Shown here piece after piece: positions 1 to 64,000 of a stretch of DNA of 64,000 nt (its first letter is position 1; each line of letters opens with the position of its first letter). This stretch comes from Octopus sinensis. Lineage: Eukaryota. Position numbers and translations under genes: made by a program. The notes under the pieces are model-generated. The model saw only the letters and a list, made by a program, of their open reading frames with translations. It was not told where the DNA came from and did no database searches. The stretch covers positions 10,788,001 through 10,852,000 of the forward strand of contig NC_043017.1 of NCBI RefSeq assembly GCF_006345805.1. The letters are read 5' to 3'.

Positions 1-433
1 AAAAGGCTTTTTCTATTTCTATTCCTGAGCGCTATACTAATACATTTGTTTGTTTGTACTCCACCTGCCTTCATCTTTTGTTTATTTTCGTAAACTTTCC
101 CTTTATATCTATATATATATATATATATCTGATCTGCCTTTCTGACTTGCTAGGGTACCCCCACACCACTCCTTTAATTCTACTACTACTGCCTGCTACT
201 AGCCACTGTCCACCATACACACACATACACACACACGCACACACTCACACACACACCCTAGTCATCTCACACACCTTTTTTTACCATTCCCTCTTTGATT
301 CAGCTCTCCTGTTTTTAAAAAACATTTTCCTCCTTTTTTACCACTTCCGTCTTTTTAGTATGTGACCTCGTGAAGACTACCTGCAATTTTTTTTCCCCTG
401 TCCTCCCGTCTCGGGATCTTTCTTTCTCCTATG

Positions 434-467
434 TTTCCGACGAAGAGCTCCGCTCGAAACGTCATAC
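434..467 (+). ncRNA. Minimal hammerhead ribozyme-like motif (Penelope pLTR type, U4C core)
   Basis: gttt-CCGACGA-a-gagc(tcc)gctc-GAAAC-GTC-atac; stem I imperfect. Confidence 0.6.
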
Positions 468-558
468 CCTCCTTCTTCCATTTTCCTGAGCGCCTAATAA
501 TAATAATACTGTAATTGTTCCACGTGTTGTTGTTTTTTCTGTTTTCCCGTTTGGATTA

Positions 559-597
<39 letters not shown>

Positions 598-1194
598 TAG
601 GCACGGGCATGGCTGTGTGGTTAGGGAGCTTGCTTCCTAGCTATATGGTTTCGGGTTCAGTCCCACTGCGTGGCACATTGGGTAGGTGTCTTCCACTATA
701 GCCCCGAGCCGACCGGAGCTTTGCGATTGAATTCGGTAGGTGGAAGTTACTGCCGTGTGTGTATGTGTGCGTATAGCTGCTCAGTGCCTCTCCGAAAGAG
801 AGAGAGAGTACTGGAAACATTATTATGGATTTTTAGAGAACACTATATATTTTGCTTGTTTGGTTATTTAAATGAGACAAATGAGTTTAAATCATATTAA
901 TTTTCATACAATTACGACTGTACATTCTCTGACTCTGATTTTTACAACGGCTTATAAGGGTTTCTAGTGACATCTGGCTATAATGAGCTTCTGTTGTGTG
1001 ACAACACTAAATTGTATTATGCGGCCCAGCTGCTGCAGCCCATGTTTCCTTCAGTTTTAGTCAAGCAGTGGTTGGTGCAAGGTGCTTGTTTGTGTTCTAG
1101 TGACTTTTTAGTTACTCTGTGTTGTATTAGTTACAAATCCATGTTGTACGTTGCACTTAAAGTGTAAAAAACGTTATTTCAATTCCAGGCTGAG

Positions 1195-2490
1195 ATGGGT
1201 AAGCAAAGAGACCAAGTCCCCATAAAATTAAACAAATAGAAGTGTATTTGAGGGATGCCTCAGTTAAACAGGGAGAAATTGCAAAGAGGCTAATTGTTTC
1301 AACTCAGATAATTAGTGCAGTTAAGGAAAATGGAAAAGAACAAGGATTTGATGGGAAAAAGGATTGGTAATTGTGGTAGGAAATGAGTAACAACTCCTAG
1401 GATTGCTAAAAAAATAAAAAGAATTTCTCTGAATAATAGAAGAGCATCTTGTATTAAGATTTCCTGTGAATTAATAGAAGAGAACATTATTGTGCATCGA
1501 AGAACAATTAGCAACAGACTTTTGGAAGGTGGATTACACGCATATCATCATCATCATCATTTAGCGTCCGCTTCCCATGCTAGCATGGGTTGGACGGTTC
1601 AACTGGGGTCTGTGAAGCTGGAAGGCTTCGTCAGGCCCAGTCAGGTCTGGCAGTGTTTCTACGGCTGGATGCCCTTCCTAACGCCAACCACTCCGTGAGT
1701 GTAGTGGGTGTTTTTTACGTGCCACCTGCACAGGTGCCAGACAGAGCTGGCAAACGGCCACGAATGGATGGTGCTTTTACGTGTCACCGGCACGGGGCCA
1801 GGCGATGCTGGCAACGGACATGAACGGATGGTGCTTATTGAAGGAAAAAAATCATGCATGGGCTAAAAATTATATTGATAGACTTTTGAGCAAAGGGAGC
1901 AGATAAGACTAATCTCAAAGAGTGGATGAAAGTCTTTATGTATTGAATCCATGATATTATTGATGAAATAAGATGTTACCATTGATTTTAGTCATCAAAC
2001 CAGCTTTACAAAAGATTATTTTAAAATAGTCATTAATTTCTGATTGTCATAGACTAAAACAAATAACTTGTTCTGGATGTCCTATTAATCAAATATGGTT
2101 CTCAATTGTTGCTGGTGGTGTTTTCAAATGAATTCACCATAGCAGTGCTCGATGATTGGGTGCAAAGTGTGAGGAGACCTGGTGAGGAATTTCGTCTGGA
2201 TTGTCTTCGAAAAACACTAAAATTTTCACAGAAGATTATGGTTTGGGGAACAAGTTTTACCCATGGAACAAGTTGCCTGAAAATAATCGAGGGAGCTACA
2301 TAGCGGTACTTAGAAGTAGACTAATACCACAAGTTCAGGAATGGTACGGAGACAGGCATTAGATGTTCCATCAAGACTCAGCACCATGCCATACAGCAAA
2401 ATCAGTAAAGACATGGTTCGCTGAAAATGTTGTTAATGTACTCCCATGGTCAGGAAACTTGCCTGACATGAATCCAATTGAGAGCCTATA
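1195..2490 (+). pseudogene. Decayed Tc1-family transposase, interrupted by a SINE at about 1545-1838
   Basis: Fragments CGRK.VTTPR, RTISNRLLEGGL, VFSNE, IMVWG, FHQDSAPCHTAKSV and LPWSGNLPDMNPIE, with stops and frameshifts. Confidence 0.85.
1545..1838 (-). mobile_element. SINE-like retroposon family C, (GAT)n tail
   Basis: Near-identical to 59161-59420. Further copies at about 8297, 11135, 24712, 28650, 39977 and 56552. Shared core gttggcgttaggaagggcatccagc. Confidence 0.8.
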
Positions 2491-3564
2491 CATGCTTCTA
2501 ACACTCCAGGTCAGACAGACTTGGGAACAGTAGCGGTTAAGAGGTGATTCCACATTCCTCAAGACCCTAGAATTCCCAAACATGGGACACCACTAATGGA
2601 TGCAGCTGAAAGTTATTTATACTCAGGACTTTTGAAATTAAAAAATAGCCTGAAATTAAGACGGGACGGTTACAATTGAAATGCCTTTGATCACAACTTT
2701 TGTTCAGTGTAGTTTGACCTTGAAGAAAAACATTGTCATCAAGAGGAACTTAGGTGATTTTCTACAAAGCTTTAGTATGACCCGCAGTGAAATACTGTAC
2801 ATGTATATCTAGGACAGTGTGGCTGTCACAATGTACAAACCCACTAATGATTCATTCAACAAACATTCTGTGTTTACTGGTTCAAGTCTGGCTGTGTCTT
2901 CTCCTTGCTGCTCCTAATGACCATTACTTTTCTGAATTAAAACTGCAGGTGTGGCTGAAAGATTAAGAAGCTTGCCAACCATGTGGTCTTTGGTTTAGTG
3001 CTGTTGCACAACACCTTGGCCAAATGTCTTCTACGAAAGCTTCTGGTTGTCTAAAATATCTTGTGAATGGATTTGGTCGACAGAAATGAAGTGTGTGTGT
3101 GTACATGTTGTTATGTATGTGAATGTTTGTATGTCTCTGACTTGGTATTGTTTTCATCTTGTTTCAGTCATTGGACTGTGGCCATGCTGGGGCATTTCCA
3201 AGAAGGGATTAACTGAACAAATCAACCCATGTACTATTTTTTTTTAATGTTTGGTTCTTATTGTGTCAGACACTTTTGCTGATCTGCTAAGTTAGTGGGA
3301 TGTAAAATAACCTACACCAGGTGTCAATTAGCGTGCTCTGATTTTTTGTCCGATGTCTTTTTGTCCACGTCTTTTCGTCTGTCTTTTTGTCCAGTGATTT
3401 TTTTTGTTCGACTTTCTGTCCAATTTTAAACAAACCCTTTCCAAAACAAGGTAAACATCGTGTGAATTTGCACTGAGCACAGCCTTCTTTCCTCACATCT
3501 CCAGTATTCAGTGAAAATCATAGATGTAATTACTTTCATCAACTACTTTTCTCCACTATCTGCT

Positions 3565-3944
3565 TTACTCTTACTCTTTTACTTGTTTCAGTCATTTGAC
3601 TGCGGCCATGCTGGAGCACCGCCTTTAGTTGAGCAACTCGACCCCGGGACTTATTCTTTTGTAAACCCAGTACTTATTCTATCGGTCTCTTTTGCCGAAC
3701 TGCTAAGTAACAGGGACGTAAACACACCAGCATCGGTTGTGAAGCAATGCTAGGGGGACAAACACAGACACACAAACACACACACGCATATATATACATA
3801 TATACGACGGGCTTCTTTCAGTTTCCGTCTACCAAATCCACTTGCAAGTAGAAGACATTTGCCCAAGGTGCCACGCAGTGGGACTGAACCCGGAACCATG
3901 TGGTTGGTAAACAAACTACTTACTACACAGCCACTCCTGCACCT
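3565..3944 (-). mobile_element. tRNA-derived SINE family A
   Basis: Head ggtgcaggagtggctgtgtagtaag with B-box-like ggttcagtccc, internal (TG/TA)n, tail aagtaaaagagt. Many copies in the window. Confidence 0.85.
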
Positions 3945-4295
3945 TTGATGTGGTTTCCATGATTGGATACCCTCCTTTAAGCCAACCGTTTTACAAGGTG
4001 CACTGAATGCTCTCTTCATGCCAACAACCCCAGTGAGGTTGCGATGCATCTTTGGAATACTACAAACCCCACCAGTCTGCCTGCCTATGTGTATGTATGT
4101 ATGACAGGCTTCTTTTAGTTTCCCTCTACCAAACCCACTCACAAGGCTTGATCAGATCAGGGCTGTAGCAGAAGACACTTGCCAAAGGTGCAGCACAGTG
4201 AAACTGAACTCAAGACCTCATGGTTGGGAACCAAGCCTCTTAGCCACACAGCCAGAGGCAAATTTTCTTGTTTTCCTCATGGTACTTATACAAAC

Positions 4296-4895
4296 GCGGC
4301 GAGCTGGCAGAATCGTTAGCACGCCGGGCGAAATGCTTAGCGGTATTTCGTCTGCCGTTACGTTCTGAGTTCAAATTCCGCCGAGGTCGACTTTGCCGTT
4401 CATCCTTTTGGGGTCGATAAATTAAGTACCAGTTACGCACTGGGGTCGATGTAATCGACTTAATACCTATGTCTGTCCTTGTTTGTCCCCTCTGTGTTTA
4501 GCCCCTTGTGGGTAATAAAGAAATAGGTATTTCGTCTGCCGTTACGTTCTGAGTTCAAATTCCGCTGAGGTCAACTTTGCCTTTCATCCTTTTGGGGTCG
4601 ATAAATTAAGTACCAGTTACAAACTGGGGGTCGATGTAACCGACTTAATCCGTTTGCCTGTCTTTGTTTGTCCCCTCTGTGCTTAGCCCCTTGTATGTAG
4701 TAAAGAAATAGGTATTTCGTCTGCCGTTACGTTCTGAGTTCAAATTCCGCTGAGGTCAACTTTGCCTTTCATCCTTTTGGGGTCGATAAATTAAATACCA
4801 GTTACGAACTAGGAGTCGATGTAACCGACTTAATCCGTTTGCCTGTCCTTGTTTGTCCCCTCTGTGTTTAGCCCCTTGTATGTAGTAAAGAAATA
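4296..4895 (+). mobile_element. SINE family B tandem trimer with 12-bp TSD
   Basis: One head (gcggcgagctggcag) plus three bodies, each starting ggtatttcg. TSD ggtacttataca at 4281-4292 and 4896-4907. Confidence 0.85.
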
Positions 4896-6010
4896 GGTAC
4901 TTATACACTGCTCAGTGTAATGTGGCATCTATTTACAGTTAGCATAATCTTGGACAAAGATGCATCAGTATTAACACTAGCAATGGTATTGATGTGTGTG
5001 AACCAGCTGAATGGTGAATCAACCACCCTGCATTTTGCATTTTCCTCCTTTTCTCATTTGCTTTTACCCGTATTGTGCTTCTCACATAACCTAGAAATCT
5101 CCTCCGCTATCAAAGCTCTTTATCTCCTTCACTCTTTTCTTCACACTTATCTTCCTCTCAATCCATTTGTTCTCTTTTTTTTCTCCTCTTCCCTATCTCA
5201 TTCTCTCTCTCTCTCATTCCATCCCCCCCTCCGTCTCTCAATGTGTCTCCGTTTCTCTGAATTGTCTCATGGACCATTTCCTCCTTATAGCTTCTTGGAA
5301 TAATTGTTTTGAGCCGGACCTATACATTCACACAATACACAAAGAGGAACAACTACAACAATAACAAAAATAGCAACAGTAGTAGTAGTAGTAATAGCAA
5401 CAGTGGTGGTGGTAGTAATAATAATAGTTTTATCAGTAGGAGCAACAGTAGGAATGATGATTAATACATGTCAAGACCTTTATAAATAGCTTTTGTCTGT
5501 CTGTTTTATCAAATAATAATAATAATAATAATAATAGTAATAATAATCCTAAGAAAAAAACACTCTCAAGCCGAGAATATCTGATTCTCTTAAAAACTGT
5601 TTCAAAACCAGACATATCACAAATTGAACAGAACCTCAGTTCTTAGATTCTGGCCCCTTACCCCGTACAATATATTCTAATCGTGAATAAACACCCTTAT
5701 GTAAGTAAAACATCCAACTTGCTTATTACTCGGGGGGTTTCTGGGTGAAACTCAGAACAGCTTGTATAATACAAACCAACAACAAAAATGATGACGACAA
5801 TGACGATAATAATAATAATAATAATAATCTTTTCTATTAAAGGCGCAAGGCCTGGAATTTGTGGGGAGGGAACTAGTTGATTACATCGACCCCCTGAAAG
5901 GATGAAAGGCAAAGTCGACCTCCGTGGAATTTCAACTCCAAACGTAATGATGGACAAAATACTGCTAAGCATTTTGCCCAGCATGCTAACAGTTCTGCCA
6001 GCTCACTGCC

Positions 6011-6011
<1 letters not shown>

Positions 6012-6046
<35 letters not shown>

Positions 6047-6262
6047 GCATTAATAATAATAGTAATAATAGTATTAATAATAATAATAGCATTAATAATA
6101 ATAGTAATAATAGTAATAATAATAATAATAGTATTAATAATAATAATAGTAATAATAATAATAGTAATAATAATAATAATAATAATAGCATTAATAATAA
6201 TAGTATTAATAATAATAATAATAATAGTAATAATAATAATAATAATAATAGTAATAATAATA

Positions 6263-6293
<31 letters not shown>

Positions 6294-6378
6294 TGATAGT
6301 AATAATAATAGTAATAATAATAATAGTAGTAATAATAATAGTAATAATAATAGTATTAATAATAATAATGATAATAAT
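6012..6378. repeat. Imperfect (AAT)n microsatellite
   Basis: AAT triplets with AGT/ATT interruptions; explains the poly-N, poly-I and poly-L ORFs. Confidence 0.97.
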
Positions 6379-6965
6379 GTTTCTACTAAAGGCCTGAAAT
6401 TTTATGGGAGGGGACTGGTTGATTACATCGACTCCAATGTTCAACTGGTAATTATTTCATTGACTCTGAAAAGATGAAAGGCAAAGTCAACCTCAGTGGA
6501 ATAATAATAATGAGAATAATCTTTTCTACTATAGGTACAAGGCCTGAAATGTTTGGGGAAGGTAATTATTTCATTGACCCTGAAAGGATGAAAAGCAAAG
6601 TCAACCTTAGTGGAATTTGAACTCGGAATGTAATTACGGATGAAATGTCGCTAACTTAGAAACGGAGAAAAACATAGTGCTAAGGATTCTGCCAGCTCAC
6701 CACCTTTATAATAACTATAACAATAATAATAATAAGGATTTCAAATTTTGACACAACGCCAGCAAGTTTGAGGAGGGGGTAAGTTAATTACATCGACCCC
6801 AGTGCTTGACTGGTACTCATTTTATTGACCCTGAAAGGATGAAAGGTAAAGTGAACCTCAGTGGAATTTGAACTCAGAATGTAGCAGCAGATGAAATACT
6901 GCTGAGCACTTCACCTGATCTGCCAGCTTACCCTTAATATAATAATATAATAATAATAATAATAA

Positions 6966-7515
6966 TCAAACTGCAGGAAGATAGATGCAAATAGGCCAGA
7001 CATCATATGAAAGACTTCAAACAAAGAACATTCCTCCTCATTGATATGACTGTCCCAATCGATATAAACGTATCTGTCAGGACCTACCAAAAACTGAGCA
7101 AATAAAAGATCTTGAAATGAAATCAGCAAAATGTGGAAGCTGAAGACTAAACAATACCTGTTGTCATAGGTGCCCTGGAATGATAGCAAAAGGGGCAGAT
7201 AGCTACCTAACTCAGATACCAGGAAACCCAAAAAGGCAGAAGTTCAAAAGATAGTGCTCATGGGAACTGCTCATATCCTACGCAAAATACTCTCTATGTA
7301 ACCTCAGGTTTAAAACAACCATAATTTTCGGTTTAAAAAAAAAAAAAAACTTTTTTTTATTTTTTTTTTAGACATTCATTAGTACAAACATCCCCACCCC
7401 AAATATATGGCACACTAGGCATAACAACAACATGAACTCCAACCCTGTTGTCTCTTGAGGTCTCTGGGTGAGACTTGGAGCCAACTTGTACAAATATAAA
7501 GCAAAGTCAAACAAG
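6966..7515 (+). mobile_element. R4/Dong-type non-LTR retrotransposon 3' fragment (RLE domain and 3' UTR)
   Basis: Decayed IDANRPDII...LIDMTVPID...PVVIGAL restriction-like endonuclease motifs. Flanked on both sides by (AAT)n. Confidence 0.8.
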
Positions 7516-7554
<39 letters not shown>

Positions 7555-7799
7555 AAAAAAAAAAAATTCTTTTATTGGCCACAAGGGCTGACAAATATGA
7601 TTGGAAAACATAAAGGGAGAAAACAGGACGAAAGGTTACAAAAGGTTTTGTCCGTTTGTGAAAAAAAAAACCGAGTAAAAAGCAGTTTAACAATCAAAAA
7701 TTTTAACAACGAAAAACTGCCAATAGAGGAGACGCTTTGAAAAAAAGAAAAGGTCTCACATAATAATAACACTAGTTGACATATACAATCTTCTTAAGT

Positions 7800-8075
7800 A
7801 CAAAACAGCCTGGTTATGGAAAATGAAGAAGGTGAAGATAGTGCCAGTTATTGTTGGGTCCTTGGGAACAGTGTCAGGAGGCATCAATATAAAGGAAATT
7901 GGAATAGAGTGCCCAGTAGAACTGTTACAAAAGGTTTGCCTCCATGGCATGGCTAGAGTACCCAGGAAAGTATTAGATAATTGCAAAGAACAGATAGTAT
8001 GGAGCCCTAGGCTGCAGGCAGCAAGCCTGCTGTGTGTGCAAGACTCCAGGAATTCCAACAAAACCCAAGTTAAAA
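7800..8075 (+). mobile_element. R4-like LINE RLE C-terminal fragment
   Basis: LWKMKKVKIVPVIVGSLGTV...LLQKVCLHGMARVPRKVL. Confidence 0.75.
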
Positions 8076-9477
8076 AGAATATTGTTTCCAATTTTAGTAC
8101 AAGGCCAACAGTTTTAGGGTGGGTGGGTGGGTGCCGTCGATATTCATTTTATCGATTCTGAAAGGATAAGTCAACCTCGACCAACTTGTCTTTCTTTTTG
8201 GTTGAGCACTGGGGTTGATGTAACTGACTTTCCCCCCACCTCTCTCCTGAAATTGCCGGCTTTGTGCCAAATTTTGAAACCACTATTACACACACACATC
8301 ATCATCATCATCATCGTTCGTTTTCCGCGGTAGCACAGGTTGGACGGTTCGACCGGGGTCTGGGAAGCCAGGGGCTGCACCAGGCTCCAGTCTGATCTGG
8401 CAGAGTTTCTACAGCTGGATGCCCTTCTTAACGCCAACCACTCCGCGAGTGTAGTGGGTGTTTTTACGTACCACCTGCACAGGTGCCAGGGGGGTCTGGC
8501 ATTGGCCACGATTGGTTGGAGCTTTTAACGTGCCACCGGCACGGAAGCCAGCCAAGGCGGCGCTGGCAACGGCCACGTTCGGATGGTGCTTTTTATGTGC
8601 CACCGGCACTGGAGCCAGTCGAGGCTGCGCTGGCATCGGCCACGTTCGGACGGTGCTTTTTATGTGCCACCGGCACCACACACACTCACATAAATACATT
8701 GTGTAGTTAATAATGGTGCAAGCATGGCTGTGTTGTTAAGAAGTTTTTCTCTGTCTGAATATCTGTCTAATGTCTGAATGAATGTTTGTGTCTGTCTGTC
8801 TCTGAGTGAACGCCTGTCTGTCTGAGTGAATGTTTGTGTGTGTGTGTGTGTGTGTGCATGTTTGTGTCTTGACATCACATGATAATTGTAAATAATGTGT
8901 GACTGTCATACAAGGAGTGTCATTGGTTTCTTGCATAAAAAGCATATTTGGTGATGGGGAAATATTGCCTTGTTATCATGAGGGGTCCTGGCTGTCCCTG
9001 GATCAAATCTCACTGCCTCATATTTACACCTTACTCTGGTTACTTCTATCACAGTTATCTTCATTAATCACCACTTTCTTGAATCAGCTAACAAATCACT
9101 TTGTGGTTATGTGACGTGCTAAAAATAGCAGCTAAATCTCCCTCAAATTATACTCCACTGTCTTAAAAAGAATTCGTTGAATAATGTGGTCCAGGGTTCT
9201 TTGTATATAAGAAAAAGGATAAGATGGTTATGACTGGAATGCAGTTGATTATTAATCTGTTTGATTAGGGCTGGCCTAGGGTTAAAAAACTTACTTCCAA
9301 TTATGTGGGGTTGAATATAATTACATCCCCCCAGTGGTATAGCTTTGTGTGTGTGTGTGAGTGCACATGCATGTGCCTCTTACCTCCTTGGTCCCTACAC
9401 CTCCCCGTCTATCACTTGATGTACCCCATCTTTGAGCTATCATTCTATCTGCCTAATCATTGCACTTTACTCCACAC

Positions 9478-9696
9478 CAGTGGTTTTCAACCAGGGTTCC
9501 GTGGAACCTTAGGGTTCCGCCAGTACAGTCCAGGAGTTCCGCAAGAAGTTACAAAATTGCTAAAATCGACAGTAATTTTTAATTCTCCTCTGCAGATAGG
9601 TGTGCATAAGACTATTAAATTATTGCACAGGGGTTCCTCGAGCCAGTGGAATGTTTCCTTGGGGTTCCACTCGAGCAAAAAGTTTGAAAAGCACTG
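9478..9696 (+). mobile_element. hAT-type MITE
   Basis: TIRs cagtggttttcaa / ttgaaaagcactg. 8-bp TSD ctccacac at 9470-9477 and 9697-9704. Second copy at 33585-34212. Confidence 0.9.
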
Positions 9697-10854
9697 CTCC
9701 ACACAGTTACTCGACCTGCTAGAAACGGCAGCCAAATCTCCTTCAAATCAGACCCTAACGTCTTAAAAACAAAAGTTGGTGGTGGATGGACATATTGGAC
9801 AAAGAGCCACCTGGACACACCATGGTTAATAGCCAAAACACAAAAAAAGAAAGAACCCCAAAGCAAAACAAAAAGTAGATGGTTTTTGGCTGCTGGTGGA
9901 ATTTTTGAGGTCTCTGCTATCATAGACCTGCTCATGAAGATAGCCCTGGGGACAAAACAAAGCCACTTAATGTTTGCACTGATGCTGGTATCTACCACCA
10001 CCACGTGATAATTCTCTAGGTCAGAGGACTAAACAGTGTCAAAGCGTTTGATATGTGAGTAGAGGGGAGAAGTAAGCCGACGGGGTGGGGCACTAACTGA
10101 AGATTTCTTTTTGCTTATCTTCCTATTGAATACAATGAAATAGAGCCGTCTTTATGTAATATTTCATTAAGTGGGATTTCCCCCCACCTTTGAATTGAAA
10201 AGCACAATCATACGTGCTTGTATGTAATATGTGTATGTATGTGTGTATACATACATATATCCGGTAACTGGTTTGTTCAGGCATAGCCTGAGTATAAATT
10301 TAGTCAAGTGAATGTGTATTTGGAAGTTGATTTAATTTCTGCCAACAATGACTTCAAGTATGTAATTGAAGCCAATAACTTGGGCTCCTTTTATTGAGCC
10401 TGGTCGCACTTCATTTAATTTTGTTCAGCATCTGGTGGTTGTCTTAGAGGTGCCCTGTCTCAAAAAATATCATTCATAACAGATGTTCTCTCGACATCCT
10501 CCACACACACACCTGACTCTGGCTCAGAAGTTACAGCCTGAGTTGTTATCTATAATTGTAAAAATTAAAAGTAATTCAAATTCAATGTTTTCTTGAAGCA
10601 ATTTCTCCTTCAAATCAGACCCTAACATCTTAAAAACAAAAGTTGGTGGTGGAAGGACATATTGGACAGAGAGCCACCTGGACACACCATGGTTAATAGT
10701 CAAAACAAAACAAAAAAACCCAAAGCCAAACAAAAAGTAGATGGATTAGGATTCAAATTCCAATCTATGAAAAGTTTTCGTTCTACAATATTCTTATACA
10801 CTGCTTTTATTTCAATTAATTTTGCAAATAATGAGGAGTTTAGTAACTTTGGTC

Positions 10855-11092
10855 ATTCATCATCATCATTGTTCGACCGTGGTCAAGACAATAGAATTTA
10901 CTATGTTATGCCAGACTTCATGGTCCATCATAGCATTACGGAGGTCATGTTGCTGGATGCCTGTATCCCTGGAGATTACATCAGGGTAGGAGAGTGTGCG
11001 CCCTCTGGTATCACGAGCAGATGGCTTCCAGAGGAGAATAGTAGAAATTACCTCGTTTTCAGCTCTACAACAATGTCCAGCAAACTGGACAT
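10855..11092 (-). mobile_element. RTE-clade LINE 3' fragment
   Basis: Minus strand reads QFAGHCCRAENEVISTILLWKPS...RGRTLSYPDVISRDTG...AMMDHEVW, followed by a (GAT)n tail. Confidence 0.75.
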
Positions 11093-13047
11093 TTTATCTT
11101 CAGAATCTTTTTTCAATAGAATTCATATATCCTTCACCATCCGAACGTGGCCATAGCCTGCGCCGCCCTGACTGGCCTCCGTGCCGGTGGCACGTAAAAA
11201 GCACCATCTGATCGTGGCCGTTTGCCAGCCTCGTCTGGCACCTGTGCTGGTGGCACATAAAATGCACCCACTACACTCACAGAGTGGTTGGCGTTAGGAA
11301 GGGCATCCAGCTGTAGAAACTCTGCCAGATCAGACTGGGCCTGGTGCAGCCTTCTGGCTTCCCAGACCCCAGTTGAACCATCCAACCCATGCCAGCATGG
11401 AAAACGGATGTTAAACGATGATGATGATGATTCACTGATGATTCCTTCTTCAAATTTTTCTCTGGGTGTAGTTCTTCCATTTGGACACTCCTACAAGCAT
11501 TCGTAACCTTGTTACCACTGTTATAATTACATCGTTATACAGTGGGAAGTATCCTTGTCACCACTGATATGTCCTGCATTATGATGTATTTCATTGTCTG
11601 CATGACTGGCCTGTATGGCGTACCTCACCGACTGACCCTGCTTGCTGTGTCTAGCCACTATTTATCAGTAGTGGAACAGCCCATTTCTCACTTGGGGGTG
11701 TCCACCACAACATGAAACAACATGAATTCTGATGGAAAGTTTGAATTTAGTTCTTTTTAAACCAAGAAGTTTATATAATAAAAACAGGGGCAATTTCAGG
11801 TAGGTTGGTCTCAAAAGGGTTAAAATGGCAGGTAGGGAACAGTATTTATAGGAAAGGCAGAGTGGCCACTTAGATGTACGGGCTGAGGACATGCCTATAT
11901 TCACATACGCACGTCCACAGAAATACTTGTGAATGCGAGATGGTGGAATGGTGGAGGTAAAGATCAGGAAGTGTGTGAACTACATTAGGGAAACCATTTG
12001 TTTATGTCTGCTGGGGAGGTTGTGCCATGTGTAACAATGGGATGCCTTTCCTTTATACTTAGATGAAGATCTGTGATGTGTGGCAATGTCAAAAATCACA
12101 CACTTAAATATCCACATGGAACAAGGTGTACATGAACTGGTTTAGCTGGGAATTGAACATGTGCCATAAATTTGGCACCACTCTGTGGGACTTTCATATT
12201 CAGGGTACCTCCTCCACCTGAAATCGCTGCCCTTGTGCCTGAATTTGAAATCATTATTTCTAATTTTTTTTTTCTCTTTGGACCCCCCCCCCCCCGAACC
12301 CGTATCAACTTTTTCAAGTTTCACTTGATAAGGAAAGTGAGGGTGGAGAGGAAAGTGCTGTCTTTTATTCAGTTTTATTGAAAGGTGGATAAATGTGGCA
12401 AGGGTTGGTCTAAGTGAACATCAATAGACTGAAAGAGGACAATGAGAGCAGAGGACACTTGTCCCACTGGTCAGGGTCACTGTGCTTTTGTGGGATTTCC
12501 ATGAGCAGCCTTAGGCAGCCTCCCCCTTTTGTAATTTACTGTTGTCCTTTCTTACAATCTCCTTTTACGTAGCCCCACATTGCGTTGTTCTGTATCATCC
12601 CCAATGTTTTTGTGAATCCTTAGGGGTTATTTCGGAAATTATATGTTCTAAGTTCAAATTACTTTTTGAGGTCAATAAAATAAGCACCATTCAAGTTCTG
12701 TTGATGTAATCAACCTTTCCCTCAAGAACTTCTGGCCCTCTGCCAAAATGTGAAACCATTATTACTACTTCTACTACTACTACTATTATTATTAAAGCAG
12801 TGAGTTGGTTGAATCATTAGCATGCTGGACAAAATGCTTAGCAGCATTTTATCTGTGTTTACGTTCTGAGTTCAAATTCTACTGAAGTCGACTTTGCCTT
12901 TCATCCTTTTGGGGTCAATAAAATAAATAGCAGTTGAAAACTGGGGTCGATGTAATTGACTTATCCACCCCCAACAAATTTCAGGCTTTGTTCTTATAGT
13001 AGAAAAGGTTATTATTATTATTATCATTATTATTATTATTATTATTG

Positions 13048-13383
13048 AGTGAGAGAGCAGTGCATGCCATCAAAGTGACACTGGGGTAAAATATACAAAA
13101 CCCAGTATACCCATCATGACTACCCGTCTGATAAGGGTACACTAGGCACATGCATCACAACCATATGTGCGCAACATGGTGATCTCATATCAAGATAAAC
13201 AGCACATGACCTTGCAGGTGGGGCCCAGTTAGAATTTTCTTCAGGTTGAGTAGCCCATCCCGCTCAAAAGGTCCCTGAATAAGGGTTGTTTAAGGATGTT
13301 AAACGAAACACCTATGTTTCCAAAGGTGAATTATCCAAACCCCAAAGAATCCCTCTCAACACATGGCTATGATGCTCCCCCAC

Positions 13384-13384
<1 letters not shown>
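13048..13384 (-). mobile_element. Interspersed repeat inserted in (ATT)n, probably a LINE 3' UTR
   Basis: ATT tracts on both sides. A diverged inverted copy lies at about 62560-62980. Confidence 0.65.
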
Positions 13385-13418
<34 letters not shown>

Positions 13419-14731
13419 TATTTATTTATTCTTCTTGTTTTCAAATTCTCACCTCTTCACTCTCAGAAAAGCAAATCTGTTGCCAAATTGAAGATGGTAC
13501 AATTGTTTGTGCCTGTTAATGTCAGTGGTAGTGGTCGGGATGGGTTAGTAGTGGTAGGTGATGTGTGTGTGTGTGTGTGTGGTGGTTGGTGGAAGGTACT
13601 AATTGGCAGGTGAACAATAGTTTGTTAACCTGCCAGGTTGTCTTAAGAAAAGATTAGCTGAAAAATAACAAAAGAACTGTGTCACCTCCGCTACCACCAC
13701 CACTATCACTGTTGCTACCTATTTCTTTATTACCCACAAGGGGCTAAACACAGAGGGGACAAACAAGGACAGACATAGGCATTAAGTCGATTACATCGAC
13801 TCCAATGCGTAACTGGTACTTAATTTATCGACCCCGAAAGGATGAAAGACAAATCACTGTTGCTACCACCACCACTACAGCCATCACTGTTGCTACCACC
13901 ACCACCTGCACCACCACTGTCGCCACCACCACTACAACCATCACTGTTGCATCCTGAAAGTGGATAGTTTGGATAATGAACTCCTGGTTCCCTGCACATA
14001 GGATGAAGACAGGATGGTCATGGTTGAAATGCCTTTTGATCAGGACTAACCTGGGGCTAAATATCAAACCCTCATTGTAATCATCATCATCATCATTTTA
14101 TTTTCAGATTTCCTTGCTGGCATGGCCAGGACAGGGTTTATCGAAACAGATTTTTCTACAGCTAAGTGCCCTTCTTGTTGCCAACCATCACCTGTCTCCC
14201 CCATGACTGGATGTGTTTTCAAAGAATATTGGAAACAAAATGACACCAGTTGTGTAGTAAAGCTTGTTTACAACTGTAACAGGATGTCAAGAAAAGAAGG
14301 CACACACACACAAAATTTTTGTTCTTTGAGTCACTCTGTTATTTCTGCTAAATATTATTGCAGCCCCACCCCGGCTTAACAGTTTTCAGTTGAACCGTCC
14401 AATCCATGCCAGCATGGAAAACGGATGTTAAATGATGATGATGATGATATATATTTACACACACACATAAGGAGAATATATTCAGAAGTGAATATTTTTT
14501 TATAAATATTATTGTTGTTATTATGTGGTAGTATAAATAGCTTATAACAACAATAATATATGTGGTTAGGGGAGTAAAATAGCATTAGATAGCTATAAAA
14601 TTAATATATATATATATATAATTATCAATAATAAAGGGTGAAATTAATTAATTAATTTAGAAATAATCATCAATTTCACCAAGTAGAGTTCGGCATGTAA
14701 AAGACCCATTCAAGGAAGGTTTAAGTAATAC

Positions 14732-15029
14732 TAAGTAATTAAGGGTTTAGCAATGATTTGCCTCACCACACACCGAATTTAGAAATAGCAGTCAAAAAGT
14801 TTTGGCTATTCTTTCTACTTAAAAGGGAGATCCCAGTAAAATCATTCTATATTAATATAGAATGATTTTCGTCATTTCTTTCTCTTTTGCCTGCGTCGTT
14901 TGTTTTTTAAGTGCTTTGGTTTTACCGGGATCCCCCTTTTAAGTAGAAAGAATAGCCAAAACTTTTTGACTGCTATTTCTAAATTCGGTGTGTGGTGAGG
15001 CAAATCGTTGCTAAACCCTTAATTACTTA
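14732..15029. repeat. About 110-bp inverted repeat with an internal perfect 32-bp palindrome
   Basis: Arms 14732-14841 and 14920-15029. Palindrome aaaatcattctatatt|aatatagaatgatttt at 14838-14869. Confidence 0.9.
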
Positions 15030-16122
15030 TTATATATATATAATGTGTGTGTGTGAGTGAGTGTGTTAAATTATAAGGCACAAAAAGAAAATGACTCTCC
15101 TCGGGCACAACAGAATCTTTCAAACCAAATCCCAAAACGAAATATATAATCTCAAACTATTTTGACCCATACATGTAACTCTCAATAAATGTATTGAATG
15201 CCCTTTTTTTGTTTGTCCACTCACTCGTCTGTGTGTGTATATATATATATATATATAAAAACCAGCTTAGAGAAGAAGAAGAAATGAAACGAAACCAAAC
15301 GAATCGAATCGACGCGAAGGCGCTCAGTCATACAATAGTGTAATAAATAAAATATATGCATACATACAAACATATATGTACATACCTACATCTACATGTA
15401 TATATACATGCATATATAAATATATATACGTGTGTAAAGGACACCACAAATAGATGTAAAACTCAACGAGAAACGAACACACATGCATACATATGTATAT
15501 ACACACATACACATTCTCTCACATAATGGTCTTTTTGTTTCCATTTACTGAATCCACTCACAAGGCTCTGGGTGCCTCTTGCCCAAAGTCCCATGCTGTA
15601 GGACTGAACCTGTAAAGCTGTAGTTTGGAAGGGATGTTCTTAACCACATGACCATGCCTGGGCTTGGATGCACAACACAAACGAGAGAGTTATTAGGTGC
15701 GAAAATGCTTTGAAACATATAATTAACAGATTGTGTTCTGAGCCAAATGTGTGTGCATGAGGAATGAGGTCAGTGGAGTGAGTTAATTAGTTTTATTGTT
15801 TAGTATTAATTAACTGACATTATCTGGGACAGAAAAATGGGATGGTGGTGTAGAACTCTAGGGTTCTGTGTATGAGCCTTTCTTTCGGTCTCTATGATGA
15901 CACAGGCATTCGTGGGCGAGTGTCTTCTGTTATAACCCTGGGTTGATCATGGCCTTGTGGATGGATTTGGTAAATGGAAATAGAAACTGCATGGAATTGT
16001 TCACATAACTCTGTATGTTTGTGGGTGTGTGCATACATGTGCACATGTGGGCATGTGTGTTTGCACATGAATAGGTGTTTGTGTGCAAGTGCATGGGTGC
16101 ATGAGGTTGGTGGTGGGTATTA

Positions 16123-16354
16123 GGGCGGCGAGCTGGCAGAAACGTTAGCACACCAGGCGAAATGTGTAGCTGTATTTCGTCTGCCGTTACGTTCTGAGTT
16201 CAAATTCCGCCGAGGTCGACTTTGCCTTTCATCTTTTCGGGGTCGATGAAATAAGTACCAGTTATGCACTGGGGTCGATGTAATCGACTTAATCCATTTG
16301 TCTGTCCTTGTTTGTCCCCTCTGTGTTTAGCCTCCTATGGGTAGTAAAGAAATA
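16123..16354 (+). mobile_element. SINE family B
   Basis: ggcggcgagctggcag...taaagaaata, with TSD ggtgggtatt. Confidence 0.85.
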
Positions 16355-17185
16355 GGTGGGTATTTGCGCATACATGTATGTGTGTGTGAGGGAGTGAGTT
16401 AGCATCTCCTTGCCTTCACTTCATATAATAATTGTAAAGGTTGAAAACGTGGTAAACTATTGCTTTACTTAGAGGAAGGGAAGACCTTCAGCTGTAGAAA
16501 ATCTGCCTCATCAAATTCTGTCCAACCCATGCAAGCATGGAAAAATGGACGTTAAACCCTTGATAGGAATGATGTTGCTAACCAATTTGTCATTAACCTG
16601 TCTATGACTGTCTCTGGCTCTTCTGCAATACAAACTTCCCTGTTGTAAAGTGATCTGATTTAAAATTGTGCATCAAATTTTCACGTCACTTCACGTTCAT
16701 ATCCTACCATTATAATAACAAATTTATTGTAAGTTTTTCATGATTTTCAAAATAATGTCCATGAGAATATCATCACACTTTCCTGCTACTAAGCCTCTCT
16801 ATATAGCTAAAGTAGAACATCCACCGAACCTATTGCCCAACTGGAAGAGTACTGTGAGCGCCTGATGATATTCTAGGTGCAGCTCCGTCAAAGAGATGAG
16901 CTGCGGAACGGCCTGTCTCCCAAACGGAGCCTACATACGTTCAGCGTCTAGAAATTGCTGCAGCTGGTGCAACCTGAGTGCAAGTCTGCACATCAAAAGC
17001 CATGGCAAACCTAAGCCGCCACACAGAGGGAGCTGGCAGCAGATTGAGCGCCTGACCATTGGAATGCACCCCTTCCAGAAGAGAATAAACAAGAGACGCT
17101 CCAACCTAATCAAGCAGTAACTGGGTCAAGGTACGATGGTCAGCTAATCTCCAACATCGCATAAATTAAGTTCAATTTAGTAATA

Positions 17186-17688
17186 ACTAGCAGTATCGCC
17201 CGGCGTTGCTCGGGTTTGTAAGGGAAATAACTATAAAGCATTTTTAGAGAGTTATAGCCAAAAAATAGCAAAAAAATGCATTAAAAATGAGAAAAAAATG
17301 ATGGTAAATTTTTTTTTTAATCGTTGACTCATCGTAGACATTTTTAGAGAGTTACTTCCCTTATATAATAGCGAAAAAAATGCATTAAAAATGGGAAAAA
17401 AATTATGGTAAATTTTTTTTTTAATCGTTGACTCATCGTAGACATTTTTAGAGAGTTACTTCCTTATATAATAGCGAAAAAAATGCATTAAAATGGAAAA
17501 AAATGATGGTAAATTATTTTTAAAATCGTAGACTCATTATAGACGCGTGCTAATACCCAGAAGGGCTCGATATGAATCACGACTATAAGCTACCCGGTTT
17601 TGGTTAAACTGCACCGCAAAATGTGGGAGTAGTTAGGAATCTAAATCGTTGGAGACAGACACACAACCTTACTTTTATATATAAAGAT
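17186..17688 (-). mobile_element. Non-autonomous Helentron/DINE-1-like element with internal ~100-bp tandem repeats
   Basis: Ends actagc...cccggcgttgctcggg (subterminal hairpin) and tttatatataaagat. Three internal repeats beginning catttttagagagtta. Confidence 0.7.
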
Positions 17689-18145
17689 GAATTTTTAGAA
17701 AATGAAAATACCTCTGTATTTTCTTTCCTTTTGGTTAAATTTTTTTTTAAAGAATTTAAACATTGAAACCATTTATTTCAACAGAAATATGGTAACAAAA
17801 GGGTTAAAGTGATCTAAATTAAAACCTTCTATCAGAATTTCATGTTTATGTTCTAAACACCAGCTTAACAATGACAAAGTTATTTTCCTAAATTCTTCAT
17901 TATTTTCAAGATATATTGAAATAAAGCCAGTGTGTTTCAACAAAAATGTGGGAACAAAGGGGTCACTCAGTATTTTCCTGTCAGGGACTAAATGCCAGAC
18001 ATTTTTAAGGAATGGTTTTACTGATTAAGATTGATTTTATGTAACCCTTAGGTACTTAATCTCATGACCTCTGAAAGATGATGGGGTAGAGGAAAAACAA
18101 AAGGGAAAAATTAACCCTATTTGGATATGAATTGAGATTCTAGAG

Positions 18146-18386
18146 CAGTGCTGGGCAACTTTTCGTCAACTGGGGGCCTGCATCGTACTATTTCCAAGTG
18201 GGAAACGGCCACAAGATAAAATACACATGCATGAGATATTACTTTATCTTTTTACACCGAATGTTTTGTAATTCTTCCTAATTTTATTTGTTTTAGTATG
18301 AAAGTTTATCTCAGTATGAAATTACTAACCCAGGAACTTGTCGGGGGCCACACAACATGTTGTGGGCCATAGGTTGCTCATGCATG
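18146..18386 (+). mobile_element. hAT (Charlie/Buster-like) MITE that seeded the adjacent satellite
   Basis: Left end cagtgctgggcaac preceded by ttctagag (18138-18145). Right end gttgctcatgcatg followed by ttcta(c/g)ag. Confidence 0.7.
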
Positions 18387-20213
18387 TTCTACAGGCATAA
18401 CAAGTATGCTTCAAAGTGGTCGTTTATTTTTCTAGAAATAGTAACCAAATCTCCCTCCAGTATGAAATTACTAACCCAGAAACTTGTCGGGGGGCCACAC
18501 AACATGTCGTGGGCCGTAGGTTGCTCATGCATGTTCTAGAGGCATAACAAGTATGCTTCAAAGTGGTCGTTTATTTTTCTAGAAATAGTAACCAAATCTC
18601 CCTCCAGTATGAAATTACTAACCCAGAAACTTGTTGGGGGGCCACACAACATGTCGTGGGCCGTAGGTTGCTCATGCATGTTCTAGAGGCATAACAAGTA
18701 TGCTTCAAAGTGGTCGTTTAGTTTTCTAGAAATAGTAACCAAATCTCCCTCCAGTATGAAATTAGTAACCCAGAAACTTGTCGGGGGCCACACAACATGT
18801 CGTGGGCCGTAGGTTGCTCATGCATGTTCTAGAGGCATAACAAGTATGCTTCAAAGTGGTCGTTTATTTTTCTAGAAATAGTAACCAAATCTCCCTCCAG
18901 TATGAAATTACTAAGCCAGGAACTTGTCGGGGGCCACACAACATGTTGTGGGCCATAGGTTGCTCATGCATGTTCTACAGGCATAACAAATATGCTTCAA
19001 AGTGGTCGTTTATTTTTCTAGAAATAGTAACCAAATCTCCCTCCAGTATGAAATTAGTAACCCAGAAACATGTCGGGGGCCACACAACATGTCGTGGGCC
19101 GTAGGTTGCTCATGCATGTTCTACAGGCATAACAAGTATGCTTCGAAGTGGTCGTTTATTTTTCTAGAAATAGTAACCAAATCTCCCTCCAGTATGAAAT
19201 TAGTAACCCAGAAACTTGTCGGGGGCCACACAACATGTCGTGAGCCGTAGGTTTCTCATGCATGTTCTAGAGGCATAACAAGTATGCTTCAAAGTGGTCG
19301 TTTATTTTTCTAGAAATAGTAAAACAAATCTCCTCCAGTATGAAATTACTAACCCAGAAACTTGTCGGGGGCCACACAACATGTCGTGGGCCGTTAGGTT
19401 GCTCATGCATGTTCTAGAGGCATAACAAGTATGCTTCAAAGTGGTCGTTTATTTTTCTAGAAATAGTAACCAAATCTCCCTCCATATGAAATTACTAACC
19501 CAGAAACTTGTCGGGGGCCACACAACATGTCGTGGGCCGTAGGTTGCTCATGCATGTTCTAGAGGCATAACAAGTATGCTTCAAAGTGGTCGTTTATTTT
19601 TCTAGAAATAGTAACCAAATCTCCCTCCAGTATGAAATTACTAACCCGAAACTTGTCGGGGGCCACACAACATGTCGTGGGCCGTAGGTTGCTCATGCAT
19701 GTTCTAGAGGCATAACAAGTATGCTTCAAAGTGGTCGTTTATTTTTCTAGAAATAGTAACCAAATCTCCCTCCAGTATGAAATTACTAACCCAGAAACTT
19801 GTTGGGGGGCCACACAACATGTCGTGGGCCGTAGGTTGCTCATGCATGTTCTAGAGGCATAACAAGTATGCTTCAAAGTGGTCGTTTATTTTTCTAGAAA
19901 TAGTAACCAAATCTCCCTCCAGTATGAAATTACTAACCCAGAAACTTGTTGGGGGGCCACACAACATGTCGTGGGCCGTAGGTTGCTCATGCATGTTCTA
20001 GAGGCATACAAGTATGCTTCTTCAAAGTGGTCGTTTAGTTTTCTAGAAATAGTAACCAAATCTCCTCCAGTATGAAATTACTAACCCAGAAACTTGTCGG
20101 GGGCCACACAACATGTCGTGGGCCGTAGGTTGCTCATGCATGTTCTAGAGGCATAACAAGTATGCTTCAAAGTGGTCGTTTAGTTTTCTAGAAACAGTAA
20201 CCAAATCTCCCTC
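18312..20213. repeat. Tandem array of 13 x ~146-bp units
   Basis: Unit cagtatgaaattactaacccagaaac...accaaatctccctc recurs at 18312, 18458, 18605, 18752, 18898 and so on to 20068. Confidence 0.97.
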
Positions 20214-20491
20214 ACATCACACGTTACACTCATAACATCAAAAAAAAAATGAGGGATGTCTTCTGTAATGTTGTTCTTCATTACATCTTGTCTGAATAGA
20301 AGACAGAATGGCCATGGCTGGAATAACTTTGGGGATAGAGCTGTTGGAATGGTGCTGGTCTAGGGGTTACATAACAACATCCACAACAACAATGGTATTG
20401 TCTGATGCTCTACCGATTCCACTGTTGACTGATTTCTTTGAAGGATAAATGTGCTTGGAATTATTTTAGCCTCAAACATGTAGACATGTGT

Positions 20492-20530
<39 letters not shown>

Positions 20531-20619
20531 TGCATACACATGTGAGAATGCATATAAGCATGTATATATGCATACATTGTGTGTATACATAAGGACCAGC
20601 ATGTATACATGTACATATT

Positions 20620-21012
20620 GCAGGAGTAGCTGTGTGGTAAGTAGCTTGCTAACCAACCACATGGTTCCGGGTTCAGTCCCACTGCGTGGCATCTTGGGCG
20701 AGTGTCTTCTGCTATAGCCCCGGGCCGACCAAAGCCTTGTGAGTGGATTTGGTAGACGGAAACTGAAAGAAGCCTGTTGTATATATGTATATATATGTGT
20801 GTGTATGTGTTTGTGTGTCTGTGTTTGTCCTCCTAGCATTGCTTGACAACCGATGCTGGTGTGTTTACGTCCCCGTCACTTAGTGGTTCGGCAAAAAGTG
20901 ACCGATAGAATAAGTACTGGGCTTGCAAAGAATAAGTCCCAGGGTCGATTTGCTCGACTAAAAGGCGGTGCTCCAGCATGGCCGCAGTCAAATGACTGAA
21001 ACAAGTAAAAGA
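20620..21012 (+). mobile_element. SINE family A
   Basis: Near full-length match to the other family A copies. Confidence 0.85.
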
Positions 21013-21339
21013 AATATCCATGTATGTATGTGTGAATGTGTATAAGGATGTATGTATAGATAAGGATAAACATGTGTGCATGAAACACTCGCTCATGTTG
21101 CGCATGCACCCACATGTACAGTTTTGTGCAATTGGTGTGATGGAATTTCTTTGTTTTCCTGGAAATCTCTTTATTTAGACAAATTTTTCAGAAATTCTGA
21201 AATGTTCCTGGTCTAATGGGGTCAGAATGGTGGTGGTGTGTGTGTGTGGGGGGGGGGAGATAGTGAGTGAGTGAGAGAAGGAAGGAGACCAGCAGGGAGG
21301 AAATGAGAGAGTACAATGTAAATGAATTGCAAGGAGAGA

Positions 21340-21800
21340 GAGAGAGAAAGAGAGAAATAAGAAGGGGAGGAAAAGATGGAGAGAGATAGTGAAAGGTGAG
21401 AAGGGGAGGGAGAGTAGGAAGGGAGAGACAGTAAAAGAGAACAGCAGGGAAAAAAGGAGAAAGTAAGAGTACTATGAGGGGTAAATGCAAGAAGAGAGAG
21501 AGAGAGGGGGGAGAGAAATAAGAAGGGGAGGAAAAGATGGAGAGAGATGGTGAAGGGAGAGTAGGAAGGGAGAGACAGTAAAAGAGAACAGCAGGGAGGA
21601 AGGAGAAAGTAAGAGTACTATGAGGGTGAAATGCAAGAAGAGAGAGGGAGAGAAATAAGAAGGGGAGGAAAAGATGGAGAGAGATAGTGAAGGGAGAGTA
21701 GGAAGGGAGAGACAGTAAAAGAGAACAGCAGGGAGGAAAGGAGAAAGTAAGAGTACTATGAGGGTGAAATGCAAGAGAGAGAGAGAGAGAGAGAGAGTAG
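21340..21800. repeat. Polypurine tandem repeat, about 3 units of 140-160 bp
   Basis: agagaaataagaaggggaggaaaagatggagagagat...gagtactatgaggg recurs at about 21351, 21512 and 21650. Confidence 0.85.
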
Positions 21801-22171
21801 CAAGGGGAAAGTGAGAGTACAGTTGGGTGTGTCTAGCAAGAGAAAGGGAGGGAGGGAGCAGAGGAGCATGAAAGGAAGATTACATTTTATAACAGCCGCA
21901 AAGAAGAGTTTATTGTGGTTTGAATGAAGACATTGGTGCATGAACAAGTGGCTGTGGAGAAATGGGGGAATAAATGGGTTTACTCTTTTACTCTTTTACT
22001 TGTTTCAGTCATTTGACTGCGGCCAAGCTGGAGCACCACCTTTAATCGAGCAACTTGCATATGCAAGTGCTACCAGTTGAAAACTCCACATACCAGGAGC
22101 TAGCAAGTTTATGGGGTCATCAGGGGAGAATGCATTCTGTTTCAAGGCCTACCTCTTGATGGCATCATTGT

Positions 22172-22584
22172 TACTCTTTTACTCTTTTACTTGTTTCAGT
22201 CATTTGACTGCGGCCATGCTGGAGCACCGCCTTTTAGTCGAGCAAATCGACCCCGGGACTTATTCTTTGTAAGCCCAGTACTTATTCTATCGATCTCTTT
22301 TGCCGAACCGCTAAGTCACGGGGACGTAAACACACCAGCATTGGTTGTCAAGCAATGCTAGAGGGACAAACACAGACACCCAAACATATACACACACATA
22401 CATATATATATACATATATACGACAGGCTTCTTTCAGGTTCCGTCTACCAAATCCACTCACAAGGCATTGGTTGGCCCGAGGCTATAGCAGAAGACACTT
22501 GCCCAAGATGCCACGCAGTGGGACTGAACCCGGAACCATGTGGTTGGTTAGCAAGCTACTTACCACACAGCCACTCCTGCGCCT
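22172..22584 (-). mobile_element. SINE family A, full length
   Basis: Reverse complement of ggcgcaggagtggctgtgtgg...aagtaaaagagtaaaagagta. Confidence 0.88.
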
Positions 22585-23008
22585 GTTCCATAGTTTATGC
22601 CTGTTCTTTTATTTTCTACTCCATTTCAGTGTTTAGATGTGTGGCCATGCTGGGGCACCCACCACCTTCTTACTAAACAATCCTTTACATTGACTCTCCC
22701 GTCCTTCCAGCATTTATTTCATCCATTTGGCCCTCAAGGATTTTTCAAAGCTCTGACTGTTTTTTCAGAGTTTCTGATGCAGCAGAGAGAGAGGGGGGGG
22801 GGTAAAAAGTTCCATCAGTTACACTGCAGAGTTGGCCATTAGGGTGGCTTTGGATAAAGCAGGCTGAGCAGGGGTTTGCAGCTTTTGGGATGCAAGATGG
22901 GTTAACAGGATGAGTATGGGGTCTGGTATTGAAAGGTCCGAAACCCCACTGAGATCACAGAAACATCACTGACGATGCATGTCAAAGAATCTTTGAGATG
23001 TACCTTAA

Positions 23009-23229
23009 CCCTTTCGTTACTGTATTTATTTTGAGATGCTCTGTGTTTCTTCCAATTATTTTAAATATAAGAAATAATTTAGTAAAATAACATCGTTATC
23101 ATTGAGCTAGTGTTAGGAACATAAATTGTGACTAAGATTTGGTAGAAATTTTGCATTCAAAACTTATGAAAACAAGACATTTATACTAAAGAGCCAGAGC
23201 CGGTTTCAGCCGGGTTGGTAACGAAAGAG
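23009..23229. mobile_element. piggyBac-type MITE
   Basis: TTAA on both sides (23005-23008, 23230-23233). TIRs ccctttcgttac / gtaacgaaagag. Confidence 0.85.
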
Positions 23230-23337
23230 TTAAAACTATCAAAGATTGAAATGCAAACTGGGGCCTCAAAGCAGAAGCACAGTGGACCCAATGTAACCAC
23301 ACATGCTTTTCCTTCTCTGGACCATCTCTTTCTCTTC

Positions 23338-23371
23338 TTTCTGACAAAGAGCCATTGCTCAAAACTTTAAA
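23338..23371 (+). ncRNA. Decayed minimal hammerhead motif
   Basis: ttt-CTGACAA-a-gagc(catt)gctc-AAAAC-ttt-aaa. G8 and G12 lost by changes consistent with CpG decay. Same family as 434 and 45315. Confidence 0.5.
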
Positions 23372-23989
23372 AACTCGCTCTTCCACCTTTACCGAGCGTC
23401 AAGCTAATACATTCCGTATGTAGAACCTTTTGCTTTGTTGTTTTTAATGTTCGATTTCACACACATACACACGTGCGTGCGCATGTATATGTGTGTGTGT
23501 GTGTGTGTGCAAAGGCGTGTAACTTAGTAGAATAACTGGTTCACATTTGTAAGGTCTTGAGTTCAATTCTTGGTGGTGTGTTGTATCCTTGAGCAAGACA
23601 CTTTACTTCACGTTACTCCAGTTCACTCAGCTGGTAAAAAATGAGTGTCACTATCTCACACACTGTTCATTCATTTCCAGTAGTCAACAAAAACCTGTCT
23701 GATTGTGTGTGTGGGGGGGAAACTTTGCTTGGAAACTGGTGAGGGTTGGTGACAGCCAAGGCATCAAGCTATAGGAAATTTGCCCAGATAAACTCCATCA
23801 AACCCATACCAGCATGATTAAGGGTACAGTACAATGATTATTATTTCTTGCTGTTCTTGTTCTACCATGACTAAGAGCTATGCACCCGAAATATCGATGT
23901 GTCACTTTGCATACTACTGCTGCTGCTGTTACTACTACTACTATTACTACCACCACCACTACTACTACCACTACTACTACTACTACTAC

Positions 23990-24024
<35 letters not shown>

Positions 24025-25531
24025 TATTGATGAATATGATTAAATCTGCATTGTTGGCAACTTCTCACATGCTTCTAAATATGGTTTCAAAAAAATAGAA
24101 CTGTATACAAATGTCTGTTTGTGTGTGAATGTGTATATGTGCATGGGTGTGTGGAAGTGTATGTATGCATTTTTGTGCACCTGTGCGTGCATATGAGTGA
24201 ATGTGTGTGTGTGTATATATGTGAGTGTGAATGTGTATATATCTATTTATCTCAAGCAGCAAGATTATAGAATTGCCATTGAAGATTACCCAGCCACTTA
24301 TGGTAGGTGGGGTAAGGCCATTATCAACCACATCAGATATTACCTCCTTTTGTCACGGGGGGGGGGAGGGAGGGGGAGATTACTTGCATGAATAATCGGA
24401 ATTTTTACAATGACAAAGCAGTTGCAGTGTTGTTGTTGTTGTGAGACAAACTCCATTCTGTTATTGTTATTTCATTCGTTTCATTCATTGAACTGTTGTC
24501 ACTTTGTTAAGCCTAACCTCAAGTAACCAATGGTTGCTCTCAAATCAGTCACTTCCTGCTTTCAAGCTGAAAGGACGTGTTCCCTTGCGCTGCTACTACA
24601 ACATCCTCGTCTTGCCAAACAAAAGTCCTTTTCGTTTTGCTTTTCTCGTTTGTTTTCTTGTCTTTTGATTTCTCGTTTTGTATTTTCTTTTTATTTCTCG
24701 TTTTGTATTTTCTTGGCACATAAAATCACACACTACACTCTCAGAGTGGTTGGCGTTAGGAAGGGCATCCAGCTGTAGAAACACTGCCAGATCTGACTGG
24801 CCTGATGCAGCCTTCTGGCTCCCCAGACCCCAGTTGAACCGTCCAACCCATGCTAGCATGGAAGGCGGACGTTAAATGATGATGTGTATCTTTATCTTGT
24901 ATTTTATTTTGCATTTGTATCGTTTTTACGTCCTGTTTTTGTCACATGTTTTTCTTGTCTGTTTTTGCCCCTATGCGAGGCAATTTTATTTTAATTCTCT
25001 CGCAATGAAGGACTAGTTGACGAGTCGTGTCCTGTTTTATCCTTCGAAACACGCTTGAGTTAGCTAGAGACAGCTGATGAACTGGGGATTTTTCCTGTGT
25101 GGTTTGTCCTGTACCTTGTTTTTCTGTTGTAAAAAATAATGTTTTTCCTGTTTCTGTTTCGTCTCTGTTTTTTTGTTGTAAAAATATGGCTTGTCCGTTT
25201 TCGTTTTTCGTTGAGTTCTACGTCTAGTTGCAGTGTCCTGTACTCACGTATATATATTTATATATGCATGTATATATACATGTAGGTATTGTCTGACAGC
25301 GCGTTCTCGTCAGGGTCGATTCGATTCGTCGTTTCGTCCCACTTCCCTTCCTCCCAGTTTTGTTATATATATATATATATATATATATTTAACTTACGTG
25401 TAATCACAGGGATATGAGTTCAAGTGTCATGGTTGGCTGGTAACAATTTTTTCTGCCATATATGGATAGTTTATCCTGTTCATGCTATTGTATTAGCATT
25501 ATCATGCGTTTGAGAAATTATTTCTGTATAT

Positions 25532-25595
<64 letters not shown>

Positions 25596-26111
25596 TGTCC
25601 AGCTACCTTGTTTTTAAAACTTATAGTGCATGAACAGAGCTTGAAAGATTGCTTTAAGATACAAGATGTATTTTATAAGTGTGCCTGTTCAAGTATTGTA
25701 ATAGCATGAAACTATTGGTAGCTCTTCCACTTGTGTAATTTGATATATGCAAGTGAGTGGACAGACGAAAGAAAAGGGCACTCAACACATTCACTAGGAG
25801 TTACATGTATTGTTTAAAATGATTTGATTCAGTTCCGTGCAATTTTACAGGCTCCTGACGGGAGCCCGATTCCTTCAGGCTTCTGGAATGCCAAATATAT
25901 AAAGTTTTAAAAATTGAACAGAAGCACAACAAAATAAACAGAAAATTCACACACAAGACATGGATGCAGTCTTTCCTCATCAGTTATTGTCCACTTGCTC
26001 CCAAGTGCCACTGGTGACAATTAACCCAGTACAACCTGTCACATGATTGGGTTGTCAGTGACTAAACTTGTAACCTCACTGAAGCTGCTTGGTGGGGGTT
26101 ACTGGTTTACT

Positions 26112-26256
26112 GGATTTATCGGACAAGCTGTGGGACAGGAGGATTTATTGGACAACCTGTGGGACAGGAGGATTTATCGGACAACCTGTGGGACAGGAGG
26201 ATTTATCGGACAACCTGTGGGGCAGGAGGATTTATTGGACAACCTGTGGGACAGGA
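26112..26256. repeat. 29-bp minisatellite, about 5 copies
   Basis: Unit ggatttatcggacaacctgtgggacagga. Confidence 0.92.
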
Positions 26257-26594
26257 AACCCTATCAAAGGGTGGAGGAATTCAAGAAAGTCAACGACCAC
26301 CCAATAATTGTGTGCATGTGTGAGCGTGTGTGTGTGTGTATTCTAGGCAGATATGCTCCAGGGTGTAGAAATACTCAAGTTGGTGTTTGAGGGCACAATA
26401 AACCCAATGTGAATGAGTTACCCCAGTTCTTTATCAATGCATCCCTCTAACACATCGTTTCTCAACTGGGGTTCCCCAGAAGGTTCCTAGGGGTTCCACA
26501 AGAAAGCGTGAGATAAGCTAATGCTAATTTCATGATTATAATATTACTGTACATGCACATTTATATGTGCATATACATATATTATATATATATA

Positions 26595-26990
26595 GGCGCA
26601 GAAGTGGCTGTAAGTAGTGGTAAGTAGCTCGTTTACCAACCACATGGTTCTGGGTTCAGTCCCACTGTGTGGCACCTTGGGCGAGTGTCTTCTACTATAG
26701 CCTCGGGCCGACCAAAGCCTTGTGAGTGGATTTGGTAGACGGAAACTGAAAGAAGCCCGTCGTATATATGTGTATATATGTATGTGCATGTATGTTTGTG
26801 TGTCTGTGTTTGTCCCCCTAGCATTGCTTGACAACCGATGCTAGTGTTTTTATGTCCCCGTCACTTAGCGATTCGGCAAAAGAGACCGATAGAATAAGTA
26901 CTGGGTTTACAAAGAATAAGTCCTGGGGTCGAGTTGCTCGATTAAAGGTGGTGCTCCAGCATGGCCGCAGTCAAAATGACTGAAACAGTA
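26595..26990 (+). mobile_element. SINE family A
   Basis: Full-length match to family A. Confidence 0.85.
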
Positions 26991-27147
26991 AAAAAAAAAA
27001 ATATATATATATATGATATTTACCATGTAAACTACGATGAAAACATTATGAGAAAGATATGGTGTATAATTTTTTTGTGTGGGTGTTCCTTGAGACATGT
27101 AATTTATTTTAAGGGTTATGTGAGGGATAAAAAGGTTGAGAAATTCC

Positions 27148-27478
27148 CCAGACTGTAGCCCCACTTCATTATTATGTGTGAGGTGCAGTCAAGTGAGAGA
27201 CCAACAAAACTCCTTGTAACACCAAAGATGTACTGAAGGCAAGGATTATGGCAGCATTCACCAACTTAAATAAAGAGACCGTCCAGAAGAGTTGCAGGAG
27301 ATTCTGAAGTTGTTTGGAGGCCATGGTTGAAGCCAATGGCGATTTTATTGAATAAATTTACTCTTTAGTATCTCAAGATATTTTTATGTAATTTTGGTAA
27401 ATATATCTGTTAAAATGAGATGTCAGTGTTATTTTCATTTTTGTGTAATTTAGATAACAGTTTATTCACTGCACCCTG
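27148..27478 (+). mobile_element. Tc1/mariner-superfamily (maT-like) transposon 3' fragment with terminal repeat
   Basis: Frameshifted PDCSP..YYV.GAV..ETNKTPCNTKD.LKARIMAAF...EANGDFIE*. Ends ttcactgcaccctg-TA. Related copy at about 43100-43340. Confidence 0.7.
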
Positions 27479-28121
27479 TATATATACATAAATACAAACA
27501 CATAAGCGCACACACATTAATACATACAGATGCATAAATACATACACACACACACACGCTTGTGTGTAAGTATGTGTACTTGTTTCTGTGTGTGTGTGTG
27601 TGTACGTGTACTCATTGACCAAGAGTCAAAACTATGTTCCTAATGCAACCAAAATCTTTCTCAAATCTGTTAAGGTTGTCCCAGTCCAGTTTATTTGATG
27701 ACCTTTTCAGCTTTGACCTTTCACATGTCTCTACTTCCTTCCAGCGAACCCCTTCCCCCACCAGCCATCCCACTCTCACCCCAGCATCTTTCCATGTTTG
27801 CAAGGAACCAAAATGATAGAACTAACCTTCTTTCTTGATCTTTCTTTACAAATTTCCCAAATCCTTTTATTTACTCTTTTTCTTTGTTTCTCTCTGTTTT
27901 TGTCTTTGTTCTTTTTTTTTATCTTTTTCTTTCCTGCTTTCTATTTCTTTTGCTCTTTCTACTTTCTCTTTTATTCTTTATCCACTCACCCCCATCTCTC
28001 TCTCTCTCATTTCACTTCCCCTGACACAAAAAAGATTTTCCTGTGCATAAAAAATATATTATGGGCGCAGTAGTTTATAGAATCGGTGGAGCATTGGATA
28101 AAATGCCTTGTGGTCTGCTAC

Positions 28122-28166
28122 TCTAGGCCGATGAAGGACAATGATCCTGAAACACGTGTCCCTAGA
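28122..28166 (+). ncRNA. Type I minimal hammerhead ribozyme (U4C core, palindromic stem III)
   Basis: tctagg-CCGATGA-agga(caatga)tcct-GAA-ac(acgt)gt-C-cctaga. All three stems intact; predicted cleavage after GUC at 28160. Confidence 0.8.
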
Positions 28167-28545
28167 TGCAGCTCCGGCGGCCGGGGGTGTTTGTCTCCCC
28201 TTCGTAAATGTATATAAGGACACAGGGAAAAATGTGTCAAAGCCATCAGGAGGCGTCGATGCTTCCTAGGGCTATACAGCGGTGGTGTACCCCCCTACTG
28301 TCATGCTCGTGTTAGATTGACAGTATACAACCATTCTATCGCCTCACCACCGTACATGTCTCTACAAGAGATTTAGAAATTTAGTATTTCTTATGGTATT
28401 TATTCTGGTTTTTTTATATTCCAAGTTCTGAGGTCAGTTTTACCTTTCATCTTTTCAACACTGATACATTTAAGAACCAATCAAGAACTCTTCCTTCCAA
28501 ATCTGCTGGTCTTGTGCCAAAAGCAGAGAACTACTATTATTATTA

Positions 28546-28586
<41 letters not shown>

Positions 28587-29323
28587 GAGCTGGCAGAATC
28601 GTTAGGATGCTGGACATAATGTTTATTATATTTTTCTGGCATTTATCATTCATCATCATCATCATCGTTTAACGTCCGCCTTCCATGCTAGCATGGGTTG
28701 GACGATTTTGACTGAGGGCTGGCGAACCAGACAGCCACACCAGGCTCCAATCTTGATCTGGCAGAGTTTCTGCAGCTGGATGCCCTTCCTAATGCCAACC
28801 ACTCCGATGGTCTAGTGGTTGCTTTTTACGTTGATTCTTTGTTCAAATTCTGCCGAGGTCAATTTTGCCTTTCACCTTTTCAGGGTTGATGAGATAAGTA
28901 CCAGTTGAGCAATGGGATTGATATAATCCCCTGAAATTGCTGGCCTTTTGCCAAAATTTGAAATCATCATTATCATATAGTGGGCAAAATACTTGGTGGC
29001 ACTTTGTCTGTCTTTGCGATCTGAGTTCAAATTCTGCCAAGGTTGACTTTACCTTTCATCGTTTCGAAGTCGATAAATTAAGTACCAGTTGCATACTGGG
29101 GTTGATTTAAGTGACTTAATCCCTGCCCCTAAATTTCAGGACTTGTGCCTTTAGTAGAAAGGATTATTATTATCATTATTGAGTTTCCATGTTTCAGATT
29201 CCAACTCGTATTTGGATCGATTGGTGCTATTGACTAATGCCCCTCCCTTCAAAATTGCTAGCTTCATTCCGAAATTGGAAACCATTATTTTAATGAATTC
29301 CTTCCTTTACCATTTGTTTTCAG

Positions 29324-29487
29324 GTCTGGATGATGTTGTTCTACCATATGTCCAGTATTTCTTAAACAGTGGCATTGATGGTAAGAAGTTGTTTATGATG
29401 TCCAATTTTGACCTGGAGAAACTCAACGTCACCAAGATTGGTCACCAAGAACTGATCCTAGAATCTATTGGATTATTGTTAACATTG
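29324..29487 (+). CDS. CNKSR: CNK/CNKSR scaffold protein, internal exon A (SAM domain)
   Basis: Acceptor ttttcag, donor gtaagt. Encodes (G)LDDVVLPYVQYFLNSGIDGKKLFMMSNFDLEKLNVTKIGHQELILESIGLLLTL. GLDD and IGHQELILE are CNK SAM motifs. Starts in phase 1, so an upstream coding exon is required. Confidence 0.95.
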
Positions 29488-29604
29488 GTAAGTTGTTTAT
29501 CATTATTATTATTATAATTATTGAAGATGTTGTTCAGTATCTAATATTGTGATGTTGTAGATTGAAGATATTGTGTGTACCGGAGTGGGGGGTGGGGTGG
29601 TGTT

Positions 29605-30510
29605 GTACTGTCTGTCAAGTCACAACAAGGACCTCAGACTGACAGTACTTTACACAATATGTAGGGTATTTCTAAAGCGTCCCCAGATGTTTCTTCAAGT
29701 TGGTTGGTATTGAACCCAGGCGGCGAGCTGGCAGAAATGCTAGCACACCGGGCGAAATGTGTAGCCATATTTCATCTGCTGTTATGTTCTGAGTTCAAAT
29801 TCCAAAAAAAAGGAGGGTCTCAAAGTGCAGAATCGCAAACATTTACCCACCTACTCTGATTTAAGGGGTCAGTGTAACAGAAAGATAAACACATCTGTCA
29901 CCAAAACACACAAATCAACGTGGGCTCGAGTTTACATTGGCGTCTGACCCTGACCTGCTAGAAATAGCAACCAAATCACATCCTCACTGTCCTTGGAAGC
30001 GTAGTGGATGATATAGACCTACACAAGGCGGCGAGCTGGCAGAAACGTTAGCACACCGGGCGAAATGCGTAAGCTGTATTTCGTCTGCCGTTATGTTCTG
30101 AGTTCAAATTCCGCCGAGGTTGACTTTGCCTTTCATCCTTTCGGGGCCTAAAAAATGATGTACCAGTTACGCACTGGGGTCGATGTAATCGACTTAATCC
30201 GTTTGTCTGTCCTTGTTTGTCCTCTCTGTGTTTAGCCCCTTGTGGGTAGTAAAGAAATAGGTATTGAACCCAATGCACCAATAACAATAGGAACAACCTT
30301 TATCTTTGACTCTTGCAGCTGCTTCACCTTGGAGATCTCAATTCTCAGGTCTCCATATTTGTTGACATTTTCTTTCATGATGTGTTGATCCCCCGGCACT
30401 GCCACGTCGATTATAAGGGACTCTTGTTTGTCCTTCCTAAAGGTTACTATATCCGGCCTTTGGTGTCCTAACACCTTGTCTGTCTGTCTGGAAGTCAAAG
30501 TCCCAGAGGA
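29605..30510 (-). mobile_element. R4-like LINE RLE fragment split by a SINE-B composite (29719-30259)
   Basis: QTDKVLGHQRPDIV...IIDVAVPGD...KYGDLRIEI...VPIVIGALGSIP continues as TNLKKHL beyond the insert. TSD ggtattgaaccca at 29706-29718 and 30260-30272. Confidence 0.8.
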
Positions 30511-30962
30511 TCTTTTCCTTCCTGTTTTCGTCCATTACCTTTTCTGTTTCTTTATTTCCCACAAGGGGCTAAACATAGAGGGGACTGACAAACGGACTGA
30601 GTCGATTACAGCGACCCCAGTGCGTAACTGGTACTTAATTTATCGACCCCCGAAAGGATGAAAGGCAAAGTCGACCTCGGTGGAATTTGAACTCAGAACG
30701 TAACGGCAGACGAAATACGGCTACGCATTTCGCCCGGCCTGGTAACGGTTCTGCCAGCTCCTCACCTTTACTGGAGCAACGTGAAATGAAGTGTTTTGCT
30801 CAAGAACACAACGCATCACCCGATCCAGGATTCGAAACCACAACCTTACGATCATGATGTGGACAGCATAACCACTAAGCCACGTGCCCCCACTACCTTT
30901 ACCTTTTTTGGTGTATGTTGGTACCAAACACCTGTTACCTCATGTCCATACTTCTCACATGT

Positions 30963-31350
30963 GGAGGCGCAATGGCCCCGTGGTTAGGGCAAGCGGACTC
31001 GCGGTCATAGGATTGCGGTTTCGATTCCCAGACCGGGCGTTGTGAGTGTTTATTGAGCGAAAACACCTAAAAGCTCCACGAGGCCCCGGCAGGAGATGGT
31101 GGTGATCCCTGCTGTAGTCTTTCACCACAACTTTCTCTCACTCTTACTTCCTGTTTCTGTTGTACCTGTATTTCAAGGGGCTGGCCTTGTCACTCTCTGT
31201 GTCATGCTGAATATCCCCGAGAACTACGTTAAGGGTACACGTGTTTGTGGAGTGCTCAGCCACGTACACTTTAATTTTACGAGCAGGCTGTTCCATTGAT
31301 CGGATCAATCGGAACCCTCGTTGTCATAACCGACGGAGTGCTTCCATCCA
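30963..31350 (+). mobile_element. tRNA-derived SINE family D
   Basis: Head ggaggcgcaatggcc...ggttagggc...ggtttcgattcc. Near-identical to 53026-53413. Confidence 0.85.
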
Positions 31351-32140
31351 CTTCTCACATAATAGCCAGTGCAGATTCTGGGCCACCTTGTTGCATCTGC
31401 GCTTGTACACTTTCTGCGCAAGACTTAATATTATTGTGCTGAGCTGGCAGGACTAAACCAGGAACTTTACCACACTGCACCTTATCTTACTAACATTTCT
31501 TCCGTCTCTTGGTCTTGAGCTCAAATGCCATCTAGGTCGGCTCTATTATTCATTTTTTGTGTGTTATTAAAATACCAGTCAAGTATGGGGGTGGGGGGAT
31601 GTTATCAATTAACCTTCTCCCCCCTAAAATTGCTGGCCTTGTACCAAAATTCGAAACTATTGTTATTATCAGAATTTAGTAATGGTAAATGCCTTATATT
31701 TAGTTATACCCCCAGGTATGTGTGTGTGTGTGCATATTTGTGTATGTTTATATTCATGTGTATGTGAATACACATCACTTTGTGTATGTGTGTGTATATT
31801 TGTGTATGTTTATATTTGTGTGTGTGGATGCACATTTGTTTTGTGTATGTGTGTGTATTTGTGTATGTTTATATTGGTGTATGTGAATACACATTCACTT
31901 TGTGTGTGTGTTTGTATGTTTATATTCATTTTGTGTGTGTGTGTTATTTGCTTTGTGTATAAATGTGTACCCTGGTTTTTAGAACAGGTAGACCCTATCA
32001 CACGATAAGAGTCACTTAAAAGAGTTGGCATCAGGAGAGGCATTTATGTATAAAACACTGCTACAAAAAAATCCCTTCCAACCATGCCAACATTGAAAAA
32101 TGGGTGTAAAAGAAATGTCATTTTTTTTCCATTTTTGCAG

Positions 32141-32370
32141 CGGTATGGATTTGAATCTGAAAACCTGCAGTCTTTGGCGCTTCAGCTGAGCGTGAAGGCT
32201 CGGTGTTTGGTTGCTGTGTTAAACAAACAATTAGCTGAAGAAGCAACAAACAAGAGCCATGTTTCTTCCAACAGACGTGATTCCTCAAAACAAACCATTT
32301 CTGTACCGATTCTCTCTGCAGTCTGTGATATTATCAGTTCTCTGAAACCAATTGTGACCTGGCTTGACCG
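32141..32370 (+). CDS. CNKSR: CNK exon B (CRIC domain N-part)
   Basis: Acceptor tttttgcag, donor gtgagt. Encodes RYGFESENLQSLALQL...SAVCDIISSLKPIVTWLD(R), matching CNK YGLETENL...WLDR. In frame with exon A. Confidence 0.95.
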
Positions 32371-33229
32371 GTGAGTGCCTTTTTTTTTATTAACCTTTGG
32401 CCATTAATTCTTAACCCCTTAGCCTTTTTCCTACCAAACTGCCTCTGGTTCTATTGTTTAAACTTTCTGAAATTTCATAATAATCATATTCCAAACTCCA
32501 ACTTAATAATCACAAAGATATTTTATTTAATTCTTCTTTATTTCCAAAACTAATTGAAACAAAGCCAGTGTCTTTCAACTGAAATATGGTAAAGAGAAAG
32601 TGAAAGTGATCAAAAAACTTGATATCAAAATTTTATGCTAATTTATGTTTTAAATATCAGCTTAATAATGACAGTTACTTTACTAGATTCCTCATTATTC
32701 TCAAAATTAATTGAAAGAAAGATGGTTTATTTCAACAGAAATATCATCACAAAATGGCTAAGTGATTGTTTGAAATACTGGGTAAAATCTTTCTTAAATC
32801 TTTTGTGACCAACCTGTTTGAAACTGGTTCAGTTATAATGACTTTCTGTTTTAAAGTAACCTATATTAAAACTGTCCTTCAAAATTCCATGTTCCTTCAT
32901 GATCCAAACACCAGCTTAATAATGACAATTATTTTACTAAATTCTTCATCTCAACAGAAATATGTTAACAAAGAATTTGATAAAATAACATTGTCATTAT
33001 GAAGTTGGTGTTTGGAATATAAATTAACATGGAATTTTGATGGAATGTTTTAATGTTGATTATTTTAGAAGAGGAAGCTTATATCATAAAACCAGGGGTA
33101 GTCTCAGGCTGGTTGGCATCGGAGGGGTTAATTAATTAGGAGTTAATTAAATGGGATTTTCATTTATTTGGCTGATACTTATTTCATCAAACCAGAGAAG
33201 AGAATTGACTTTGGCAATTTTCATGCTAC

Positions 33230-33540
33230 TCTATTTAGAGGTGTCGAGAAGAGCAGGCATGGGGAGTTTGCAGGACATGGTGAGTAAGTAGATATGGCTT
33301 ACTGACCATGTGCTTCGATTACTGTGGGAGAGACATGCTACCATCGTGATAGTGGATACTAGGAGGAGGAATGAAACCGAGAGGAAGACCAAGGAAGATG
33401 TGGTGCAGTATGTTCTGGAATGATGTGATAGAGGTAGGAGTTGGCTTTGAGTGGATCCAGGAGGAAGATGAGCAATTAGGGGGTCTGGAGAAGGCTCATT
33501 GCTTGTTGTTCTGAAAGCACTGGAGGAGCTAAGAGAGCTA
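33230..33540 (+). mobile_element. Decayed RTE-like LINE 3' fragment
   Basis: Remnant HVLR and KPRGRPRKMW motifs. Confidence 0.55.
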
Positions 33541-33584
33541 TTTAGAAAAGTAGAAAGAACATGCTGGGTAGTGTAGTCTTAGAT

Positions 33585-34212
33585 CAGTGCTTTTCAAACT
33601 TTTTGCTGGAGCGGAACCCCAAGGAAACATTCCTCTGGCTTGAGGAACCCCTGTGCAATAATTTAATTGTCTTATGCACACATATAGGCGCAGGAGTGGC
33701 TGTGTGGTAAGTAGCTTGCTAACCAACCACATGGTTCCGGGTTCAGTCCCACTGCGTGGCATCTTGGGCAGGTGTCTTCTGCTATAGCCCAGAGCCGACC
33801 AATGCCTTGTGAGTGGATTTGGTAGACGGAAACTGAAAGAAGCCTGTCGTATATATGTATATACATATGTGTGTGTTTGTGTCTCTGTGTTTGTCCCCCT
33901 AGCATTGCTTGACAACCGATGCTGGTGTGTTTACATCCCCGTCACTTAGCGGTTCGGCAAAAAGAGACCGATAGAATAAGTACTGGGCTTACAAAGAATA
34001 AGTCCCGGGGTCGATTTGCTCGACTAAAGGCGGTGCTCCAGCATGGCCGCAGTCAAATGACTGAAACAAGTAAAAGAGTAAAAAAAGAGTATATCTGCAC
34101 AGGAGAATTAAAAATTACTGTCGATTTTAGCATTTTTGTAACTTCTTGCGGAACCCCTGGACTGTACTGGCGGAACCCTAAGGTTCCGCGGAACTCTGGT
34201 TGAAAACCATTG
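33585..34212 (-). mobile_element. hAT MITE with a nested SINE A (33687-34091)
   Basis: Inverted copy of 9478-9696. TSD tcttagat at 33577-33584 and 34213-34220. Confidence 0.9.
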
Positions 34213-37030
34213 TCTTAGATAGATATAGTCCTGTTTGAGGAAAAGAAAAGTAGATGGATAGATAGATAGATAGACAAACAGAAGACAGTCACAGCTAATC
34301 TGGTGGTTCTTAGTTGACCTGGGACTTACTGACGGCAATAACAACAATTATTGTTATCATACCACCAGCTGTAGATTAAGCTTCTGTCTGTCATGTTTAT
34401 AATTTTCCTTTATCACACTGCCACCACCACCACTACCACCACCACCACTACCACCACCACCACTACCACCACCATCATCATAACCACTGCTGTCACTACC
34501 ATCACCATCATCACGATTGAACAGTTGGATGTCATTTATAATTAATTAGCCGATTGTGAGGAACAGAATCTGTAATTGCTATTAGCCCCCCCCCCCACAC
34601 ACACACTCCATCCATGCATCCTCTGGTATTCTTACTCACCCCCCCACCCCTGTTTCTCTCTCCCTTTTTTATCCCACTTCATCGCTTTCTCCTCTTCCCC
34701 CTCAACCACCCCCTGTGTCCCCCCTCCTTGACATAATTTTTCTATCCCAATTATTGATAACTGTGTGAACTGCTGCTATCAGGGTCTGAGGGGCTGGAAG
34801 GAGTGGAGGTGAGTGAGAGAGAGCAGTAAACAATTGCTGGGCTGATCTGTAAATATCTAAGGTTGATGTTGTTTAACCCTAGGTCGACCGAGGTGGAAGG
34901 AGGCAGGTCTCTGACCAAAAGTGTTCCAGTTACCATGACCAACCATCTGTTTTATGAATATCATTAACTATATTGTCTTAGAATTGTGAGCATTTGATGT
35001 TCTAAGTTCAAATTTCGCCAAAGTTGACTTTGCCTTTCATGCTTTTGGGGTTGATAAAATAAGTACCAGTTGAGCACTGGGGTCGATGTAATCGACTCAT
35101 CCCCTCCCCCCAAATTACTGCCCTTGTGGCAAAATTTGAAATTATTATTATTAACGCCGAGCAAGATGCTTAGCGGTATTTTGTGTCTTTATGTTCTGAG
35201 TTCAAATTTCGCTGCGGTCAACTTTGCCTTTCATCCTCATGGGTCGATAAATTAAGTACCACTTGCGTACTGGGGTCGATCTAATCCACTGGCTCCTCCC
35301 CCAAAATTTTAGACCTTGTGCCAAGAATGGAAAAAGAAAAAAATTATTAAGGCGCAGGTGTGGCTGTGTGGTATGTAGCTTGCTTACCAACCACATGATT
35401 CCAGGTTCAGTCCCACTGTGTGGCACCTTGGAGAAGTGTCTTCTACTATAGCTACAGGCCGACCAGAGCCTTGTGAGTGGATTTGGTAGAAGGAAACTGA
35501 AAGAAGCCTGTCGTATATATGTATGTGTGTGTGTGTGTATATGTTTGTGTGTCTGTGTTTGTTCCCCAGCATTGCTTGACAACCGATGGTGTGCTTATGA
35601 CCCCGTAACTTAGTGGTTCAGCAAAATAGACCAATAGAATAAGTACTAGGCTTACAAAGAATAAGTCCTGGGGCCAGTGTAATAGACTCCAAAAATTCAG
35701 GCCTTGTGCCTATAATAGAAAGGATTATTATTAATCAAGGTGATGAACTGGCAGAATCGTTAGCAAGCTGGGCAAAATACTTAGAGGCATTTTGTCCTTC
35801 TTTATATTCTATTCCACTGAGATTGACTTTTGCTTTTCATCCTTTTGGGGTCGATAAATTAAGTACCAGTGAAACTCAGGGGGCGATTTAATTGACTAGT
35901 CCCCTCCACTCAAATTTCAGGCCTTGTACCTTTAGTAGAAAGGATTATTATTATTATTATTAGGCATTGGGTGCCCCTTGAGAGAGATTTGGCTGCTATT
36001 TCTAGCAGATCAACAAGTGCCTGCATAGAGTCTTCTTCAGACTGGCTTTCAAATAATAACTGCACTTTGTAGTAGTAGTGGTGGTGGTGGTGGTGGTGGT
36101 TGTGGGAGACATGGTTGGTGAGGCTGATATGTAGATAAATGTTTGGTAGTGGTGGTCAAAGGAAGGAGAGGGAAAAGTAGTTGTTATCGGGGGGGGGGTA
36201 TGGGGGGAGTTGTAACAACTACAATGATGATGATAACAGTGATGTTTATTTTATTGATGGTGGAGGATGTAATTTTGATAACTCTGTGTGTGTGTGTGTA
36301 TGTGTGTGTGTGTGTATATCTCGTGTGGCTCAATTATGATTGTATTGTTGTTTAACCCTAGGTCAGACTTGAATGCACAGTTCTCCGTGCCAGTTGTGAC
36401 CACCCTGTTGTGTCCCTTTCCTTGGCACAGTCCACCCAGAAGGACATTCATTGCATTATTCAACATGTCGTTCTTTCTTAAAGACTGTCAGATTGCAGTT
36501 TGAAAGCGAGAGGGACAGAAATTTGGCTGCTATTTCTTGCTACTCACACAACAACGTTGAAACCCTCCCTCCGCCCACCATTCTCTCCCCTTACTCTCTC
36601 ATTGGCGCTCATTAACTGCATCTTGTTTTGCTCTGGTGAGGTGTGAGCCAACAGGTGTTCTGTTAACTTGCAGTGCTGATAAGGCTTTACATTTCGGTTC
36701 TAGGCTTTGTTTCGTTGCTGTCCAGGTTCAATGAAACCCCTCAGCCCTTGTCTACCTTGGGTACAGGTCACTTCAGTGCAAGCATTTGGAGTTTTCTCTT
36801 TGCTCATTTTTTCCTCTATTGACATCGATCCTCTTGTTTTATGGTCATGGTACATTGGTACAGGAGTGGCTGTGTGGTAAGGTGTTTGCTTCCCAACTAC
36901 ATGGTTCTGGGTTCAGTCCCACTTCTTGGCATCTTGAACAAGTGTTTCTACTATAACTTCAGGCTGACCAAAGCCTTCTAAGTGGATCTGATTGATGGAA
37001 ACTGAAAGAAGCCTGTCACATTATATATAT

Positions 37031-37084
<54 letters not shown>

Positions 37085-38695
37085 AGTGTTTGTACCCCAC
37101 TAATGGTGTTTGTGTGTGTATGTCTCTGTGACTTAACAGGTCAGCAAAAGAGACCAATAGAATAAGCACAGACTTAAATAAAATATATATTGGGATCAAT
37201 TTGTTCGACTAAAATTCTTCAAGGTAGTGCCCCAGCATGGCCACAGTACAATGACAGTAACAAGCAAAGAATAAAAGCTGATGATGATATATATATATAG
37301 GCTTGTGTATGTAGCAGCTGTGATGTTTTTTATTATGTCTAATGTTTACGTCTGGAAATGGTAAAGGTGATACCATCAGCACAGCACAATGCTAAAAATC
37401 AGCTCTGAGATGATGAACAGAGACAAGCCATAAATACAAACCAACTCCAACCGACTGCTGAAAGTCAGGCAAATACACAGGCACACACACAGACACACAT
37501 ATACAAGCAAATACACACACATGCACACAGGCACACACAGATATACACAGATTCAAAGCTTCAAAACATTAAGTAATTTAATAACCACTAACCAGAGTCC
37601 CAATACAGTTGCCAATGAATTGCTATAAAATACCATTAAAATGCCAATGGTTTAGCCAGTGCTAACCATTTTTATTCAGAATACAAAACCCACAAAGTTC
37701 AAGAAAAACTGATAGACCAATGCTGCTGCCACTTGGGAATAGATTTCCATTGTGTTGTTATGTCTTCGCTTTCTCTTGTATCATTCAATTGTTGTTATGT
37801 AGAAAAACCCAATTGCGTTGTGGTTTTGTCTTGTTTCAATCATTGGACTGCAGTCATTCCAGGGCAACATCTTCGAACAGTTTTTGGGAGAATAAATCAT
37901 CTGCAGTGTTTATGGTTGTTTTTTTTCTGAAGTCTGGTACTTATTCTGTTGATCTCTGTTGCTGAACTGCTAAGTTATGGGGGTCGTAAAGAAACTAACA
38001 TTACTTGTTAAGGAGTGGAGTAAGAAACGCTCTCTCTCATACACACACATACACAGCAGGCTTCCACACAGTTTCCATTTGCCAAATTTGTTCACAAGGC
38101 ATTGGTTGATCTGGGGAAGACCCTTGCCCAAGGTGCCACTCAGTGGAACTGAACCTGGAACCATGAAGTTGGGAAGCAAGCATCTTAACCATACAGCTGT
38201 AATCTTTTTTTTTTTCGTATTTCTCCTGACAAGTTCTTCACAGATTATCAATAGCAATAAGATTTCATTGTCCATCATTGTTTTTTTCCTTCTTTATTTT
38301 TTGGGATCTTCAAGGTCCTTACATTTTGGATAATGTACTCGATGGATCAAAAGCCATAATGTCTGACTGCATAGTGCAACTTGTGGGTATAATCTGGTCT
38401 TCAACCGTTTGTATCAGTTGCATTTTTATACTTCGTGACTTTTGGCCCCTCCTGTATTACTGCTATGTTTTTTGCAGGTCTTGGCAATAGTATTGGTGCT
38501 TCATTAGTTTACTAAAGCTAATAGAAGAAATCAACAATACATTTAACAAAGCACTAATGCTAATTTTTTTTCTTTTTCTTTTTTTTTTTTATTAAATTAC
38601 CAAAAATCAAGGCATTGGACTGACTGGCAGACTCATGAAAACATTGGAGAAGATGCTCTGTGGTGTTTCTTTTGATTCATTACATTCTCTGTTCA

Positions 38696-39013
38696 AGCAT
38701 GGCTTAGTGGTTAGGGCATTCGGCTGACGATTGTAAGGTCGTGAGTTCGATTCCTGGCGATGCGTTGTGTCCTTGAGCAAGACACTTTATTTCACGTTGC
38801 TCCAGTCCACTCGGCTGGCAAAAATGAGCTGTACCTGTATTTCAAAGGGCCAGCCTTGTCACACTCTGTGTCACGCTGAATCTCCCTGAGAACTACGTTA
38901 AGGGTACAAGTGTCTGTGGATTGCTCAGTCACTTGCACGTTAATTCCACGAGCAAGCTGTTCCGTTGATCGTATCAGCTGGGACCCTCGTCGTCGTAACC
39001 GACGGAGTGCTCC
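38696..39013 (+). mobile_element. Chimeric tRNA-SINE (head shared with the 46455-46713 element, tail shared with family D)
   Basis: Head gcatggcttagtggttaggg...gttgctccagtccactc joined to tail ctgtacctgtatttcaaagggcc...gacggagtgct. Confidence 0.75.
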
Positions 39014-40182
39014 TACTGTTCAAACTCCACCAAAGTTGGCTTTGCCTTTCATCCTTTCAGGAGCAATAAAATAAGTACCAGTAATGGTAACCAACTTGTC
39101 TCTTTCCATCAAAATTCCTGGCCTTGTGTCAACCTCAGAAAGAATTATATTACCAAAAGTTTTAAAACTTTGTACTGTGGCCTTTTCTTTTCAGCAGTCT
39201 GGGGTTGTGTTGTAAATTTTGTGACTCATGTACATAATCTCTGTGTTTAATTCTTGGCATTGTCTTGTACAGCTGTTGCACTATTTTGTACACTTGCACC
39301 ATTTTTCTCTTGACGTAAACTTTGAGATAAGAAAGGAAAAAAAAAGGATATGAATTCTGTTTACACTAAAGATGTAAATAAATACATGTACTTAGATGGA
39401 GTCAGCGAATGTCTTCACGGAAATTTAATGTTTGGGGTGAGAAAAACCCTGCTTTCTACAGCATAGAACATGGTGAATTTTAAATGATGATGATGATGAT
39501 GGTGTAGGTAGTGGTGGTGGTGTATGTGTGTTCTCTGTTCTTATATGGGAGTGTATAAGTTCTTGTGTTTTTCTGTGTCTCTGTGTTTATGTGTGTACAT
39601 TTTCTTGCAAGTGTGCGTGTGTTCTTGTGTGTGTGTGTGAGCACATGTGCGTGTGCATGTGTTCTTGTGTGTGTGCGTGTGTTCTTGTGTGTGTGCTTGT
39701 GTGATGCACATATGCTTGTGTTCTTGTGTGTTAATATTTACAGGATGTTAGATTATGTAACATGAAAACACAACTCTACTTTGTTATTTGCCACCTGTGT
39801 AAGATTCCAACCACCTCTGAAGATATCTGCCTATAATTGGCAATTGCGCTGCAGGAGGCTAAACAACATTGATCAGGATGGTGGCAGCAGATCTTTGTTG
39901 TTCGACAACGAGCATTCAGTTACTCCAACTGAATTAAATCATGAATTAATATATATATTAAAAAAAAAAAATATATATCATCATCATCATCATCATCGTT
40001 TAACGTCCGCTTTCCATGCTAGCATGGGTTGGACGGTTCAACTGGGGTCTGGGGAGCTTGAAGGCTGCACCAGGCCAGTCAGATCTGGCAGTGTTTCTAC
40101 AGCTGGATGCCCTTCCTAACGCCAACCACTCTGAGAGTGTAATGGGTGATTTTATGTGCCACCGACACATAAAAAATCAAAA

Positions 40183-40218
<36 letters not shown>

Positions 40219-40219
40219 A

Positions 40220-40257
<38 letters not shown>

Positions 40258-40304
40258 TTGAAAAATACCATAGGAATGAGAACCCAGGTTTGAAATTTCC
40301 CCAA

Positions 40305-40350
40305 GACACCTGATGAAGGCTGGAGGATATATCAGCCGAAATGTTGTGTT
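40305..40350 (+). ncRNA. Minimal hammerhead ribozyme motif, copy 1
   Basis: gacac-CTGATGA-a-ggctg(gaggatatat)cagcc-GAAA-tgtt-gtgtt. Confidence 0.72.
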
Positions 40351-40399
40351 AACAACAAACAAGATGAGGACAAATATCCGTCAAATGTAAATAATGTAT

Positions 40400-40432
<33 letters not shown>

Positions 40433-40437
40433 GATGA

Positions 40438-40478
<41 letters not shown>

Positions 40479-40525
40479 TTGAAAAATACCATAGGAATGA
40501 GAACCCAGGTTTGAAATTTCCCCAA

Positions 40526-40571
40526 GACACCTGATGAAGGCTGGAGGATATATCAGCCGAAATGTTGTGTT
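40526..40571 (+). ncRNA. Minimal hammerhead ribozyme motif, copy 2
   Basis: Identical to 40305-40350. Confidence 0.72.
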
Positions 40572-40617
40572 AACAACAAACAAGATGAGGACAAATATCC
40601 GTCAAATGTAAATAATG

Positions 40618-40648
<31 letters not shown>

Positions 40649-41426
40649 GATGTACTTGTTGCCACTTTTATGACGTGGTTCTTGTGAATTACTTTAGTGT
40701 TGTGCACTAATCATTGTGTGATATACAATACTGCTGAACAGGATAGACGCTAACTGTCTCCACTTGATGTATTCCCAAATACTCTGCCAACAAACGTAAC
40801 AAACCCAAAACAACTCTCAAAAAAACTATCACAACTTCTCAACAATTTCCTGCAACTCCACGAATTCACGAACGACATCTTTCGACTTCCTGTGATTTTT
40901 CATCTCTCTGTCAAGCATGCTGCTACTTATACGAGTATTGGCTAGTCCATTCTCACCATAACACACACATACACATGATAGTTTTTCCACAGAGTTTCCC
41001 TTTACCAAATCCACTGACAAGGCTTTGGTCAGCCCAGGGGTTATAAAAGAAGACATTTGAACAAGGTGCGGTACAGTGGGACTGAACTTTTAACCATACA
41101 GTTGCAAAATGAGCTTTTTTACTACACAACCACGCCAACACTTGTGTCAGCTTATATATGTTTTCTGTTTTCAAATCATGCTTTTGACCTTAGAACGAAA
41201 GCCAGAGGTTATTTGAGAACCAATTTAGCAGTTTCAGAATGTGAATACAGTTATTGAATGATAGAATTTCCTTTGACCTCAACAAGTGGTAGAATTACTT
41301 GTAGAATGTTAATAATACTTTCAATGGTTTTAACACGAGTGTCAGAAACACTAGTGGTTGTGGTGGTGGCGGCAGCAGTTGTACTGGTAGTAGTGTTGGT
41401 GGTGGTGTTGGTAGTGGTGGTCATAG

Positions 41427-41840
41427 GCGGCGAGCTGGCAGAAACGTTAGCACACCGGGCGAAATGCTTAACGGTATTTCGTCTGCCGTAACGTTGTGAG
41501 TTTAAATTCCGCCGAGGTTGACTTTGCCTTTTGTCCTTTCGGGGTCGATAAATTAAGTACCAGTTACGCACTGGGGTCAATGTAATTGATTTAATACCTA
41601 TGTCTGTCCTTGTTTGTCCCCTCTATGTTTAGCCCCTTGTGGGTAATAAAGAAATAGGTATTTCGTCTGCCGTAAGGTTGTGAGTTCAAATTCCGCCGAG
41701 GTCGACTTTGCCTTTCATCCTTTCGGGGTCGATAAATTAAGTACCAGTTACGCACTGGGATCAATGTAATCGACTTAATACCTATGTCTGTCCTTGTTTG
41801 TCCCTTTTGTGTTTAGCCCCTTGTGGGTAATAAAGAAATA
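41427..41840 (+). mobile_element. SINE family B tandem dimer with 17-bp TSD
   Basis: TSD ggtagtggtggtcatag at 41410-41426 and 41841-41857. Second unit starts ggtatttcg. Confidence 0.88.
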
Positions 41841-42150
41841 GGTAGTGGTGGTCATAGATCTCAATTGTTTGCTGACAAGGATTCAGTTGTCTAATCAACT
41901 AAATTCCCTGAATTGACTTATTTTAGATTCTTAAATGGGATGGTCAAAACTGGAACATCTTTGATCACAGATCTACTGAATTGGGTTTAACCTGGTACCA
42001 AGCAAGAACAAAAACAGCTTAATTGGTCGAACAATTATGTACTTAGTAGCCCTGCACTACCACTGCATACATTTTTATTACAAATTTAGCCCACCGCCTA
42101 GTTTGTTCCTGTTTATTCAGTTCTTCACTTTTTGTCCTTAATCTTTTCAG

Positions 42151-42283
42151 GTCTCCATTTGAAGGGATGTGTGACCTACAGATATTTCGCAAGTCAATTG
42201 TGAAGTTAGGACTTCAGTTATTGGACATCTCCCTTCCCTGTAAGAATAAACTTCAAGATTATGAAAATACCATGTTGAAATCT
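42151..42283 (+). CDS. CNKSR: CNK exon C (CRIC domain)
   Basis: Acceptor cttttcag, donor gtgagt. Completes the R codon (cg|g), then SPFEGMCDLQIFRKSIVKLGLQLLDISLPCKNKLQDYENTMLKS, giving the WLDRSPF motif. Confidence 0.93.
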
Positions 42284-42475
42284 GTGAGTATATATCTATA
42301 TGCATACATGTCTGGGTTATGCTTTTATTCCCATACAGGTTTTTATGGGCTTTTATTCATCAGTCTAGGGCCATGGCGGCATACCACTTTCAAGAGTTTC
42401 TAACAATTTGTAATAACCCACCGGTTTAGCAGTCTGTATTGAAGAGACTTCATTAACTGATATATATATATATAT

Positions 42476-42659
42476 ATCCACATCCAGTGTATATATATAT
42501 ATATCATCATCATCATCGTTTAACGTTTGCTTTCCATGCTGGCATGGGTTGGACGATTTTTTTTTCAGCCCTCAGTCAAAATTGTCCAACCTATGCCAGC
42601 ATAGAAAGCGGACGTTAAATGATGATGATGATATAAATATATATACACTGGATGTGGAT
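42476..42659. repeat. Fold-back inverted duplication of a SINE-C tail plus unique flank
   Basis: atccacatccagtgtatata...ggttggacgatttt pairs with aaaattgtccaacc...tatatacactggatgtggat. Confidence 0.88.
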
Positions 42660-43820
42660 GGTATTTGAGGATAGATTTATGATTTAAAAAAACATAATAA
42701 CAGAAAAAAAATTGTATTTTTATAAAAATAACATAAGCATGAAACTAAATAACCAATTTAATAATTTCATCTAATAAAACCATCATAAGCATCAATAACT
42801 ACCTCTTTGCGGGGTCAAAATTGTGTACAAGCTCAGATTAAGTGGTCCTTCTTCACATCAGACATGATTCGAACAATGGCGGCTTTCAAAAAGTTTTGGT
42901 GCTACGGATGTGTTCATTGACATTTTTCTCAATGATGTGTCATACATAATAGTCCAGTAAATTGAGATCTGGAAAATTAGGAGGCCAAATGTTGGGGGTG
43001 ATGTGTGATCATGCAAATTGTCAGCCATCCTTTCTTTTGTCATTTGAGCTTTGAATGATGGTGCAGAATCTTGTTAAAAGGCTTTCCATTGCATACGTTG
43101 TTGATCCAAGAGACCAACAAAACTCCTTGTAACACCAAAGATGAATTGAAGCTAAGGATTATGGCAGCATTCACTAAGTTATACAAGGAGGCTGTCCAGA
43201 AGAGTTGCAGGAAATACCAAATTTGTCTGGAAGCCATTCTTGAAGCCAATGGCAATTTTATTGAATAAATTTACTCTTCAGTGGTGAATGTATATGTTAA
43301 AATGAGATGTCAGTGTTATTTTCATTTTTGCATAATTTAGGTGACAATATATTCACCATACTATGGTAGTTGATAATTGATTTAGATGTATTTCTCCATT
43401 TTCTTATTTTGTATTATTAATTTGTGGTAAAACATTTTACCTTTGCCCATATAATACAGTAAATGAATTAATTGCATCGCAATTCTTAACATTTATGTAT
43501 TAACTTTGTTGGGTACTTCACTAGCAGTATATTGGATATATGTTATCCCATGGAGGGTTGCATTTACAACCCCTATCTCAATTTGTTCACCATACTACAT
43601 ATATATGTGTGTGTGTCAGGAAGCTCTTGTGTGCTACTGGTAACATGTGAACCAGTAACAACCTGTTGTAGGGTCAAGCTGTTGGTGACTAAGTCAGAAA
43701 CACTACCAAGCCTGTGGAGTCAGTTGGCTTTTCGACACCCTGTAGGATGGAAAGCAAGACCCACCAAAGTGTGGATGACCTTGAGGGAATCAGCAACCAT
43801 CCTATTGTGTGATATATATA

Positions 43821-43852
<32 letters not shown>

Positions 43853-44139
43853 ACGTGCATGCTTGTGCATGTGTACACACACGAAAATGTCTGGTTTAGC
43901 CTACCAGGGTAGATTTGACTCTATTCCAGTGTGAAGGCAACAAACCCAAGAGATGAAGAATTCTAATTGAAAAGCCCGAGTTAAGTATGTGGCAAATATT
44001 CACACCAAATTTCTGTTGTCAGCCAAAAGGTGTTGTTGCATCTAAACAAGTCTTCACTATCGAGAAAAAACCCCATCTGCATTGGTGGTCTAACAGGTAG
44101 CCTATTGGCTGTTAAATCTTCTCATGTCAAAGCTAACCC

Positions 44140-44174
<35 letters not shown>

Positions 44175-44265
44175 AATATGACTTAAAAGTAGTTTGAGGT
44201 ATATAAACAAAATTAAACACATGTGTTGTGTATGTGTGTTCGATTTTGTGTGTGTGTGTATGTGT

Positions 44266-45167
44266 ATCTACTACATATGTGGGAAATTCTGTCTGGATGT
44301 GTTTGTGGAGTTGTTAGCTAACTCCTCCTACATAGTTTTATCGATTTTGATGAAATATGACACGTGAGTAGAACTCATGTCTGGAAACCACATGGCATAC
44401 TCAGATTGTTTAAAAAATCGATTAAAGGGCCCTGGAAGGGATCCTTATATATATCTAATGCATTTCATTTTAACAGTCAAGGGAAATAACCCATTTGCCC
44501 AGATTTTAACAGCCAAGGGAAATAACCCATTCAATTTTCTTGATTCATTTGGTATAAATCAAATTGAGTGTGCTTATTTCTTAGTATTTGAACCGTTAGT
44601 TATTTTCGCAATTTATCCAGTACAACCCTTAAACAAGGAAATAGTATTTTCCTAAACAATAGATCCACTTATTTCGGTTAGTGACTTATTCACGAATATA
44701 CCAACACTAGTGCTGCTGAGGGTAATATTCTCTGAGAACACACAAAAGCCCTTTTCAGAGTTATTCACTTTGAACTATTATTATTTCATATCTGATTAGC
44801 CTGTTATTACGTAACATGCTTCATGATTTTAGTGTGCATACCCTATTAGTATTTCCTCCCAAGTTCTATATACTCTGGGAACACATTAAAGCTCTTTTCG
44901 GGGCTACTTTATTTGAATTCTTTCTATCGGGTAACTAATTTCATGTTATTACATAACTGACTTCACAATTTGGGTATTCATAACTTATTGGGAATTCCTA
45001 AAAACAAGATCCTGTGTAAGACAGTTCGGTATTCTCTGTAAATGCACAAAAACTGTTTTAAGGGCTACATACTTTGTATTGTTGTTATTGGATTAGCGAA
45101 ACAATTATGAGAACAGAACCAAGGGATAAGCCCTACTTCCCGGGAATTACTGGGCTACGTCAGCTGG

Positions 45168-45169
<2 letters not shown>
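44266..45169 (+). mobile_element. Helentron/DINE-1-like non-autonomous element
   Basis: 5' atctactacatat...tctgtctggatgtg...tcgattttgatgaaa; 3' hairpin cccgggaattactggg then agctggt. Confidence 0.55.
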
Positions 45170-45232
<63 letters not shown>

Positions 45233-45314
45233 CACACACACATATGTATGTATATATGATATCACTAAATCCACAAGTTTTTTTTATTCTCTCTCTATTT
45301 ATTTTCTTTTATTC

Positions 45315-45350
45315 CTTTCTGTTGAAGAGCATAGGCTCGAAACATAAAAG
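45315..45350 (+). ncRNA. Minimal hammerhead-like motif (A6U core variant)
   Basis: cttt-CTGTTGA-a-gagc(atag)gctc-GAAAC-ata-aaag, followed by the same kind of pLTR-like tail as at 1-110 and 470-560. Confidence 0.6.
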
Positions 45351-46175
45351 ACGTTCTCACTTTCCCGAGTGTGAAACTGATATACCTGCTTATTGTTCAT
45401 TACTCCTGTCTTTATTTTTTATTTTTCTGTAAATTTCAACTAAATATATATTGCTGAACTGCTAAGTAACAGGGATGTAAAAAATTTGCAACATCAGTTG
45501 TCAAGCAGTGATGGAAGGAAAACAAAGACACACACACATACACACAATGGGCTTCTTTCAGTTTCCATCTTTCAAATCCACTCACAATGCTTTGGTTGAC
45601 CTGGGGCCATGGTAGAAGACACTTGCCCAAGGTGCCATGCAGTGGGACTGAACCTAGAACAGTGTGGTTGGGAATTTTTTTCTTTGTTCTGCATAAGCCC
45701 AGACTTGGCTGTGTGGTTAAGAAGCTTGCATTGCTTTAATGTGGTTTAGAGTTCAGTCCCACTGCATGGAGCCTTGGGCAAATGTCTTTTACAAAAACTC
45801 CTGGGCAATCAGTGCCTTGTGAATGAATTTGGTGGATGGAAACTGGAAGCCCATTGTAACACATATTTATATACGTGTTTATTTATATACTTGTGTTTTT
45901 CTCTCACCACTGCTTAACAAATGGTGTTGGTTTGTTTACGTCCCCAGAACTTAAGAAGTACAGCAAAAGATACCACCTTAAAAAAAAAATTAAAACTCTA
46001 GTTAATTTGTTCAACGGAAACTCTTCAAGGCAATGCTCCAGTATGGGCATAGTCCAATGATTGAAACAAGAGACATTAAAAGAACCAATGAAAATTTGTT
46101 TGAAAGAAAAACTGAGAATCTCTTTCAATTGATTATTGGTTATTGATCACTTATTGACCAATATTGTTGTTTCAG

Positions 46176-46295
46176 TGTGCATCTCTAGCAACTATTTGTG
46201 ATGAAATTGTGACTAAGTCAAAAGATCCTTTAGAATTCCAACCAGCTTCCTTGGAACTTGCTACCATTACGAAGAAACCAGATGAAAAAACATTG
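46176..46295 (+). CDS. CNKSR: CNK exon D (CRIC end, linker, PDZ start)
   Basis: Acceptor gtttcag, donor gtaagt. 120 nt encoding CASLATICDEIVTKSKDPLEFQPASLELATITKKPDEKTL, similar to the CNK C..L..(V/I)CD.I...S.DPL..Q.A.LE pattern. Confidence 0.92.
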
Positions 46296-46368
46296 GTAAG
46301 TGCATCAAACCTTGTCTCTTTATTTTGACTAAAAAAATTTTTCTCATTCTATTTCATTATCGTTTTAA

Positions 46369-46896
46369 CCCTTTAGCATTCAATCTGGCTATATCCAGCC
46401 AAAATATAATAATAATAATAATGAAATTGTTGTATGCAGTGCTCAGGTGCACCACAACAAAATAAATGTGCCCTTTTAAAGCCTAGCCAGGCTCAATGGG
46501 CCCAATTTCCCGGTTTCAATGTCATATGTGTTTCCCAGCTGGACAGGACGCCAGTCCATCATAGCGTTACTCATTTTTGCCTGCTGAGTGGACTGGAGCA
46601 ACGTGACATGAAGTGCTTTGCTCAAGAACACAATGCATCGCCCGGTTCAGGAATCGAAACCACAATCTTACGATCATGATGCTGACACCCTAACCATTAA
46701 GCCACGCGCCTCCACATTTTACCTGTTTTATGTTTACACTGGCCAGATCTGGCCTCTCACACCTATCCTACAATGTCATTCTGAGAAAAATATCTTGAAG
46801 TTATTAGATAATGCATATGAGATAACCCAGGATTAATTTGAAATCATTTGAATAAGTAAGGATTAGATTTGACAGAGTAATCTGAATGCGAAAGGG
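46369..46896. mobile_element. piggyBac-type MITE with a nested minus-strand tRNA-SINE (about 46455-46713)
   Basis: TTAA-ccctttagcattc ... gaatgcgaaaggg-TTAA. The SINE carries a V-domain-like gatggactggcgtcctgtccag. Confidence 0.75.
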
Positions 46897-48404
46897 TTAA
46901 AGGTCCACTAATCCATGCTTTTAGCAAATGTTGTCTAGGCAATGGGCTGTGAGTACAGGTCAGTGACAAGGTCCAGTGGGTCCAAAATGCATCTGGCATT
47001 CTTGCTAGCCATTGCTGGGATGATTTTTTTGTCTTCTCATCATCTTCCCACATCTATTTTCCATGCTGGCATGGGTTAGACAATTTGACAAGAGCTAGCA
47101 AGGCAAAGAGCTATATCAAGCTCTTGTGTCTCCTTTGGCATAGTTTCTACTGTTGGATGCCCTTCTTAATGCTAACCACTAATGCCAACCCAGTGCTCTG
47201 GGTGCTTTTTCTTGTGACACCAGCACCAGCTGGGTCACTCCAATATAAATTGTGTTTTTAAATGCAGCACATCTTTAAGACGTGTTACATTGGAGGCAAC
47301 AAATCTCGTCTAGGCATTTTGTTGTGAGTACACATAATCAAGGCCCTACAAAGCCAAAATGCATTGAGTGTACCTGAACTGGTGCCATGTACAAAGCACC
47401 CATGTTGGTGCCATGTAAAAAGCACCCAGTCCACTCTGTAATGTGTTTGGCATTAGGAAGGGCATCCAGCCATAGAAACTAAGTAAAAACAGACAATTGG
47501 ACCCTGGTGCAGCTCCTGTCAAAGTGTCCAACCCTATGCCAACATGGAAAATAGACGTTGAGCAATCGAAAGTGGAGGGAGGAAGGGGTCAGGGGCCACA
47601 CACTCCAGAACAAAATCAGGATAATGATGGCCAGTCTGAGAAATGAGCTTTGGAAGGTGGAGTGATTGCTGCCGTGAGTGTCGTCGGCCATTCTCCACAG
47701 CAATGTTATCACAGTCATGACTGCAGGATGTCTCTCACATATTGACCTGCATACTTAGGTTTTAAATTCTATCAGCATCTTTTGCCAAACCACTAAGTTA
47801 TGAGGACATAAACACCAGTTGTTAAGCACTGGGACGTTGGTGGTGGTGGTGGAGACACACACAAACAAATGTATACAATGGGCTTCTATACAGTTTCCAT
47901 TTACTAGTGGAACTGGTTGGCTTGATGTTGTAGTTGCAGATACTTGCCCAAGGTACCACACAGAACACTTTAGTTGCAAAATCTCAGCATAACCATGTAG
48001 TTAAGAAGCTTGTTTCCTATCAGTTGGTCCTGGGTTCAATCTCACTGCATGGCAACTTATACTATAGCCTCAGTGCCAACCAAGCCTAATCAGTGGATTT
48101 TCTAGATGGAAACTGAAAGAAGCCTAATGCATATGCATATGTATGTGTGTGTGTGTGTGTGTGTGTGTTTACATCCCTATAACTTTGTGGCTTGGCCAAA
48201 AGAGATCGATAGAATAAGTACTGGGTTCAATTTGTTCGACTAAGCCAGTAAAGGCGGTACCCCAGCAGGGCCACAGTCTTATGACTGAAACAAGAATGTA
48301 TTGTGACCCAAATTATTTGAATGTTTGAATATTCTTCTCATTACTAATTTTGGTGATTTTTGTCATTGTTACAAAATTAACGACTGCATTGTGTGTGCGT
48401 GTGC

Positions 48405-48436
<32 letters not shown>

Positions 48437-48485
48437 AATGTTTAATTCGTTTAATTAATCACTGATTGTCTCTGTCCTATTTCAG

Positions 48486-48542
48486 GGCCTTCACATTGTG
48501 TCTTATCATGGCATCCATGTTATTGGGGACATCAAGGAACTG
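48486..48542 (+). CDS. CNKSR: CNK exon E (PDZ domain)
   Basis: Acceptor tatttcag, donor gtaagt. 57 nt encoding GLHIVSYHGIHVIGDIKEL; forms the PDZ loop TL|GLHI with exon D. Confidence 0.9.
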
Positions 48543-48642
48543 GTAAGTCACATATCGAATTTCTAAGAACAACACACCACCGCCACCATCGCCAACACTG
48601 CAGTCGCAAAACTGTTAACACTACCACTACAATTTGATTACT

Positions 48643-49580
48643 ACTGTCACCACAACAGCACTGGTACTATACCATCAACACTGTCACCACAACAGCACTG
48701 GTACTATACCATCAACACTGTCACCACAACAGCACTGGTGCTATACCATCAACACTGTCACCACAACAGCACTGGTACTATACCATCAACACTGTCACCG
48801 CAACAGCACTGATACTATACCATCAACACTGTCACCACAACAGCACTGGTACTATACCATCAACACTGTCACCGCAACAGCACTGGTACTATACAATCAA
48901 CACTGTCACCACAACAGCACTGGTACTATACCATCAACACTGTCACCACAACAGCACTGGTACTATACCATCAACACTGTCACCACAACAGCACTGGTAC
49001 TATACCATCAACACTGTCACCACAACAGCACTGGTACTATACCATCAACACTGTCACCACAACAGCACTGGTACTATACCATCAACACTGTCACCACAAC
49101 AGCACTGGTACTATACCATCAACACTGTCACCACAACAGCACTGGTACTATACCATCATCACTGACACCACAACAGCACTGGTACTATACCATCAACACT
49201 GTCACCGCAACAGCACTGGTACTATACCATCAACACTGTCACTGCAACAGCACTGGTACTATACCATCAGCTCTGTCACCGCAACAGCACTGGTACTATA
49301 CCATCAACACTGTCACCACAACAGCACTGGTACTATACCATCAACACTGTCACCACAACAGCACTGGTACTATACCATCAACACTCACCACAACAGCACT
49401 GGTACTATACCATCAACACTGTCACCGCAACAGCACTGGTACTATACCATCAACACTGTCACCACAACAGCACTGGTACTATACCATCAACACTGTCACC
49501 GCAACAGCACTGGTACTATACCATCAACACTGTCACCACAACAGCACTGGTACTATACCATCAACACTATCACCGCAACA
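48643..49580. repeat. 37-bp minisatellite, about 25 copies
   Basis: Unit ctgtcaccacaacagcactggtactataccatcaaca. Confidence 0.97.
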
Positions 49581-49999
49581 CCACCATCACTGCAGCCACT
49601 ACACCACGGGCATTGCAAGCACAACGTCACCAACGCTACCACTGCAGCACCAATAACACTACAATCACTACCCTACTACTACCAACACTGCCACCTCAAC
49701 ACCACACTGTCACCTATACTACTACTACTACCACTGGAACAATTATATTAGTTAGAACCTACTCTCTGAATATTTGCTCGACCCGTCGAATGCCACATTT
49801 TAAATATCCAGTTGTTCTGACACGATTGTCTCCCTTGCATAAATCCACTTCGGTGAGCAGCAATAACACTTGAGCTTTACTTGTCTTTAATAAAGCTTTT
49901 CACTGGCTGATTCGAAGACAAGTTTTGCCATTTCCCACTTTTTATTCGTGTGTGTGTGTGTTTGCTAGATATTTTTTATGCCTTTACTAACTATTCATA

Positions 50000-50379
50000 G
50001 GCGCAGGAGTGGCCGTGTGGTAAGTAGCTTGCTTACCGACCACATGGTTCTGGGTTCAGTCCCACTGCATGGCACCTTGGGCAAGTGTCTTCTACTATAG
50101 CCTCAGGACGACAAAGCCTTGTGAGTGGATTTGGTAGACGGAAACTGAAAGAAGCCCGTTGTATATATGTATATATTTGTGTGTATGTGTTTGTCCCTCC
50201 AACATCGCTTGACAACCGATGATGGTATGTTTACGTCCCTGTAACTTAGCAGTTTGGCAAAAGATACCGATAGAATAAGTACTAGGCTTCCCAAGAATAA
50301 GTCCTGGGGTTGATTTGCTCGGCTAAAGGCAGTGCTCCAGCATGGCCGCAGTCAGATGATTGAAACAAGTAAAAGAGTA
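50000..50379 (+). mobile_element. SINE family A
   Basis: Full-length match to family A. Confidence 0.85.
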
Positions 50380-50404
50380 TTCAGTTTTTCTCCTCCCACA
50401 CATA

Positions 50405-51373
50405 CATGATACACGATCTAAAGATCACATTAGACGTGTCTTACTCTGAGTTTCATAAATGTATCAATGCAAGGACAGCAGCAAAGTCTCTTCAGAAAGT
50501 TTGTGGGGATGATATAGTGAGTGAAAGAAGGTGATGGTGTTCTCACTTCAGAAGTGGGGATCTGAGTTTTAAATACGAGCCAAAAGAAGGTCGTTCAAAA
50601 CAACTTGATTCCGAAGAGTTGGAAGCTGTTGTCACAGAAAACCCAACTGCTACTTGTAGAGAACTTGCAGAACAGTTTAACGTAGCCCATACAACCGTTG
50701 TAGACCAGAATCGGAAAGGTTTCAGTGGTTGGAAAATGGGTCCTGCATGAACTGTCTCCAAAGAATCCTCAACAGCATGTTGTTTGTTGTCAGGCATTGC
50801 TTTCACGAGACTTCAAGGAACCGTTTTTAGGAAGGCTTGTTATAGGTGATGAGAAGTGGATACTTTACCATGACATTAAGTGCCGCCAGTCGTGGATCAG
50901 TCGAGGAGGAAGACCTGTTCAACAACCAAGAGGAGGACTTCATCTAAGGAAGATCATGTTGAGTGTATGGTGGAATATTGAAGGAATTGTTCCATCGTTT
51001 CAAAGCTGCTTTGAACAGAAAGCAACCCTGCTTAGTCAACAGAAAGGGTGTCATCTACCATCATGATAATGCTCATCCTCACACATCTCGACTGACCAAA
51101 GATCTCATGGAAGAGCTTGGTTGGGAAATATTCCTTCATCCTCCTTATTCTCCAGACCTTGCTCCTTCTGATTATCACTTGTTTCAGGGGCTACAGAACC
51201 ATTTGAATGGTCTTTGGTTGACATCAAGAGAGGAGGCTGAAAATAAGTTGGATTCATACTTCGCATCAAAACATAAAAAATTTTACAAACGTGGCATTTA
51301 TAAGCTTGTTGACAGATGGAAGGAAGTTCTAGAAAACAATGGAAATTATGTTAACGAAGAAAAATTGTCTTAA
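50405..51373 (+). pseudogene. Decayed mariner (DD34D) transposase
   Basis: WVLHEL, GDEKW, KIMLSVWW, HHDNAHPH and HPPYSPDLAPSDYHLF motifs across frameshifts. Confidence 0.92.
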
Positions 51374-51916
51374 TCATGGGCTTTTTCATTTTTAATATAG
51401 GCCTTAAAATTGGCCTCTCTTAAAACAAAACTGAAAATATTCATATGAACACTCAAGTATAAGCAGAGATATATTTCTATAATTACAAAATAGATAAAAT
51501 TTACATTGTGTGTGTGTGTGTTATACCAACAAAATTTAGTTCATACTGTGACACAAACAGTATACTTTTACAATAAAATCAAATACTAACTGCCATACTC
51601 ATAAACTCACACTCCCATCTCTTCCCCCTCTCTCTCTCCGTATATAAATCCATAAACTAGTAAATACTGCAATGTTGTATACTTACAGAAAAGAGACTGT
51701 ATGTACACGTACATACATAGACACACGGTTCCATATATACCAGCACACACACACACACACACACGCCTCTGTATGCAGTAATGCAAACTAGTACACATGT
51801 GGCTATAAACTTGAACTGTAGAAACTCTGGACTCCCCCCACACACACACAGCCATACATGTATCTCACCTCTAAACATGTAATTCCTTTCTAAGACCATC
51901 TTCTTCTACATTTCAG

Positions 51917-51985
51917 TCACCTGCCAAACTTAGTGGCAAAATTATGAAAGGAGATGAAGTGATTCAAGTGAACAATCAGACAGTG
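51917..51985 (+). CDS. CNKSR: CNK exon F (PDZ domain)
   Basis: Acceptor catttcag, donor gtgagt. 69 nt encoding SPAKLSGKIMKGDEVIQVNNQTV, the PDZ SPA...GDEVIQVN motif. Confidence 0.95.
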
Positions 51986-53025
51986 GTGAGTTTGTTAATT
52001 ATAATTAATATGTTAACTAATTTTACTTAATGTAATAATTATAATTAATGTTAATTAATTATAATTAATGTATAGATGTTTCTTTCCCAACTGAGGTAGC
52101 CATGTATCTCCCCTGTAGTAAAAAACCTGTTACTGTCCCTTTATGAAAGTTTAACATCTTATCACCTGGCATAAATCCCTTTCTCTCAGTAGTATTTCCC
52201 CAACCCCATTTTAGTGGTTTTTGTCTTCTAACATTCTTGGTGACCTCACTGGAGCTGGTGCCACATGAAAAGCACTCAGAACATTCTATAGAGTGATTGG
52301 CATTAGGAAGGGCATCCAGCTGTAGAAACCATGCCATTACTGCACCCATAGCCATGCCTAGAACGTCTGCCATTATGTTCTGAGTTCAAATTCTGCCGAG
52401 ATCGACTTTGCCTCTCATCCTTTCGGGGTCGATAAATAAGGCACCAGTTTCGCACTGGGGTTGATGTAATCGACTTAATCCCTTTGTCTGTCCTTGTTTG
52501 TCCCCTCTATGTTTAGCCCCTTGTGGGCAATAAAGAAATATATATTTCTTAGATGACTGTTGAATTTTCAGAAACCTCAAAATAAATATTGGTTACAAAT
52601 TTTGGCACAAAGCCAGCAAGATTAGGGTAGGGGTTAAGTTGATTACATTGACCCCAGAAATCAACTGGTACTTATTTTATTGACCCCAAAATGTTGTGAG
52701 ACAAAGTTGAGGTCAGTGGAATTTGAACTCAGACCGTAAAGATGAACAGAATACTGTGAAGCGTTTTTGCCCGGTGCTCTACCGATTATGCCAGCTTGAT
52801 GCGTTGTCCTCAAGATAAATATCAAAATTTAAGATATGCGCCAGTCTTTGGTACATGATGAGACGAAAGAGCTTGATGTTTAAGTTTTTTCAGTCCCACT
52901 AGTGTATTTTCCTGGTATCAGAAAAAAGAAGAAAAAGAGGTGCGGGGGGGGGGGGTGAGAGAAGAGAAACGTGTCCAAGGAAACCAGTGGTCTTTCGTTT
53001 ATAAAAGCATCATACAGTGTTGTTT

Positions 53026-53413
53026 GGAGGCGCAATGGCCCAGTGGTTAGGGCAGTGGACTCGCGGTCATAGGATCGCGGTTTCGATTCCCCGACCGAGC
53101 GTTGTGAGTGTTTATTGAGCGAAAACACCTAAAAGCTCCATGAGGCTCCGGCAGGGGATGGTGGTGATCCCTGCTGTACTCTTTCACCACAACTTTCTCT
53201 CACTCTTATTTCCTGTTTCTGTTGTACCTGTATTTCAAAGGGCCGGCCTTGTCACTCTCTGTGTCACGCTGAATATCCCCGAGAACTACGTTAAGGGTAC
53301 ACGTGTCTGTGGAGTGCTCAGCCACTTACACGTTAATTTCACGAGCAGGCTGTTCCGTTGATTCGGATCAACCGGAACCCTCATCGTCGTAACCGACGGA
53401 GTGCTTCCATCCA
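53026..53413 (+). mobile_element. tRNA-derived SINE family D
   Basis: Near-identical to 30963-31350. Flank acagtgttgtttg is repeated on both sides (TSD). Confidence 0.87.
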
Positions 53414-54714
53414 CAGTGTTGTTTGAAAGTTTGGTTTAAGCTTATTACACAATGAGGTGACAATTGCACAACCACTAAACGTCAGGTTACACTTCCTACT
53501 ACTACATGCGTATACGTCTACGCCAGATAGTTTCATTAGTTTTTGTTCTTTAATTTATTTACCTCATACTCTTTAATATAAGTGTATTACTCGACAACAC
53601 TGCATTGAGCTGCAACGAAGCCTTTTGCACAATATACCCGTTGCTTCTGTTTTTTAAAGCGTAATTTAGAATGATTCTGTTTGCAAGGTCTCAAGAGTTA
53701 TCTCCCTTAGTTATCTTTTAGAAGTGTAATATTAAATGAAGAATGGCTTTTGTTTTTTTTTAGCCCCAGGTCAACCGTAACCCAGTAGATCTACGTTGAA
53801 ATGTGTTCCAAAAGCCATAATACAAAAATTTATTCAAACTGAATGTATTCTAGGACTACATTATCCAATGTGTCCTACATTTTTTTTAACCATTAGCGAA
53901 TGGGTCAAAATTCTTAGCATTTCTTTCAGCTCTTTATAGTATCGGTTTGAATTTTGCTGAGGTGGACTTTGCCTTTTGCCCTTTCAGGGTCGATGAAATA
54001 AAATACCAGTCACTGGGGTCGGTGTACCACTTATCATCATCATCATCATCATCATTTAACATCTGTTTTCCATGCTGGCATGTGTTGGACGGCTTGACAT
54101 GGAGCTTGCAAGCCACAGGGCAGCATCAGCCTTGGCTGTCTGTTTTTGAGGTTTCCATAGTGGGATGCCCTTGTTAATGCCAAGCACTTTACAGCCAATG
54201 TGTGTGCGTGTGTGTGTGTGTGCGTGCGTGTGTGAGTGCATGTGCGTGCGTGTGCATGTGTGCGTGCGTGTGTGTGCGTGTGTGCGTGCATGCGTGTGTG
54301 CGTGCATGTGTGTGTGTGTGCATGTGTGCGTGCGTGTGTGTGTGTGTGTGGTGTGCGCGTGTGTGTTTGCATGTGTGTGTGTGTGCCTCTTTGTCTTGAC
54401 ATCCTGTGATTGTTGTAAACGAATGCCACTCATTTCCAAACTTCCACAGAAACATGTCTGGTCATGGGACAACGTTTCCTTGATAGGAAACAGGTGAGGT
54501 TTGGCGACAGGAAGAGCATCGAGCTGTAGAAAATCTGTCTTAATGAATAGCCATCTGACCCATGCAAGCATGGAAAAGTGGGTTCCTGATTCTCTTTGGC
54601 TAGTGTTTAATTGATGTCTGTAAGGGAGTATGATGAAGCTATGAATGAACACCACTACATCCTATGTAAGAAATCTTAACTGTCCCCTCCCTGTGTTTCT
54701 GTGTCTCTCTTCAG

Positions 54715-54974
54715 GTTGGCTGGCAATTAAGGAAACTCGTTTCAAATGTGAAAGAGAAACCGAAAGAAGTCGTGCTCTTACTTAAGAAGCGTCCTCACCA
54801 CACCAACCCGTTTGGACACATCCCCAACCGACGCAAGATCTCAAACAAACAGCAGACCTCCACCCTACCCAAGTCGTTGAAGAAACGACGATGCCGTGAC
54901 GAAGAGAAACCATCCAGGGCATCGTTCCAGGAGTATCTTTCGTCAAATGTTACTCCAGATTTTGATACAAACAA
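54715..54974 (+). CDS. CNKSR: CNK exon G (PDZ C-part and linker)
   Basis: Acceptor ctcttcag, donor gtaagt. Encodes VGWQLRKLVSNVKEKPKEVVLLLKKRPHH...PDFDTN; VGWQL and LKKRP are CNK motifs. Ends in phase 2; the next exon was not found in the window. Confidence 0.93.
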
Positions 54975-54997
54975 GTAAGTTCTTTGTTTTGATTCCA

Positions 54998-55231
54998 TAC
55001 TCTCTTTACTCTCTCTTTTACTCTTTTACTTGTTTCAGTCATTTGACTGTGGCCATGCTGGGGCACCGCCTTTAGTCGAGCAAATCGACCCCGGGACTTA
55101 TTCTTTTTTGTAAGCCCAGTACTTATTCTATCGGTCTCTTTTGCTGAACCGCTAAGTGACGGGGACATAAACACACCAGTATCGGTTGTCAAGCAATGCT
55201 AAAGGGACAAACACAGACACACAAACACATG

Positions 55232-55269
<38 letters not shown>

Positions 55270-55447
55270 CACATACATATATACGACGGGCTTCTTTCAG
55301 TTTCCGTCGACCAAATCCACTCACAAAGCATTGGTCGGCCCGGGGCTATAGCAGAAGACACTTGCCCAAAATGCCACACAGTGGGACTGAACCCGGAACC
55401 ATGTGGTTGGTTAGCAAGCTACTTACCACACAGCCACTCCTGCACCT
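54998..55447 (-). mobile_element. SINE family A, about 25 bp downstream of the exon G donor
   Basis: Full-length reverse copy. Confidence 0.87.
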
Positions 55448-58417
55448 AAATACCTTTATTTCTCCTTTCTTTCCTTCTCTCTTGTTGTGAGTGGCCACTG
55501 GCAATCCTATGCTTGGACAAAATCTGCTGTTACTGATACAGTGAAACAATGATTGAAAAAGAATCACTGATGTTGCAATTAGTGAGCAGGCTGAATAAAA
55601 ATTCATTATGAGCAGCAGAAGCAGCATTAGTTCAAAATAGCAATCTATGTATTATACTTAAGGCAGATATATCATTGAAAGCTTGATTTGCCTCAGTATT
55701 CATTCTGAAATAATGTCTCTTATAGACATATTGTTAAAAAACGCAAACATTGGTAGTAGATGAAAATTGGTTGCCATTGGATACTTGCTACACATGAAGC
55801 CCAGGGATGCAGATGAATGTATTTAACAATACCATCTTTACTGTTAGGCTATTTTCGTCTGCTACTGATATATTCCTGTGTTTTTTAACATTCTCTATAA
55901 AAGATGTCATCTCCAGATGAATACCACAGCAAAGCAAGCTTCCAATGATATATCTGCTTTAAGTATGATACATGGATAGCTAGACAGAGATATATGCACA
56001 TATATATAATCATCATTTGTTGTCGGTTTTCCTTGCTGGCATGGGTTAGATGGTTTGACTGAGGTCTGGAGAGCCAGCAGCTGCACCAGGTTCCAATCTG
56101 ATATGACAGTGGGTGCCCTTCCTAACGCCAACCACTCTAAGAGTGTAGTGGGTGCTTTTTACGTGCCACCAGCGCAGGAGCCGGTCAGGCAGGTTTAGCA
56201 TCAATCACATTTGGATAGTGCTTTTTACATGCCACCATCACGTGAATCAGCCAGAAGATACTGGCATCATCCACATTGAGATAATGCATTTTATGTGCCA
56301 CCAGAATAGGAGCCAATCAAGGGGAACTGGCCATAGATACGATTTTGATTTTTCTTGACTCAACAGGTCTTCTCAAGTATATCATACCCAATGCATTAAG
56401 GGTACTCTTAAATGAGCTGGACAAGCAACACTGGCATTGGCCATGGCTGTGACCCCACTTTACTTCTCAATTACAGCATATCTCCAAAGGTCTCAGTCTC
56501 CTGTCATTGCCTATGTGAGGCCCCATGTTCCATGGTCATGCTTCACCATCTATCATCATCATCATTGTTTAGCGTCCGTTTTCCATGCTAGCATGGGTTG
56601 GACGGTTCAACTGGGGTCTGGGAAGTCCGAGGGCTGCACCAGGCCAGTCAGATCTGGCAGTGTTTCTACAGCTGGATGCTCTTCCTAATGCCAACCACTC
56701 CGTGAGTGTAGTGAGTACTTTTTATGTGCCACCGACACAGGTGCCAGACGGGGCTGGCACGGCCACGATTGGATGGTGTTTGTTACGTGCCACCAGCACG
56801 GAGGCCAGTCAATGCGGTACTGGCTACGGCCACGCTCGGTTGGTTTTCTTATGTGCCACCGGCACTGGTACCGCAAAACTACAAATTCCATTGATGTTGA
56901 TCGATTTCGATTTGATTCTTTGATTTTTGATTTTGATATATATATATATACAGGGTCAGGCAAAATGATCTGACACATTTGTAGGTTAAATAAAAGGCAA
57001 ATGAAGTAAAGAAACAAAAAAGTGTTTTTATTTTTGAAAAGTACATATAATGCCATTTTGTTTCATTATGTTTTAAAAATTAAATCAGTCAAATGGGATC
57101 CATTATTGGTCAGTCTGGGGATATAGTAGGAAAGCACTTATCCAAGGTGCTCTGTTGTGAAATCGAACCCAAGACTATTTGGTTGAGAAACAAGCTTGTT
57201 AACCACACAGCCATGCCTGCACCTATATGTGTGTGGTGGGGAGATGAGTGAAATCATTATTTTTTTCTTCTTCTTCATTCTGATTAATTAAGAGATAATA
57301 AAAACACATTCCTAATGACTGAAGTGTTCTTCCTTGCATTTTTGTTGGGTTTTTTTTTTGAGCCAAAGAATTCCTCTTTTTACTCCTCTTCAGTCTGAGA
57401 GTGAAATGTGTGTCTAACAAGTTAGCACAATGATATCTCTCTCTCAGAACAATCCTAACAAGGCCACCACCACCACCACCATGAAGCTTGCAGCTCAAAT
57501 CTTGCATTATTTTTCGGTGATGGCTGTGGTTGGAATGATGGCATGGTGGTGTTGATGGGTGTGGTGATGGGCATGGTGTGGTAGTGGTGGTGGTGGTAAA
57601 GGAGGTGTGTGTAGTTGATTAAGGAATTTTGGAATTATACAGCAAAAAAGGGTGTGGACTGATGCTTGAGGTAATGTGGTGGTGAGGGGTGGTTGAGGGT
57701 GGTTGAAAGAAAGCCAAGGTTCAAGAATGTTTCTTTCTTTTCATTTTTTTTTTTTTGTATCTTTTGTCCCTGACAAAGAATGAAATAATAACTGAGGGAT
57801 TGGGAAGAAGGTATGTGTGCTTTTAACTTTTCCCGATCCATCTAGGATCTTGTTTTAACCCTAGGTCTAACCTGATTGAGAAGACCTATGATCAAATGTC
57901 TTCCAATCATGACCATCCTGTCTATTTTTGAACAACTGGGATAGCTATTTATCTTTTCTACTGCAAACATTTCCTTCCCCCTATTATACTTTGACCCCTT
58001 AATGTTCAGATTAATCTGTGGTGGTGGTTTGTATAGTAGAGGCTGTAGTTGTGATAATGTGTTGGTGGTAGTACATTGGATATTGTCTCCACCAACTCTA
58101 AAATTCCTTTAGAGATTTTGGCAGGAGCGAAATCATAAGTTATAGAATTAACTGATGGTGGTGGTGGTGGTGGTGGTGGTGGTTATAGTAATGGTTGTAG
58201 TAGTGATTATGGTAGTGCTATGGCTGTGAGTGGTGGTGGTGTTGTGGTGGTGGTGGTGGTGAAAGTAAATGATGGATGGTTTTGTGGAACTCTAAATGTG
58301 ACCTTCTGATTTTTATTTATAAATTTTAATCTCTGAGTATCTGTGAGAGAGAGAGAGAGATGTGGGGGAAGAGAGCATGTGTGAGTATGTGAGAGAGAGA
58401 GAGAGACAAAGAGAGAG

Positions 58418-58451
<34 letters not shown>

Positions 58452-59160
58452 CATGCATATCTGTATATGTTCATGTGTGTGGATGTGTATTTTCTGCTAG
58501 ATCTGAGTCGATTTACTTTGTTCTTTTGACTCAGAAGTGAAAATTCACTTGCACACACACACAACACACAGATTTTCTATGGTTGTTGAGGACTGCTTTT
58601 TAACCCCAGATCAGGTCTATGATTAAAGGCATTCCAAACACGACCATCCTGTTGTTTTCATTTTCATATTTAGGATGCCATTGGTTAATGCCCCTCTCTC
58701 TCTTTCTCTCTCATTTCCCAAGATGACTGGTCACGATTTAAGACATTTGGTTGATATTTCTAGCAAATTCACTGACTACATAGTGATTCCCTCGGCTCAT
58801 TCATGGTATGTGTTAAGTTGTGGCATTCATGCCATTCCAAAGAGCATTACTGACATATTTTAAAGTGATTGTAATTGACAAATTAAACTGTTGCACATTC
58901 ACACGAGCATGCACGCACTTGCATGCATGACTGAATATCACTAGGGAAAGGCATAATCCGTGATTTCTGTTTAATGATGGATAAAATGGGATTGATGGAA
59001 TAAATGTAGGCTTATTGATGGAATAAATGTAGGCTTATTGATGGAATAAATGCACCTTATTAGGTGCAGTCATGGTTGTTTGGTTAAGGACTTTGCTTTC
59101 TATCCATGTGGTTTCAGGCTCAATCCCTCTGTGTGACAATCTGGATATGTCTTATACTAT

Positions 59161-59420
59161 CATCATCATCATCATCATCATTTAGCGTCCGTTTTCCATG
59201 CTAGCATGGGTTGGACGGTTCAACTGGGGTCTGTGAAGCTGGAAGGCTTCATCAGGCCCAGTCAGATCTGGCAGTGTTTCTACGGCTGGATGCCCTTCCT
59301 AACGCCAACCACTCCGTGAGTGTAGTGGGTGCTTTTTACGTGCCAGACGAGGCTGGCAAACGGCCACGAACGGATGGTGCTTTTACGTGTCACCGGCACG
59401 GGGGCCAGACAGAGCTGGCT
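59161..59420 (-). mobile_element. SINE-like family C
   Basis: Near-identical to 1545-1838. Confidence 0.8.
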
Positions 59421-59774
59421 ATATAACTATATAAATTTATTCAAAAGAACTTAATTGAAGATTTAATATCCTGTTGGACATCAAATTCTCAAATTTAAGA
59501 AGAGCAGACGTGGATAAACTCATTTCATCAGCCTATTGTGTGTCTGGAGTCAGTAGGATTTTGACACTTAGAGACAGTTGGTATCACTTGCCTGGAAAGT
59601 GCCTAGATTCAAACATGACAAAAGACACACACACACACCACACATTGGCTGGAGCTTGGTCATGGGTTCCGTTCGTAGACTAGGCAGCATGCTGTATCCT
59701 TAAGCAAGGCACTTCATTTCGTGTTACTCCATTCTAGTCAGCTATAAATAAAAACCGGTCAAGTGTTCCTTCAG

Positions 59775-59818
<44 letters not shown>

Positions 59819-60341
59819 CCTGCTTCCAATTGTTAAATCTTTGATGTTCTGCAGGAACAAAGAGTTAGGAGGTCCGACACGATGTCCGTGTTTGTTCCCG
59901 GCAACATGGGGGCGCTTAAAACAATTAGTGGAAGCATGACACATGTTTACCAAGTCATACTTGCTTCTTAGTGATGGCTCTATGCCTGTGTGTGTGTGTG
60001 TAGGCGCATGTGTGTGTCTGCCAATGTGTGATGTTAAGCATCCTCCAATACAAATGACTATTGATCCAGGATAGAAGAATAGTCATTGCTATTTATGTGT
60101 TGTGTGTGTGTGTCAACATGTGTGTGTATTTCCCCCTCACTTATTCCTCTCTCTCTTTCTCTCTCTCTATGTGGCTGTGAGAGACTATTATTTATTGTTC
60201 TTCTTGTATATTTACAAATGTTTATTTCCCCTCTCACATTTGTATGCATGTGGTGGTGTTTATGACTTTGCTTCTCTCTCTCTCTCTCCTGCTCCTATAC
60301 ACACACACACACTTATATGTATGTGTGTATATGTATATATA

Positions 60342-60376
<35 letters not shown>

Positions 60377-61372
60377 CGTGTGTGTGTAAGGCCAATTTAC
60401 ATCCGTTTTTCCATTCTTGCATCATTTATATACGTGTGTGTATGTGTGTGTGTTTGTATATACAAGTATACATATATGTGTGTGTGTATCTATACGTATG
60501 TGTATGTCTGCATGTGTGTGTGTGTGTGGTTCTGTGTATTTACATATATTTCTCTCCTCAGCACCTCTTCAATCTTTCCTGTTTCCCTCTCTGTGTGTGT
60601 GTGTGTATGTGTGTCCTTGTGTTTGGACGTCCAAGCACAAGGACATGTATGTATGCAGGCAGGCAGGCAGACTGGCAATAGTGAAGCATGACTCAGGATA
60701 GGTTGGCTCAAGTACTGGCTAGGGTCACTTCAATAATGTGAGTTAATGCATGCATGTGTGTGTGTGTTTGTATGTGTATATATATATATATATAAGGCAA
60801 GCTGGCAGAGACGTTAGCACGCCGGACGAAGTGCTTCGCGGCATTTCGCCTGTCACTACGTTCTGAGTTCAAATTCCGCTGAGGTTGACTTTGCCTTTCA
60901 TCCTTTCGATAAATTAAGTACCAGTTATGCACTGGGGTCGATGTAATTGACTTAATCCGTTTGTCTGTCCTTGTTTGTCCCCTCTGTGTTTAGCCCCTTG
61001 TGGGTAATAAAGAAACATATATATATATATATCTCGTTTCAATCATTAGACTGCGGCCATGCTGGAGCACCATCTTGAAGAATTTTAGTTGAATGAATCA
61101 ATCCCAGTATTTTTGTTAAGCCTAGTATTTATTTTGTCAGTCTCTTTTGCCAAACTGCTACGTTATGGGGATGTAAGCACATCAACACCAGTTGTCAGGC
61201 AGTAATGGGGAACAAACACACACACACACACACACACAAGATGGGTTTCTTTCAGTTTCCGTCTACGAAATCCACTGACGAGGTTTCGGTCATCCCAAAG
61301 CCATAGTAGAAGACACCTGCCCACCATGCCATGAATTGAGGCTGAACCTGGAACCATCTGGTTGGGATGTAT

Positions 61373-61760
61373 AGTGGCTGTGTGGTAAGTAGCTTGCTAA
61401 CAAACCACATGGTTCCGGGTTCAGTCCCACTGCGTGGCGTCTTGAGCAAGTGTCTTCTGCTATAACCCCGGGCCGAACCATGCCTTGTGAGTGGATTTGG
61501 TCGACGGAACCTGAAAGAAGCCTGTTGTATATGTATGTATATAATATATATATATATGTGTGTGTGTATGTGTTTGTCCCCCTAGCATTGCTTGACCACC
61601 GATGCTGGTGTGTTTACGTCTCCGTCACTTAGCGGTTCGGCAAAAGAGACCGATAGAATAAGTACTGGGTTTACAAAGAATAAGTCCCGGGGTCGATTTG
61701 CTCGACTAAAGGCGGTGCTCCAGCATGGCCACAGTCAAATGACTGAAACAAGTAAAAGAA
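61373..61760 (+). mobile_element. SINE family A
   Basis: Match to family A. Confidence 0.83.
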
Positions 61761-62288
61761 AAAAAAAGAAAGAAAAATATATGTGCGTATATAACATGTG
61801 TGAGTGTGTATGTATGCATGTATGTAAGTGTGTATGTATGTGTTTATGCATGCATTGTTTTCCTCTGATGCTTTTGTTGTGACCTTTCCAGATTTAGACC
61901 ACTTTTTTGAATTCTATGTCTGACACCCATAGACATGCTTATAAAATGAAAAACAGCCCATCACCCATGACTTTTGGAAATATTTTTTCACACTCAGAAC
62001 TGCCGAGTCATTTGTTAGCTGTTGAGATACAATGTCCTTCAGAATTTCCATGCTTCCTGAAATTCACCAACCGTACCCCTAATGCCCCCACCTCACTCCT
62101 TCTTCCTTTTTAAGCAGACGGCCAGTAACTTTGAGATGAGAAGAAAAATCAATTGCATTGAGCCCATTATTAGACCCTTGCTTTATTTTGTTGCCCCAGA
62201 AAGGATTCTTGGCAGAATTTGAACTCAAAATATAAAGAGCCAGGTTTCATGTAATAACGAGTCCACCAGCTCTCTGCCTTAATTATAG

Positions 62289-62518
62289 GGCGGCAAGCTG
62301 GCAGAAACATTAGCACGCCGGGCGAAATGTGTAGCCGTATTTTGTCTGCTGTTACGTTCTGAGTTCAAATTCCGCCGAGGTCGACTTTCCCTTTCATCCT
62401 TTCGGAGTCGATAAATTAAGTACCAGTTACGCACTGGGGTCGATATAATCGACTTAATCCGTTTGTCTGTCCTTGTTTGTCCCTTCTGTGTTTAGCCCCT
62501 TGTGGGAAGTAAAGAAAC
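62289..62518 (+). mobile_element. SINE family B
   Basis: ggcggcaagctggcag...taaagaaac. Confidence 0.83.
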
Positions 62519-63167
62519 AAATTATGATAATAGTAATAGTGTTATCATGTACATTGTATTGTCTTGTTATAAAAAGATGGGCCATAGATTTGCTTGACTT
62601 TAAGCAGTTGAGCATGTCCCTTGGTAGCTGATGATATGTACATCTCTGATCATGAGCAGAAGTAGTGGGGGAGCATCATAACCATGTATTGAAAGGAAAT
62701 TTTGGGGGTTTGAATAACTGACATCTGGAAACATGGGTGCTTCGTTCATCATCCTTAAACATCTCTTACTCAGGAACCTTTTGAGAAGGATGGGCTACTG
62801 AACCTGAAGAAAATTCCAACTGGGCCCCACTACAAGGTCATGTGCTGATATCTTGATATGAGGTCACCATGTTGTGTTCATATGATTGTGATGCATGTGC
62901 CCATAGTACCCGGGTAGTCATGATGGGTATGCTGGGCTTTTACCCCAGTGTCACTTAGATGGCATGCATTACTCTCTCACGAAATTTTGGAGGTGGGGAC
63001 AGTCGATTAGATTGTCCCCAGCATGCAACTGGTGCTTAATTTATCAACCCCAAAAGGACGAAAGGCAAAGTTGACCTTGGCAGAATTTGAAGTCAGAACA
63101 TTGTGACGAGCAAAATACTGCTAAGCATTTCGTCCAGCGTGCTAACGACTCTGCCAGCTCGCCACCT

Positions 63168-63213
<46 letters not shown>

Positions 63214-64000
63214 GATGATGATGATAATAATAATGGCTTCAGATTTTGCACAAGGCCAGCATTTTCAGGGGAGAGGTCAAGTCGATTACATTGACCCCAG
63301 TGCTGAACTTGTACTTATTCTATTGACCCTGAAAAGATGATAGACAAGGTTGACCTTGGGGAATTTTTGAACCCAGCACCTAAAGATAGGCAAGATACTG
63401 CTAAGCATTTTGCCTGGTGTGCTTACCATTCTGCCATCTTGATAATAATAATGATGATGATGATGATGAGGTGGGAGGAGGAAAAGATAAAAATCTGACA
63501 TAAGTCATAAAGAGGGGCTGCTATGTAAGAAATGCTGTAATGATAGAGCATTCAGATGAAGAGTGTGTGTATATATACATGTGTATATACATGTGTGTGT
63601 GTGTGCGTATATATACATGTGTGTGTGTGTGCACATAGACTCTGAAAAAAAAATGTTTCCAAGTATTACATTTTCCTTGTGACGGTATGTTCTGTGATTG
63701 GGTGGCTGGGTACATAGGGTAGAGCACCTGACATGACACACACACAGACACACACACACTCACACACACACACACATATGAAGAAGAAAATGTCAGCGAG
63801 AAGAAGAACAAGCTAAGCCATGCAGTAACACCCTAGGATGTTATCACATGGTGTATGAGTGTGTATGATATTGGTGGATGGATCATATTTAAACAGATGT
63901 CATTAGAGATTGGGATGGGGTGGGGGTGGGGGAGTGGCTGGGTAATGACAACAACAACAACAACAACTTTAGCAAGGAAAATGTCGATGATGATGATGAT

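What the first reader, a model, noticed from the sequence alone, without database searches (positions are those of the whole stretch)
28115..28389. 275-nt structured non-coding insertion headed by an intact variant hammerhead ribozyme
Seen: a type I minimal hammerhead with perfect stem I (tctagg/cctaga), stem II (agga/tcct), a palindromic stem III (acacgtgt) and a GUC site, but core CCGAUGA instead of CUGAUGA. Downstream is GC-richer sequence with several hairpins: gacaca/tgtgtc, near-palindrome aggaggcgtcgatgcttcct, and cggtggtg/caccaccg enclosing tactgtca/tgacagta. The unit splits an old SINE and is flanked by a TSD-like pair, cttgtggt (28107-28114) and cttatggt (28390-28397). Known: Penelope-like elements and retrozymes carry minimal hammerheads, and those with palindromic stem III can cleave as dimers. 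Inference: this is a small non-autonomous ribozyme retroelement, sense to the CNK pre-mRNA and about 1 kb upstream of the SAM exon.
Basis: partly seen in the sequence, partly recalled or inferred. Interest (0 to 1): 0.75.

Follow-up and report, generated by a model that had tools for sequence, protein, structure and literature searches.

The report
Truncated copy of variant-hammerhead retrozyme
This is one recent, shortened copy of a 364-letter jumping repeat present at roughly 870 places in this animal genome; the repeat carries a hammerhead motif, predicted to cut its own RNA, with one unusual core letter, and is likely pasted into DNA by a borrowed Penelope-type enzyme.

Summary
The hammerhead is real, but the insert is not unique. 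It is a 5'-truncated copy (28113-28394) of a young 364-nt non-coding unit at an estimated 870 loci. Other copies form tandems and back-to-back arms with two fixed ends 55 nt apart, mostly in (AT)n: the Penelope footprint, so a non-LTR retrozyme. The variant core (U4C) is the family state; canonical-core copies (5) are no commoner than the opposite CpG-decay product (4). Older canonical-core relatives covary in stems I and II. The 8-nt TSD is mostly wrong: CTTAT is the element's own end, and an empty allele in another run shows that only TGGT is duplicated and that the insertion is polymorphic or very recent. Cleavage, circles and transcription are untested; no partner Penelope was found. New here: at least 22 family copies carry a 1.7-kb ORF1-like cassette at one fixed site, and one two-armed insertion shows unit plus cassette copied together. 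The scan has already noted several retrozyme families in this genome, and a CCGAUGA one in another genome.

The parts
28113..28394 (+). 5'-truncated copy of the 364-nt retrozyme unit (unit positions 83-364); GT at the 5' end and T at the 3' end are shared with the target
   Evidence: nearest other copy differs at 4 of 275 sites; 4 private changes (28304, 28306, 28344, 28366)
28122..28166 (+). type I hammerhead motif: stem I 28122-27/28161-66, core CCGAUGA 28128-34, stem II 28135-38/28145-48, GAA, palindromic stem III 28152-59, C17 28160
   Evidence: RF00163 full-length alignment below gathering score; covariation in relatives
28129..28129 (+). U4C core variant, the family's ancestral state
28115..28171 (+). 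stem I extension (28115-18 with 28168-71) beyond an internal loop; all that is left of the long rod in this copy
   Evidence: predicted fold
28167..28220 (+). 3' arm of the long predicted stem; its partner (unit positions about 35-82) is missing from this truncated copy
   Evidence: predicted fold of full units
28211..28217 (+). TATA-like box (TATATAA), candidate internal promoter, untested
   Evidence: sequence only
28340..28394 (+). 55-nt 'tail' between the family's two fixed ends (unit position 309 = 28339; position 364 = 28394)
28111..28114 (+). left copy of the target duplication TGGT
   Evidence: empty allele in run X15
28394..28397 (+). right copy of the target duplication TGGT
28062..28114 (+). 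host SINE, 5' part (old, diverged copy; left edge approximate)
28395..28480 (+). host SINE, 3' part; begins at the GGTATTT site where this SINE family also inserts into itself (right edge approximate)
29325..29487 (+). SAM-domain exon of the CNK-like host gene
32144..32371 (+). CRIC-domain coding stretch of the CNK-like host gene (exon start not mapped)

Best explanation
The insert is a 5'-truncated, recent copy of a 364-nt non-coding repeat whose every unit carries a type I hammerhead motif with a U4C core, and the family is likely reverse-transcribed and pasted by a Penelope-type RT/GIY-YIG enzyme supplied in trans (a non-LTR retrozyme). Shown: copy number, tandem and two-armed architecture, two fixed ends, (AT)n target bias, family-wide C4, an empty allele. 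Inferred: source loci with two or more units are transcribed (TATA-like box inside the unit); neighbouring hammerheads pair through the palindromic stem III and cut after GUC, probably slowly because of U4C, releasing 364-nt monomers that may circularise; monomers, circles or uncut multimers are then copied from both ends of a nicked target, giving the two arms that differ by the 55-nt tail. The window copy is a one-armed, truncated product with a single hammerhead and no partner nearby, so it is probably inert for CNK pre-mRNA.
For: Copy number: 1,355 exact hits to a 26-mer, 0 in the control; 92 hits on contig C1 fall in 59 clusters, which scales to about 870 loci. Period 363-369 nt in tandems, no ORF in the unit seen. 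Of 56 two-armed clusters among 106 examined, 36 have one outer end at unit position 309 and the other at 364, and none has 309/309 or 364/364. 42 of 55 non-tandem ends at 364 and 33 of 41 ends at 309 run into (AT)n. This matches the partial tandems, inverted 5' copy, one-sided tail and microsatellite bias described for Penelope-like elements (PMC8557442, passages). Six natural cut-to-cut units fold as circles at z -4.5 to -9.8 with the hammerhead at the tip of a long rod, as for retrozyme circRNAs (PMC7229834, passages). Core state: 169 C4 hits (92 of 100 listed are this family), 5 family copies among 78 U4 hits, 4 family copies among 5 G5A hits. In 26 older canonical-core relatives with the same stem III, stem I pairing is 0.62 against 0.47 +/- 0.04 permuted (4 of 5000) and stem II 0.76 against 0.58 +/- 0.04 (0 of 5000; 22 sequences). 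In copies chosen without regard to the hammerhead, shared variants hit 1 of 39 hammerhead columns (the free N7) against 35 of 293 elsewhere, p = 0.055. Intact RT+GIY-YIG ORFs of 775-781 aa with their own hammerheads exist in the genome. U4C is a known natural variant that lowers activity in vitro yet supports viroid infection (PMC3088659, discussion passage).
Against: No cleavage, circle or strand-resolved RNA evidence: only contigs were available, and RNA status of the runs is a guess. No partner found: the unit shows no similarity beyond chance to 30 GIY-YIG loci or 19 longer Penelope regions. The tail is 55 nt, longer than the 30-40 bp reported. The constraint test is borderline (p = 0.055; p = 0.22 with the 21 tail-selected loci alone), and the stronger result (0 of 39, p = 0.01) is biased by selection on the hammerhead. 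The covariation test does not correct for relatedness. Only 1 of 9 Xenopus retrozyme dimers cleaved in vitro (10.64898/2026.07.22.740005), so a motif does not imply activity. This copy is not in (AT)n and has no second arm.
Confidence: 0.8

Rival explanations
1. Same element and same Penelope-type spread, but the U4C hammerhead is dead: the family is a SINE-like passenger copied from uncut read-through RNA, and the motif is a relic.
For: U4C lowers activity in vitro (PMC3088659). The window copy and most others read straight through the cut site. Several composite loci hold a plain unit upstream of a cassette-bearing unit, which a single monomer circle cannot template (L221, L225, L227). The closing pair of stem II, mostly U-A in older relatives, is C.A here.
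Against: Shared variants avoid the core and stems, falling on N7, loop 2 and the centre of the stem III palindrome. Other hammerhead repeats in this genome also carry C4 in some copies. A religated circle would also read through the site.
Confidence: 0.3
2. This particular copy was inserted at a nick made by the LINE endonuclease that serves the host SINE family, not by the Penelope endonuclease.
For: Its 3' junction lies at the same SINE-head nucleotide (before GGTATTT) at which this SINE inserts into itself; 11 of 15 SINE 3' junctions seen are followed by GGT, 3 of them at that site. The copy lacks (AT)n and a second arm.
Against: It is the only such junction in the genome (1 hit). Its duplication is 4 nt, while SINE insertions show 10-21 nt in 4 of 6 cases scored. 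Other one-armed copies also sit outside (AT)n with little or no duplication.
Confidence: 0.25
3. The unit is the pseudo-LTR of an autonomous Penelope element and the copies are its truncated ends.
For: Most Penelope hammerheads occur as solo truncated ends (PMC4209133). Only about 170 of an estimated 870 loci were inspected.
Against: Upstream of the unit lies another unit, host DNA or the ORF1-like cassette in every locus read; no RT or GIY-YIG ORF adjoined a unit in 40 loci read 4 kb upstream. Unit-to-unit tandems make 62 of 117 ends at position 364.
Confidence: 0.08
4. The insertion is a regulatory ribozyme co-opted by the CNK gene.
For: It is sense to the gene and 0.9 kb upstream of the SAM exon.
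Against: It is absent from another haplotype, 1.5% from other copies, single, truncated, and contains no splice or poly(A) motif.
Confidence: 0.02

Closest known systems
Metazoan non-LTR retrozymes (Cervera and de la Pena 2020, PMC7229834; Li, Clavereau and Pollet, 10.64898/2026.07.22.740005)
   Same: Non-coding 150-450 bp units (350-390 bp in mussel), under 50% GC (44-46% here), one type I hammerhead per unit, monomers to multimers, highly self-paired predicted circle, co-occurring with autonomous Penelope elements.
   Different: Family-wide U4C core; arrays seen are short (1-3 full units) and two-armed; some copies carry 1.7-5 kb of ORF1-like cargo; cleavage and circRNA not shown; no sequence-related Penelope pLTR found.
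Penelope-like element pseudo-LTRs with hammerheads (PMC4209133; PMC8557442)
   Same: Palindromic helix III suited to dimers, partial tandems, inverted 5'-truncated copy, one-sided tail, (TA)n bias.
   Different: No RT or endonuclease ORF; tail 55 nt rather than 30-40; stem I is a full 6 bp with a long predicted extension rather than the short helix I of minimal hammerheads.
Type I hammerhead, Rfam RF00163, and the natural U4C viroid variant cited in PMC3088659
   Same: All other core positions, topology and GUC site; U4C has been seen in nature.
   Different: Scores below the family threshold (14.3 against 34 bits); here U4C is fixed in a family that went on amplifying, not a population variant.
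Tx1-clade target-specific LINEs that insert into other transposons (Tx1 in Tx1D, Tx1-Mar; PMC4494074, passages) and ORF1-only 'half-LINE' elements (HAL1; name recalled, search listing only)
   Same: Applies to the cassette in other family copies: single ORF with a CCHC knuckle, fixed insertion site in another repeat, 9-17 nt duplication, tandem stacking.
   Different: The target is a ribozyme retroelement that then copies the cassette along; the Tx1 assignment was not tested here (no ORF2 partner examined).

Membership tests
Type I hammerhead ribozyme | Three helices round the core in type I order, cut site after NUH | tested here: met
   covariation in older relatives
Type I hammerhead ribozyme | Core consensus CUGANGA / GAAA | tested here: not met
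   U4C in the window and in the family; a known tolerated variant (PMC3088659)
Type I hammerhead ribozyme | Rfam RF00163 gathering score | tested here: not met
   14.3 bits against 34; canonical-core copy 17.4
Type I hammerhead ribozyme | Site-specific self-cleavage | not testable with these tools
   needs in vitro transcription or raw RNA reads
Non-LTR retrozyme | Short non-coding repeat unit with one type I hammerhead per unit, in tandem and dispersed copies | tested here: met
   363-369 nt units, dimers and trimers
Non-LTR retrozyme | Highly self-paired predicted monomer circle | tested here: met
   z -4.5 to -9.8 in 6 of 6 units, 40 shuffles each; prediction only
Non-LTR retrozyme | Expressed as circular RNA | not testable with these tools
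   only contigs of runs guessed to be RNA
Non-LTR retrozyme | Large TSDs when present | tested here: not met
   4 nt here; mostly (AT)n targets where a TSD cannot be read
Penelope-mobilised element | Partial tandems, inverted 5' arm, one-sided tail, microsatellite bias | tested here: met
   36 of 56 two-armed clusters with 309/364 ends
Penelope-mobilised element | Terminal similarity to an autonomous partner | tested here: inconclusive
   none among five GIY-YIG families sampled; sampling covered 49 of 5,029 first-look candidates
Autonomous Penelope-like element | RT plus GIY-YIG ORF between pseudo-LTRs | tested here: not met
   the only long ORF next to units is the ORF1-like cassette
ORF1-only non-LTR element (cassette in other copies) | LINE ORF1-type protein (RRM plus CCHC), no RT | tested here: inconclusive
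   zf-CCHC just under cut-off; Atlas neighbours of the homologue include ZCCHC3-like and DUF4283 clusters at 0.88-0.91; model pLDDT 43, no significant fold match; no RT hit

The most novel reading that the evidence does not exclude
A three-tier parasite stack: the family fixed a slowed U4C hammerhead, so long read-through RNAs survive, and a target-specific ORF1-only element that lands at one site of the unit is carried along, making 2-6 kb retrozyme-flanked protein-coding elements that a Penelope enzyme copies whole; the ORF1-like protein may in turn chaperone the retrozyme RNA.
Probability: 0.25. Interest if true: 0.75.

Novelty: new variant of a known kind. Interest (0 to 1): 0.45.

Why it matters
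The window copy is ordinary. The family is useful in two ways. First, it is a natural test of how much hammerhead activity a retrozyme needs: a core change that lowers cleavage was fixed while the family spread to hundreds of loci, and canonical-core copies arose by CpG decay, so matched C4 and U4 dimers exist in the genome. Second, its composite copies show a retrozyme carrying a protein-coding passenger, which argues that templates longer than one small circle are copied; that bears on the open question of how retrozymes are mobilised. Descriptor searches that require CUGANGA would miss the family.

Tried and rejected
Rfam at 2.6 kb scale: no hammerhead hit. DNA search with the left SINE flank returned only the window, and a local-alignment score test of the left flank was weak (3 of 23 above the 99th percentile of controls); the SINE split rests on the read-through contigs and the visible register. 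Partner search: PF26215 is not in the library; GIY-YIG loci gave five families with no similarity to the unit. I first took a C4 hammerhead near L105/L119/L130 for the autonomous element's own; it is a separate repeat, and that Penelope family has a U3-A8 core. Expression: no RNA holder listed on record; contigs cannot show ends, strand or circles. The pair counts (86.9% paired, 0 of 500 shuffles) used 11 hand-picked relatives that had passed a pairing filter, so one search is the fair test. Circle against linear multimer: private variants are shared in 9 of 47 direct and 10 of 77 inverted within-locus pairs, which does not decide it. Structure prediction of the cassette protein was too poor to use; PDB sequence search gave only knuckle-level hits. 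Literature searches for an octopus or cephalopod retrozyme and for retrozyme-ORF1 composites found no description in the listings; Repbase and Dfam could not be searched, and the supplements of PMC4209133 and PMC7229834, which may list cephalopod hammerheads, were not read.

Full report
Observation. Stem I extends past an internal loop (28115-18 with 28168-71). Stem III can form only 3 pairs round a 2-nt loop in a monomer but an 8-bp duplex (-10.3 kcal/mol) between two copies, the dimer arrangement described in PMC4209133 (parts 1-2 of 4 read). Rfam does not call it at threshold: 14.3 bits against 34, and a canonical-core copy reaches only 17.4. The host gene is CNK-like (SAM; CRIC), on the same strand; its first exon is not in the window.

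It is a repeat. The 275 nt matched 93 places at 89-100% among the 40 of 2,123 candidates that were scored. An exact 26-mer occurs 1,355 times, control 0; clustering on contig C1 (92 hits, 59 clusters) scales to about 870 loci. Tandem copies give a unit of 363-369 nt. The window holds unit positions 83-364, that is 28113-28394, and differs from its nearest relative at 4 of 275 sites. Contigs of runs labelled as four organisms hold the unit. The only protein homologue of a family-associated ORF is from an octopus, and earlier notes of the scan call this an octopus genome.

Insertion footprint. Copies end at two fixed points, unit positions 364 and 309, 55 nt apart. Of 117 ends at 364, 62 continue into the next unit, 42 into (AT)n and 13 elsewhere; of 41 ends at 309, 33 run into (AT)n. 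Among 106 clusters, 56 are two-armed; 36 of these have one end of each kind and none has two of the same kind. These loci were chosen by several different searches, not at random. Partial tandems, an inverted 5'-truncated arm, a one-sided tail and (TA)n bias are the Penelope signature (PMC8557442, passages), and a recent preprint argues that animal retrozymes are non-autonomous Penelope derivatives (10.64898/2026.07.22.740005, parts 1-3 of 5 read). The genome has intact RT+GIY-YIG ORFs with their own hammerheads, but none of 49 regions sampled resembles this unit. The partner is therefore inferred, not found.

The TSD. CTTAT at 28390-94 is the family's 3' end. A 360-nt contig from run X15 (depth 22; 76% of the run read) covers 27921-28114 and continues with the sequence from 28398, without the element. 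Only TGGT is duplicated. The likeness of target CTTGT to element CTTAT may reflect microhomology at priming or chance. The empty allele differs from the window at 5 of 307 aligned flank positions, so the insertion is polymorphic or very recent. Three runs also hold other SINE copies that bridge the two flanks, confirming the split SINE.

The U4C core. 97 of the 100 listed exact hits have C4, as do 21 of 22 copies chosen without regard to the hammerhead. With stem III fixed, the genome has 169 C4 hits (92 of 100 listed belong to the family), 78 U4 hits (5 family, 73 older and diverse) and 5 G5A hits (4 family). C4-G5 is a CpG, and 5 against 4 is what symmetric deamination gives, so canonical copies are decay products and C4 was in the active source. 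The older U4 relatives share the 14-nt stem II span and stem III, and their stems covary: 0.62 against 0.47 for stem I (26 sequences, 4 of 5000 permutations) and 0.76 against 0.58 for stem II (22 sequences, 0 of 5000) (relatedness not corrected). Within the family, shared variants fall on N7, loop 2 and a one-base insertion at the centre of the palindrome; the fair test gives 1 of 39 against 35 of 293 columns, p = 0.055. U4C is reported to lower activity in vitro yet allow viroid infection (PMC3088659, section 8 and passages; the primary paper was not read). My odds that dimers cleave at a useful rate are about 0.6.

Fold. The truncated 275 nt fold little better than shuffles (z -1.7). Six natural cut-to-cut units folded as circles give z -4.5 to -9.8, with the hammerhead at the tip of a long rod, like the self-paired circRNAs of coral, mussel and axolotl retrozymes (PMC7229834, passages). 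The window copy lacks the rod's 5' arm and has no second hammerhead of the family beside it, so it should cut CNK pre-mRNA rarely if at all (inference). No RNA evidence could be had: all runs were contigs and their RNA status was guessed.

Cargo in other copies. At least 22 loci have a 1.7-kb cassette joined to unit position 63 (control 0). It encodes one protein of about 450 aa with a CCHC knuckle and no RT, has many relatives in the genome (94 scored matches), stacks in arrays of up to four, and is bounded by a 9-17 nt repeat of the target. More distant relatives sit at a fixed site in a different repeat and share a 3' tail with the host SINE family. It behaves like a target-specific ORF1-only element; the Tx1 label is a lead from the Atlas and from earlier notes, not a test. 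At L217 both arms of a two-armed, (AT)n-flanked insertion contain cassette plus unit and are 99.4% identical over 1,244 nt, while that cassette is at most 91% like any other of the 34 compared, so the composite was most likely copied as one template. Two-cassette arrays keep the same order at different loci (L216/L031; L224/L044). Against a simple picture: some loci hold a plain unit ahead of a composite one, which fits either multi-unit templates or later cassette insertion, and 0 of 21 tail-selected loci showed a cassette within 1.5 kb. The window copy starts downstream of the cassette site, so its own template cannot be typed.

An unexplained coincidence. The 3' junction of the window copy lies at the SINE-head nucleotide where that SINE inserts into itself; 11 of 15 SINE 3' junctions seen are followed by GGT. 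It is the only such junction of the family, and its 4-nt duplication is shorter than the 10-21 nt of SINE insertions. I give a one-off LINE-nick insertion 0.25.

Verdict. A real hammerhead motif in a truncated copy of a young, Penelope-type non-LTR retrozyme family (0.8). What sets the family apart is the fixed U4C core and the ORF1-like cargo. Searches of the held literature found no description of either, with repeat databases and supplements unseen. Interest 0.45.

Noticed in passing
L070:2704-4386, L217, L213-L228; 22 junctions genome-wide: 1.7-kb ORF1-like (CCHC) cassette inserted at one site of the retrozyme unit, stacked up to four times, and copied together with the unit in two-armed insertions.
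   Followed up: partly
L089, L093, L097, L098, L100: A more distant subfamily of the same cassette sits at a fixed site in a different, unidentified repeat of over 1 kb.
   Followed up: no
window 4300-4800, 41424-41840; also 16354, 30259, 50281: The common SINE shares its 3' tail with the cassette family, ends before GGT in 11 of 15 cases and forms tandems by inserting into its own head at the site also hit by the window's retrozyme copy.
   Followed up: partly
L161:1174-4874, L162-L165, L167: Young autonomous Penelope family with an extra upstream ORF (about 480 aa, frameshifted in some copies), a 781-aa RT+GIY-YIG ORF and a U3-A8 hammerhead core about 60 nt from its 3' end; targets (AT)n.
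   Followed up: partly
L132-L160 (73 of 78 hits): Older, diverse canonical-core hammerheads with the same palindromic stem III and covarying stems: the likely ancestral lineage.
   Followed up: partly
L038, L105, L119, L130; window 437 region and L134: Two further hammerhead repeats (stem III of 9 nt and of 4 nt) with both C4 and U4 copies, so C4 recurs in unrelated families of this genome.
   Followed up: no
unit positions 1-40 (absent from the window copy; L058:4322-4362): A UUGAUAA motif followed by a strong hairpin resembles a relic of a second, U3-A8-type hammerhead; speculative.
   Followed up: no
L214:3101-4628 (= L036:2560-3954): One cassette copy has many A-to-G changes relative to its neighbours and a deviant base composition, which could be RNA editing written back into DNA.
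   Followed up: no
window about 50535-51370: Broken reading frames with transposase-like motifs (mariner-type by recall).
   Followed up: no
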